Shown here one piece after another: positions 1 to 64,000 of a DNA stretch of 64,000 bases. A model generated the notes under the pieces. The model searched no databases. It saw only the letters and a program-made list of their open reading frames with translations, and was not told the origin of the DNA. Position 1 is the stretch's first letter; each line of letters begins with the position of its first letter. The DNA is from Tubulanus polymorphus (lineage: Eukaryota > Animalia > Nemertea), in the NCBI RefSeq assembly GCF_964204645.1, contig NC_134035.1, positions 7,720,451 to 7,784,450 of the forward strand. Direction: 5' to 3'. The position numbers and the translations under genes are program-made.

Positions 1-782
1 CGTTCACACTAGGATTTCAGTACGGTACTAAGCGTTCACACTAGGAATTTATTCGAGGCCTATGGAGAAAAATGCAGTTATCTTTATCTTATCACCCGTC
101 ATCTGTATCAGGTCTTCACGCGGTTCCAGGGGGTAGACCGCACACTATACACCTCCAGTTTTTCAGTTGGCCCCCGAAAATCTTTCCCGTCAAAATGACG
201 AAAAGAATTGTATAATATTCTCGCTCCCTGTTGTGCGGACATACTTATAAGCATCCTCGGCCGCGCTAATGGCCAGAGGGAAGGAAAAGCAAACCCTAAA
301 AAATTACCCAACGGTTATCACAATCGTCGCCGGAAAAATAGAATCCACACCCTCAAAACAGATCGTACCGTGTCCAAAGGCAACTAAAAAGGAGTATACT
401 AAACCAACCCTCCAGCCAACATGACCGAAGCCATGACAACGGACACTAAGAGGCGTTGATAAAATTCTGCGTCCACACGGGAAGGTGCCAGGAATCTCAC
501 ATTCCTTATTTAGTTTAGTTTGCGAGAACACTGTTCGAAACGGTTGGGGGAGAGTCGATCTATACGATGTGTAGAAACGAGGTGATTCTATTACATCTAG
601 ATTCTCGTTTTGACCTTCACACCTGTGTCCCTGTGTCTCGGTTTGTGATGATAGTCCAGTATATTGCGTATCTTCATCTTCGAAAATTCTATCACTTTGG
701 TCTAAATCAGAGCCTGATTCAATGTCAGATTCAGAATCACTGTCTTGTTCGTGGTCAGATTTGACGGGTTCTACAGTTACCG

Positions 783-923
783 GCCCCAACTCATGACTTG
801 TAACTCGGCGTGCCCAAACTCATGACTTGTAGCTCATGCCCAAATCATGATTTGGAACTCATGCCCCAAATCATGACTTGTAACTCATGCCCCAACTCAT
901 GACTTGTAACTCATGGCGCCCAA
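783..923. repeat. Minisatellite, about 5 copies of a 25-29 bp unit (CCCAACTCATGACTTGTAACTCATG-like)
   Basis: TCATGA(C/T)TTG(T/G)A(A/G)CTC core seen five times in tandem. Confidence 0.85.
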
Positions 924-1088
924 TAACTGAGTTTTTCGCAATTGAAGAAAACAGCTGATCGCCAGTAGTTTGTGAAGAAATCAGATATTGACGATTGCGA
1001 ACAGTTCATCTACGCCTATCCCTTGTGCTAGTGTTGGAACGTGGCTAAAGGATCAGCGTTAATGGAGAGGGAAACTAAAAGAACGGTA

Positions 1089-1323
1089 ACTTAGCAACAC
1101 AATCTGTGACGACGTCACATTTCCAGAAAACAGCCGATCTCCTTCATATCTCGCAAACTATTGATTTGCGAATGTACACGCGACAACAAAATTTTGACGG
1201 CTTCATTCAACCATTCATCACACTTCCCTGATTCAACCAAAAGCGAAAAGACAGACAGACAAACAAACAAACAAACGGCTGGTAGCGATGTGCATTCATT
1301 TTGAAATAATCGAAAGAAAATCG
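1089..1323. repeat. Degenerate partial 5S spacer relic at the array boundary, with no 5S gene
   Basis: Colinear, diverged match to the spacer (ACTTAGCAACACAATCTGTGAC...CGACAACAAAATTTTGACGGCTTC...AAACGGCTG...TTTTGAAATAATCG), joined to a normal spacer at 1324. Confidence 0.85.
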
Positions 1324-1484
1324 ATCTAACAAAGTATCGATTTGGGAATATATCTGCGACAACAAAATTTTGACAGCTTCGTTCAACTAATGGCGAAAAC
1401 AAACAAGCAATTCGCAAATAAACAAACAAATAAACGGCTGTTTGCGAGTGCTTTTAATTTTTGAAATAAATCGAGCAAAATTTG

Positions 1485-1490
1485 AAAAAA
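1485..1490 (-). terminator. Pol III oligo-T terminator (T6; representative, T5-T6 in every unit)
   Basis: AAAAAA on the plus strand directly adjoining the 5S 3' end. Confidence 0.9.
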
Positions 1491-1608
1491 GTCTACAGCA
1501 CCCGGTATTCCCAGGCGGTCACCCATCCAAGTACTAACCGGGCCCGACGTCGCATAACTTCGGTGATCGGACGAGAACCGGTGCTTTCAACGTGGTATGG
1601 CCGTAGAC
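1490..1608 (-). rRNA. 5S: 5S rRNA (terminal copy; two substitutions near box A at 1551 and 1554)
   Basis: Minus strand GTCTACGGCCATACCACG...GTACTTGGATGGGTGACCGCCTGGGAATACCGGGTGCTGTAGACT matches eukaryotic 5S. Confidence 0.9.
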
Positions 1609-1636
1609 AACAAAACGTATGAATCTAACCGTTTTG

Positions 1637-1642
1637 ATATTA
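1637..1642 (-). promoter_or_regulatory. TATA-like element TAATAT at -34 to -29 of 5S (representative; recurs in nearly all units)
   Basis: Position matches the upstream AT-rich element typical of 5S genes. Confidence 0.5.
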
Positions 1643-2044
1643 CCTTCTCGATAGGATCGCCACCTCAGCGAGGCATCCACTTTTTATGTCTCTTTTAACA
1701 CAGTTTCAATTGCTCAACTGATAAAACCAGGTACAATTATCCATTCGCTCCATCGAAAGATGTAGAAACAAACGCCTTTCCCTTCGCTCAAGGATCGGCG
1801 TTGAATAAGGCGGAGGAAACTATGAGAACAGCTACTTAGCAACACAATCTGTGACGTCACATTACCAGAAAACATCTAATCTTCTATCTAACAAAGTATC
1901 GATTTGGGAATATATCTGCGACAACAAAATTTTGACGGCTTCGTTCAACTAATGGCGAAAACAAACAAGCAAATAAACAAACAAATAAACGGCTGTTTGC
2001 GAGTGCTTTTAATTTTTGAAATAAATCGAGCAAAATTTGAAAAA

Positions 2045-2163
2045 AGTCTACAGCACCAGGTTTTCCCAGGCGGTCACCCATCCAAGTACTAACCGGGCCC
2101 GACGTTGCTTAACTTCGGTGATCGGACGAGAACCGGTGCTTTCAACGTGGTATGGCCATAGAC
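2045..2163 (-). rRNA. 5S: 5S rRNA (variant)
   Basis: Array copy with a few substitutions. Confidence 0.9.
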
Positions 2164-2601
2164 AACAAAACGTATAAATCTAACCGTTTCGATATTACCT
2201 TCTCGATAGGATCGCCACCTCAGCGAGGCATCCACTTTTTATGTCTCTTTTAACACAGTTTCAATTGCTCAACTGATAAAACCAGGTACAATTATCCATT
2301 CGCTCCATCGAAAGATGTAGAAACAAACGCCTTTCCCTTCGCTCAAGGATCGGCGTTGAATAAGGCGGAGGAAACTATGAGAACAGCTACTTAGCAACAC
2401 AATCTGTGACGTCACATTACCAGAAAACATCCAATCTTCTATCTCTAACAAAGTATCGATTTGGGAATATATCTGCGACAACAAAATTTTGACAGCTTCG
2501 TTCAACTAATGGCGAAAACAAACGAGCAAATAAACAAACAAATAAACGGCTGTTTGCGAGTGCTTTTAATTTTTGAAATAAATCGAGCAAAATTTGAAAA
2601 A

Positions 2602-2720
2602 AGTCTACAGCACCCGGTATTCCCAGGCGGTCACCCATCCAAGTACTAACCGGGCCCGACGGTGCTTAACTTCGGTGATCGGACGAGAACCGGTGCTTTC
2701 AACGTGGTATGGCCGTAGAC
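2602..2720 (-). rRNA. 5S: 5S rRNA
   Basis: Array copy. Confidence 0.95.
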
Positions 2721-3157
2721 AACAAAACGTATAAATATAACCGTTTTGATATTACCTACTCGATAGGATCTCCACCTCAGCGAGGCATCCACTTTTTATG
2801 TCTCTTTTAACACAGTTTCAATTGCTCAACTGATAAAACCAGGTTCAATTATCCATTCGCTCCATCGAAAGATGTAGAAACAAACGCCTTTCCCTTCGCT
2901 CAAGGATCGGCGTTGAATAGGCGGAGGAAACTATGAGAACAGCTACTTAGCAACACAATCTGTGACTACACATTACCAGAAAACAACCAATCTTCTATCT
3001 CTAACAAAGTATCGATTTGGGGATATATCTGCGACAACAAAATTTTGACAGCTTCGTTCAACTAATGGCGAAAACAAACAAGCAAATAAACAAACAAATA
3101 AACGGCTGTTTGCGAGTGCTTTTAATTTTTGAAATAAATCGAGCAAAATTTGAAAAA

Positions 3158-3276
3158 AGTCTACAGCACCCGGTATTCCCAGGCGGTCACCCATCCAAGT
3201 ACTAACCGGGCCCGACGTTGTTTAACTTCGGTGATCGGACGAGAACCGGTGCTTTCAACGTGGTATGGCCGTAGAC
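3158..3276 (-). rRNA. 5S: 5S rRNA
   Basis: Array copy. Confidence 0.95.
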
Positions 3277-3714
3277 AACAAAACGTATGAATCTAACCGT
3301 TTTGATATTACCTTCTCGATAGGATCGCCACCTCAGCGAGGCATCCACTTTTTATGTCTCTTTTAACACAGTTTCAATTGCTCAACTGATAAAACCAGGT
3401 ACAATTATCCATTCGCTCCATCGAAAGATGTAGAAACAAACGCCTTTCCCTTCACTCAAGGCTCGGCGTTGAATAAGGCGGAGGAAACTATGAGAACAGC
3501 TACTTAGCAACACAATCTGTGACGTCACATTACCAGAAAACATCCAATCTTCTATCTCTAACAAAGTATCGATTTGGGAATATATCTGCGACAACAAAAT
3601 TTTGACACCTTCGTTCAACTAATGGCGTAAACAAACAAGCAAATAAACAAACAAATAAACGGCTGTTTGCGAGTGCTTTTAATTTTTGAAATAAATCGAG
3701 CAAAATTTGAAAAA

Positions 3715-3833
3715 AGTCTACAGCACCCGGTATTCCCAGGCGGTCACCCATCCAAGTACTAACCGGGCCCGACGCTGCTTAACTTCGGTGATCGGACGAG
3801 TACCGGTGCTTTCAACGTGGTATGGCCGTAGAC
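3715..3833 (-). rRNA. 5S: 5S rRNA
   Basis: Array copy. Confidence 0.95.
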
Positions 3834-4271
3834 AACAAAACGTATAAATCTAACCGTTTTGATATTACCTTCTCGATAGGATCGCCACCTCAGCGAGGCA
3901 TCCACTTTTTATGTCTCTTTTAACACAGTTTCAATTGCTCAACTGATAAAACCAGGTACAATTATCCATTCGCTCCATCGAAAGATGTAGAAACAAACGC
4001 CTTTCCCTTCGCTCAAGGATCGGCGTTGAATAAGGCGGAGGAAACTATGAGAACAGCTACTTAGCAACACAATCTGTGACGTCACATTACCAGAAAACAT
4101 CCAATCTTCTATCTCTAACAAAGTATCGATTTGGGAATATATCTGCGACAACAAAATTTTGACAGCTTCGTTCAACTAATGGCGAAAACAAACGAGCAAA
4201 TAAACAAACAAATAAACGGCTGTTTGCGAGTGCTTTTAATTTTTGAAATAAATCGAGCAAAATTTGAAAAA

Positions 4272-4390
4272 AGTCTACAGCACCCGGTATTCCCAGGCGG
4301 TCACCCATCCAAGTACTAACCGGGCCCGACGGTGCTTAACTTCGGTGATCGGACGAGAACCGGTGCTTTCAACGTGGTATGGCCGTAGAC
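4272..4390 (-). rRNA. 5S: 5S rRNA
   Basis: Array copy. Confidence 0.95.
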
Positions 4391-4827
4391 AACAAAACGT
4401 ATAAATATAACCGTTTTGATATTACCTACTCGATAGGATCTCCACCTCAGCGAGGCATCCACTTTTTATGTCTCTTTTAACACAGTTTCAATTGCTCAAC
4501 TGATAAAACCAGGTACAATTATCCATTCGCTCCATCGAAAGATGTAGAAACAAACGCCTTTCCCTTCGCTCAAGGATCGGCGTTGAATAGGCGGAGGAAA
4601 CTATGAGAACAGCTACTTAGCAACACAATCTGTGACTACACATTACCAGAAAACAACCAATCTTCTATCTCTAACAAAGTATCGATTTGGGGATATATCT
4701 GCGACAACAAAATTTTGACAGCTTCGTTCAACTAATGGCGAAAACAAACAAGCAAATAAACAAACAAATAAACGGCTGTTTGCGAGTGCTTTTAATTTTT
4801 GAAATAAATCGAGCAAAATTTGAAAAA

Positions 4828-4946
4828 AGTCTACAGCACCCGGTATTCCCAGGCGGTCACCCATCCAAGTACTAACCGGGCCCGACGTTGTTTAACTTCG
4901 GTGATCGGACGAGAACCGGTGCTTTCAACGTGGTATGGCCGTAGAC
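4828..4946 (-). rRNA. 5S: 5S rRNA
   Basis: Array copy. Confidence 0.95.
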
Positions 4947-5384
4947 AACAAAACGTATGAATCTAACCGTTTTGATATTACCTTCTCGATAGGATCGCCA
5001 CCTCAGCGAGGCATCCACTTTTTATGTCTCTTTTAACACAGTTTCAATTGCTCAACTGATAAAACCAGGTACAATTATCCATTCGCTCCATCGAAAGATG
5101 TAGAAACAAACGCCTTTCCCTTCACTCAAGGCTCGGCGTTGAATAAGGCGGAGGAAACTATGAGAACAGCTACTTAGCAACACAATCTGTGACGTCACAT
5201 TACCAGAAAACATCCAATCTTCTATCTCTAACAAAGTATCGATTTGGGAATATATCTGCGACAACAAAATTTTGACACCTTCGTTCAACTAATGGCGTAA
5301 ACAAACAAGCAAATAAACAAACAAATAAACGGCTGTTTGCGAGTGCTTTTAATTTTTGAAATAAATCGAGCAAAATTTGAAAAA

Positions 5385-5503
5385 AGTCTACAGCACCCGG
5401 TATTCCCAGGCGGTCACCCATCCAAGTACTAACCGGGCCCGACGCTGCTTAACTTCGGTGATCGGACGAGTACCGGTGCTTTCAACGTGGTATGGCCGTA
5501 GAC
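5385..5503 (-). rRNA. 5S: 5S rRNA
   Basis: Array copy. Confidence 0.95.
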
Positions 5504-5939
5504 AACAAAACGTATAAATCTAACCGTTTTGATATTACCTTCTCGATAGGATCGCCACCTCAGCGAGGCATCCACTTTTTATGTCTCTTTTAACACAGTT
5601 TCAATTGCTCAACTGATAAAACCAGGTACAATTATCCATTCGCTCCATCGAAAGATGTAGAAACAAACGCCTTTCCCTTCGCTCAAGGATCGGCGTTGAA
5701 TAAGGCGGAGGAAACTATGAGAACAGCTACTTAGCAACACAATCTGTGACGTCACATTACCAGAAAACATCCAATCTTCTATCTAACAAAGTATCGATTT
5801 GGGAATATATCTGCGACAACAAAATTTTGACGGCTTCGTTCAACTAATGGCGAAAACAAACAAGCAAATAAACAAACAAATAAACGGCTGTTTGCGAGTG
5901 CTTTTAATTTTTGAAATAAATCGAGCAAAATTTGAAAAA

Positions 5940-6058
5940 AGTCTGCAGCACCCGGTATTCCCAGGCGGTCACCCATCCAAGTACTAACCGGGCCCGACGT
6001 TGCTTAACTTCGGTGATCGGACGAGAACCGGTGCTTTCAACGTGGTATGGCCGTAGAC
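5940..6058 (-). rRNA. 5S: 5S rRNA
   Basis: Array copy. Confidence 0.95.
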
Positions 6059-6496
6059 AACAAAACGTATGAATCTAACCGTTTTGATATTACCTTCTCG
6101 ATAGGATCGCCACCTCAGCGAGGCATCCACTTTTTATGTCTCTTTTAACACAGTTTCAATTGCTCAACTGATAAAACCAGGTACAATTATCCATTCGCTC
6201 CATCGAAAGATGTAGAAACAAACGCCTTTCCCTTCGCTCAAGGATCGGCGTTGAATAAGGCGGAGGAAACTATGAGAACAGCTACTTAGCAACACAATCT
6301 GTGACGTCACATTACCAGAAAACATCCAATCTTCTATCTCTAACAAAGTATCGATTTAGGAATATATCTGCGACAACAAAATTTTGACAGCTTCGTTCAA
6401 CTAATGGCGAAAACAAACTAGCAAATAAACAAACAAATAAACGGCTGTTTGCGAGTGCTTTTAATTTTTGAAATAAATCGAGCAAAATTTGAAAAA

Positions 6497-6615
6497 AGTC
6501 TACAGCACCCGGTATTCCCAGGCGGTCACCCATCCAAGTACTAACCGGGCCCGACGCTGCTTAACTTCGGTGATCGGACGAGTACCGGTGCTTTCAACGT
6601 GGTATGGCCGTAGAC
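6497..6615 (-). rRNA. 5S: 5S rRNA
   Basis: Array copy. Confidence 0.95.
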
Positions 6616-7053
6616 AACAAAACGTATAAATCTAACCGTTTCGATATTACCTTCTCGATAGGATCGCCACCTCAGCGAGGCATCCACTTTTTATGTCTCT
6701 TTTAACACAGTTTCAATTGCTCAACTGATAAAACCAGGTACAATTATCCATTCGCTCCATCGAAAGATGTAGAAACAAACGCCTTTCCCTTCGCTCAAGG
6801 ATCGGCGTTGAATAAGGCGGAGGAAACTATGAGAACAGCTACTTAGCAACACAATCTGTGACGTCACATTACCAGAAAACATCCAATCTTCTATCTCTAA
6901 CAAAGTATCGATTTGGGAATATATCTGCGACAACAAAATTTTGACAGCTTCGTTCAACTAATGGCGAAAACAAACGAGCAAATAAACAAACAAATAAACG
7001 GCTGTTTGCGAGTGCTTTTAATTTTTGAAATAAATCGAGCAAAATTTGAAAAA

Positions 7054-7172
7054 AGTCTACAGCACCCGGTATTCCCAGGCGGTCACCCATCCAAGTACTA
7101 ACCGGGCCCGACGGTGCTTAACTTCGGTGATCGGACGAGAACCGGTGCTTTCAACGTGGTATGGCCGTAGAC
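7054..7172 (-). rRNA. 5S: 5S rRNA
   Basis: Array copy. Confidence 0.95.
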
Positions 7173-7609
7173 AACAAAACGTATAAATATAACCGTTTTG
7201 ATATTACCTACTCGATAGGATCTCCACCTCAGCGAGGCATCCACTTTTTATGTCTCTTTTAACACAGTTTCAATTGCTCAACTGATAAAACCAGGTACAA
7301 TTATCCATTCGCTCCATCGAAAGATGTAGAAACAAACGCCTTTCCCTTCGCTCAAGGATCGGCGTTGAATAGGCGGAGGAAACTATGAGAACAGCTACTT
7401 AGCAACACAATCTGTGACTACACATTACCAGAAAACAACCAATCTTCTATCTCTAACAAAGTATCGATTTGGGGATATATCTGCGACAACAAAATTTTGA
7501 CAGCTTCGTTCAACTAATGGCGAAAACAAACAAGCAAATAAACAAACAAATAAACGGCTGTTTGCGAGTGCTTTTAATTTTTGAAATAAATCGAGCAAAA
7601 TTTGAAAAA

Positions 7610-7728
7610 AGTCTACAGCACCCGGTATTCCCAGGCGGTCACCCATCCAAGTACTAACCGGGCCCGACGTTGTTTAACTTCGGTGATCGGACGAGAACCG
7701 GTGCTTTCAACGTGGTATGGCCGTAGAC
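7610..7728 (-). rRNA. 5S: 5S rRNA
   Basis: Array copy. Confidence 0.95.
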
Positions 7729-8166
7729 AACAAAACGTATGAATCTAACCGTTTTGATATTACCTTCTCGATAGGATCGCCACCTCAGCGAGGCATCCAC
7801 TTTTTATGTCTCTTTTAACACAGTTTCAATTGCTCAACTGATAAAACCAGGTACAATTATCCATTCGCTCCATCGAAAGATGTAGAAACAAACGCCTTTC
7901 CCTTCACTCAAGGCTCGGCGTTGAATAAGGCGGAGGAAACTATGAGAACAGCTACTTAGCAACACAATCTGTGACGTCACATTACCAGAAAACATCCAAT
8001 CTTCTATCTCTAACAAAGTATCGATTTGGGAATATATCTGCGACAACAAAATTTTGACACCTTCGTTCAACTAATGGCGTAAACAAACAAGCAAATAAAC
8101 AAACAAATAAACGGCTGTTTGCGAGTGCTTTTAATTTTTGAAATAAATCGAGCAAAATTTGAAAAA

Positions 8167-8285
8167 AGTCTACAGCACCCGGTATTCCCAGGCGGTCACC
8201 CATCCAAGTACTAACCGGGCCCGACGCTGCTTAACTTCGGTGATCGGACGAGTACCGGTGCTTTCAACGTGGTATGGCCGTAGAC
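8167..8285 (-). rRNA. 5S: 5S rRNA
   Basis: Array copy. Confidence 0.95.
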
Positions 8286-8721
8286 AACAAAACGTATAAA
8301 TCTAACCGTTTTGATATTACCTTCTCGATAGGATCGCCACCTCAGCGAGGCATCCACTTTTTATGTCTCTTTTAACACAGTTTCAATTGCTCAACTGATA
8401 AAACCAGGTACAATTATCCATTCGCTCCATCGAAAGATGTAGAAACAAACGCCTTTCCCTTCGCTCAAGGATCGGCGTTGAATAAGGCGGAGGAAACTAT
8501 GAGAACAGCTACTTAGCAACACAATCTGTGACGTCACATTACCAGAAAACATCCAATCTTCTATCTAACAAAGTATCGATTTGGGAATATATCTGCGACA
8601 ACAAAATTTTGACGGCTTCGTTCAACTAATGGCGAAAACAAACAAGCAAATAAACAAACAAATAAACGGCTGTTTGCGAGTGCTTTTAATTTTTGAAATA
8701 AATCGAGCAAAATTTGAAAAA

Positions 8722-8840
8722 AGTCTGCAGCACCCGGTATTCCCAGGCGGTCACCCATCCAAGTACTAACCGGGCCCGACGTTGCTTAACTTCGGTGATC
8801 GGACGAGAACCGGTGCTTTCAACGTGGTATGGCCGTAGAC
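8722..8840 (-). rRNA. 5S: 5S rRNA
   Basis: Array copy. Confidence 0.95.
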
Positions 8841-9278
8841 AACAAAACGTATGAATCTAACCGTTTTGATATTACCTTCTCGATAGGATCGCCACCTCAG
8901 CGAGGCATCCACTTTTTATGTCTCTTTTAACACAGTTTCAATTGCTCAACTGATAAAACCAGGTACAATTATCCATTCGCTCCATCGAAAGATGTAGAAA
9001 CAAACGCCTTTCCCTTCGCTCAAGGATCGGCGTTGAATAAGGCGGAGGAAACTATGAGAACAGCTACTTAGCAACACAATCTGTGACGTCACATTACCAG
9101 AAAACATCCAATCTTCTATCTCTAACAAAGTATCGATTTAGGAATATATCTGCGACAACAAAATTTTGACAGCTTCGTTCAACTAATGGCGAAAACAAAC
9201 TAGCAAATAAACAAACAAATAAACGGCTGTTTGCGAGTGCTTTTAATTTTTGAAATAAATCGAGCAAAATTTGAAAAA

Positions 9279-9397
9279 AGTCTACAGCACCCGGTATTCC
9301 CAGGCGGTCACCCATCCAAGTACTAACCGGGCCCGACGCTGCTTAACTTCGGTGATCGGACGAGTACCGGTGCTTTCAACGTGGTATGGCCGTAGAC
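9279..9397 (-). rRNA. 5S: 5S rRNA
   Basis: Array copy. Confidence 0.95.
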
Positions 9398-9835
9398 AAC
9401 AAAACGTATAAATCTAACCGTTTTGATATTACCTTCTCGATAGGATCGCCACCTCAGCGAGGCATCCACTTTTTATGTCTCTTTTAACACAGTTTCAATT
9501 GCTCAACTGATAAAACCAGGTACAATTATCCATTCGCTCCATCGAAAGATGTAGAAACAAACGCCTTTCCCTTCGCTCAAGGATCGGCGTTGAATAAGGC
9601 GGAGGAAACTATGAGAACAGCTACTTAGCAACACAATCTGTGACGTCACATTACCAGAAAACATCCAATCTTCTATCTCTAACAAAGTATCGATTTGGGG
9701 ATATATCTGCGACAACAAAATTTTGACAGCTTCGTTCAACTAATGGCGAAAACAAACAAGCAAATAAACAAACAAATAAACGGCTGTTTGCGAGTGCTTT
9801 TAATTTTTGAAATAAATCGAGCAAAATTTGAAAAA

Positions 9836-9954
9836 AGTCTACAGCACCCGGTATTCCCAGGCGGTCAACCATCCAAGTACTAACCGGGCCCGACGTTGCT
9901 TAACTTCGGTGATCGGACGAGAACCGGTGCTTTCAACGTGGTATGGCCGTAGAC
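9836..9954 (-). rRNA. 5S: 5S rRNA (box C variant)
   Basis: Array copy; GGTCAACCATCC variant. Confidence 0.9.
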
Positions 9955-10390
9955 ATCAAAACGTATAAATCTAACCGTTTTGATATTACCTACTCGATAG
10001 GATCGCCACCTTAGCGAGGCATCCACTTTTTATGTCTCTTTTAACACAGTTTCAATTGCTCAACTGATAAAACCAGGTACAATTATCCATTCGCTCCATC
10101 GAAAGATGTAGAAACAAACGCCTTTCCCTTCGCTCAAGGATCGGCGTTGCATAAGGCGGAGGAAACTATGAGAACAGCTACTTAGCAACACAATCTGTGA
10201 CTACACATTACCAGAAAACATCCAATCTTCTATCTAACAAAGTATCGATTTGGGAATATATCTGCGACAACAAAATTTTGACGGCTTCGTTCAACTAATG
10301 GCGAAAACAAACAAGCAAATAAACAAACAAATAAACGGCTGTTTGCGAGTGCTTTTAATTTTTGAAATAAATCGAGCAAAATTTGAAAAA

Positions 10391-10509
10391 AGTCTACAGC
10401 ACCCGGTATTCCCAGGCGGTCACCCATCCAAGTACTAACCGGGCCCGACGTTGTTTAACTTCGGTGATCGGACGAGAACCGGTGCTTTCAACGTGGTATG
10501 GCCGTAGAC
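10391..10509 (-). rRNA. 5S: 5S rRNA
   Basis: Array copy. Confidence 0.95.
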
Positions 10510-10947
10510 AACAAAACGTATGAATCTAACCGTTTTGATATTACCTTCTCGATAGGATCGCCACCTCAGCGAGGCATCCACTTTTTATGTCTCTTTTAAC
10601 ACAGTTTCAATTGCTCAACTGATAAAACCAGGTACAATTATCCATTCGCTCCATCGAAAGATGTAGAAACAAACGCCTTTCCCTTCACTCAAGGATCGGC
10701 GTTGAATAAGGCGGAGGAAACTATGAGAACAGCTACTTAGCAACACAATCTGTGACGTCACATTACCAGAAAACATCCAATCTTCTATCTCTAACAAAGT
10801 ATCGATTTGGGAATATATCTGCGACAACAAAATTTTGACACCTTCGTTCAACTAATGGCGTAAACAAACAAGCAAATAAACAAACAAATAAACGGCTGTT
10901 TACGAGTGCTTTTAATTTTTGAAATAAATCGAGCAAAATTTGAAAAA

Positions 10948-11066
10948 AGTCTACAGCACCCGGTATTCCCAGGCGGTCACCCATCCAAGTACTAACCGGG
11001 CCCGACGTTGCTTAATTTCGGTGATCGGACGAGTACCGGTGCTTTCAACGTTGTATGGCCGTAGAC
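10948..11066 (-). rRNA. 5S: 5S rRNA (variant)
   Basis: Array copy with several substitutions. Confidence 0.9.
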
Positions 11067-11502
11067 AACAAAACGTATAAATCTAACCGTTTTGATATTA
11101 CCTTCTCGATAGGATCGCCACCTCAGCGAGGCATCCACTTTTTATGTCTCTTTTAACACAGTTTCAATTGCTCAACTGATAAAACCAGGTACAATTATCC
11201 ATTCGCTCCATCGAAAGATGTAGAAACAAACGCCTTTCCCTTCGCTCAAGGATCGGCGTTGAATAAGGCGGAGGAAACTATGAGAACAGCTACTTAGCAA
11301 CACAATCTGTGACGTCACATTACCAGAAAACATCCAATCTTCTATCTAACAAAGTATCGATTTGGGAATATATCTGCGACAACAAAATTTTGACGGCTTC
11401 GTTCAACTAATGGCGAAAACAAACAAGCAAATAAACAAACAAATAAACGGCTGTTTGCGAGTGCTTTTAATTTTTGAAATAAATCGAGCAAAATTTGAAA
11501 AA

Positions 11503-11621
11503 AGTCTGCAGCACCCGGTATTCCCAGGCGGTCACCCATCCAAGTACTAACCGGGCCCGACGTTGCTTAACTTCGGTGATCGGACGAGAACCGGTGCTTT
11601 CAACGTGGTATGGCCGTAGAC
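11503..11621 (-). rRNA. 5S: 5S rRNA
   Basis: Array copy. Confidence 0.95.
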
Positions 11622-12059
11622 AACAAAACGTATGAATCTAACCGTTTTGATATTACCTTCTCGATAGGATCGCCACCTCAGCGAGGCATCCACTTTTTAT
11701 GTCTCTTTTAACACAGTTTCAATTGCTCAACTGATAAAACCAGGTACAATTATCCATTCGCTCCATCGAAAGATGTAGAAACAAACGCCTTTCCCTTCGC
11801 TCAAGGATCGGCGTTGAATAAGGCGGAGGAAACTATGAGAACAGCTACTTAGCAACACAATCTGTGACGTCACATTACCAGAAAACATCCAATCTTCTAT
11901 CTCTAACAAAGTATCGATTTAGGAATATATCTGCGACAACTAAATTTTGACAGCTTCGTTCAACTAATGGCGAAAACAAACTAGCAAATAAACAAACAAA
12001 TAAACGGCTGTTTGCGAGTGCTTTTAATTTTTGAAATAAATCGAGCAAAATTTGAAAAA

Positions 12060-12178
12060 AGTCTACAGCACCCGGTATTCCCAGGCGGTTACCCATCCAA
12101 GTACTAACCGGACCCGACGTTGCTTAACTTCGGTGATCGGACGAGAACCGGTGCTTTCAACGTGGTATGGCCGTAGAC
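12060..12178 (-). rRNA. 5S: 5S rRNA (variant)
   Basis: Array copy with two substitutions. Confidence 0.9.
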
Positions 12179-12615
12179 AACAAAACGTATCAATCTAACC
12201 GTTTTGATATTACCTTCTCGATAGGATCGCCACCTCAGCGAGGCATCCACTTTTTATGTCTGTTTTAACACAGTTTCAATTGCTCAACTGATAAAACCAG
12301 GTACCAATTATCCATTCGCTCCATCGAAAGATGTAGAAACAAACGCCTTTCCCTTCGCTCAAGGATCGGCGTTGAATAAGGCGGAGGAAACTATGAGAAC
12401 AGCTACTTAGCAACACAATCTGTGACGTCACATTACCAGAAAACATCCAATCTTCTATCTAACAAAGTATCGATTTGGGAATATATCTGCGACAACAAAA
12501 TTTTGACAGCTTCGTTCAACTAATGGCGAAAACAAACTAGCAAATAAACAAACAAATAAACGGCTGTTTGCGAGTGCTTTTAATTTTTGAAATAAATCGA
12601 GCAAAATTTGAAAAA

Positions 12616-12734
12616 AGTCTACAGCACCCGGTATTCCCAGGCGGTCACCCATCCAAGTACTAACCGGGCCCGACGTTGCTTAACTTCGGTGATCGGACGA
12701 GAACCGGTGCTTTCAACGTGGTATGGCCGTAGAC
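12616..12734 (-). rRNA. 5S: 5S rRNA
   Basis: Array copy. Confidence 0.95.
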
Positions 12735-13170
12735 AACAAAACGTATCAATCTAACCGTTTTGATATTACCTTCTCGATAGGATCGCCACCTCAGCGAGGC
12801 GTCCACTTTTTATGTCTCTTTTAACAGAGTTTCAATTGCTCAACTGATAAAACCAGGTACAATTATCCATTCGCTCCATCGAAAGATGTAGAAACAAACG
12901 CCTTTCCCTTCGCTCAAGGATCGGCGTTGAATAAGGCGGAGGAAACTATGAGAACAGCTACTTAGCAACACAATCTGTGACGTCACATTACTAGAAAACA
13001 TCCAATCTTCTATCTAACAAAGTATCGATTTGGGAATATATCTGCGACAACAAAATTTTGACAGCTTCGTTCAACTAATGGCGAAAACAAACAAGCAAAT
13101 AAACAAACAAATAAACGGCTGTTTGCGAGTGCTTTTAATTTTTGAAATAAATCGAGCAAAATTTGAAAAA

Positions 13171-13204
13171 AGTCTACAGCACCCGGTATTCCCAGGCGGT
13201 CACC
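13171..13204 (-). pseudogene. 5S: 3' fragment (nt 86-119) of the transposon-interrupted 5S gene
   Basis: Exact 5S match ending at the left junction. Confidence 0.95.
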
Positions 13205-13240
13205 TGGCGCTCCTAGCGGGCGCGCGTGAGGCGGTGTTTT

Positions 13241-13308
13241 ATTTCAGGAAATGAATTGTGGAAACAGCCAATCAAATCCACGGATATCCACAATTCATTT
13301 CCTGAAAT
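13241..13308. repeat. Perfect 22-bp inverted repeat with 24-nt loop near the element left end
   Basis: ATTTCAGGAAATGAATTGTGGA (13241-13262) / TCCACAATTCATTTCCTGAAAT (13287-13308). Confidence 0.95.
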
Positions 13309-13483
13309 TTCCTGAAATTGACCAATCGCTGTGCTTGTTAGCGATGACGTAATTTCCGGATATACCGTTGAAGAGCGCCATATTTGATTTTCCGATCGTA
13401 AACACACAGCGCAGTTACAGTCACAGAAAGCAGACTAATTCGTTCCAGATCATCTGATTAAATTACCCGATTATCACGTAAGT
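13265..13483 (+). promoter_or_regulatory. Putative Pol II promoter and non-coding first exon of the transposase
   Basis: CCAAT at 13268 and 13322, CRE-like TGACGTAA 13345-13352; donor GTAAGT at 13478 would pair with the acceptor ending 14475. Confidence 0.4.
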
Positions 13484-14476
13484 GTATGAATTCAGTACTT
13501 CCAACATCCGAGGTTTCATACCCGATTAAATCTTTTATCGCAAATGCTTGCTTATGCCAATTTTTTGGTGAAAAACTTCTTACTTTTCACTCGCAAATTC
13601 AATCAACTTCAATTTATTACAATTATTTTGGGTTAAGCCTATCATTCATCATCAAAATGTGAATCGTGAACACTAGAAGAGCGAGAGAGTAGAAGTTTTC
13701 ACTAGAAGGCATTACGGATTGTTTCATTTTTCCATTCCGTGATATTTTGTCAATTCTGTTACTGTTAGGCCTTATAAGTCCTTTTTTTATTTAGGCCTAC
13801 TCCCGTGTGTGGAATAGGTCGATTATCAGCCCAAAAATGAAACAGGTCCTTCCTAGCGAATCATTCTGTATTTCCAGCGTCGTAACTGCGTATTAGCCTA
13901 TGGGTCCGTAAATTCCTTGATGCGCTATGAATCAAGAAATCTAGAATCCAGGCCAGGGGTAAAATCTAAAATTCTGACTAAGCATTCCCCTTAAAATTCC
14001 TATCATCCCCCCTTGAATTATATAAATTAAAAATCATCAATTGTCTAAATCTTTTTTCAACTCAATTTGTGAATGCGACCCTCCCTGTACTTATGCATAT
14101 AGGCCATTGACCAGAAATCTCTCCCTACAACTTGCAATTAACTTGAAACAATAGTCACAATGATACCACAGCCACTGGCTGTCTCTATTATTGTTTTGTG
14201 TATTCTGTGAAAGGTCAATATAAGTGGGAGCTTATTATATCCCTTTATTATGACAGGCATTGTGCTCACAAAGACTTGGTTATCAAAACATAGGCCAATG
14301 TGGTTATTAATTCAAATGTTTTGATTTCCAATGACAATAAAGCCCTAGCTTGCTAATTTCTCAATTACCTAGTTGATGTAATTACTTTCATATGTAAGAT
14401 GAAAATTGAAATTATGTTAAACTGGACCCTTAAAATTTGTTCGATGTTTAATTGATGTTTCTCTTTTTGTTCTAGC

Positions 14477-14918
14477 ATGGAACCAATTTTCCGTCGCCTA
14501 AAAAATCGTACGATCGACACGTTTGACACCGATGCCGCCAAGAACCATAAAAGCACTAGTGGTTGGGCAACTCAGGACCCTGCGGAGAAAGTTTTGGCGG
14601 ATGCGATGCGCCGGGTTGCCCAGGCCGGAGGAGATCAGTCAAACCCGAAACATTTGTTAGGCCAGTATACACTTCAGTTTGGTAAGTTTAGGGGTAAGAA
14701 ATTTCAGTGGATACTCTCTAATGCTCTTGGCTTTGCAGTAAACCTCTACGTCATGGATGAATGTGAGAAGCAAAAACCACATCCCAAGATAGACCACAAG
14801 AACCATGCCGACAACAAGAAAGCCCTCTTCAAATACATGAGGCTGTTTCCCGAAGCCAAGGAAGCGATTGAGAGGAGGAGAGCTGTCCATCAAGAGCGTG
14901 TGAAACCTACGATTTCAA
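14477..14918 (+). CDS. Transposase coding exon 1 (N-terminus, QFGKFRGKKFQW motif)
   Basis: ATG one base after acceptor TTCTAG (ends 14475); donor GTAAGT at 14919, phase 1. Confidence 0.75.
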
Positions 14919-15009
14919 GTAAGTCAAGTTTTCAATATACAGTCGGATCGTTTGATATCAGAGTTGTTTTGTGCTTGTTCTATTTATGAAAAATTTTTTA
15001 TTTTCACAG

Positions 15010-15213
15010 AAGCTCGTCAGACTCAACCAGCCGGGAGCCAACCAACTGTGACAACTAGGAGGAGTCGCCCATCTGCTACAACCAGGAGCCAACCAACTGC
15101 GACAACTAGGAGTCAACCCAGCTCATCGACTACAACTGAGAACGTCTCGATGCCGTCTGATGATGATGATGATCTACTGACAAGTGTCATCACTCTTGAA
15201 GCGCAGTTATCTG
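15010..15213 (+). CDS. Transposase coding exon 2 (S/T/P-rich linker with SQPTxTTR repeats)
   Basis: Acceptor TTTTCACAG ends 15009, donor GTAATA at 15214; phases match neighbours. Confidence 0.65.
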
Positions 15214-15975
15214 GTAATATATCTTAATTCTAATGATATTTTTATTGTAGATTCAATTGATACATCATGAGATATACATCCTACAAATTTTTGCAGTGTT
15301 TTGGACGGATTGTAAAGATTCCATCCAAGTTAACCGCAGTCCTCCCTTTCGGCCATCCACTCCTAGTAATTGCAGCCATATTGTAACATTTAATCATTTA
15401 TTTCTCAAAATTTACAGTTTATATCTGGATAAGTTGGTAAGATTTATGTTGTGTAGGGTTCCTAGAATATGCTTTTATAAATGTGTAGCTATTGTAAAAT
15501 GGTATTTTCTTCCTATCTATTTTAATGTACCTATTTCTTTATAAAAACTGGGTAATCATGCTTTATATGTATGCAGTACTGTCTCTTTATTACATAATCC
15601 ATCTTTATGATATTGGTATATAGTTGCTATAATGGACATTATGAATATGATAACACACACACTCTCTCTGTCTCTCTCTGTCACTAGCAAAATGCAACAC
15701 GTCTATCCTCTCCTGCTTAATAACTTATTTTTTACAGTGATTTCCCATTTGTAATCTCATTTTTCCAGTGAGTCACTCTTATTCCTCATTTATAGGTATT
15801 TAGATGGTAACATTACAGTGATGCGGTTTTCTTTTGTTCCTTTTGTCTATCATTCTGTTTTTGTTTAATATTTCAGTGAAATTGTACCGGACTTTATGAT
15901 GATTTAGAATTCTTATGCTATAAACCTCAATCATGAATGAGATAGTAAATTCATATTCTATTTTTCTCTATCTAG

Positions 15976-16450
15976 CCTCTCAGACAACACGGACTACAGC
16001 GACTACGACTACACCGACCACGACTACTACTACTACTACTACTACTACTACACCGACTACGACAACCGCGATCGATAACGACCACCGCTTGCTTTTACCA
16101 GAATGGCGTAAAGTTCTGTCCGAATATGAACAGAAGTGGATCACCAAAACCCTCTTCATGAAAACCAAGAGTGGGAGGCTGGAGATGGATTTTAGCCGCG
16201 TCAATCAGCTTTGGTGGAATCCTCCACAGCCATTGGTAGTTGCAGGCCAGGTACCCAAAGTCGAGCAGTACTTTGCCCACCGCCTGTTCTTGTGGATGCC
16301 TCGACGACTGTGGCAAGTCCAACTTAGATGTCCAGTCGCAACGTGCCAAGGGAGAGAGTTGACATCAGCAGGATTATACAAGCGGTTGCGGCAGGTACTC
16401 GATATCGATTCGCACTACTTCATCGCAACAGAAAGTTTGGAATGTCAGAA
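15976..16450 (+). CDS. Transposase coding exon 3 (poly-Thr, LWWNPPQ, LFLWMP, CPVATC)
   Basis: Acceptor TCTAG ends 15975, donor GTAAGA at 16451; splicing to exon 4 creates CQKC. Confidence 0.8.
16023..16049 (+). repeat. (ACT)9 microsatellite encoding poly-Thr
   Basis: Read directly; in frame in exon 3. Confidence 0.9.
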
Positions 16451-16536
16451 GTAAGATTGTGTCCATGTTAAAGTGTGACCTGCTGATTACAGGTTGTGAT
16501 TTTATGAATGATTTTTTTTTTGTCTCGTATTTATAG

Positions 16537-17758
16537 ATGCAAGGCGAAATATGTTGGAACGACTGCTGAGATCATCTCGCAACTAGCCGTCGGTTACCAG
16601 CTCCAGTTCCCGTGTATACTGACACAGAAGTACGCTTGCGATTATAAGGTTGTGCGACTGCTTTGCAGAGAGGTCTGGGTAACAGCACTACTCAGATCCA
16701 GAAGAAGCTGCGGGAGCAACATGGCGAAGCTTACCTCGAGCGTGTCTCACAGTACCTCACTGAGTGTGAAGGCTTGTCCAAGGCTATCCGTTCTGGTCTC
16801 GTAAAACCGCACGAATTCGCTGACCCACCACAGCCTTTGAGCATCCCGCAGTTTCGGTGGCTCATGCTTGTGTACGTCAGTGATGTGTTGTCGAGACTGG
16901 ACGAGGTCAGGGCAGCCATTACGTCTCAGTTTGGTCGAATTCTCAAAATTGACTCAACTAAGAAAATAGTCAAGAAGTTGACTGGTCATGCCAAGGGGAC
17001 CGCGATGTGGTGCACCAATGTAGGGAACGAGCATGGTCAGGTCCTTATGTCTGTCCTTACTACTGGCGAAGGCTATGGTCTCAGTCAAATGATTGATGGC
17101 CTAATCAAAAGGTATGATACTGCTGGTGTGCCTGCCCCTGAGGTGATATACACTGATCGGGATTGTTGTGGCCACAGCGTACTGAAAACAAACCTAGCCC
17201 CTTGGACAGATATCATCATCAGATTGGACGTTTGGCATTTCATGCGGCGGTTCTCTACAGGGTGTACTACAGATTCACATCGGCTGTATGCGAGTTTTAT
17301 GAGAGGCCTTAGCCGGTGTATCTTTGAGTGGGACCCTGAGGATCTTGACCGTCTAAAGAGAGCGAAGCGTGAGGAGCTAGCCCTGAAAGCTATCACTGGT
17401 CTTAGTGACCGCCAGTTAGTTGAGCGAATTTCTTCGGCCGAGTTGGCACGGCACTGTAAACGTACCACACGTGGAACAGATGCTACTGTCCGCCTACTGG
17501 GTCAGCTCGTCGCTTCCTTCTCGGGTGACAAAGGGAAAGACTCCTTGGGTGTTTCGCTCATAAACACTGAGCGCATGGCGGAGATTTATAAGTCTCAAGC
17601 TAAGCATGTTGCCTGCCTGCAGGATCCACCTGGCGTTCAGTTGTACACACAAACCGGAACGATCAAGAAAGGACAGACGACACTGCCTATCTACAGATGT
17701 GCCCGTGGTTCGACGTCATTGAAATCATTCCACCTTCATCTAAACAGATTCATTCCAG
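16537..17758 (+). CDS. Transposase coding exon 4, catalytic DDE core, with a 1-bp frameshift near 16664
   Basis: D of IDSTKK 16951-16953, D of YTDRD 17155-17157, DVWH 17227-17238, RGSTSLKSFH with K at 17722-17724; donor GTAAGA at 17759. Confidence 0.85.
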
Positions 17759-17847
17759 GTAAGATTAAAAATCACTTTCACCATATGAAATCTTCTCTTG
17801 TAGCTTTCTCTAACTAATTAGCTGATTTCATGATTTCATATTTATAG

Positions 17848-18261
17848 GTACTGTGGCTGGCGATGTCAGTTTCCAGATGTACCTGGTTGATGGTTTAGCG
17901 CGTTGGAATGAGGATCGAGCTATTGCAGCTGTAACTCAAGACAAACAGATTTCCTGCTACAGTGGAAAGCTACGCCATCATATCAATGAGCTAAGTCAAA
18001 CTGTCCTTGGAAAGAAGCTTTTACCAGCATTCCAAGGGCCATTGCGTTACACCGGTGAACCTATAGGTATTGATTATCTTTACAGCCAAACAGGAGAGGC
18101 ACCAGTGTCTAACACTAGGTTGCGTCTAGCCGAGGAGGAACGCTTGCTGGACTCTGCTTCTGACCAGGAATTTAGTGACAGCCCTGTTGATGAGCCGCTG
18201 CCTCTGTATGATGTGGAAGACTTGACATTAGCTGTGCCTACTGATGAGGATAACGACTTCT
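17848..18261 (+). CDS. Transposase coding exon 5 (FQMYLVDGLARWNEDR...YTGEPIGIDYLYSQ)
   Basis: Acceptor TTTATAG ends 17847, donor GTAAGT at 18262; in frame with exon 4. Confidence 0.8.
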
Positions 18262-18435
18262 GTAAGTCACAATGTTTTTAGAAAATTGTTTGAATAATAA
18301 TTCTATTTCAGTTCTGTTAAGTTCATTCCTGTAATTGATTCCTCTGATTACTGTTGACTTTGTGACATGCCCTCAGCTGAATCCATTACATTTTGACTAA
18401 GGGATAATGGTTTTGTGTATTATTTTTCATTGTAG

Positions 18436-18653
18436 TTTCTCCGACTGTGACACCAACTGCACCAGTTCTTCCCGTTGACACCATGTCCGTTGATACTCCG
18501 TTGCCGATGGAAACTGAGGAGGTCACTGAGCTTGAACCCGATGATGCTGTGCCAGAATTTCGCTTACCGACCCTTGATACTCCAGAGCTGCAGCCCTTTG
18601 AACTGTCGAATGTTCCATCTATTGAATCTCCCCTGGGGGATTCGGATGAGCAT
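18436..18653 (+). CDS. Transposase coding exon 6 (acidic, Pro-rich linker)
   Basis: Acceptor TGTAG ends 18435, donor GTAAGT at 18654; phases 1 and 0 match. Confidence 0.7.
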
Positions 18654-18738
18654 GTAAGTTTTCTATAAAAAAAAGGTTTTCGTTCGAGTTGTGTTGATGT
18701 TGTTAAAGAATTTAATTTCAAATATCTATTTTATTCAG

Positions 18739-18995
18739 GATTCTTTGGGACCAGACGGTATTGCTGGATTTGGAAAGGTTGATGCTTTGGCTGAGAAACT
18801 GGTAAACTTGGATGAGAATTCACTGGCTCTTACAAACAACGAAGCTCGTGAAATCATTGATTTGTGGCAGAACTTGGACGACTACGACAAGAGGTCCATC
18901 ATCAAACCACGCCATCAACCAACTCTCAGTCAAGGTAGATTTCGAGCAACAAAGAAACGTTCTGGCTTGGCTCCTGGAGTTGAAAGTTCACGGAG
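18739..18995 (+). CDS. Transposase coding exon 7 (GPDGIAGF...LWQNLDDYDK...PGVES)
   Basis: Acceptor TTCAG ends 18738, donor GTAAGC at 18996. Confidence 0.75.
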
Positions 18996-19171
18996 GTAAG
19001 CCTAATCTACTGTATTTTTCATTTCAAAATAAATGTACTAATAAGTCGAAATTGCCAATTGAATATTAAATGGCAATATAATCTTTGAGTTCAATTTGAC
19101 CCTACAATAGAGGTTACATGGGTTAACCTAAATAAACTTTATGTTAATCAAGTATTTATGATAATTTTTAG

Positions 19172-19420
19172 AGCTTTTCTGGGACCAAATTCGGCACCTG
19201 CTCAGTGGCCGACTTGTAATCACTACGTCGAGACAACCATGGTGAAGCTCTGTGCGAAGTATCCAGCATCAAAAACGGTTGCAGGAGTGCGAGTTACGCG
19301 ATGGATCCTTATCTCCCGCGCCTACAAGCACATAAGAGACGTCGTCGTCGGAAATCCTGTGGTTATGCATCACTCGAACATTCAGCTTCCAGAGTTGAAT
19401 ATGACGACTATAACCCAATG
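19172..19420 (+). CDS. Transposase coding exon 8 (PAQWP...LCAKYP...TRW)
   Basis: Acceptor TTTTTAG ends 19171, donor GTAAGT at 19421; phase 2 at both ends. Confidence 0.75.
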
Positions 19421-19520
19421 GTAAGTTAACCTTTTATGCCCCACCTCTTAACCATCTAAATTATTATTAATCATATTGAGATTATGTTCATAAAATGGTC
19501 TATTTCTTTTTTCATTTTAG

Positions 19521-20271
19521 GTGGAATCGACGTTCTAAGAAGCAAGAGGAAATGGTTCTCAGGCAGGGAATTCAAATCCCGAATCCTCCTTTGGCAAGCC
19601 AGCAACCATTGCTTATTGCTTGTCAAAAGCCTTCTGTGCTGCCGAGAGGATCCTCTGATGATCGCCATACCTTTGTACTTCCTACGAACACTGCTGGAAT
19701 GGCGAAAATAAAGCGGCGAAGAACAACTCCTTCCGCAACTGCGACTCTCGCATCAGTAGCTGCGGCAGCAACTAGTACGCGGCCTGCACCGCAGATTCCT
19801 CAGAATGTTATTGATTTGTCAGGCGCTCATCAGTCCCTCAATACAGATACTACCGCAGATACTACTCGATTGATGGGTTGCTCACAAATCATGACAGGAC
19901 CTGTTGCGTCTAAGGAGCAGAAAGCTGAAAGTTTGCAGCCAGCCACTACCCAGCTGATAATTGTTGCACCGCCAAAAGACCAGGCCGTTCTGCCTAAGGT
20001 CATCCATTCTGAATCCATGGGAAATATACAGGTTGTTCCTTACACAACCCATATGCACAGATTACAAAGGCAGCAGCAATTAGAAGCTGGGGTGAGTCGC
20101 AGAAAGTACACTCCACGGACAAAGGTTACTTGTCCTAAGTGTAAAAAGGAGAGATCGAAGCCCTCGCATCAGCAGTTTTTCGGAAATTGGTACTGTAGTG
20201 AAACGTCAACGGTGACTCTGGAAGAGTGGAGACAGCAAATGCAGGCCAGGGGATACAAGAAGAAGAAGTGA
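19521..20271 (+). CDS. Transposase last coding exon with C-terminal CCHC zinc finger (Cx2Cx8Hx8C) and basic tail
   Basis: Acceptor TTTTAG ends 19520; CPKC-KKERSKPS-H-QQFFGNWY-C at 20131-20196; stop TGA 20269-20271. Confidence 0.75.
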
Positions 20272-20384
20272 AGCTCGATTAGTGACAGGATTCCAGGACT
20301 AGAGATCAACTGTGCGTATAGCGTAGATATGGGTATGTGTGTCTGGTAAAATCTTTCAGAAATTACTCGATTTTGACATTTTCA

Positions 20385-20544
20385 TGCAGCTATCAACCTG
20401 CTGTCTGTACAACCCCTCAGTTTGATGTCCGACAGACATTCGATCACCTCACCATTTGGGAAAAATCGTGGTTTGTCCAGACTTCGCTATTCAAAAAGGT
20501 GATCGTCTGAAGGGCTAGGCACAGACAACAGATTGACAGCTGCA
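20385..20544 (-). other. 160-bp fold-back (structured RNA candidate or small MITE) downstream of the transposase stop
   Basis: Arms 20385-20420 / 20507-20544 plus inner 9-bp stem 20441-20449 / 20497-20505. Confidence 0.6.
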
Positions 20545-21327
20545 CAAATCTAACTTTGTGACATTTTATGTGAAAATTTGTGAAAAATCTAAGGACCATG
20601 TGAAAGAAATATAAAATTGTATCCAGAATTCTCCTTAGATTGTAACAAGTTTTTGAAAAACCCTTGATGAATTTCAGGCTTGCTTCATCACACTGGACTG
20701 ATTGTTTATAATTTATTCAGTTTGATGGTTTTGTTTATAATTTATTTAGTTTGATGGTTTATTATTTTATAATTGTTTATTAATAATTGGCAGTTTTAAT
20801 TTTGAGTTTTATTTTTTAAATTTGTATCTTTTATTTGTTTTATACTAGAATAGGGATTCCAGAAATATTTGGTTGATTTAATGGTAGTTCAACTTTAGAA
20901 AATTCACTATAAAATTTGAAATTTGAAGTTTGATTCAGTGGTAGTTTGACTTAAGAAATTTCACTCTAACATTTAGAATTTGTAGTTTAGTAGTAGAACT
21001 TATTTTAAACTAGAAGTCCCTCAAAATTGTAATTTTTCAATTCAGTGTATATGTCCAAAATTGTAATTTTTCGATTGAGTGTGTATGTGCATTGTGCTTA
21101 GAAGCCTGCCTGTTATGCAAATGACAAACTATAAAATTTTTAATGCTGCCTACTATGTCAAAAACATGGTAGAAGGTTCCAAGCCCTTAAAAAGCAGAGG
21201 AGAGATTTTATAGAAAAAGGTATCATTTATTTAGTTGTCAGGTCATTTTTCACTGATAAAATGAGCTGAGAATATGAAGATTGGCAGGATGGAAATAAAC
21301 TAATTAAAACTCATTAATCTACTTCCA

Positions 21328-21337
21328 GATTCGAACC
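21328..21337 (-). promoter_or_regulatory. Pol III B-box-like motif GGTTCGAATC
   Basis: Reverse complement of GATTCGAACC; matches the tRNA B-box consensus; function unproven. Confidence 0.35.
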
Positions 21338-21368
21338 ACTGACCCCTCAATAGTACGGGATTCCCTAC

Positions 21369-21467
21369 GCCGAGTGAATGGAAGTTTCAAGTACTGTAGT
21401 GGTTTGCATCTAGCAGTACCCCTCCGGCATTCAGGAAACGCAACCGAGCCGAGTGAGTAGAAGTTTC
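21369..21467 (+). repeat. 20-bp subterminal direct repeat at the element right end
   Basis: GCCGAGTGAATGGAAGTTTC (21369-21388) vs GCCGAGTGAGTAGAAGTTTC (21448-21467), 18/20 identical. Confidence 0.85.
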
Positions 21468-21552
21468 CATCCAAGTACTAACCGGGCCCGACGTTGCTTA
21501 ACTTCGGTGATCGGACGAGAACCGGTGCTTTCAACGTGGTATGGCCGTAGAC
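21468..21552 (-). pseudogene. 5S: 5' fragment (nt 1-85) of the transposon-interrupted 5S gene
   Basis: Exact 5S match starting at the right junction. Confidence 0.95.
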
Positions 21553-21988
21553 AACAAAACGTATGAATCTAACCGTTTTGATATTACCTTCTCGATAGGA
21601 TCGCCACCTCAGCGAGGCATCCACTTTTTATGTCTCTTTTAACACAGTTTCAATTGCTCAACTGATAAAACCAGGTACAATTATCCATTCGCTCCATCGA
21701 AAGATGTAGAAACAAACGCCTTTCCCTTCGCTCAAGGATCGGCGTTGATTAAGGCGGAGGAAACTATGAGAACAGCTACTTAGCAACACAATCTGTGACG
21801 TCACATTACCAGAAAACATCCAATCTTCTATCTAACAAAGTATCGATTTGGGAATATATCTGCGACAACAAAATTTTGACAGCTTCGTTCAACTAATGGC
21901 GAAAACAAACTAGCAAATAAACAAACAAATAAACGGCTGTTTGCGAGTGCTTTTAATTTTTGAAATAAATCGAGCAAAATTTGAAAAA

Positions 21989-22107
21989 AGTCTACAGCAC
22001 CCGGTATTCCCAGGCGGTCACCCATCCAAGTACTAACCGGGCCCGACGTTACTTAACTTCGGTGATCGGACGAGAACCGGTGCTTTCAACGTGGTATGGC
22101 CGTAGAC
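21989..22107 (-). rRNA. 5S: 5S rRNA
   Basis: Array copy. Confidence 0.95.
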
Positions 22108-22543
22108 AACAAAACGTATCAATCTAACCGTTTTGATATTACCTTCTCGATAGGATCGCCACCTCAGCGAGGCATCCACTTTTTATGTCTCTTTTAACGC
22201 AGTTTCAATTGCTCAACTGATAAAACCAGGTACAATTATCCATTCGCTCCATCGAAAGATGTAGAAACAAACGCCTTTCCCTTCGCTCAAGGATCGGCGT
22301 TGAATAAGGCGGAGGAAACTATGAGAACAGCTACTTAGCAACACAATCTGTGACGTCACATTACCAGAAAACATCCAATCTTCTATCGAACAAAGTATCG
22401 ATTTGGGAATATATCTGCGACAACAAAATTTTGACAGCTTCGTTCAACTAATGGCGAAAACAAACAAGCAAATAAACAAACAAATAAACGGCTGTTTGCG
22501 AGTGCTTTTAATTTTTGAAATAAATCGAGCAAAATTTGAAAAA

Positions 22544-22662
22544 AGTCTGCAGCACCCGGTATTCCCAGGCGGTCACCCATCCAAGTACTAACCGGGCCCG
22601 ACGTTGCTTAACTTCGGTGATCGGACGAGAACCGGTGCTTTCAACGTGGTATGGCCGTAGAC
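22544..22662 (-). rRNA. 5S: 5S rRNA
   Basis: Array copy. Confidence 0.95.
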
Positions 22663-23100
22663 AACAAAACGTATGAATCTAACCGTTTTGATATTACCTT
22701 CTCGATAGGATCGCCACCTCAGCGAGGCGTCCACTTTTTATGTCTCTTTTAACAGAGTTTCAATTGCTCAACTGATAAAACCAGGTACAATTATCCATTC
22801 GCTCCATCGAAAGATGTAGAAACAAACGCCTTTCCCGTCGCTCAAGGATCGGCGTTGAATAAGGCGGAGGAAACTATGAGAACAGCTACTTAGCAACACA
22901 ATCTGTGACGTCACATTACCAGAAAACATCCAATCTTCTATCTCTAACAAAGTATCGATTTGGGAATATATCTGCGACAACAAAATTTTGACAGCTTCGT
23001 TCAACTAATGGCGAAAACAAACAAGCAAATAAACAAACAAATAAACGGCTGTTTGCGAGTGCTTTTAATTTTTGAAATAAATCGAGCAAAATTTGAAAAA

Positions 23101-23219
23101 AGTCTACAGCACCCGGTATTCCCAGGCGGTCACCCATCCAAGTACTAACCGGGCCCGACGTTGCTTAACTTCGGTGATCGGACGAGAACCGGTGCTTTCA
23201 ACGTGGTATGGCCGTAGAC
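23101..23219 (-). rRNA. 5S: 5S rRNA
   Basis: Array copy. Confidence 0.95.
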
Positions 23220-23655
23220 AACAAAACGTATAAATCTAACCGTTTTGATATTACCTTCTCGATAGGATCGCCACCTCAGCGAGGCATCCACTTTTTATGT
23301 CTCTTTTAACACAGTTTCAATTGCTCAACTGATAAAACCAGGTACAATTATCCAATCGCTCCATCGAAAGATGTAGAAACAAACGCCTTTCCCTTCGCTC
23401 AAGGATCGGCGTTGAATAAGGCGGAGGAAACTATGAGAACAGCTACTTAGCAACACAATCTGTGACGTCACATTACCAGAAAACATCCAATCTTCTATCC
23501 AACAAAGTATCGATTTGGGAATATATCTGCGACAACAAAATTTTGACGGCTTCGTTCAACTAATGGCGAAAACGAACAAGCAAATAAACAAACAAATAAA
23601 CGGCTGTTTGCGAGTGCTTTTAATTTTTGAAATAAATCGAGCAAAATTTGAAAAA

Positions 23656-23774
23656 AGTCTACAGCACCCGGTATTCCCAAGCGGTCACCTATCCAAGTAC
23701 TAACCGGGCCCGACGTTGCTTTACTTCGGTGATCGGACGAGAACCGGTGCTTTCAACATGGTATGGCCGTAGAC
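23656..23774 (-). rRNA. 5S: 5S rRNA, degenerate (probable pseudogene)
   Basis: Four substitutions (23680, 23690, 23722, 23758), affecting box C and box A. Confidence 0.8.
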
Positions 23775-23909
23775 AACAAAACGTATCAATCTAACCGTTT
23801 TGATATTACCTTCTCGATAGGATCGCCACCTCAGCGCGGCATCCACTTTTTATGTCTCTTTTAACACAGTTTCAATTGCTCAACTGATAAAACCAGGTAC
23901 CAATTATCC

Positions 23910-24928
23910 TTCCTGTGATTATATAATGACCTATATTTGAACGTCGAACTGTTATATTGCATTGAATATCATTAGAAGACGTATTGTAATAGTAAAGGAT
24001 GTATGATTATATCAGAAACGGCAGGCATAAATAGAAATGATAAGTAAATCGGATTATTCGGTTAAATGGCGGATGTATACACGATTTGGAAGTCTGATAT
24101 AAAAGTCAGACCCTAACGTTGGCATGCTGGTGGAATGACGAAGCTATCTACGATGTGTGTAGGGCCGGCGTGAATTTCATCAGCGGCTACAAGCGGTAAA
24201 TATGAAAATGTGTAAACATATAATTTCAATATTCAAACGTTTTAGAAAATATGTTTGATATTAGGAGTATGCAGGTTTCGTGAGATTAGCAATTTATAAT
24301 AGCATAGCTGTCATATACGGCTCCGCGTCCTCTGATGGCATGTGTATTAGGTGACAATTCAATTCCATTCTTTATTGTTCCTTATTACATCGAAATTCCG
24401 GGATAAAATTCCCAATTCAATAAATACAAATTTTAAAATAAATTAATACAACATACATGACACACGGGTAATTCATACAGAACAACATAAGCATGTTATT
24501 TTAAATGACAATGTCTACTTCAACCCACCCAGACTCAAGACTCTAGGATATCGAGTGACAGCCAAACCCGTGGCCCGGGGACCGGGCCGGCTGGCTAGGC
24601 CACACGATATGCTCGAAGTCATGATGAAGCAGACATCAGAAGAGCTCTTTCTTCAACCATGGAGGCAATGAAGTTGCAGACCAGCTTAGAGGCATAAGTA
24701 AATGAAGTCGGTCGCAAGTTCGCGATCAATTATTGACGAATTTTCAATAAAAAAATTTAAACCACTACTAGAGTCGAAGACCTGTATCATCTACCCAATC
24801 GCAAAATCTCATCATTCCCCAAATTTCTTAAAACTTCGATTTCAAATTTGCAATTCCACATTAGCTTAGCCCAGAAATTCTATATTTTTTCGCAGGCGTC
24901 AAATAATTTTCTGAAATTAATTTTCTTG
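23910..24928. other. ~1,019-bp non-repeat, AT-rich insert in the spacer; origin unknown
   Basis: Spacer stops at 23909 and resumes at 24929, about 60 bp earlier in unit register; no ORF of 60 aa or more. Confidence 0.85.
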
Positions 24929-25277
24929 TTATGTCTCTTTTAACACAGTTTCAATTGCTCAACTGATAAAACCAGGTACAATTATCCATTCGCTCCATCG
25001 AAAGATGTAGAAACAAACGCCTTTCCCTTCGCTCAAGGATCGGCGTTGAATAAGGCGGAGGAAACTATGAGAACAGCTACTTAGCAACACAATCTGTGAC
25101 GTCACATTACCAGAAAACATCCAATCTTCTATCTAACAAAGTATCGATTTGGGAATATATCTGCGACAACAAAATTTTGACAGCTTCGTTCAACTAATGG
25201 CGAAAACAAACAAGCAAATAAACGGCTGTTTGCGAGTGCTTTTAATTTTCGAAATAAATCGAGCAAAATTTGAAAAA

Positions 25278-25396
25278 AGTCTACAGGACCCGGTATTCCC
25301 AGGCGGTCACCCATCCAAGTACTAACCGGGCCCGACGTTGCTTAACTTCGGTGATCGGACGAGAACCGGTGCTTTCAACGTGGTATGGCCGTAGAC
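25278..25396 (-). rRNA. 5S: 5S rRNA (variant)
   Basis: Array copy; ACAGGACC variant. Confidence 0.9.
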
Positions 25397-25832
25397 AACA
25401 AAACGTATCAATCTAACCGTTTTGATATTACTTTCTCGATAGGATCGCCACCTCAGCGAGGCGTCCACTTTTTATGTTTCTTTTAACACAGTTTCAATTG
25501 CTCAACTGATAAAACCAGGTACAATTATCCATTCGCTCCATCGAAAGATATAGAAACAAACGCCTTTCCCTTCGCTCAAGGATCGGCGTTGAATAAGGCG
25601 GAGGAAACTATGAGAACAGCTACTTAGCAACACAATCTGTGACGTCACATTACCAGAAAACATCCAATCTTCTATCTAACAAAGTATCGATTTGGGAATA
25701 TATCTGCGACAACAAAATTTTGACAGCTTCGTTCAACTAATGGCGAAAACAAACTAGCAAATAAACAAACAAATAAACGGCTGTTTGCGAGTGCTTTTAA
25801 TTTTTGAAATAAATCGAGCAAAATTTGAAAAA

Positions 25833-25951
25833 AGTCTACAGCACCCGGTATTCCCAGGCGGTCACCCATCCAAGTACTAACCGGGCCCGACGTTGCTTAA
25901 CTTCGGTGATCGGACGAGAACCGGTGCTTTCAACGTGGTATGGCCGTAGAC
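25833..25951 (-). rRNA. 5S: 5S rRNA
   Basis: Array copy. Confidence 0.95.
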
Positions 25952-26387
25952 AACAAAACGTATCAATCTAACCGTTTTGATATTACCTTCTCGATAGGAT
26001 CGCCACCTCAGCGAGGCATCCACTTTTTATGTCTCTTTTAACACAGTTTCAATTGCTCAACTGATAAAACCAGGTACAATTATCCATTCGCTCCATCGAA
26101 AGATGTAGAAACAAACGCCTTTCCCTTCGCTCAAGGATCGGCGTTGAATAAGGCGGAGGAAACTATGAGAACAGCTACTTAGCAACACAATCTGTGACGT
26201 CACATTACCAGAAAACATCCAATCTTCTATCTAACAAAGTATCGATTTGGGAATATATCTGCGACAACAAAATTTTGACGGCTTCGTTCAACTAATGGCG
26301 AAAACATACAAGCAAATAAACAAACAAATAAACGGCTGTTTGCGAGTGCTTTTAATTTTTGAAATAAATCGAGCAAAATTTGAAAAA

Positions 26388-26506
26388 AGTCTACAGCACC
26401 AGGTATTCCCAGGCGGTCACCCATCCAAGTACTAACCGGGCCCGACGTTGCTTAACTTCGGTGATCGGACGAGAACCGGTGCTTTCAACGTGGTATGGCC
26501 GTAGAC
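26388..26506 (-). rRNA. 5S: 5S rRNA
   Basis: Array copy. Confidence 0.95.
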
Positions 26507-26942
26507 AACAAAACGTATCAATCTAACCGTTTTGATATTACCTTCTCGATAGGATCGCCACCTCAGCGAGGCATCCACTTTTTATGTCTCTTTTAACACA
26601 GTTTCAATTGCTCAACTGATAAAACCAGGTACAATTATCCATTCGCTCCATCGAAAGATGTAGAAACAAACGCCTTTCCCTTCGCTCAAGGATCGGCGTT
26701 GAATAAGGCGGAGGAAACTATGAGAACAGCTACTTAGCAACACAATCTGTGACGTCACATTACCAGAAAACATCCAATCTTCCATCTAACAAAGTATCGA
26801 TTTGGGAATATATCTGCGACAACAAAATTTTGACGGCTTCGTTCAACTAATGGCGAAAACAAACAAGCAAATAAACAAACAAATAAACGGCTGTTTACGA
26901 GTGCTTTTAATTTTTGAAATAAATCGAGCAAAATTTGAAAAA

Positions 26943-27061
26943 AGTCTACAGCACCCGGTATTCCCAGGCGGTCACCCATCCAAGTACTAACCGGGCCCGA
27001 CGTTGCTTAACTTCGGTGATCGGACGAGAACCGGTGCTTTCAACGTGGTATGGCCGTAGAC
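26943..27061 (-). rRNA. 5S: 5S rRNA
   Basis: Array copy. Confidence 0.95.
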
Positions 27062-27497
27062 AACAAAACGTATCAATCTAACCGTTTTGATATTACCTTC
27101 TCGATAGGATCGCCACCTCAGCGAGGCGTCCACTTTTTATGTCTCTTTTAACACAGTTTCAATTGCTCAACTGATAAAACCAGGTACAATTATCCATTCG
27201 CTCCATCGAAAGATATAGAAACAAACGCCTTTCCCTTCGCTCAAGGATCGGCGTTGAATAAGGCGGAGGAAACTATGAGAACAGCTACTTAGCAACACAA
27301 TCTGTGACGTCACATTACCAGAAAACATCCAATCTTCTCTCTAACAAAGTATCGATTTGGGAATATATCTGCGACAACAAAATTTTGACAGCTTCGTTCA
27401 ACTAATGGCGAAAACAAACTAGCAAATAAACAAACAAATAAACGGCTGTTTGCGAGTGCTTTTAATTTTTGAAATAAATCGAGCAAAATTTGAAAAA

Positions 27498-27616
27498 AGT
27501 CTACAGCACCCGGTATTCCCAGGCGGTCACCCATCCAAGTACTAACCGGGCCCGACGTTGCTTAACTTCGGTGATCGGACGAGAACCGGTGCTTTCAACG
27601 TGGTATGGCCGTAGAC
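27498..27616 (-). rRNA. 5S: 5S rRNA
   Basis: Array copy. Confidence 0.95.
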
Positions 27617-28052
27617 AACAAAACGTATCAATCTAACCGTTTTGATATTACCTTCTCGATAGGATCGCCACCTCAGCGAGGCATCCACTTTTTATGTCTC
27701 TTTTAACACAGTTTCAATTGCTCAACTGATAAAACCAGGTACAATTATCCATTCGCTCCATCGAAAGATGTAGAAACAAACGCCTTTCCCTTCGCTCAAG
27801 GATCGGCGTTGAATAAGGCGGAGGAAACTATGAGAACAGCTACTTAGCAACACAATCTGTGACGTCACATTACCAGAAAACATCCAATCTTCTATCTAAC
27901 AAAGTATCGATTTGGGAATATATCTGCGACAACAAAATTTTGACGGCTTCGTTCAACTAATGGCGAAAACAAACAAGCAAATAAACAAACAAATAAACGG
28001 CTGTTTGCGAGTGCTTTTAATTTTTGAAATAAATCGAGCAAAATTTGAAAAA

Positions 28053-28171
28053 AGTCTACAGCACCCGGTATTCCCAGGCGGTTACCCATCCAAGTACTAA
28101 CCGGGCCCGACGTTGCTTAACTTCGGTGATCGGACGAGAACCGGTGCTTTCAACGTGGTATGGCCGTAGAC
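28053..28171 (-). rRNA. 5S: 5S rRNA
   Basis: Array copy. Confidence 0.95.
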
Positions 28172-28608
28172 AACAAAACGTATCAATCTAACCGTTTTGA
28201 TATTACCTTCTCGATAGGATCGCCACCTCAGCGAGGCATCCACTTTTTATGTCTCTTTTAACAGAGTTTCAATTGCTCAACTGATAAAACCAGGTACCAA
28301 TTATCCATTCGCTCCATCGAAAGATGTAGAAACAAACGCCTTTCCCTTCGCTCAAGGATCGGCGTTGAATAAGGCGGAGGAAACTATGAGAACAGCTACT
28401 TAGCAACACAATCTGTGACGTCACATTACCAGAAAACATCCAATCTTCCATCTAACAAAGTATCGATTTGGGAATATATCTGCGACAACAAAATTTTGAC
28501 GGCTTCGTTCAACTAATGGCGAAAACAAACAAGCAAATAAACAAACAAATAAACGGCTGTTTACGAGTGCTTTTAATTTTTGAAATAAATCGAGCAAAAT
28601 TTGAAAAA

Positions 28609-28727
28609 AGTCTACAGCACCCGGTATTCCCAGGCGGTCACCCATCCAAGTACTAACCGGGCCCGACGTTGCTTAACTTCGGTGATCGGACGAGAACCGG
28701 TGCTTTCAACGTGGTATGGCCGTAGAC
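28609..28727 (-). rRNA. 5S: 5S rRNA
   Basis: Array copy. Confidence 0.95.
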
Positions 28728-29163
28728 AACAAAACGTATCAATCTAACCGTTTTGATATTACCTTCTCGATAGGATCGCCACCTCAGCGAGGCGTCCACT
28801 TTTTATGTCTCTTTTAACACAGTTTCAATTGCTCAACTGATAAAACCAGGTACAATTATCCATTCGCTCCATCGAAAGATATAGAAACAAACGCCTTTCC
28901 CTTCGCTCAAGGATCGGCGTTGAATAAGGCGGAGGAAACTATGAGAACAGCTACTTAGCAACACAATCTGTGACGTCACATTACCAGAAAACATCCAATC
29001 TTCTATCTAACAAAGTATCGATTTGGGAATATATCTGCGACAACAAAATTTTGACAGCTTCGTTCAACTAATGGCGAAAACAAACTAGCAAATAAACAAA
29101 CAAATAAACGGCTGTTTGCGAGTGCTTTTAATTTTTGAAATAAATCGAGCAAAATTTGAAAAA

Positions 29164-29282
29164 AGTCTACAGCACCCGGTATTCCCAGGCGGTCACCCAT
29201 CCAAGTACTAACCGGGCCCGACGTTGCTTAACTTCGGTGATCGGACGAGAACCGGTGCTTTCAACGTGGTATGGCCGTAGAC
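29164..29282 (-). rRNA. 5S: 5S rRNA
   Basis: Array copy. Confidence 0.95.
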
Positions 29283-29718
29283 AACAAAACGTATCAATCT
29301 AACCGTTTTGATATTACCTTCTCGATAGGATCGCCACCTCAGCGAGGCATCCACTTTTTATGTCTCTTTTAACACAGTTTCAATTGCTCAACTGATAAAA
29401 CCAGGTACAATTATCCATTCGCTCCATCGAAAGATGTAGAAACAAACGCCTTTCCCTTCGCTCAAGGATCGGCGTTGAATAAGGCGGAGGAAACTATGAG
29501 AACAGCTACTTAGCAACACAATCTGTGACGTCACATTACCAGAAAACATCCAATCTTCTATCGAACAAAGTATCGATTTGGGAATATATCTGCGACAACA
29601 AAATTTTGACGGCTTCGTTCAACTAATGGCGAAAACAAACAAGCAAATAAACAAACAAATAAACGGCTGTTTGCGAGTGCTTTTAATTTTTGAAATAAAT
29701 CGAGCAAAATTTGAAAAA

Positions 29719-29837
29719 AGTCTACAGCACCCGGTATTCACAGGCGGTCACCCATCCAAGTACTAACCGGGCCCGACGTTGCTTAACTTCGGTGATCGGA
29801 CGAGAACCGGTGCTTTCAACGTGGTATGGCCGTAGAC
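29719..29837 (-). rRNA. 5S: 5S rRNA
   Basis: Array copy. Confidence 0.93.
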
Positions 29838-30274
29838 AACAAAACGTATCAATCTAACCGTTTTGATATTACCTTCTCGATAGGATCGCCACCTCAGCGA
29901 GGCATCCACTTTTTATGTCTCTTTTAACAGAGTTTCAATTGCTCAACTGATAAAACCAGGTACCAATTATCCATTCGCTCCATCGAAAGATGTAGAAACA
30001 AACGCCTTTCCCTTCGCTCAAGGATCGGCGTTGAATAAGGCGGAGGAAACTATGAGAACAGCTACTTAGCAACACAATCTGTGACGTCACATTACCAGAA
30101 AACATCCAATCTTCTATCTAACAAAGTATCGATTTGGGAATATATCTGCGACAACAAAATTTTGACAGCTTCGTTCAACTAATGGCGAAAACAAACAAGC
30201 AAATAAACAAACAAATAAACGGCTGTTTGCGAGTGCTTTTGATTTTTGAAATAAATCGAGCAAAATTTGAAAAA

Positions 30275-30393
30275 AGTCTACAGCACCCGGTATTCCCAGG
30301 CGGTCACCCATCCAAGTACTAACCGGGCCCGACGTTGCTTAACTTCGGTGATCGGACGAGAACCGGTGCTTTCAACGTGGTATGGCCGTAGAC
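30275..30393 (-). rRNA. 5S: 5S rRNA
   Basis: Array copy. Confidence 0.95.
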
Positions 30394-30831
30394 AACAAAA
30401 CGTATCAATCTAACCGTTTTGATATTACCTTCTCGATAGGATCGCCACCTCAGCGAGGCATCCACTTTTTATGTCTCTTTTAACACAGTTTCAATTGCTC
30501 AACTGATAAAACCAGGTACCAATTATCCATTCGCTCCATCGAAAGATGTAGAAACAAACGCCTTTCCCTTCGCTCAAGGATCGGCGTTGAATAAGGCGGT
30601 GGGAAACTATGAGAACAGCTACTTAGCAACACAATCTGTGACGTCACATTACCAGAAAACATCCAATCTTCTATCTAACAAAGTATCGATTTGGGAATAT
30701 ATCTGCGACAACAAAATTTTGACAGCTTCGTTCAACTAATGGCGAAAACAAACAAGCAAATAAACAAACAAATAAACGGCTGTTCGCGAGTGCTTTTAAT
30801 TTTTTAAATAAATCGAGCAAAATTTGAAAAA

Positions 30832-30950
30832 AGTCTACAGCACCCGGTATTCCCAGGCGGTCACCCATCCAAGTACTAACCGGGCCCGACGTTGCTTAAC
30901 TTCGGTGATCGGACGAGAACCGGTGCTTTCAACGTGGTATGGCCGTAGAC
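30832..30950 (-). rRNA. 5S: 5S rRNA
   Basis: Array copy. Confidence 0.95.
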
Positions 30951-31386
30951 AACAAAACGTATCAATCTAACCGTTTTGATATTACCTTCTCGATAGGATC
31001 GCCACCTCAGCGAGGCATCCACTTTTTATGTCTCTTTTAACAGAGTTTCAATTGCTCAACTGATAAAACCAGGTATAATTATCCATTCGCTCCATCGAAA
31101 GATGTAGAAACAAACGCCTTTCCCTTCGCTCAAGGATCGGCGTTGAATAAGGCGGAGGAAACTATGAGAACAGCTACTTAGCAACACAATCTGTGACGTC
31201 ACATTACCAGAAAACATCCAATCTTCTATCTAACAAAGTATCGATTTGGGAATATATCTGCGACAACAAAATTTTGACAGCTTCGTTCAACTAATGGCGA
31301 AAACAAACTAGCAAATAAACAAACAAATAAACGGCTGTTTGCGAGTGCTTTTAATTTTTGAAATAAATCGAGCAAAATTTGAAAAA

Positions 31387-31505
31387 AGTCTACAGCACCC
31401 GGTATTCCCAGGCGGTCACCCATCCAAGTACTAACCGGGCCCGACGTTGCTTAACTTCGGTGATCGGACGAGAACCGGTGCTTTCAACGTGGTATGGCCG
31501 TAGAC
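31387..31505 (-). rRNA. 5S: 5S rRNA
   Basis: Array copy. Confidence 0.95.
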
Positions 31506-31941
31506 AACAAAACGTATCAATCTAACCGTTTTGATATTACCTTCTCGATAGGATCGCCACCTCAGCGAGGCATCCACTTTTTATGTCTCTTTTAACACAG
31601 TTTCAATTGCTCAACTGATAAAACCAGGTACAATTATCCATTCGCTCCATCGAAAGATGTAGAAACAAACGCCTTTCCCTTCGCTCAAGGATCGGCGTTG
31701 AATAAGGCGGAGGAAACTATGAGAACAGCTACTTAGCAACACAATCTGTGACGTCACATTACCAGAAAACATCCAATCTTCTATCTAACAAAGTATCGAT
31801 TTGGGAATATATCTGCGACAACAAAATTTTGACGGCTTCGTTCAACTAATGGCGAAAACAAACAAGCAAATAAACAAACAAATAAACGGCTGTTTGCGAG
31901 TGCTTTTAATTTTTGAAATAAATCGAGCAAAATTTGAAAAA

Positions 31942-32060
31942 AGTCTACAGCACCAGGTATTCCCAGGCGGTCACCCATCCAAGTACTAACCGGGCCCGAC
32001 GTTGCCTAACTTCGGTGATCGGACGAGAACCGGTGCTTTCAACGTGGTATGGCCGTAGAC
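31942..32060 (-). rRNA. 5S: 5S rRNA
   Basis: Array copy. Confidence 0.93.
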
Positions 32061-32496
32061 AACAAAACGTATAAATCTAACCGTTTTGATATTACCTTCT
32101 CGATAGGATCGCCACCTCAGCGAGGCATCCACTTTTTATGTCTCTTTTAACACAGTTTCAATTGCTCAACTGATAAAACCAGGTACAATTATCCATTCGC
32201 TCCATCGAAAGATGTAGAAACAAACGCCTTTCCCTTCGCTCAAGGATCGGCGTTGAATAAGGCGGAGGAAACTATGAGAACAGCTACTTAGCAACACAAT
32301 CTGTGACGTCACATTACCAGAAAACATCCAATCTTCCATCTAACAAAGTATCGATTTGGGAATATATCTGCGACAACAAAATTTTGACGGCTTCGTTCAA
32401 CTAATGGCGAAAACAAACAAGCAAATAAACAAACAAATAAACGGCTGTTTACGAGTGCTTTTAATTTTTGAAATAAATCGAGCAAAATTTGAAAAA

Positions 32497-32615
32497 AGTC
32501 TACAGCACCCGGTATTCCCAGGCGGTCACCCATCCAAGTACTAACCGGGCCCGACGTTGCTTAACTTCGGTGATCGGACGAGAACCGGTGCTTTCAACGT
32601 GGTATGGCCGTAGAC
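32497..32615 (-). rRNA. 5S: 5S rRNA
   Basis: Array copy. Confidence 0.95.
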
Positions 32616-33052
32616 AACAAAACGTATCAATCTAACCGTTTTGATATTACCTTCTCGATAGGATCGCCACCTCAGCGAGGCATGCACTTTTTATGTCTCT
32701 TTTAACACAGTTTCAATTGCTCAACTGATAAAACCAGGTACAATTATCCATTCGCTCCATCGAAAGATGTAGAAACAAACGCCTTTCCCTTCGCTCAAGG
32801 ATCGGCGTTGAATAAGGCGGAGGAAACTATGAGAACAGCTACTTAGCAACACAATCTGTGACGTCACATTACCAGAAAACATCCAATCTTCTATCTCTAA
32901 CAAAGTATCGATTTGGGAATATATCTGCGACAACAAAATTTTGACAGCTTCGTTCAACTAATGGCGAAAACAAACAAGCAAATAAACAAACAAATAAACG
33001 GCTGTTTGCGAGTGCTTTTAATTTTTGAAATAAATCGAGCAAAATTTGAAAA

Positions 33053-33171
33053 AGTCTACAGCACCCGGTATTCCCAGGCGGTCACCCATCCAAGTACTAA
33101 CCGGGCCCGACGTTGCTTAACTTCGGTGATCGGACGAGAACCGGTGCTTTCAACGTGGTATGGCCGTAGAC
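33053..33171 (-). rRNA. 5S: 5S rRNA
   Basis: Array copy. Confidence 0.95.
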
Positions 33172-33607
33172 AACAAAACGTATAAATCTAACCGTTTTGA
33201 TATTACCTTCTCGATAGGATCGCCACCTCAGCGAGGCATCCACTTTTTATGTCTCTTTTAACACAGTTTCAATTGCTCAACTGATAAAACCAGGTACAAT
33301 TATCCATTCGCTCCATCGAAAGATGTAGAAACAAACGCCTTTCCCTTCGCTCAAGGATCGGCGTTGAATAAGGCGGAGGAAACTATGAGAACAGCTACTT
33401 AGCAACACAATCTGTGACGTCACATTACCAGAAAACATCCAATCTTCTATCTAACAAAGTATCGATTTGGGAATATATCTGCGACAACAAAATTTTGACG
33501 GCTTCGTTCAACTAATGGCGAAAACAAACAAGCAAATAAACAAACAAATAAACGGCTGTTTACGAGTGCTTTTAATTTTTGAAATAAATCGAGCAAAATT
33601 TGAAAAA

Positions 33608-33726
33608 AGTCTACAGCACCCGGTATTCCCAGGCGGTCACCCATCCAAGTACTAACCGGGCCCGACGTTGCTTAACTTCGGTGATCGGACGAGAACCGGT
33701 GCTTTCAACGTGGTATGGCCGTAGAC
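33608..33726 (-). rRNA. 5S: 5S rRNA
   Basis: Array copy. Confidence 0.95.
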
Positions 33727-34164
33727 AACAAAACGTATCAATCTAACCGTTTTGATATTACCTTCTCGATAGGATCGCCACCTCAGCGAGGCATCCACTT
33801 TTTATGTCTCTTTTAACACAGTTTCAATTGCTCAACTGATAAAACCAGGTACAATTATCCATTCGCTCCATCGAAAGATGTAGAAACAAACGCCTTTCCC
33901 TTCGCTCAAGGATCGGCGTTGAATAAGGCGGAGGAAACTATGAGAACAGCTACTTAGCAACACAATCTGTGACGTCACATTACCAGAAAACATCCAATCT
34001 TCTATCTCTAACAAAGTATCGATTTGGGAATATATCTGCGACAACAAAATTTTGACGGCTTCGTTCAACTAATGGCGAAAACGAACAAGCAAATAAACAA
34101 ACAAATAAACGGCTGTTTACGAGTGCTTTTAATTTTTGAAATAAATCGAGCAAAATTTGAAAAA

Positions 34165-34283
34165 AGTCTACAGCACCCGGTATTCCCAGGCGGTCACCCA
34201 TCCAAGTACTAACCGGGCCCGACGTTGCTTAACTTCGGTGATCGGACGAGAACCGGTGCTTTCAACGTGGTATGGCCGTAGAC
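34165..34283 (-). rRNA. 5S: 5S rRNA
   Basis: Array copy. Confidence 0.95.
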
Positions 34284-34719
34284 AACAAAACGTATCAATC
34301 TAACCGTTTTGATATTACCTTCTCGATAGGATCGCCACCTCAGCGAGGCATCCACTTTTTATGTCTCTTTTAACACAGTTTCAATTGCTCAACTGATAAA
34401 ACCAGGTACAATTATCCATTCGCTCCATCGAAAGATGTAGAAACAAACGCCTTTCCCTTCGCTCAAGGATCGGCGTTGAATAAGGCGGAGGAAACTATGA
34501 GAACAGCTACTTAGCAACACAATCTGTGACGTCACATTACCAGAAAACATCCAATCTTCTATCTAACAAAGTATCGATTTGGGAATATATCTGCGACAAC
34601 AAAATTTTGACAGCTTCGTTCAACTAATGGCGAAAACAAACAAGCAAATAAACAAACAAATAAACGGCTGTTTGCGAGTGCTTTTAATTTTTGAAATAAA
34701 TCGAGCAAAATTTGAAAAA

Positions 34720-34838
34720 AGTCTACAGCACCCGGTATTCCCAGGCGGTCACCCATCCAAGTACTAACCGGGCCCGACGTTGCTTAACTTCGGTGATCGG
34801 ACGAGAACCGGTGCTTTCAACGTGGTATGGCCGTAGAC
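34720..34838 (-). rRNA. 5S: 5S rRNA
   Basis: Array copy. Confidence 0.95.
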
Positions 34839-35276
34839 AACAAAACGTATGAATCTAACCGTTTTGATATTACCTTCTCGATAGGATCGCCACCTCAGCG
34901 AGGCATCCACTTTTTATGTCTCTTTTAACACAGTTTCAATTGCTCAACTGATAAAACCAGGTACAATTATCCATTCGCTCCATCGAAAGATGTAGAAACA
35001 AACGCCTTTCCCTTCGCTCAAGGATCGGCGTTGAATAAGGCGGAGGAAACTATGAGAACAGCTACTTAGCAAAACAATCTGTGACGTCACATTACCAGAA
35101 AACATCCAATCTTCTATCTCTAACAAAGTATCGATTTGGGAATATATCTGCGACAACAAAATTTTGACGGCTTCGTTCAACTAATGGCGAAAACGAACAA
35201 GCAAATAAACAAACAAATAAACGGCTGTTTACGAGTGCTTTTAATTTTTGAAATAAATCGAGCAAAATTTGAAAAA

Positions 35277-35395
35277 TGTCTACAGCACCCGGTATTCCCA
35301 GGCGGTCACCCATCCAAGTACTAACCGGGCCCGACGTTGCTTAACTTCGGTGATCGGACGAGAACCGGTGCTTTCAACGTGGTATGGCCGTAGAC
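35277..35395 (-). rRNA. 5S: 5S rRNA
   Basis: Array copy. Confidence 0.95.
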
Positions 35396-35831
35396 AACAA
35401 AACGTATCAATCTAACCGTTTTGATATTACCTTCTCGATAGGATCGCCACCTCAGCGAGGCATCCACTTTTTATGTCTCTTTTAACACAGTTTCAATTGC
35501 TCAACTGATAAAACCAGGTACAATTATCCATTCGCTCCATCGAAAGATGTAGAAACAAACGCCTTTCCCTTCGCTCAAGGATCGGCGTTGAATAAGGCGG
35601 AGGAAACTATGAGAACAGATACTTAGCAACACAATCTGTGACGTCACATTACCAGAAAACATCCAATCTTCTATCCAACAAAGTATCGATTTGGGAATAT
35701 ATCTGCGACAACAAAATTTTGACAGCTTCGTTCAACTAATGGCGAAAACAAACAAGCAAATAAACAAACAAATAAACGGCTGTTTGCGAGTGCTTTTGAT
35801 TTTTGAAATAAATCGAGCAAAATTTGAAAAA

Positions 35832-35950
35832 AGTCTACAGCACCCGGTATTCCCAGGCGGTCACCCATCCAAGTACTAACCGGGCCCGACGGTGCTTAAC
35901 TTCGGTGATCGGACGAGAACCGGTGCTTTCAACGTGGTATGGCCGTAGAC
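35832..35950 (-). rRNA. 5S: 5S rRNA
   Basis: Array copy. Confidence 0.95.
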
Positions 35951-36388
35951 AACAAAACGTATAAATCTAACCGTTTTGATATTACCTTCTCGATAGGATC
36001 GCCACCTCAGCGAGGCATCCACTTTTTATGTCTCTTTTAACACAGTTTCAATTGCTCAACTGATAAAACCAGGTACAATTATCCATTCGCTCCATCGAAA
36101 GATGTAGAAACAAACGCCTTTCCCTTCGCTCAAGGATCGGCGTTGAATAAGGCGGAGGAAACTATGAGAACAGCTACTTAGCAACACAATCTGTGACGTC
36201 ACATTACCAGAAAACATCCAATCTTCTATCTCTAACAAAGTACCGATTTGGGAATATATCTGCGACAACAAAATTTTGACACCTTCGTTCAACTAATGGC
36301 GTAAACAAACAAGCAAATAAACAAACAAATAAACGGCTGTTTGCGAGTGCTTTTAATTTTTGAAATAAATCGAGCAAAATTTGAAAAA

Positions 36389-36507
36389 AGTCTACAGCAC
36401 CCGGTATTCCCAGGCGGTCACCCATCCAAGTACTAACCGGGCCCGACGTTGCTTAACTTCGGTGATCGGACGAGAACCGGTGCTTTCAACGTGGTATGGC
36501 CGTAGAC
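36389..36507 (-). rRNA. 5S: 5S rRNA
   Basis: Array copy. Confidence 0.95.
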
Positions 36508-36945
36508 AACAAAACGTATAAATCTAACGGTTTTGATATTACCTTCTCGATAGGATCGCCACCTCAGCGAGGCATCCACTTTTTATGTCTCTTTTAACAC
36601 AGTTTCAATTGCTCAACTGATAAAACCAGGTACAATTATCCATTCGCTCCATCGAAAGATGTAGAAACAAACGCCTTTCCCTTCGCTCAAGGATCGGCGT
36701 TGAATAAGGCGGAGGAAACTATGAGAACAGCTACTTAGCAACACAATCTGTGACGTCACATTACCAGAAAACATCCAATCTTCTATCTCTAACAAAGTAT
36801 CGATTTGGGAATATATCTGCGACAACAAAATTTTGACGGCTTCGTTCAACTAATGGCGAAAACGAACAAGCAAATAAACAAACAAATAAACGGCTGTTTA
36901 CGAGTGCTTTTAATTTTTGAAATAAATCGAGCAAAATTTGAAAAA

Positions 36946-37064
36946 AGTCTACAGCACCCGGTATTCCCAGGCGGTCACCCATCCAAGTACTAACCGGGCC
37001 CGACGTTGCTTAACTTCGGTGATCGGACGAGAACCGGTGCTTTCAACGTGGTATGGCCGTAGAC
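36946..37064 (-). rRNA. 5S: 5S rRNA
   Basis: Array copy. Confidence 0.95.
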
Positions 37065-37501
37065 AACAAAACGTATCAATCCAACCGTTTTGATATTACC
37101 TTCTCGATAGGATCGCCACCTCAGCGAGGCATCCACTTTTTATGTCTCTTTTAACACAGTTTCAATTGCTCAACTGATAAAACCAGGTACAATTATCCAT
37201 TCGCTCCATCGAAAGATGTAGAAACAAACGCCTTTCCCTTCGCTCAAGGATCGGCGTTGAATAAGGCGGAGGAAACTATGAGAACAGCTACTTAGCAAAA
37301 CAATCTGTGACGTCACATTACCAGAAAACATCCAATCTTCTATCTCTAACAAAGTATCGATTTGGGAATATATCTGCGACAACAAAATTTTGACGGCTTC
37401 GTTAACTAATGGCGAAAACGAACAAGCAAATAAACAAACAAATAAACGGCTGTTTACGAGTGCTTTTAATTTTTGAAATAAATCGAGCAAAATTTGAAAA
37501 A

Positions 37502-37620
37502 AGTCTACAGCACCCGGTATTCCCAGGCGGTCACCCATCCAAGTACTAACCGGGCCCGACGTTGCTTAACTTCGGTGATCGGACGAGAACCGGTGCTTTC
37601 AACGTGGTATGGCCGTAGAC
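37502..37620 (-). rRNA. 5S: 5S rRNA
   Basis: Array copy. Confidence 0.95.
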
Positions 37621-38056
37621 AACAAAACGTATAAATCTAACCGTTTTGATATTACCTTCTCGATAGGATCGCCACCTCAGCGAGGCATCCACTTTTTATG
37701 TCTCTTTTAACACAGTTTCAATTGCTCAACTGATAAAACCAGGTACAATTATCCATTCGCTCCATCGAAAGATGTAGAAACAAACGCCTTTCCCTTCGCT
37801 CAAGGATCGGCGTTGAATAAGGCGGAGGAAACTATGAGAACAGCTACTTAGCAACACAATCTGTGACGTCACATTACCAGAAAACGTCCAATCTTCTATC
37901 TAACAAAGTATCGATTTGGGAATATATCTGCGACAACAAAATTTTGACGGCTTCGTTCAACTAATGGCGAAAACAAACAAGCAAATAAACAAACAAATAA
38001 ACGGCTGTTTGCGAGTGCTTTTAATTTTTGAAATAAATCGAGCAAAATTTGAAAAA

Positions 38057-38175
38057 AGTCTACAGCACCCGGTATTCCCAGGCGGTCACCCATCCAAGTA
38101 CTAAGCGGGCCCGACGTTGCTTAACTTCGGTGATCGGACGAGAACCGGTGCTTTCAACGTGGTATGGCCGTAGAC
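38057..38175 (-). rRNA. 5S: 5S rRNA
   Basis: Array copy. Confidence 0.95.
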
Positions 38176-38613
38176 AACAAAACGTATAAATCTAACCGTT
38201 TTGATATTACCTTCTCGATAGGATCGCCACCTCAGCGAGGCATCCACTTTTTATGTCTCTTTTAACACAGTTTCAATTGCTCAACTGATAAAACCAGGTA
38301 CAATTATCCATTCGCTCCATCGAAAGATGTAGAAACAAACGCCTTTCCCTTCGCTCAAGGATCGGCGTTGAATAAGGCGGAGGAAACTATGAGAACAGCT
38401 ACTTAGCAACACAATCTGTGACGTCACATTACCAGAAAACATCCAATCTTCTATCTCTAACAAAGTACCGATTTGGGAATATATCTGCGACAACAAAATT
38501 TTGACACCTTCGTTCAACTAATGGCGTAAACAAACAAGCAAATAAACAAACAAATAAACGGCTGTTTGCGAGTGCTTTTAATTTTTGAAATAAATCGAGC
38601 AAAATTTGAAAAA

Positions 38614-38732
38614 AGTCTACAGCACCCGGTATTCCCAGGCGGTCACCCATCCAAGTACTAACCGGGCCCGACGTTGCTTAACTTCGGTGATCGGACGAGA
38701 ACCGGTGCTTTCAACGTGGTATGGCCGTAGAC
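38614..38732 (-). rRNA. 5S: 5S rRNA
   Basis: Array copy. Confidence 0.95.
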
Positions 38733-39170
38733 AACAAAACGTATAAATCTAACCGTTTTGATATTACCTTCTCGATAGGATCGCCACCTCAGCGAGGCAT
38801 CCACTTTTTATGTCTCTTTTAACACAGTTTCAATTGCTCAACTGATAAAACCAGGTACAATTATCCATTCGCTCCATCGAAAGATGTAGAAACAAACGCC
38901 TTTCCCTTCGCTCAAGGATCGGCGTTGAATAAGGCGGAGGAAACTATGAGAACAGCTACTTAGCAAAACAATCTGTGACGTCACATTACCAGAAAACATC
39001 CAATCTTCTATCTCTAACAAAGTATCGATTTGGGAATATATCTGCGACAACAAAATTTTGACGGCTTCGTTCAACTAATGGCGAAAACGAACAAGCAAAT
39101 AAACAAACAAATAAACGGCTGTTTACGAGTGCTTTTAATTTTTGAAATAAATCGAGCAAAATTTGAAAAA

Positions 39171-39289
39171 TGTCTACAGCACCCGGTATTCCCAGGCGGT
39201 CACCCATCCAAGTACTAACCGGGCCCGACGTTGCTTAACTTCGGTGATCGGACGAGAACCGGTGCTTTCAACGTGGTATGGCCGTAGAC
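39171..39289 (-). rRNA. 5S: 5S rRNA
   Basis: Array copy. Confidence 0.95.
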
Positions 39290-39725
39290 AACAAAACGTA
39301 TCAATCTAACCGTTTTGATATTACCTTCTCGATAGGATCGCCACCTCAGCGAGGCATCCACTTTTTATGTCTCTTTTAACACAGTTTCAATTGCTCAACT
39401 GATAAAACCAGGTACAATTATCCATTCGCTCCATCGAAAGATGTAGAAACAAACGCCTTTCCCTTCGCTCAAGGATCGGCGTTGAATAAGGCGGAGGAAA
39501 CTATGAGAACAGCTACTTAGCAACACAATCTGTGACGTCACATTACCAGAAAACATCCAATCTTCTATCCAACAAAGTATCGATTTGGGAATATATCTGC
39601 GACAACAAAATTTTGACAGCTTCGTTCAACTAATGGCGAAAACAAACAAGCAAATAAACAAACAAATAAACGGCTGTTTGCGAGTGCTTTTGATTTTTGA
39701 AATAAATCGAGCAAAATTTGAAAAA

Positions 39726-39844
39726 AGTCTACAGCACCCGGTATTCCCAGGCGGTCACCCATCCAAGTACTAACCGGGCCCGACGGTGCTTAACTTCGGT
39801 GATCGGACGAGAACCGGTGCTTTCAACGTGGTATGGCCGTAGAC
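39726..39844 (-). rRNA. 5S: 5S rRNA
   Basis: Array copy. Confidence 0.95.
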
Positions 39845-40280
39845 AACAAAACGTATAAATCTAACCGTTTTGATATTACCTTCTCGATAGGATCGCCACC
39901 TCAGCGAGGCATCCACTTTTTATGTCTCTTTTAACACAGTTTCAATTGCTCAACTGATAAAACCAGGTACAATTATCCATTCGCTCCATCGAAAGATGTA
40001 GAAACAAACGCCTTTCCCTTCGCTCAAGGATCGGCGTTGAATAAGGCGGAGGAAACTATGAGAACAGCTACTTAGCAACACAATCTGTGACGTCACATTA
40101 CCAGAAAACATCCAATCTTCTATCTAACAAAGTATCGATTTGGGAATATATCTGCGACAACAAAATTTTGACGGCTTCGTTCAACTAATGGCGAAAACAA
40201 ACAAGCAAATAAACAAACAAATAAACGGCTGTTTGCGAGTGCTTTTAATTTTTGAAATAAATCGAGCAAAATTTGAAAAA

Positions 40281-40399
40281 AGTCTACAGCACCCGGTATT
40301 CCCAGGCGGTCACCCATCCAAGTACTAAGCGGGCCCGACGTTGCTTAACTTCGGTGATCGGACGAGAACCGGTGCTTTCAACGTGGTATGGCCGTAGAC
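40281..40399 (-). rRNA. 5S: 5S rRNA
   Basis: Array copy. Confidence 0.95.
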
Positions 40400-40837
40400 A
40401 ACAAAACGTATAAATCTAACCGTTTTGATATTACCTTCTCGATAGGATCGCCACCTCAGCGAGGCATCCACTTTTTATGTCTCTTTTAACACAGTTTCAA
40501 TTGCTCAACTGATAAAACCAGGTACAATTATCCATTCGCTCCATCGAAAGATGTAGAAACAAACGCCTTTCCCTTCGCTCAAGGATCGGCGTTGAATAAG
40601 GCGGAGGAAACTATGAGAACAGCTACTTAGCAACACAATCTGTGACGTCACATTACCAGAAAACATCCAATCTTCTATCTCTAACAAAGTACCGATTTGG
40701 GAATATATCTGCGACAACAAAATTTTGACACCTTCGTTCAACTAATGGCGTAAACAAACAAGCAAATAAACAAACAAATAAACGGCTGTTTGCGAGTGCT
40801 TTTAATTTTTGAAATAAATCGAGCAAAATTTGAAAAA

Positions 40838-40956
40838 AGTCTACAGCACCCGGTATTCCCAGGCGGTCACCCATCCAAGTACTAACCGGGCCCGACGTTG
40901 CTTAACTTCGGTGATCGGACGAGAACCGGTGCTTTCAACGTGGTATGGCCGTAGAC
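40838..40956 (-). rRNA. 5S: 5S rRNA
   Basis: Array copy. Confidence 0.95.
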
Positions 40957-41392
40957 AACAAAACGTATAAATCTAACCGTTTTGATATTACCTTCTCGAT
41001 AGGATCGCCACCTCAGCGAGGCATCCACTTTTTATGTCTCTTTTAACACAGTTTCAATTGCTCAACTGATAAAACCAGGTACAATTATCCATTCGCTCCA
41101 TCGAAAGATGTAGAAACAAACGCCTTTCCCTTCGCTCAAGGATCGGCGTTGAATAAGGCGGAGGAAACTATGAGAACAGCTACTTAGCAACACAATCTGT
41201 GACGTCACATTACCAGAAAACGTCCAATCTTCTATCTAACAAAGTATCGATTTGGGAATATATCTGCGACAACAAAATTTTGACGGCTTCGTTCAACTAA
41301 TGGCGAAAACAAACAAGCAAATAAACAAACAAATAAACGGCTGTTTGCGAGTGCTTTTAATTTTTGAAATAAATCGAGCAAAATTTGAAAAA

Positions 41393-41511
41393 AGTCTACA
41401 GCACCCGGTATTCCCAGGCGGTCACCCATCCAAGTACTAAGCGGGCCCGACGTTGCTTAACTTCGGTGATCGGACGAGAACCGGTGCTTTCAACGTGGTA
41501 TGGCCGTAGAC
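41393..41511 (-). rRNA. 5S: 5S rRNA
   Basis: Array copy. Confidence 0.95.
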
Positions 41512-41949
41512 AACAAAACGTATAAATCTAACCATTTTGATATTACCTTCTCGATAGGATCGCCACCTCAGCGAGGCATCCACTTTTTATGTCTCTTTTA
41601 ACACAGTTTCAATTGCTCAACTGATAAAACCAGGTACAATTATCCATTCGCTCCATCGAAAGATGTAGAAACAAACGCCTTTCCCTTCGCTCAAGGATCG
41701 GCGTTGAATAAGGCGGAGGAAACTATGAGAACAGCTACTTAGCAAAACAATCTGTGACGTCACATTACCAGAAAACATCCAATCTTCTATCTCTAACAAA
41801 GTATCGATTTGGGAATATATCTGCGACAACAAAATTTTGACGGCTTCGTTCAACTAATGGCGAAAACGAACAAGCAAATAAACAAACAAATAAACGGCTG
41901 TTTACGAGTGCTTTTAATTTTTGAAATAAATCGAGCAAAATTTGAAAAA

Positions 41950-42068
41950 TGTCTACAGCACCCGGTATTCCCAGGCGGTCACCCATCCAAGTACTAACCG
42001 GGCCCGACGTTGCTTAACTTCGGTGATCGGACGAGAACCGGTGCTTTCAACGTGGTATGGCCGTAGAC
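41950..42068 (-). rRNA. 5S: 5S rRNA
   Basis: Array copy. Confidence 0.95.
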
Positions 42069-42506
42069 AACAAAACGTATAAATCTAACCGTTTTGATAT
42101 TACCTTCTCGATAGGATCGCCACCTCAGCGAGGCATCCACTTTTTATGTCTCTTTTAACACAGTTTCAATTGCTCAACTGATAAAACCAGGTACAATTAT
42201 CCATTCGCTCCATCGAAAGATGTAGAAACAAACGCCTTTCCCTTCGCTCAAGGATCGGCGTTGAATAAGGCGGAGGAAACTATGAGAACAGCTACTTAGC
42301 AACACAATCTGTGACGTCACATTACCAGAAAACATCCAATCTTCTATCTCTAACAAAGTACCGATTTGGGAATATATCTGCGACAACAAAATTTTGACAC
42401 CTTCGTTCAACTAATGGCGTAAACAAACAAGCAAATAAACAAACAAATAAACGGCTGTTTGCGAGTGCTTTTAATTTTTGAAATAAATCGAGCAAAATTT
42501 GAAAAA

Positions 42507-42625
42507 AGTCTACAGCACCCGGTATTCCCAGGCGGTCACCCATCCAAGTACTAACCGGGCCCGACGTTGCTTAACTTCGGTGATCGGACGAGAACCGGTG
42601 CTTTCAACGTGGTATGGCCGTAGAC
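42507..42625 (-). rRNA. 5S: 5S rRNA
   Basis: Array copy. Confidence 0.95.
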
Positions 42626-43063
42626 AACAAAACGTATAAATCTAACCGTTTTGATATTACCTTCTCGATAGGATCGCCACCTCAGCGAGGCATCCACTTT
42701 TTATGTCTCTTTTAACACAGTTTCAATTGCTCAACTGATAAAACCAGGTACAATTATCCATTCGCTCCATCGAAAGATGTAGAAACAAACGCCTTTCCCT
42801 TCGCTCAAGGATCGGCGTTGAATAAGGCGGAGGAAACTATGAGAACAGCTACTTAGCAAAACAATCTGTGACGTCACATTACCAGAAAACATCCAATCTT
42901 CTATCTCTAACAAAGTATCGATTTGGGAATATATCTGCGACAACAAAATTTTGACGGCTTCGTTCAACTAATGGCGAAAACGAACAAGCAAATAAACAAA
43001 CAAATAAACGGCTGTTTACGAGTGCTTTTAATTTTTGAAATAAATCGAGCAAAATTTGAAAAA

Positions 43064-43182
43064 TGTCTACAGCACCCGGTATTCCCAGGCTGTCACCCAT
43101 CCAAGTACTAACCGGGCCCGACGTTGCTTAACTTCGGTGATCGGACGAGAACCGGTGCTTTCAACGTGGTATGGCCGTAGAC
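43064..43182 (-). rRNA. 5S: 5S rRNA
   Basis: Array copy. Confidence 0.93.
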
Positions 43183-43618
43183 AACAAAACGTATCAATCT
43201 AACCGTTTTGATATTACCTTCTCGATAGGATCGCCACCTCAGCGAGGCATCCACTTTTTATGTCTCTTTTAACACAGTTTCAATTGCTCAACTGATAAAA
43301 CCAGGTACAATTATCCATTCGCTCCATCGAAAGATGTAGAAACAAACGCCTTTCCCTTCGCTCAAGGATCGGCGTTGAATAAGGCGGAGGAAACTATGAG
43401 AACAGCTACTTAGCAACACAATCTGTGACGTCACATTACCAGAAAACATCCAATCTTCTATCCAACAAAGTATCGATTTGGGAATATATCTGCGACAACA
43501 AAATTTTGACAGCTTCGTTCAACTAATGGCGAAAACAAACAAGCAAATAAACAAACAAATAAACGGCTGTTTGCGAGTGCTTTTGATTTTTGAAATAAAT
43601 CGAGCAAAATTTGAAAAA

Positions 43619-43737
43619 AGTCTACAGCACCCAGTATTCCCAGGCGGTCACCCATCCAAGTACTAACCGGGCCCGACGGTGCTTAACTTCGGTGATCGGA
43701 CGAGAACCGGTGCTTTCAACGTGGTATGGCCGTAGAC
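43619..43737 (-). rRNA. 5S: 5S rRNA
   Basis: Array copy. Confidence 0.93.
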
Positions 43738-44173
43738 AACAAAACGTATAAATCTAACCGTTTTGATATTACCTTCTCGATAGGATCGCCACCTCAGCGA
43801 GGCATCCACTTTTTATGTCTCTTTTAACACAGTTTCAATTGCTCAACTGATAAAACCAGGTACAATTATCCATTCGCTCCATCGAAAGATGTAGAAACAA
43901 ACGCCTTTCCCTTCGCTCAAGGATCGGCGTTGAATAAGGCGGAGGAAACTATGAGAACAGCTACTTAGCAAAACAATCTGTGACGTCACATTACCAGAAA
44001 ACATCCAATCTTCTATCTAACAAAGTATCGATTTGGGAATATATCTGCGACAACAAAATTTTGACGGCTTCGTTCAACTAATGGCGAAAACAAACAAGCA
44101 AATAAACAAACAAATAAACGGCTGTTTGCGAGTGCTTTTAATTTTTGAAATAAATCGAGCAAAATTTGAAAAA

Positions 44174-44292
44174 AGTCTACAGCACCCGGTATTCCCAGGC
44201 GGTCACCCATCCAAGTACTAAGCGGGCCCGACGTTGCTTAACTTCGGTGATCGGACGAGAACCGGTGCTTTCAACGTGGTATGGCCGTAGAC
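44174..44292 (-). rRNA. 5S: 5S rRNA
   Basis: Array copy. Confidence 0.95.
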
Positions 44293-44730
44293 AACAAAAC
44301 GTATAAATCTAACCGTTTTGATATTACCTTCTCGATAGGATCGCCACCTCAGCGAGGCATCCACTTTTTATGTCTCTTTTAACACAGTTTCAATTGCTCA
44401 ACTGATAAAACCAGGTACAATTATCCATTCGCTCCATCGAAAGATGTAGAAACAAACGCCTTTCCCTTCGCTCAAGGATCGGCGTTGAATAAGGCGGAGG
44501 AAACTATGAGAACAGCTACTTAGCAACACAATCTGTGACGTCACATTACCAGAAAACATCCAATCTTCTATCTCTAACAAAGTACCGATTTGGGAATATA
44601 TCTGCGACAACAAAATTTTGACACCTTCGTTCAACTAATGGCGTAAACAAACAAGCAAATAAACAAACAAATAAACGGCTGTTTGCGAGTGCTTTTAATT
44701 TTTGAAATAAATCGAGCAAAATTTGAAAAA

Positions 44731-44849
44731 AGTCTACAGCACCCGGTATTCCCAGGCGGTCACCCATCCAAGTACTAACCGGGCCCGACGTTGCTTAACT
44801 TCGGTGATCGGACGAGAACCGGTGCTTTCAACGTGGTATGGCCGTAGAC
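44731..44849 (-). rRNA. 5S: 5S rRNA
   Basis: Array copy. Confidence 0.95.
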
Positions 44850-45287
44850 AACAAAACGTATAAATCTAACCGTTTTGATATTACCTTCTCGATAGGATCG
44901 CCACCTCAGCGAGGCATCCACTTTTTATGTCTCTTTTAACACAGTTTCAATTGCTCAACTGATAAAACCAGGTACAATTATCCATTCGCTCCATCGAAAG
45001 ATGTAGAAACAAACGCCTTTCCCTTCGCTCAAGGATCGGCGTTGAATAAGGCGGAGGAAACTATGAGAACAGCTACTTAGCAACACAATCTGTGACGTCA
45101 CATTACCAGAAAACATCCAATCTTCTATCTCTAACAAAGTATCGATTTGGGAATATATCTGCGACAACAAAATTTTGACGGCTTCGTTCAACTAATGGCG
45201 AAAACGAACAAGCAAATAAACAAACAAATAAACGGCTGTTTACGAGTGCTTTTAATTTTTGAAATAAATCGAGCAAAATTTGAAAAA

Positions 45288-45406
45288 AGTCTACAGCACC
45301 CGGTATTCCCAGGCGGTCACCCATCCAAGTACTAACCGGGCCCGACGTTGCTTAACTTCGGTGATCGGACGAGAACCGGTGCTTTCAACGTGGTATGGCC
45401 GTAGAC
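45288..45406 (-). rRNA. 5S: 5S rRNA
   Basis: Array copy. Confidence 0.95.
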
Positions 45407-45838
45407 AAACGTATCAATCTAACCGTTTTGATATTACCTTCTCGATAGGATCGCCACCTCAGCGAGGCATCCACTTTTTATGTCTCTTTTAACACAGTTT
45501 CAATTGCTCAACTGAATAAACCAGGTACAATTATCCATTCGCTCCATCGAAAGATGTAGAAACAAACGCCTTTCCCTTCGCTCAAGGATCGGCGTTGAAT
45601 AAGGCGGAGGAAACTATGAGAACCGCTACTTAGCAACACAATCTGTGACGTCACATTACCAGAAAACATCCAATCTTCTATCTAACAAAGTATCGATTTG
45701 GGAATATATCTGCGACAACAAAATTTTGACAGCTTCGTTCAACTAATGGCGAAAACAAACAAGCAAATAAACAAACAAATAAACGGCTGTTTGCGAGTGC
45801 TTTTAATTTTTGAAATAAATCGAGCAAAATTTGAAAAA

Positions 45839-45957
45839 AGTCTACAGCACCCGGTATTCCCAGGCGGTCACCCATCCAAGTACTAACCGGGCCCGACGTT
45901 GCTTAACTTCGGTGATCGGACGAGAACCGGTGCTTTCAACGTGGTATGGCCGTAGAC
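45839..45957 (-). rRNA. 5S: 5S rRNA
   Basis: Array copy. Confidence 0.95.
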
Positions 45958-46393
45958 AACAAAACGTATAAATCTAACCATTTTGATATTACCTTCTCGA
46001 TAGGATCGCCACCTCAGCGAGGCATCCACTTTTTATGTCTCTTTTAACACAGTTTCAATTGCTCAACTGATAAAACCAGGTACAATTATCCATTCGCTCC
46101 ATCGAAAGATGTAGAAACAAACGCCTTTCCCTTCGCTCAAGGATCGGCGTTGAATAAGGCGGAGGAAACTATGAGAACAGCTACTTAGCAACACAATCTG
46201 TGACGTCACATTACCAGAAAACATCCAATCTTCTATCTAACAAAGTATCGATTTGGGAATATATCTGCGACAACAAAATTTTGACGGCTTCGTTCAACTA
46301 ATGGCGAAAACGAACAAGCAAATAAACAAACAAATAAACGGCTGTTTACGAGTGCTTTTAATTTTTGAAATAAATCGAGCAAAATTTGAAAAA

Positions 46394-46512
46394 AGTCTAC
46401 AGCACCCGGTATTCCCAGGCGGTCACCCATCCAAGTACTAACCGGGCCCGACGTTGCTTAACTTCGGTGATCGGACGAGAACCGGTGCTTTCAACGTGGT
46501 ATGGCCGTAGAC
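46394..46512 (-). rRNA. 5S: 5S rRNA
   Basis: Array copy. Confidence 0.95.
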
Positions 46513-46948
46513 AACAAAACGTATCAATCTAACCGTTTTGATATTACCTTCTCGATAGGATCGCAACCTCAGCGAGGCATCCACTTTTTATGTCTCTTTT
46601 AACACAGTTTCAATTGCTCAACTGATAAAACCAGGTACAATTATCCATTCGCTCCATCGAAAGATGTAGAAACAAACGCCTTTCCCTTCGCTCAAGGATC
46701 GGCGTTGAATAAGGCGGAGGAAACTATGAGAACAGCTACTTAGCAACACAATCTGTGACGTCACATTACCAGAAAACATCCAATCTTCTATCTAACAAAG
46801 TATCGATTTGGGAATATATCTGCGACAACAAAATTTTGACGGCTTCGTTCAACTAATGGCGAAAACAAACAAGCAAATAAACAAACAAATAAACGGCTGT
46901 TTGCGAGTGCTTTTAATTTTTGAAATAAATCGAGCAAAATTTGAAAAA

Positions 46949-47067
46949 AGTCTACAGCACCCGGTATTCCCAGGCGGTCACCCATCCAAGTACTAACCGG
47001 GCCCGACGTTGCTTAACTTCGGTGATCGGACGAGAACCGGTGCTTTCAACGTGGTATGGCCGTAGAC
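46949..47067 (-). rRNA. 5S: 5S rRNA
   Basis: Array copy. Confidence 0.95.
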
Positions 47068-47505
47068 AACAAAACGTATCAATCTAACCGTTTTGATATT
47101 ACCTTCTCGATAGGATCGCCACCTCAGCGAGGCATCCACTTTTTATGTCTCTTTTAACACAGTTTCAATTGCTCAACTGATAAAACCAGGTACAATTATC
47201 CATTCGCTCCATCGAAAGATGTAGAAACAAACGCCTTTCCCTTCGCTCAAGGATCGGCGTTGAATAAGGCGGAGGAAACTATGAGAACAGCTACTTAGCA
47301 AAACAATCTGTGACGTCACATTACCAGAAAACATCCAATCTTCTATCTCTAACAAAGTATCGATTTGGGAATATATCTGCGACAACAAAATTTTGACGGC
47401 TTCGTTCAACTAATGGCGAAAACGAACAAGCAAATAAACAAACAAATAAACGGCTGTTTACGAGTGCTTTTAATTTTTGAAATAAATCGAGCAAAATTTG
47501 AAAAA

Positions 47506-47624
47506 AGTCTACAGCACCCGGTATTCCCAGGCGGTCACCCATCCAAGTACTAACCGGGCCCGACGTTGCTTAACTTCGGTGATCGGACGAGAACCGGTGC
47601 TTTCAACGTGGTATGGCCGTAGAC
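47506..47624 (-). rRNA. 5S: 5S rRNA
   Basis: Array copy. Confidence 0.95.
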
Positions 47625-48060
47625 AACAAAACGTATCAATCTAACCGTTTTGATATTACCTTCTCGATAGGATCGCCACCTCAGCGAGGCATCCACATTT
47701 TATGTCTCTTTTAACACAGTTTCAATTGCTCAACTGATAAAACCAGGTACAATTATCCATTCGCTCCATCGAAAGATGTAGAAACAAACGCCTTTCCCTT
47801 CGCTCAAGGATCGGCGTTGAATAAGGCGGAGGAAACTATGAGAACAGCTACTTAGCAACACAATCTGTGACGTCACATTACCAGAAAACATCCAATCTTC
47901 TATCTAACAAAGTATCGATTTGGGAATATATCTGCGACAACAAAATTTTGACAGCTTCGTTCAACTAATGGCGAAAACAAACAAGCAAATAAACAAACAA
48001 ATAAACGGCTGTTTGCGAGTGCTTTTAATTTTTGAAATAAATCGAGCAAAATTTGAAAAA

Positions 48061-48179
48061 AGTCTACAGCACCCGGTATTCCCAGGCGGTCACCCATCCA
48101 AGTACTAACCGGGCCCGACGTTGCTTAACTTCGGTGATCGGACGAGAACCGGTGCTTTCAACGTGGTATGGCCGTAGAC
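48061..48179 (-). rRNA. 5S: 5S rRNA
   Basis: Array copy. Confidence 0.95.
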
Positions 48180-48615
48180 AACAAAACGTATAAATCTAAC
48201 CATTTTGATATTACCTTCTCGATAGGATCGCCACCTCAGCGAGGCATCCACTTTTTATGTCTCTTTTAACACAGTTTCAATTGCTCAACTGATAAAACCA
48301 GGTACAATTATCCATTCGCTCCATCGAAAGATGTAGAAACAAACGCCTTTCCCTTCGCTCAAGGATCGGCGTTGAATAAGGCGGAGGAAACTATGAGAAC
48401 AGCTACTTAGCAACACAATCTGTGACGTCACATTACCAGAAAACATCCAATCTTCTATCTAACAAAGTATCGATTTGGGAATATATCTGCGACAACAAAA
48501 TTTTGACGGCTTCGTTCAACTAATGGCGAAAACAAACAAGCAAATAAACAAACAAATAAACGGCTGTTTGCGAGTGCTTTTAATTTTTGAAATAAATCGA
48601 GCAAAATTTGAAAAA

Positions 48616-48734
48616 AGTCTACAGCACCCGGTATTCCCAGGCGGTCACCCATCCAAGTACTAAGCGGGCCCGACGTTGCTTAACTTCGGTGATCGGACGA
48701 GAACCGGTGCTTTCAACGTGGTATGGCCGTAGAC
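48616..48734 (-). rRNA. 5S: 5S rRNA
   Basis: Array copy. Confidence 0.95.
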
Positions 48735-49172
48735 AACAAAACGTATAAATCTAACCGTTTTGATATTACCTTCTCGATAGGATCGCCACCTCAGCGAGGC
48801 ATCCACTTTTTATGTCTCTTTTAACACAGTTTCAATTGCTCAACTGATAAAACCAGGTACAATTATCCATTCGCTCCATCGAAAGATGTAGAAACAAACG
48901 CCTTTCCCTTCGCTCAAGGATCGGCGTTGAATAAGGCGGAGGAAACTATGAGAACAGCTACTTAGCAACACAATCTGTGACGTCACATTACCAGAAAACA
49001 TCCAATCTTCTATCTCTAACAAAGTACCGATTTGGGAATATATCTGCGACAACAAAATTTTGACACCTTCGTTCAACTAATGGCGTAAACAAACAAGCAA
49101 ATAAACAAACAAATAAACGGCTGTTTGCGAGTGCTTTTAATTTTTGAAATAAATCGAGCAAAATTTGAAAAA

Positions 49173-49291
49173 AGTCTACAGCACCCGGTATTCCCAGGCG
49201 GTCACCCATCCAAGTACTAACCGGGCCCGACGTTGCTTAACTTCGGTGATCGGACGAGAACCGGTGCTTTCAACGTGGTATGGCCGTAGAC
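49173..49291 (-). rRNA. 5S: 5S rRNA
   Basis: Array copy. Confidence 0.95.
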
Positions 49292-49729
49292 AACAAAACG
49301 TATAAATCTAACCGTTTTGATATTACCTTCTCGATAGGATCGCCACCTCAGCGAGGCATCCACTTTTTATGTCTCTTTTAACACAGTTTCAATTGCTCAA
49401 CTGATAAAACCAGGTACAATTATCCATTCGCTCCATCGAAAGATGTAGAAACAAACGCCTTTCCCTTCGCTCAAGGATCGGCGTTGAATAAGGCGGAGGA
49501 AACTATGAGAACAGCTACTTAGCAACACAATCTGTGACGTCACATTACCAGAAAACATCCAATCTTCTATCTCTAACAAAGTATCGATTTGGGAATATAT
49601 CTGCGACAACAAAATTTTGACGGCTTCGTTCAACTAATGGCGAAAACGAACAAGCAAATAAACAAACAAATAAACGGCTGTTTACGAGTGCTTTTAATTT
49701 TTGAAATAAATCGAGCAAAATTTGAAAAA

Positions 49730-49848
49730 AGTCTACAGCACCCGGTATTCCCAGGCGGTCACCCATCCAAGTACTAACCGGGCCCGACGTTGCTTAACTT
49801 CGGTGATCGGACGAGAACCGGTGCTTTCAACGTGGTATGGCCGTAGAC
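49730..49848 (-). rRNA. 5S: 5S rRNA
   Basis: Array copy. Confidence 0.95.
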
Positions 49849-50284
49849 AACAAAACGTATCAATCTAACCGTTTTGATATTACCTTCTCGATAGGATCGC
49901 CACCTCAGCGAGGCATCCACTTTTTATGTCTCTTTTAACACAGTTTCAATTGCTCAACTGAATAAACCAGGTACAATTATCCATTCGCTCCATCGAAAGA
50001 TGTAGAAACAAACGCCTTTCCCTTCGCTCAAGGATCGGCGTTGAATAAGGCGGAGGAAACTATGAGAACAGCTACTTAGCAACACAATCTGTGACGTCAC
50101 ATTACCAGAAAACATCCAATCTTCTATCTAACAAAGTATCGATTTGGGAATATATCTGCGACAACAAAATTTTGACGGCTTCGTTCAACTAATGGCGAAA
50201 ACAAACAAGCAAATAAACAAACAAATAAACGGCTGTTTGCGAGTGCTTTTAATTTTTGAAATAAATCGAGCAAAATTTGAAAAA

Positions 50285-50403
50285 AGTCTACAGCACCCGG
50301 TATTCCCAGGCGGTCACCCATCCAAGTACTAACCGGGCCCGACGTTGCTTAACTTCGGTGATCGGACGAGAACCGGTGCTTTCAACGTGGTATGGCCGTA
50401 GAC
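50285..50403 (-). rRNA. 5S: 5S rRNA
   Basis: Array copy. Confidence 0.95.
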
Positions 50404-50839
50404 AACAAAACGTATAAATCTAACCATTTTGATATTACCTTCTCGATAGGATCGCCACCTCAGCGAGGCATCCACTTTTTATGTCTCTTTTAACACAGTT
50501 TCAATTGCTCAACTGATAAAACCAGGTACAATTATCCATTCGCTCCATCGAAAGATGTAGAAACAAACGCCTTTCCCTTCGCTCAAGGATCGGCGTTGAA
50601 TAAGGCGGAGGAAACTATGAGAACAGCTACTTAGCAACACAATCTGTGACGTCACATTACCAGAAAACATCCAATCTTCTATCTAACAAAGTATCGATTT
50701 GGGAATATATCTGCGACAACAAAATTTTGACGGCTTCGTTCAACTAATGGCGAAAACGAACAAGCAAATAAACAAACAAATAAACGGCTGTTTACGAGTG
50801 CTTTTAATTTTTGAAATAAATCGAGCAAAATTTGAAAAA

Positions 50840-50958
50840 AGTCTACAGCACCCGGTATTCCCAGGCGGTCACCCATCCAAGTACTAACCGGGCCCGACGT
50901 TGCTTAACTTCGGTGATCGGACGAGAACCGGTGCTTTCAACGTGGTATGGCCGTAGAC
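50840..50958 (-). rRNA. 5S: 5S rRNA
   Basis: Array copy. Confidence 0.95.
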
Positions 50959-51394
50959 AACAAAACGTATCAATCTAACCGTTTTGATATTACCTTCTCG
51001 ATAGGATCGCAACCTCAGCGAGGCATCCACTTTTTATGTCTCTTTTAACACAGTTTCAATTGCTCAACTGATAAAACCAGGTACAATTATCCATTCGCTC
51101 CATCGAAAGATGTAGAAACAAACGCCTTTCCCTTCGCTCAAGGATCGGCGTTGAATAAGGCGGAGGAAACTATGAGAACAGCTACTTAGCAACACAATCT
51201 GTGACGTCACATTACCAGAAAACATCCAATCTTCTATCTAACAAAGTATCGATTTGGGAATATATCTGCGACAACAAAATTTTGACGGCTTCGTTCAACT
51301 AATGGCGAAAACAAACAAGCAAATAAACAAACAAATAAACGGCTGTTTGCGAGTGCTTTTAATTTTTGAAATAAATCGAGCAAAATTTGAAAAA

Positions 51395-51513
51395 AGTCTA
51401 CAGCACCCGGTATTCCCAGGCGGTCACCCATCCAAGTACTAACCGGGCCCGACGTTGCTTAACTTCGGTGATCGGACGAGAACCGGTGCTTTCAACGTGG
51501 TATGGCCGTAGAC
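51395..51513 (-). rRNA. 5S: 5S rRNA
   Basis: Array copy. Confidence 0.95.
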
Positions 51514-51951
51514 AACAAAACGTATCAATCTAACCGTTTTGATATTACCTTCTCGATAGGATCGCCACCTCAGCGAGGCATCCACTTTTTATGTCTCTTT
51601 TAACACAGTTTCAATTGCTCAACTGATAAAACCAGGTACAATTATCCATTCGCTCCATCGAAAGATGTAGAAACAAACGCCTTTCCCTTCGCTCAAGGAT
51701 CGGCGTTGAATAAGGCGGAGGAAACTATGAGAACAGCTACTTAGCAAAACAATCTGTGACGTCACATTACCAGAAAACATCCAATCTTCTATCTCTAACA
51801 AAGTATCGATTTGGGAATATATCTGCGACAACAAAATTTTGACGGCTTCGTTCAACTAATGGCGAAAACGAACAAGCAAATAAACAAACAAATAAACGGC
51901 TGTTTACGAGTGCTTTTAATTTTTGAAATAAATCGAGCAAAATTTGAAAAA

Positions 51952-52070
51952 AGTCTACAGCACCCGGTATTCCCAGGCGGTCACCCATCCAAGTACTAAC
52001 CGGGCCCGACGTTGCTTAACTTCGGTGATCGGACGAGAACCGGTGCTTTCAACGTGGTATGGCCGTAGAC
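51952..52070 (-). rRNA. 5S: 5S rRNA
   Basis: Array copy. Confidence 0.95.
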
Positions 52071-52506
52071 AACAAAACGTATCAATCTAACCGTTTTGAT
52101 ATTACCTTCTCGATAGGATCGCCACCTCAGCGAGGCATCCACATTTTATGTCTCTTTTAACACAGTTTCAATTGCTCAACTGATAAAACCAGGTACAATT
52201 ATCCATTCGCTCCATCGAAAGATGTAGAAACAAACGCCTTTCCCTTCGCTCAAGGATCGGCGTTGAATAAGGCGGAGGAAACTATGAGAACAGCTACTTA
52301 GCAACACAATCTGTGACGTCACATTACCAGAAAACATCCAATCTTCTATCCAACAAAGTATCGATTTGGGAATATATCTGCGACAACAAAATTTTGACAG
52401 CTTCGTTCAACTAATGGCGAAAACAAACAAGCAAATAAACAAACAAATAAACGGCTGTTTGCGAGTGCTTTTGATTTTTGAAATAAATCGAGCAAAATTT
52501 GAAAAA

Positions 52507-52625
52507 AGTCTACAGCACCCGGTATTCCCAGGCGGTCACCCATCCACGTACTAACCGGGCCCGACGGTGCTTAACTTCGGTGATCGGACGAGAACCGGTG
52601 CTTTCAACGTGGTATGGCCGTAGAC
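52507..52625 (-). rRNA. 5S: 5S rRNA
   Basis: Array copy. Confidence 0.93.
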
Positions 52626-53061
52626 AACAAAACGTATAAATCTAACCGTTTTGATATTACCTTCTCGATAGGATCGCCACCTCAGCGAGGCATCCACTTT
52701 TTATGTCTCTTTTAACACAGTTTCAATTGCTCAACTGATAAAACCAGGTACAATTATCCATTCGCTCCATCGAAAGATGTAGAAACAAACGCCTTTCCCT
52801 TCGCTCAAGGATCGGCGTTGAATAAGGCGGAGGAAACTATGAGAACAGCTACTTAGCAACACAATCTGTGACGTCACATTACCAGAAAACATCCAATCTT
52901 CTATCTAACAAAGTATCGATTTGGGAATATATCTGCGACAACAAAATTTTGACGGCTTCGTTCAACTAATGGCGAAAACAAACAAGCAAATAAACAAACA
53001 AATAAACGGCTGTTTGCGAGTGCTTTTAATTTTTGAAATAAATCGAGCAAAATTTGAAAAA

Positions 53062-53180
53062 AGTCTACAGCACCAGGTATTCCCAGGCGGTCACCCATCC
53101 AAGTACTAACCGGGCCCGACGTTGCTTAACTTCGGTGATCGGACGAGAACCGGTGCTTTCAACGTGGTATGGCCGTAGAC
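53062..53180 (-). rRNA. 5S: 5S rRNA
   Basis: Array copy. Confidence 0.95.
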
Positions 53181-53618
53181 AACAAAACGGATAAATCTAA
53201 CCATTTTGATATTACCTTCTCGATAGGATCGCCACCTCAGCGAGGCATCCACTTTTTATGTCTCTTTTAACACAGTTTCAATTGCTCAACTGATAAAACC
53301 AGGTACAATTATCCATTCGCTCCATCGAAAGATGTAGAAACAAACGCCTTTCCCTTCGCTCAAGGATCGGCGTTGAATAAGGCGGATGAAACTATGAGAA
53401 CAGCTACTTAGCAACACAATCTGTGACGTCACATTACCAGAAAACATCCAATCTTCTATCTCTAACAAAGTACCGATTTGGGAATATATCTGCGACAACA
53501 AAATTTTGACACCTTCGTTCAACTAATGGCGTAAACAAACAAGCAAATAAACAAACAAATAAACGGCTGTTTGCGAGTGCTTTTAATTTTTGAAATAAAT
53601 CGAGCAAAATTTGAAAAA

Positions 53619-53737
53619 AGTCTACAGCACCCGGTATTCCCAGGCGGTCACCCATCCAAGTACTAACCGGGCCCGACGTTGCTTAACTTCGGTGATCGGA
53701 CGAGAACCGGTGCTTTCAGCGTGGTATGGCCGTAGAC
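53619..53737 (-). rRNA. 5S: 5S rRNA
   Basis: Array copy. Confidence 0.95.
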
Positions 53738-54175
53738 AACAAAACGTATAAATCTAACCGTTTTGATATAACCTTCTCGATAGGATCGCCACCTCAGCGA
53801 GGCATCCACTTTTTATGTCTCTTTTAACACAGTTTCAATTGCTCAACTGATAAAACCAGGTACAATTATCCATTCGCTCCATCGAAAGATGTAGAAACAA
53901 ACGCCTTTCCCTTCGCTCAAGGATCGGCGTTGAATAAGGCGGAGGAAACTATGAGAACAGCTACTTAGCAACACAATCTGTGACGTCACATTACCAGAAA
54001 ACATCCAATCTTCTATCTCTAACAAAGTATCGATTTGGGAATATATCTGCGACAACAAAATTTTGACGGCTTCGTTCAACTAATGGCGAAAACGAACAAG
54101 CAAATAAACAAACAAATAAACGGCTGTTTGCGAGTGCTTTTAATTTTTGAAATAAATCGAGCAAAATTTGAAAAA

Positions 54176-54294
54176 AGTCTACAGCACCCGGTATTCCCAG
54201 GCGGTCACCCATCCAAGTACTAACCGGGCCCGTCGTTGCTTAACTTCGGTGATCGGACGAGAACCGGTGCTTTCAACGTGGTATGGCCGTAGAC
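54176..54294 (-). rRNA. 5S: 5S rRNA
   Basis: Array copy. Confidence 0.95.
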
Positions 54295-54732
54295 AACAAA
54301 ACGTATGAATCTAACCGTTTTGATATTACCTTCTCGATAGGATCGCCACCTCAGCGAGGCATCCACTTTTTATGTCTCTTTTAACACAGTTTCAATTGCT
54401 CAACTGATAAAACCAGGTACAATTATCCATTCGCTCCATCGAAAGATGTAGAAACAAACGCCTTTCCCTTCGCTCAAGGATCGGCGTTGAATAAGGCGGA
54501 GGAAACTATGAGAACAGCTACTTAGCAAAACAATCTGTGACGTCACATTACCAGAAAACATCCAATCTTCTATCTCTAACAAAGTATCGATTTGGGAATA
54601 TATCTGCGACAACAAAATTTTGACGGCTTCGTTCAACTAATGGCGAAAACGAACAAGCAAATAAACAAACAAATAAACGGCTGTTTACGAGTGCTTTTAA
54701 TTTTTGAAATAAATCGAGCAAAATTTGAAAAA

Positions 54733-54851
54733 AGTCTACAGCACCCGGTATTCCCAGGCGGTCACCCATCCAAGTACTAACCGGGCCCGACGTTGCTTAA
54801 CTTCGGTGATCGGACGAGAACCGGTGCTTTCAACGTGGTATGGCCGTAGAC
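54733..54851 (-). rRNA. 5S: 5S rRNA
   Basis: Array copy. Confidence 0.95.
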
Positions 54852-55287
54852 AACAAAACGTATCAATCTAACCGTTTTGATATTACCTTCTCGATAGGAT
54901 CGCCACCTCAGCGAGGCATCCACTTTTTATGTCTCTTTTAACACAGTTTCAATTGCTCAACTGATAAAACCAGGTACAATTATCCATTCGCTCCATCGAA
55001 AGATGTAGAAACAAACGCCTTTCCCTTCGCTCAAGGATCGGCGTTGAATAAGGCGGAGGAAACTATGAGAACAGCTACTTAGCAACACAATCTGTGACGT
55101 CACATTACCAGAAAACATCCAATCTTCTATCCAACAAAGTATCGATTTGGGAATATATCTGCGACAACAAAATTTTGACGGCTTCGTTCAACTAATGGCG
55201 AAAACGAACAAGCAAATAAACAAACAAATAAACGGCTGTTTGCGAGTGCTTTTAATTTTTGAAATAAATCGAGCAAAATTTGAAAAA

Positions 55288-55406
55288 AGTCTACAGCACC
55301 AGGTATTCCCAGGCGGTCACCCATCCAAGTACTAACCGGGCCCGACGTTGCTTAACTTCGGTGATCGGACGAGAACCGGTGCTTTCAACGTGGTATGGCC
55401 GTAGAC
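55288..55406 (-). rRNA. 5S: 5S rRNA
   Basis: Array copy. Confidence 0.95.
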
Positions 55407-55844
55407 AACAAAACGTATAAATCTAACCGTTTTGATATTACCTTCTCGATAGGATCGCCACCTCAGCGAGGCATCCACTTTTTATGTCTCTATTAACACA
55501 GTTTCAATTGCTCAACTGATAAAACCAGGTACAATTATCCATTCGCTCCATCGAAAGATGTAGAAACAAACGCCTTTCCCTTCGCTCAAGGATCGGCGTT
55601 GAATAAGGCGGATGAAACTATGAGAACAGCTACTTAGCAACACAATCTGTGACGTCACATTACCAGAAAACATCCAATCTTCTATCTCTAACAAAGTACC
55701 GATTTGGGAATATATCTGCGACAACAAAATTTTGACACCTTCGTTCAACTAATGGCGTAAACAAACAAGCAAATAAACAAACAAATAAACGGCTGTTTGC
55801 GAGTGCTTTTAATTTTTGAAATAAATCGAGCAAAATTTGAAAAA

Positions 55845-55963
55845 AGTCTACAGCACCCGGTATTCCCAGGCGGTCACCCATCCAAGTACTAACCGGGCCC
55901 GACGTTGCTTAACTTCGGTGATCGGACGAGAACCGGTGCTTTCAACGTGGTATGGCCGTAGAC
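55845..55963 (-). rRNA. 5S: 5S rRNA
   Basis: Array copy. Confidence 0.95.
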
Positions 55964-56399
55964 AACAAAACGTATCAATCTAACCGTTTTGATATTACCT
56001 TCTCGATAGGATCGCCACCTCAGCGAGGCATCCACTTTTTATGTCTCTTTTAACACAGTTTCAATTGCTCAACTGATAAAACCAGGTACAATTATCCATT
56101 CGCTCCATCGAAAGATGTAGAAACAAACGCCTTTCCCTTCGCTCAAGGATCGGCGTTGAATAAGGCGGAGGAAACTATGAGAACAGCTACTTAGCAACAC
56201 AATCTGTGACGTCACATTACCAGAAAACATCCAATCTTCTATCTAACAAAGTATCGATTTGGGAATATATCTGCGACAACAAAATTTTGACGGCTTCGTT
56301 CAACTAATGGCGAAAACGAACAAGCAAATAAACAAACAAATAAACGGCTGTTTGCGAGTGCTTTTAATTTTTGAAATAAATCGAGCAAAATTTGAAAAA

Positions 56400-56518
56400 A
56401 GTCTACAGCACCCGGTATTCCCAGGCGGTCACCCATCCAAGTACTAACCGGGCCCGACGTTGCTTAACTTCGGTGATCGGACGAGAACCGGTGCTTTCAA
56501 CGTGGTATGGCCGTAGAC
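56400..56518 (-). rRNA. 5S: 5S rRNA
   Basis: Array copy. Confidence 0.95.
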
Positions 56519-56956
56519 AACAAAACGTATGAATCTAACCGTTTTGATATTACCTTCTCGATAGGATCGCCACCTCAGCGAGGCATCCACTTTTTATGTC
56601 TCTTTTAACACAGTTTCAATTGCTCAACTGATAAAACCAGGTACAATTATCCATTCGCTCCATCGAAAGATGTAGAAACAAACGCCTTTCCCTTCGCTCA
56701 AGGATCGGCGTTGAATAAGGCGGAGGAAACTATGAGAACAGCTACTTAGCAACACAATCTGTGACGTCACATTACCAGAAAACATCCAATCTTCTATCTC
56801 TAACAAAGTATCGATTTGGGAATATATCTGCGACAACAAAATTTTGACGGCTTCGTTCAACTAATGGCGAAAACGAACAAGCAAATAAACAAACAAATAA
56901 ACGGCTGTTTGCGAGTGCTTTTAATTTTTGAAATAAATCGAGCAAAATTTGAAAAA

Positions 56957-57075
56957 AGTCTACAGCACCCGGTATTCCCAGGCGGTCACCCATCCAAGTA
57001 CTAACCGGGCCCGACGTTGCTTAACTTCGGTGATCGGACGAGAACCGGTGCTTTCAACGTGGTATGGCCGTAGAC
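56957..57075 (-). rRNA. 5S: 5S rRNA
   Basis: Array copy. Confidence 0.95.
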
Positions 57076-57511
57076 AACAAAACGTATGAATCTAACCGTT
57101 TTGATATTACCTTCTCGATAGGATCGCCACCTCAGCGAGGCATCCACTTTTTATGTCTCTTTTAACACAGTTTCAATTGCTCAACTGATAAAACCAGGTA
57201 CAATTATCCATTCGCTCCATCGAAAGATGTAGAAACAAACGCCTTTCCCTTCGCTCAAGGATCGGCGTTGAATAAGGCGGAGGAAACTATGAGAACAGCT
57301 ACTTAGCAACACAATCTGTGATGTCACATTACAAGAAAACATCCAATCTTCTATCTAACAAAGTATCGATTTGGGAATATATCTGCGACAACAAAATTTT
57401 GACAGCTTCGTTCAACTAATGGCGAAAACGAACAAGCAAATAAACAAACAAATAAACGGCTGTTTGCGAGTGCTTTTAATTTTTGAAATAAATCGAGCAA
57501 AATTTGAAAAA

Positions 57512-57630
57512 AGTCTACAGCACCCGGTATTCCCAGGCGGTCACCCATCCAAGTACTAACCGGGCCCGACGTTGCTTAACTTCGGTGATCGGACGAGAAC
57601 CGGTGCTTTCAACGTGGTATGGCCGTAGAC
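57512..57630 (-). rRNA. 5S: 5S rRNA
   Basis: Array copy. Confidence 0.95.
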
Positions 57631-58066
57631 AACAAAACGTATCAATCTAACCGTTTTGATATTACCTTCTCGATAGGATCGCAACCTCAGCGAGGCATCC
57701 ACTTTTTATGTCTCTTTTAACACAGTTTCAATTGCTCAACTGATAAAACCAGGTACAATTATCCATTCGCTCCATCGAAAGATGTAGAAACAAACGCCTT
57801 TCCCTTCGCTCAAGGATCGGCGTTGAATAAGGCGGAGGAAACTATGAGAACAGCTACTTAGCAACACAATCTGTGACGTCACATTACCAGAAAACATCCA
57901 ATCTTCTATCTAACAAAGTATCGATTTGGGAATATATCTGCGACAACAAAATTTTGACGGCTTCGTTCAACTAATGGCGAAAACAAACAAGCAAATAAAC
58001 AAACAAATAAACGGCTGTTTGCGAGTGCTTTTAATTTTTGAAATAAATCGAGCAAAATTTGAAAAA

Positions 58067-58185
58067 AGTCTACAGCACCCGGTATTCCCAGGCGGTCACC
58101 CATCCAAGTACTAACCGGGCCCGACGTTGCTTAACTTCGGTGATCGGACGAGAACCGGTGCTTTCAACGTGGTATGGCCGTAGAC
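58067..58185 (-). rRNA. 5S: 5S rRNA
   Basis: Array copy. Confidence 0.95.
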
Positions 58186-58623
58186 AACAAAACGTATGAA
58201 TCTAACCGTTTTGATATTACCTTCTCGATAGGATCGCCACCTCAGCGAGGCATCCACTTTTTATGTCTCTTTTAACACAGTTTCAATTGCTCAACTGATA
58301 AAACCAGGTACAATTATCCATTCGCTCCATCGAAAGATGTAGAAACAAACGCCTTTCCCTTCGCTCAAGGATCGGCGTTGAATAAGGCGGAGGAAACTAT
58401 GAGAACAGCTACTTAGCAAAACAATCTGTGACGTCACATTACCAGAAAACATCCAATCTTCTATCTCTAACAAAGTATCGATTTGGGAATATATCTGCGA
58501 CAACAAAATTTTGACGGCTTCGTTCAACTAATGGCGAAAACGAACAAGCAAATAAACAAACAAATAAACGGCTGTTTACGAGTGCTTTTAATTTTTGAAA
58601 TAAATCGAGCAAAATTTGAAAAA

Positions 58624-58742
58624 AGTCTACAGCACCCGGTATTCCCAGGCGGTCACCCATCCAAGTACTAACCGGGCCCGACGTTGCTTAACTTTGGTGA
58701 TCGGACGAGAACCGGTGCTTTCAACGTGGTATGGCCGTAGAC
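58624..58742 (-). rRNA. 5S: 5S rRNA
   Basis: Array copy. Confidence 0.95.
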
Positions 58743-59180
58743 AACAAAACGTATGAATCTAACCGTTTTGATATTACCTTCTCGATAGGATCGCCACCTC
58801 AGCGAGGCATCCACTTTTTATGTCTCTTTTAACACAGTTTCAATTGCTCAACTGATAAAACCAGGTACAATTATCCATTCGCTCCATCGAAAGATGTAGA
58901 AACAAACGCCTTTCCCTTCGCTCAAGGATCGGCGTTGAATAAGGCGGAGGAAACTATGAGAACAGCTACTTAGCAACACAATCTGTGACGTCACATTACC
59001 AGAAAACATCCAATCTTCTATCTCTAACAAAGTATCGATTTGGGAATATATCTGCGACAACAAAATTTTGACGGCTTCGTTCAACTAATGGCGAAATCGA
59101 ACAAGCAAATAAACAAACAAATAAACGGCTGTTTGCGAGTGCTTTTAATTTTTGAAATAAATCGAGCAAAATTTGAAAAA

Positions 59181-59299
59181 AGTCTACAGCACCCGGTATT
59201 CCCAGGCGGTCACCCATCCAAGTACTAACCGGGCCCGACGTTGCTTAACTTCGGTGATCGGACGAGAACCGGTGCTTTCAACGTGGTATGGCCGTAGAC
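59181..59299 (-). rRNA. 5S: 5S rRNA
   Basis: Array copy. Confidence 0.95.
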
Positions 59300-59737
59300 A
59301 ACAAAACGTATGAATCTAACCGTTTTGATATTACCTTCTCGATAGGATCGCCACCTCAGCGAGGCATCCACTTTTTATGTCTCTTTTAACACAGTTTCAA
59401 TTGCTCAACTGATAAAACCAGGTACAATTATCCATTCGCTCCATCGAAAGATGTAGAAACAAACGCCTTTCCCTTCGCTCAAGGATCGGCGTTGAATAAG
59501 GCGGAGGAAACTATGAGAACAGCTACTTAGCAACACAATCTGTGACGTCACATTACCAGAAAACATCCAATCTTCTATCTCTAACAAAGTATCGATTTGG
59601 GAATATATCTGCGACAACAAAATTTTGACGGCTTCGTTCAACTAATGGCGAAAACGAACAAGCAAATAAACAAACAAATAAACGGCTGTTTACGAGTGCT
59701 TTTAATTTTTGAAATAAATCGAGCAAAATTTGAAAAA

Positions 59738-59856
59738 AGTCTACAGCACCCGGTATTCCCAGGCGGTCACCCATCCAAGTACTAACCGGGCCCGACGTTG
59801 CTTAACTTCGGTGATCGGACGAGAACCGGTGCTTTCAACGTGGTATGGCCGTAGAC
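59738..59856 (-). rRNA. 5S: 5S rRNA
   Basis: Array copy. Confidence 0.95.
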
Positions 59857-60294
59857 AACAAAACGTATGAATCTAACCGTTTTGATATTACCTTCTCGAT
59901 AGGATCGCCACCTCAGCGAGGCATCCACTTTTTATGTCTCTTTTAACACAGTTTCAATTGCTCAACTGATAAAGCCAGGTACAATTATCCATTCGCTCCA
60001 TCGAAAGATGTAGAAACAAACGCCTTTCCCTTCGCTCAAGGATCGGCGTTGAATAAGGCGGAGGAAACTATGAGAACAGCTACTTAGCAACACAATCTGT
60101 GACGTCACATTACCAGAAAACATCCAATCTTCTATCTCTAACAAAGTATCGATTTGGGAATATATCTGCGACAACAAAATTTTGACGGCTTCGTTCAACT
60201 AATGGCGAAAACGAACAAGCAAATAAACAAACAAATAAACGGCTGTTTGCGAGTGCTTTTAATTTTTGAAATAAATCGAGCAAAATTTGAAAAA

Positions 60295-60413
60295 AGTCTA
60301 CAGCACCCGGTATTCCCAGGCGGTCACCCATCCAAGTACTAACCGGGCCCGACGTTGCTTAACTTCGGTGATCGGACGAGAACCGGTGCTTTCAACGTGG
60401 TATGGCCGTAGAC
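60295..60413 (-). rRNA. 5S: 5S rRNA
   Basis: Array copy. Confidence 0.95.
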
Positions 60414-60851
60414 AACAAAACGTATGAATCTAACCGTTTTGATATTACCTTCTCGATAGGATCGCCACCTCAGCGAGGCATCCACTTTTTATGTCTCTTT
60501 TAACACAGTTTCAATTGCTCAACTGATAAAACCAGGTACAATTATCCATTCGCTCCATCGAAAGATGTAGAAACAAACGCCTTTCCCTTCGCTCAAGGAT
60601 CGGCGTTGAATAAGGCGGAGGAAACTATGAGAACAGCTACTTAGCAACACAATCTCTGACGTCACATTACCAGAAAACATCCAATCTTCTATCTCTAACA
60701 AAGTATCGATTTGGGAATATATCTGCGACAACAAAATTTTGACGGCTTCGTTCAACTAATGGCGAAAACGAACAAGCAAATAAACAAACAAATAAACGGC
60801 TGTTTGCGAGTGCTTTTAATTTTTGAAATAAATCGAGCAAAATTTGAAAAA

Positions 60852-60970
60852 AGTCTACAGCACCCGGTATTCCCAGGCGGTCACCCATCCAAGTACTAAC
60901 CGGGCCCGACGTTGCTTAACTTCGGTGATCGGACGAGAACCGGTGCTTTCAACGTGGTATGGCCGTAGAC
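60852..60970 (-). rRNA. 5S: 5S rRNA
   Basis: Array copy. Confidence 0.95.
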
Positions 60971-61406
60971 AACAAAACGTATGAATCTAACCGTTTTGAT
61001 ATTACCTTCTCGATAGGATCGCCACCTCAGCGAGGCATCCACTTTTTATGTCTCTTTTAACACAGTTTCAATTGCTCAACTGATAAAACCAGGTACAATT
61101 ATCCATTCGCTCCATCGAAAGATGTAGAAACAAACGCCTTTCCCTTCGCTCAAGGATCGGCGTTGAATAAGGCGGAGGAAACTATGAGAACAGCTACTTA
61201 GCAACACAATCTGTGATGTCACATTACCAGAAAACATCCAATCTTCTATCTAACAAAGTATCGATTTGGGAATATATCTGCGACAACAAAATTTTGACAG
61301 CTTCGTTCAACTAATGGCGAAAACGAACAAGCAAATAAACAAACAAATAAACGGCTGTTTGCGAGTGCTTTTAATTTTTGAAATAAATCGAGCAAAATTT
61401 GAAAAA

Positions 61407-61525
61407 AGTCTACAGCACCCGGTATTCCCAGGCGGTCACCCATCCAAGTACTAACCGGGCCCGACGTTGCTTAACTTCGGTGATCGGACGAGAACCGGTG
61501 CTTTCAACGTGGTATGGCCGTAGAC
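61407..61525 (-). rRNA. 5S: 5S rRNA
   Basis: Array copy. Confidence 0.95.
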
Positions 61526-61961
61526 AACAAAACGTATCAATCTAACCGTTTTGATATTACCTTCTCGATAGGATCGCAACCTCAGCGAGGCATCCACTTT
61601 TTATGTCTCTTTTAACACAGTTTCAATTGCTCAACTGATAAAACCAGGTACAATTATCCATTCGCTCCATCGAAAGATGTAGAAACAAACGCCTTTCCCT
61701 TCGCTCAAGGATCGGCGTTGAATAAGGCGGAGGAAACTATGAGAACAGCTACTTAGCAACACAATCTGTGACGTCACATTACCAGAAAACATCCAATCTT
61801 CTATCTAACAAAGTATCGATTTGGGAATATATCTGCGACAACAAAATTTTGACGGCTTCGTTCAACTAATGGCGAAAACAAACAAGCAAATAAACAAACA
61901 AATAAACGGCTGTTTGCGAGTGCTTTTAATTTTTGAAATAAATCGAGCAAAATTTGAAAAA

Positions 61962-62080
61962 AGTCTACAGCACCCGGTATTCCCAGGCGGTCACCCATCC
62001 AAGTACTAACCGGGCCCGACGTTGCTTAACTTCGGTGATCGGACGAGAACCGGTGCTTTCAACGTGGTATGGCCGTAGAC
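61962..62080 (-). rRNA. 5S: 5S rRNA
   Basis: Array copy. Confidence 0.95.
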
Positions 62081-62518
62081 AACAAAACGTATGAATCTAA
62101 CCGTTTTGATATTACCTTCTCGATAGGATCGCCACCTCAGCGAGGCATCCACTTTTTATGTCTCTTTTAACACAGTTTCAATTGCTCAACTGATAAAACC
62201 AGGTACAATTATCCATTCGCTCCATCGAAAGATGTAGAAACAAACGCCTTTCCCTTCGCTCAAGGATCGGCGTTGAATAAGGCGGAGGAAACTATGAGAA
62301 CAGCTACTTAGCAAAACAATCTGTGACGTCACATTACCAGAAAACATCCAATCTTCTATCTCTAACAAAGTATCGATTTGGGAATATATCTGCGACAACA
62401 AAATTTTGACGGCTTCGTTCAACTAATGGCGAAAACGAACAAGCAAATAAACAAACAAATAAACGGCTGTTTACGAGTGCTTTTAATTTTTGAAATAAAT
62501 CGAGCAAAATTTGAAAAA

Positions 62519-62637
62519 AGTCTACAGCACCCGGTATTCCCAGGCGGTCACCCATCCAAGTACTAACCGGGCCCGACGTTGCTTAACTTCGGTGATCGGA
62601 CGAGAACCGGTGCTTTCAACGTGGTATGGCCGTAGAC
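62519..62637 (-). rRNA. 5S: 5S rRNA
   Basis: Array copy. Confidence 0.95.
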
Positions 62638-63073
62638 AACAAAACGTATGAATCTAACCGTTTTGATATTACCTTCTCGATAGGATCGCCACCTCAGCGA
62701 GGCATCCACTTTTTATGTCTCTTTTAACACAGTTTCAATTGCTCAACTGATAAAACCAGGTACAATTATCCATTCGCTCCATCGAAAGATGTAGAAACAA
62801 ACGCCTTTCCCTTCGCTCAAGGATCGGCGTTGAATAAGGCGGAGGAAACTATGAGAACAGCTACTTAGCAACACAATCTGTGACGTCACATTACCAGAAA
62901 ACATCCAATCTTCTATCCAACAAAGTATCGATTTGGGAATATATCTGCGACAACAAAATTTTGACAGCTTCGTTCAACTAATGGCGAAAACAAACAAGCA
63001 AATAAACAAACAAATAAACGGCTGTTTACGAGTGCTTTTAATTTTTGAAATAAATCGAGCAAAATTTGAAAAA

Positions 63074-63192
63074 AGTCTACAGCACCCGGTATTCCCAGGC
63101 GGTCACCCATCCAAGTACTAACCGGGCCCGACGTTGCTTAACTTCGGTGATCGGACGAGAACCGGTGCTTTCAACGTGGTATGGCCGTAGAC
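63074..63192 (-). rRNA. 5S: 5S rRNA
   Basis: Array copy. Confidence 0.95.
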
Positions 63193-63630
63193 AACAAAAC
63201 GTATCAATCTAACCGTTTTGATATTACCTTCTCGATAGGATCGCCACCTCAGCGAGGCATCCACTTTTTATGTCTCTTTTAACACAGTTTCAATTGCTCA
63301 ACTGATAAAACCAGGTACAATTATCCATTCGCTCCATCGAAAGATGTAGAAACAAACGCCTTTCCCTTCGCTCAAGGATCGGCGTTGAATAAGGCGGAGG
63401 AAACTATGAGAACAGCTACTTAGCAACACAATCTGTGACGTCACATTACCAGAAAACATCCAATCTTCTATCTCTAACAAAGTATCGATTTGGGAATATA
63501 TCTGCGACAACAAAATTTTGACGGCTTCGTTCAACTAATGGCGAAATCGAACAAGCAAATAAACAAACAAATAAACGGCTGTTTGCGAGTGCTTTTAATT
63601 TTTGAAATAAATCGAGCAAAATTTGAAAAA

Positions 63631-63749
63631 AGTCTACAGCACCCGGTATTCCCAGGCGGTCACCCATCCAAGTACTAACCGGGCCCGACGTTGCTTAACT
63701 TCGGTGATCGGACGAGAACCGGTGCTTTCAACGTGGTATGGCCGTAGAC
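63631..63749 (-). rRNA. 5S: 5S rRNA
   Basis: Array copy. Confidence 0.95.
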
Positions 63750-64000
63750 AACAAAACGTATCAATCTAACCGTTTTGATATTACCTTCTCGATAGGATCG
63801 CCACCTCAGCGAGGCATCCACTTTTTATGTCTCTTTTAACACAGTTTCAATTGCTCAACTGATAAAACCAGGTACAATTATCCATTCGCTCCATCGAAAG
63901 ATGTAGAAACAAACGCCTTTCCCTTCGCTCAAGGATCGGCGTTGAATAAGGCGGAGGAAACTATGAGAACAGCTACTTAGCAACACAATCTGTGACGTCA

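Follow-up and report, generated by a model that had tools for sequence, protein, structure and literature searches.

A Dada-superfamily DNA transposon within a 5S rRNA gene of Tubulanus polymorphus: probably a stray copy of a tRNA-targeting family

One of the 5S rRNA genes in the 64,000-nucleotide stretch of the Tubulanus polymorphus genome analysed here (the window) is split by a DNA transposon. The insert is very probably one copy of a recently active Dada family that targets the A box of tRNA genes, and that in this case landed off-target in the antisense strand of a 5S gene. The initial annotation had proposed a Dada lineage retargeted to box C of the 5S gene. That proposal is not supported by the distribution of the sister copies, which lie at unrelated sites (tRNA-Met, tRNA-Lys, tRNA-like sequence and unique DNA) and never in another 5S gene; because they occupy tRNA genes, the 5S insert is most likely a stray copy of a known tRNA-targeting kind rather than a new 5S-specific lineage.

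The interrupted 5S gene and the limits of the element

Rfam places 96 5S matches in the window, on the minus strand and at a spacing of about 556 bp, the weakest of which (21433-21552, 62 bits) is the split copy. When 13170-13204 and 21468-21552 are rejoined, the product is identical to an intact neighbouring 5S gene at 119/119 compared positions, and the array keeps its phase once the Dada insert is taken out. The first description of a single split copy whose halves rejoin intact is thus borne out, as is the position of the break at 5S nt 85/86, which is ambiguous by 1 nt (C at 13204, C at 21467). Across the 268-Mb genome, 1 of about 396 5S genes is interrupted at the nt 81-86 site; 395 junctions are intact. 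(A second insertion in the same array, of a dispersed 1-kb repeat that also occurs outside 5S arrays, shows that stray insertions are tolerated there.)

The insert was originally described as an element of 8,263 bp. The insert is real, but its length needs amending: 13214-21466, or 8,253 bp, is common to all other copies, and 13205-13213 together with the C at 21467 is junction sequence (Table 1). In other copies TGGCGC or TAGCTC directly precedes TAGCGGGCG, and on the right side GAAGTTT is followed by TAGCGC, TAGCTC or TGGCGC; TGGCGC is found within 10 nt at 8/10 left junctions of the family. The window copy has a native hexamer on its right side only. Its left side reads C-TGGCGC-TCC, in which TCC is a filler present only in this copy, and this arrangement fits no simple model. 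What had been read as the lack of a target site duplication (TSD) is better described as a known Dada habit, in which one target hexamer is replaced by an ancestral hexamer, here TGGCGC. At the 5S insertion site CCATCC is followed by AAGT, and C-AAGT beside the hexamer is common to this site and to the one unique-DNA site (C6). An internal repeat of the element's 3' end (21362-21387) is followed by CAAGTACT, an 8-mer of the 5S flank. As first noted, terminal inverted repeats (TIRs) are lacking, since no inverted pair joins the element's two termini; TTCNNGAA is present at nt 30-37 from both ends, which is the Dada hallmark of equidistant sub-terminal inverted repeats.

Table 1. Features of the insertion and of the interrupted 5S gene (window coordinates)
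Feature	Position	Strand	Basis
Dada element proper, 8,253 bp, TAGCGGGCGCGC...GAGTAGAAGTTT	13214-21466	+	Same ends and length in four other full copies (C6 one, C8 three)
Left junction: TGGCGC (13205-13210) and TCC (13211-13213)	13205-13213	+	Comparison with other copies
Native target hexamer CCATCC (complementary to 5S nt 81-86), immediately next to the 3' end of the element	21467-21472	+	Geometry as in other copies
Sub-terminal motif TTCAGGAA, nt 30-37 from 5' terminus	13243-13250	+	Inside 22-nt hairpin arms 13241-13262 / 13287-13308
Sub-terminal motif TTCAGGAA, equal to TTCCTGAA read inward from 3' terminus, nt 30-37	21430-21437	+	Sequence comparison
First conserved coding block (170-aa ORF)	14477-14989	+	34% aa identity to paralogous Dada locus L041
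Coding block, N-terminal half of DUF6729 and first three Cys of CCCC finger	15933-16450	+	Pfam E 2.5e-42, profile positions 1-114
Core exon, with the finger's fourth Cys, the remainder of DUF6729, D (IDSTKK), D (YTDRDCC), DVWH, E (LESFH)	16537-17817	+	Pfam, motifs
Conserved coding block	17853-18281	+	41-93% aa identity to six paralogous loci
Conserved coding block	18691-18999	+	47-51% aa identity to L041, L065, L040
Conserved coding block	19158-19424	+	28-45% aa identity to L041, L065, L047
Last coding block, with C-terminal CCHC finger (C-x2-C-x8-H-x8-C) and stop codon	19495-20271	+	Sequence reading
Twister-P1-like self-cleaving ribozyme motif, 3' UTR region	21137-21205	+	RF03160: 53.6 bits, E 1.4e-11, full model
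3' part of split 5S gene (nt 86-120)	13170-13204	-	Rejoins with 21468-21552 to exact 5S; Rfam array context
5' part of split 5S gene (nt 1-85)	21468-21552	-	Rfam match; rejoined halves exact

A Dada-type transposase

Seven coding blocks of the element are conserved with paralogous elements. The DUF6729-type Pfam match that had been anticipated is found in three ORF pieces on the plus strand, so that the protein is indeed encoded opposite to the 5S genes; the Pfam search found no reverse transcriptase domain in the element, again as originally stated. A splice donor GT lies at 16451 and the acceptor AG ends at 16536. The CCCC zinc finger typical of Dada, here C-x4-C-x32-C-x2-C, spans the 16450/16537 splice junction (the fingers of Dada-U6_DR, for comparison, are x4/x34/x2 for CCCC and x2/x9/x8 for CCHC). 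All of the catalytic motifs named earlier are present, RGSTSLxSFH as RGSTSLESFH, and in the 485-aa core frame of intact copies the DDE and DxxH hallmark of Dada consists of D197, D266, D290-x-x-H293 and E455. These motifs are conserved across a 39-sequence alignment, with spacings of 137 (C-to-D), 69 (D-to-D) and 189 (D-to-E) against 135, 68 and 176 in Dada-U6_DR. Four sister copies have an open 485-aa core exon; in the window copy this exon is missing 1 nt at about 16665, so that the copy itself cannot encode the full protein.

Homologous cluster representatives number 2,504, and among foreign homologues one (L070) is flanked by U6 and another (L071) lies inside a tRNA cluster; together with the DUF6729 match, this gives indirect support for kinship with the named Dada transposases. 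The structure predicted for the transposase (mean pLDDT 82.6) has as its best match the transposase of ISCth4, a member of the IS256 family (E 4e-5, a weak match with a TM of about 0.3), followed by IstA, Mu, retroviral integrases and Hermes; the predicted fold is thus closest to that of an IS256-family DDE transposase. Every Dada hallmark put to the test was found, which upholds the original superfamily assignment and supports the conclusion that the insert is a Dada-superfamily DNA transposon.

Copies elsewhere in the genome

The genome contains at least nine other copies of the family, none of them in 5S (at least ten 5' ends and seven 3' ends were counted for the family). Same-family copies, with 95.5-99.4% identity, lie in tRNA-Met, tRNA-Lys, tRNA-like sequence and unique DNA; with the 5S copy, the family shows the Dada hallmark of insertion within multicopy small RNA genes. 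The rejoined flanks of the C8(+) copy yield tRNA-Met(CAT), with the insertion at nt 7/8, and those of the C8(-) head-to-tail pair yield tRNA-Lys(CTT) (ARAGORN); Rfam tRNA matches begin at model positions 7 and 8 directly after the element. The C6 copy sits at a TGGCGC hexamer in unique DNA that is not tRNA sequence. The left/right TSD hexamers are TGGCGC/TGGCGC (C6), TAGCTC/TAGCTC (tRNA-Lys, first copy of the pair) and TGGCGC/TAGCGC (tRNA-Met), so that the family as a whole displays the 6-7 bp Dada TSD, at times replaced by an ancestral hexamer. The published canonical TSDs of Dada-tN/tR/tK equal these family hexamers (PMC8869645, section 4.2 and Table S1), and insertion is of the tRNA A-box type (nt 8-13, TGGCGC/TAGCTC then AG or AA).

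All of the intact tRNA-Lys-CTT genes (10/10) carry TAGCTC, so the TGGCGC on the right side of the tandem pair must have replaced the original hexamer. The two copies of this pair are arranged head-to-tail with a 6-bp spacer, the second having inserted beside the resident copy, with the upstream tRNA part 8 kb away. This arrangement indicates that the upstream part of the tRNA is unnecessary for target choice.

History of the 5S copy and competing explanations

Four full copies are mutually 0-1 nt apart: the one in tRNA-Met, the two of the tandem pair in tRNA-Lys and the one in unique DNA. Compared with these four, the window copy has 34 substitutions and 5 indels, and its substitutions include 16 that are private and 18 that are common to older partial copies. 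The 5S copy split off before the latest transposition burst and was then frameshifted. A young-clade allele at 20320 differs between read samples, and the family is consequently polymorphic.

These observations suggest the following course of events. The normal target of the family is the A-box hexamer at tRNA nt 8-13 (TGGCGC, TAGCGC or TAGCTC) followed by A(A)GT. The multi-exon DDE/DxxH transposase, with its CCCC and CCHC fingers, probably binds the sub-terminal TTCNNGAA sites, and integration would occur at a 6-bp hexamer. One of the flanking hexamers then consists of the family's carried TGGCGC in place of a duplicated target, a pattern known from published Dada families. The window copy would have hit the antisense strand of one 5S gene off-target, at CCATCC (5S nt 81-86) followed by AAGT. 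Its persistence may be explained by the dispensability of a single gene among about 400 5S genes; having branched before the latest burst, it has lost its reading frame since then.

A random hit in 5S is, to be sure, unlikely a priori: about 396 5S genes of 119 nt in 268 Mb amount to a genome fraction of only about 1.8e-4, and for about five non-tRNA insertions the chance is roughly 1e-3. Together with the C-AAGT common to the 5S and unique-DNA sites and the AAGTACT that follows the internal pseudo-end and equals the 5S flank (the CAAGTACT match), this counts against an off-target event and in favor of a family that has a true second 5S specificity or is being retargeted, its transposase recognising around 5S nt 70-86; fish Dada-5S shows that such retargeting occurs, and in the same antisense orientation. 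The odd left junction also counts against the off-target reading, but such irregularity is expected of a poor target. Moreover, just 1 of at least 9-10 copies, and 0/4 young copies, are in 5S, where 1/~396 genes is occupied; this is far from the predominance in 5S that characterizes Dada-5S. CCATCC matches TGGCGC at only 2/6 positions, and the site is unlike the fish Dada-5S TSD, ATTCCCA, which is intact at 13188-13194, the insertion lying 9-10 bp further on. A 5S specificity is thus unlikely. It is quite unlikely that a feature of Pol III genes (chromatin bound by TFIIIC/TFIIIB or free of nucleosomes) favours tRNA and 5S genes beyond their primary sequence, even though 5/7 insertions with a known right flank are in Pol III-type sequence (tRNA-Met, tRNA-Lys twice, tRNA-like, 5S): the family inserts at the A-box hexamer with single-base precision, the later copy of the tandem pair went in beside a resident copy with the upstream tRNA part 8 kb off, one copy is in unique non-tRNA DNA at TGGCGC, and published comparisons favor recognition of primary sequence.

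Public reads also give no independent confirmation of the junction, which counts against the off-target reading. In four public runs 21466/21467 is spanned by neither a contig nor a read, and the private alleles of the window copy at 20342, 20926 and 21324 are absent in all four (0/12, 0/11 and 0/14 in the X24 raw reads), as would be the case if the assembly had joined a Dada copy into the 5S array chimerically. The read runs, however, are probably from other individuals, Logan contigs lose rare variants, and the variation at 20320 shows that samples differ. Both junctions lie in one 5S unit and are exactly complementary, with the array in phase, and the 16 private substitutions and own indels mark a distinct molecule rather than a misplaced sister copy. 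An assembly artefact is very improbable.

A twister-like motif in the 3' UTR region

The twister-like motif (Table 1) has the same orientation as the transposase and precedes the only poly(A) signals (21294, 21303). At least four further Dada elements of the genome also carry the motif, as does one from another organism. Its 53.6 bits (local search) fall below the RF03160 gathering cut-off of 67.2 bits; the motifs of paralogous Dada elements score 67.2 bits in one and 60.8 bits in another. The conserved twister core (UAA, GCC, GGUCCCAAGCCC, GAGGG), stems P1, P2 and P4, and pseudoknot T1 are present, and all stems form. T1, in which L4 pairs with L1, has 3 Watson-Crick pairs; with the core deviations GGUUCC and GAGGA, a T1 pair would be retained as U-A, and the L074 copy has the canonical C and G at the two deviating positions. 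A comparison of the window family with L074 shows 4 stem pairs in which both partners have changed; 98% of cells are paired.

Twister is a ribozyme class without a confirmed biological function (PMC8501958), and no paper linking it to Dada was found in the literature. There is about an even chance that a Dada clade carries a functional twister as a conserved 3' UTR module, which would cut the transposase transcript upstream of its poly(A) signal. The putative cut could limit transposase expression or process the 3' end of the transcript.

Relation to known elements

The nearest parallels are Dada-tN/-tR/-tK/-tY of ray-finned fish and Dada-tI/-tY of Perkinsus marinus (Kojima and Jurka 2013, PMC3706591; Kojima 2022, PMC8869645). 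The family described here resembles them in its target (tRNA nt 8-13, with TGGCGC and TAGCTC then AG or AA), in hitting different tRNA types (published targets include Met and Lys), in the replacement of one or both TSD copies by an ancestral hexamer, in lacking TIRs, and in its multi-exon transposase with the same motif spacing. It differs in that one family uses TGGCGC, TAGCGC and TAGCTC alike, has a 5S copy, a head-to-tail dimer (6-bp spacer) and a twister motif, and occupies another host, with a 268-Mb genome.

A 5S-targeting Dada is not new, as Dada-5S has been published from goldfish, herring and other fish (target ATTCCCAGGCGGTC, TSD ATTCCCA, 5S nt 96-102; PMC8869645). Like Dada-5S, the insert lies in the 3' third of a 5S gene and antisense to the 5S RNA, but its hexamer is at nt 81-86, 9-10 bp away from the published site. 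5S insertions define the families of Dada-5S, a lineage that clusters with Dada-U1 (PMC8869645), whereas only 1 of about 10 copies is in 5S here. Mutsu and R2-type non-LTR retrotransposons likewise use multicopy rRNA genes as a safe harbour; unlike the present element, they encode a reverse transcriptase and rely on target-primed reverse transcription.

The IS256 family (ISCth4, PDB 6XGX/6XG8; PMC7780238) provides the best, though weak (TM about 0.3), structural match to the predicted catalytic core. The end-to-end junctions of IS256 and ISCth4 contain a spacer of about 6 bp from flanking DNA, and the hexamer carried by the present family and the 6 bp between the two copies of its dimer are similar to this; these bacterial elements differ in having TIRs, an 8-bp TSD and no target specificity. 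By analogy, we infer that Dada may follow a copy-out/paste-in route. More speculatively, an end-to-end junction of the IS256 type that takes along 6 bp of donor flank would account for the replacement of the hexamer on one side and for the dimer with its 6-bp spacer.

Twister T-variants are found inside Schistosoma mansoni non-LTR retrotransposons (PMC8501958). The motif described here shares with known twisters (RF03160 and these T-variants) the consensus core, stems P1, P2 and P4, and a location inside a mobile element; it differs in lying in the 3' UTR region of a DNA transposon, below the Rfam gathering cut-off, and its cleavage is putative.

Implications

As a claim for a new 5S-targeting transposon the insertion carries little weight, because such elements have been published and the family is not 5S-specific. 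Its significance lies in a very recently active Dada family beyond the published fish and Perkinsus cases, recent activity being indicated by four copies 0-1 nt apart, an open 485-aa core exon (that exon alone) and polymorphism between samples. The family shares its tRNA nt 8-13 target with those of fish and Perkinsus, which lends support to an ancient origin of this target. Hexamer replacement on one side only and the dimer with its 6-bp spacer are clean natural cases that constrain the mechanism of Dada integration, and Dada elements are seen to display a recurrent twister motif. If the proposed role is correct, this would be the first ribozyme module reported for the Dada superfamily, and eukaryotic twisters would gain a concrete genomic role; an active ribozyme would join the twister class to the biology of DNA transposons.

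The interrupted 5S gene and the limits of the insert

A minus-strand 5S rDNA array fills the window, with 96 Rfam matches at a spacing of ~556 bp, and the lowest-scoring of these is the interrupted gene. When 13170-13204 is joined to 21468-21552, the product is identical at all compared positions to the adjacent intact 5S gene, and when the insert is excised in silico the array is still in register. The observation of the initial annotation, that one 5S gene is split by an insert and its halves rejoin, is thus real. The transposase motifs that it listed are all present in the insert, neither a reverse transcriptase domain nor terminal inverted repeats (TIRs) were detected there, as it had claimed, and the DUF6729-type Pfam match that it expected was found as three consecutive parts in plus-strand ORF pieces. 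It had also placed the element itself at 13205-21467; the insertion stands, but alignment of copies narrows the element proper (see the table). The family is represented in the genome (268 Mb, 77 contigs) by at least ten 5' ends and at least seven 3' ends, and the sequence common to all aligned copies runs TAGCGGGCGCGC...GAGTAGAAGTTT. (Inside the element, the 3' terminal motif occurs once more as a direct repeat, GCCGAGTGAATGGAAGTTT compared with GCCGAGTGAGTAGAAGTTT at the terminus. The next 8-mer, CAAGTACT, is identical to the one after the hexamer in the 5S flank, and an A-box-like GTAGTGGTT comes behind it.)

Features of the window, of related copies and of twister-like motifs
Feature	Position	Context or sequence	Remarks
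Interrupted 5S gene (Rfam match)	21433-21552
Dada element proper	13214-21466		8,253 bp; length equal in four other full copies
Left junction sequence	13205-13213	TGGCGC+TCC	9 nt; outside element proper
Right junction base	21467	C	outside element proper
Internal direct repeat	21362-21395
Twister-P1-like motif	21137-21205 (+)	transposase sense	53.6 bits, cut-off 67.2; E 1.4e-11
Dispersed repeat	23913-24924	5S spacer	~1.0 kb
Spacer duplication	23846-23900, 24925-24979	flanks dispersed repeat	55-68-bp direct duplication
C8(+) copy		in tRNA-Met(CAT)	GCCTCGT, TGGCGC, element, TAGCGC, AGTTGG
C8(-) copies A+B (L060, L066)	C8:13362219-13378730	in tRNA-Lys(CTT)	head-to-tail; GCCCGGC, TAGCTC, copy A, TAGCTC, copy B, TGGCGC, AGTCGG
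C6 copy		single-copy DNA	TGGCGC hexamer on both sides
C10 copy, older		next to tRNA-like sequence	TGGCCG-AGTGG
C9 partial copies (L003, L004, L062)	C9:12171300-12180863	TGGCGC-TAGC and TGGCGC-TGGCGC before element	left junctions
Twister-P1-like, other Dada element	C11:4461775-4461840(-)
Twister-P1-like, other Dada element	C9:11298794-11298855(-)
Twister-P1-like, other Dada element	C11:4483121-4483183(+)
Twister-P1-like, other Dada element	C11:4470667-4470720(-)
Twister-like, foreign Dada locus L074	21117-21232(+)	1.4 kb downstream of Dada gene	43.8 bits, E 6e-11

Membership of the Dada superfamily

Dada elements lack TIRs, carry equidistant sub-terminal inverted repeats, generate 6-7-bp TSDs and measure 4.7-11 kb; their transposase, ~1,400 aa in length and split over several exons, combines a CCCC finger, DDE plus DxxH residues and a CCHC finger (PMC3706591). 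In the intact sister copies the core exon is open for 485 aa, with D197, D266, DVWH at 290-293 and E455, a spacing close to that of Dada-U6_DR. The CCCC finger bridges the 16450/16537 splice junction, the CCHC finger sits in the last exon, TTCNNGAA lies at nt 30-37 from each terminus, and seven coding blocks are kept between the element and its Dada paralogues in this genome. (Protein searches were done exon by exon, on unjoined exons as they stand in the sequence.) With the core exon as query, a sequence search of the PDB gave no match. The core was modelled with AlphaFold from a 39-sequence alignment (mean pLDDT 82.6); the best structural match of this model is the IS256-family ISCth4 transposase (E 4e-5), with IstA, MuA, retroviral integrases and Hermes next, a ranking consistent with the published distant relationship. 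The DUF6729 match (a literature search for this domain found no paper), the DDE and DxxH residues, the zinc fingers, the sub-terminal repeats and the ISCth4-like fold support the original assignment to Dada. Readings as a Helitron, Crypton or non-LTR element, considered for the junction without a TSD, were discarded on account of the Dada-type protein and ends. Two transposase homologues from other organisms have contexts that are typical of Dada: one (L070) lies between U6 genes (6306-6402 and 18669-18766), the other (L071) inside a tRNA gene cluster (5575-7657, 16617-16688).

A family that targets the tRNA A box

Published families that insert at tRNA nt 8-13 include Dada-tN/tR (TGGCGC), Dada-tK/tY (TAGCTC) and Dada-tS (TGGCCG); they strike several tRNA types, Met and Lys among them, and often one or both TSD copies are swapped for an ancestral hexamer by an unknown mechanism (PMC8869645). 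The Tubulanus family shares the tRNA nt 8-13 hexamers, the use of more than one tRNA type and the hexamer replacement, as well as the absence of TIRs, the sub-terminal repeats, the 6-bp TSDs, a length within the published range, and a multi-exon transposase with the DDE plus DxxH residues and both fingers. Joining the flanks of the C8(+) copy and of the C8(-) pair yields tRNA-Met and tRNA-Lys genes called by ARAGORN, and the Rfam tRNA model begins at positions 7 and 8 directly after the element. The C8(-) pair consists of two identical full-length copies within a single tRNA gene, separated by exactly 6 bp; it looks like either a second insertion into a regenerated target or an IS256-type tandem dimer. 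Since TAGCTC is present in 10/10 intact tRNA-Lys-CTT genes of the genome, the TGGCGC to the right of this pair is not native. Among tRNA-Met genes, three have TAGCGC and six TGGCGC. The latter six (CAT, nt 8-13) cluster at C8:15209453-15373981, on a contig that also holds three young copies, while the three TAGCGC genes lie elsewhere; TGGCGC in this cluster may be either a natural G9 isodecoder or the trace of earlier Dada visits. The two partial copies on C9, which are face to face with 5' ends outward and without 3' ends, are a rearranged inverted structure.

The initial annotation had proposed a Dada lineage retargeted to 5S. This was not supported: sister copies sit in tRNA-Met, tRNA-Lys and single-copy DNA, and the junction sequence, intact 395 times genome-wide, is interrupted in a single 5S gene. 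Rfam searches found no 5S fragments at the loci around paralogous transposase matches. In fish, Dada-5S has the target ATTCCCAGGCGGTC and the canonical TSD ATTCCCA (Kojima 2022, PMC8869645); ATTCCCA is intact in the window (13188-13194) and the Tubulanus insertion lies 9-10 bp off, so this is not the published Dada-5S site. The insert is a true Dada element of an already known kind, an older, broken and most likely stray copy of a tRNA A-box-targeting family.

Junctions and a possible mode of integration

Directly right of the element in the 5S gene stands CCATCC, which is complementary to 5S nt 81-86; in other copies TAGCGC, TAGCTC or TGGCGC takes this place with the same geometry. The right side of insertions reads hexamer plus A(A)GT. 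To the left of the 5S copy, C-TGGCGC-TCC is found where a second CCATCC would be expected. The three informative insertions have the native hexamer on one side and TGGCGC on the other (left in tRNA-Met and 5S, right in tRNA-Lys). The upstream neighbour of the second tandem copy is another element rather than a tRNA acceptor stem, indicating that target recognition is independent of the upstream tRNA part, which fits the downstream binding suggested by Kojima.

IS256-type elements form an end-to-end junction with a ~6-bp spacer (PMC7780238). By analogy, we infer a hypothetical flap model, in which 5' flaps of 6 nt, kept from the donor flank by an excised or copied element, would pair with gaps of 6 nt where the target has a similar hexamer; replication would then give daughters that each have the donor hexamer on a single side. 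CCATCC, with 2/6 matches, could lie behind the irregular left junction in the 5S gene, whose exact C-TGGCGC-TCC falls outside the proposal.

Age and decay of the 5S copy

Compared pairwise, the four other full copies show 0-1 nt differences; the window copy is set apart from all four by 34 substitutions and five indels. Because partial copies of greater age on C19, C9 and C10 have 18 of the 34 substitutions as well, these 18 represent ancestral states; the other 16 are private. A private 1-nt deletion at ~16665 disrupts the core exon, and the remaining indels are intronic, non-coding or in frame. Together, the ancestral states, the private changes and the frame break argue that the 5S copy is older than the latest burst and decaying.

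Reads from four public runs were examined over 20200-21750. No Logan contig (X21-X23) bridges 21466/21467, where contigs end; in X22 and X23 the 3' end continues into the flank of the C10(+) copy. In X24, a raw-read run from another study, the depth is that of about two copies of the 3' end, alleles private to the window copy occur in 0/14, 0/11 and 0/12 reads (and in no Logan contig), and the young-clade allele at 20320 in 0/18 reads, though it is present in X22. The variation of copy number and alleles between samples suggests ongoing activity and insertion polymorphism; the allelic differences show that samples are polymorphic for the family, with the 5S insertion probably not fixed. That the 5S insertion is an assembly artefact is very unlikely, given its exactly complementary junctions and the private variants of the window copy; the four runs neither bridge the junction nor lend such a reading support. 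A different question is whether the element has a real secondary affinity for 5S, through sequence (C|AAGT) or Pol III chromatin. The 5S genes make up ~1.8e-4 of the genome, so that a random stray hit there is improbable, but a single 5S gene is occupied, no young copies are in 5S, and an unrelated dispersed repeat has inserted in the same array; we regard such affinity as rather unlikely. (This repeat has hundreds of copies at 95-99% identity, from 728 first-look candidates.)

A twister-like motif in Dada elements

In the 3' part of the element, a sensitive Rfam scan yielded a full-length but below cut-off twister-P1 match ~870 nt past the stop codon and ~90 nt ahead of the sole AATAAA/ATTAAA signals. 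A genome scan with RF03160, in which 61 of ~10,000 first-look candidates were scored, gave 11 matches, all in or beside Dada loci: seven in the Tubulanus family and four in other Dada elements. In these four elements, which have 39-59% aa identity to the query exon, the motif follows the core exon at a distance of 2-4 kb and on its strand; a single one of the four motifs reaches the RF03160 cut-off. Among ten foreign Dada loci (L070-L080), the motif was absent from nine and present in L074, where it was found with our own model, and it is therefore not universal in Dada.

The Tubulanus family has the core deviations GGUUCC and GAGGA, which would preserve one pair of pseudoknot T1 as U-A. In the L074 motif the canonical C and G are found at these positions, and relative to the Tubulanus motif both partners are changed in four stem pairs. 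In the fish Dada supplement (PMC8869645), a search for the twister L4 core matched GCCGGTCCCAAGCCCGG and a GGTTCC variant in a tRNA-SINE-like segment of one family, which was not counted as twister. A literature search found no paper linking twister to Dada. The twister-P1-like motif, a putative ribozyme, recurs in Dada elements, and it is this module, together with the junction patterns, that merits follow-up.
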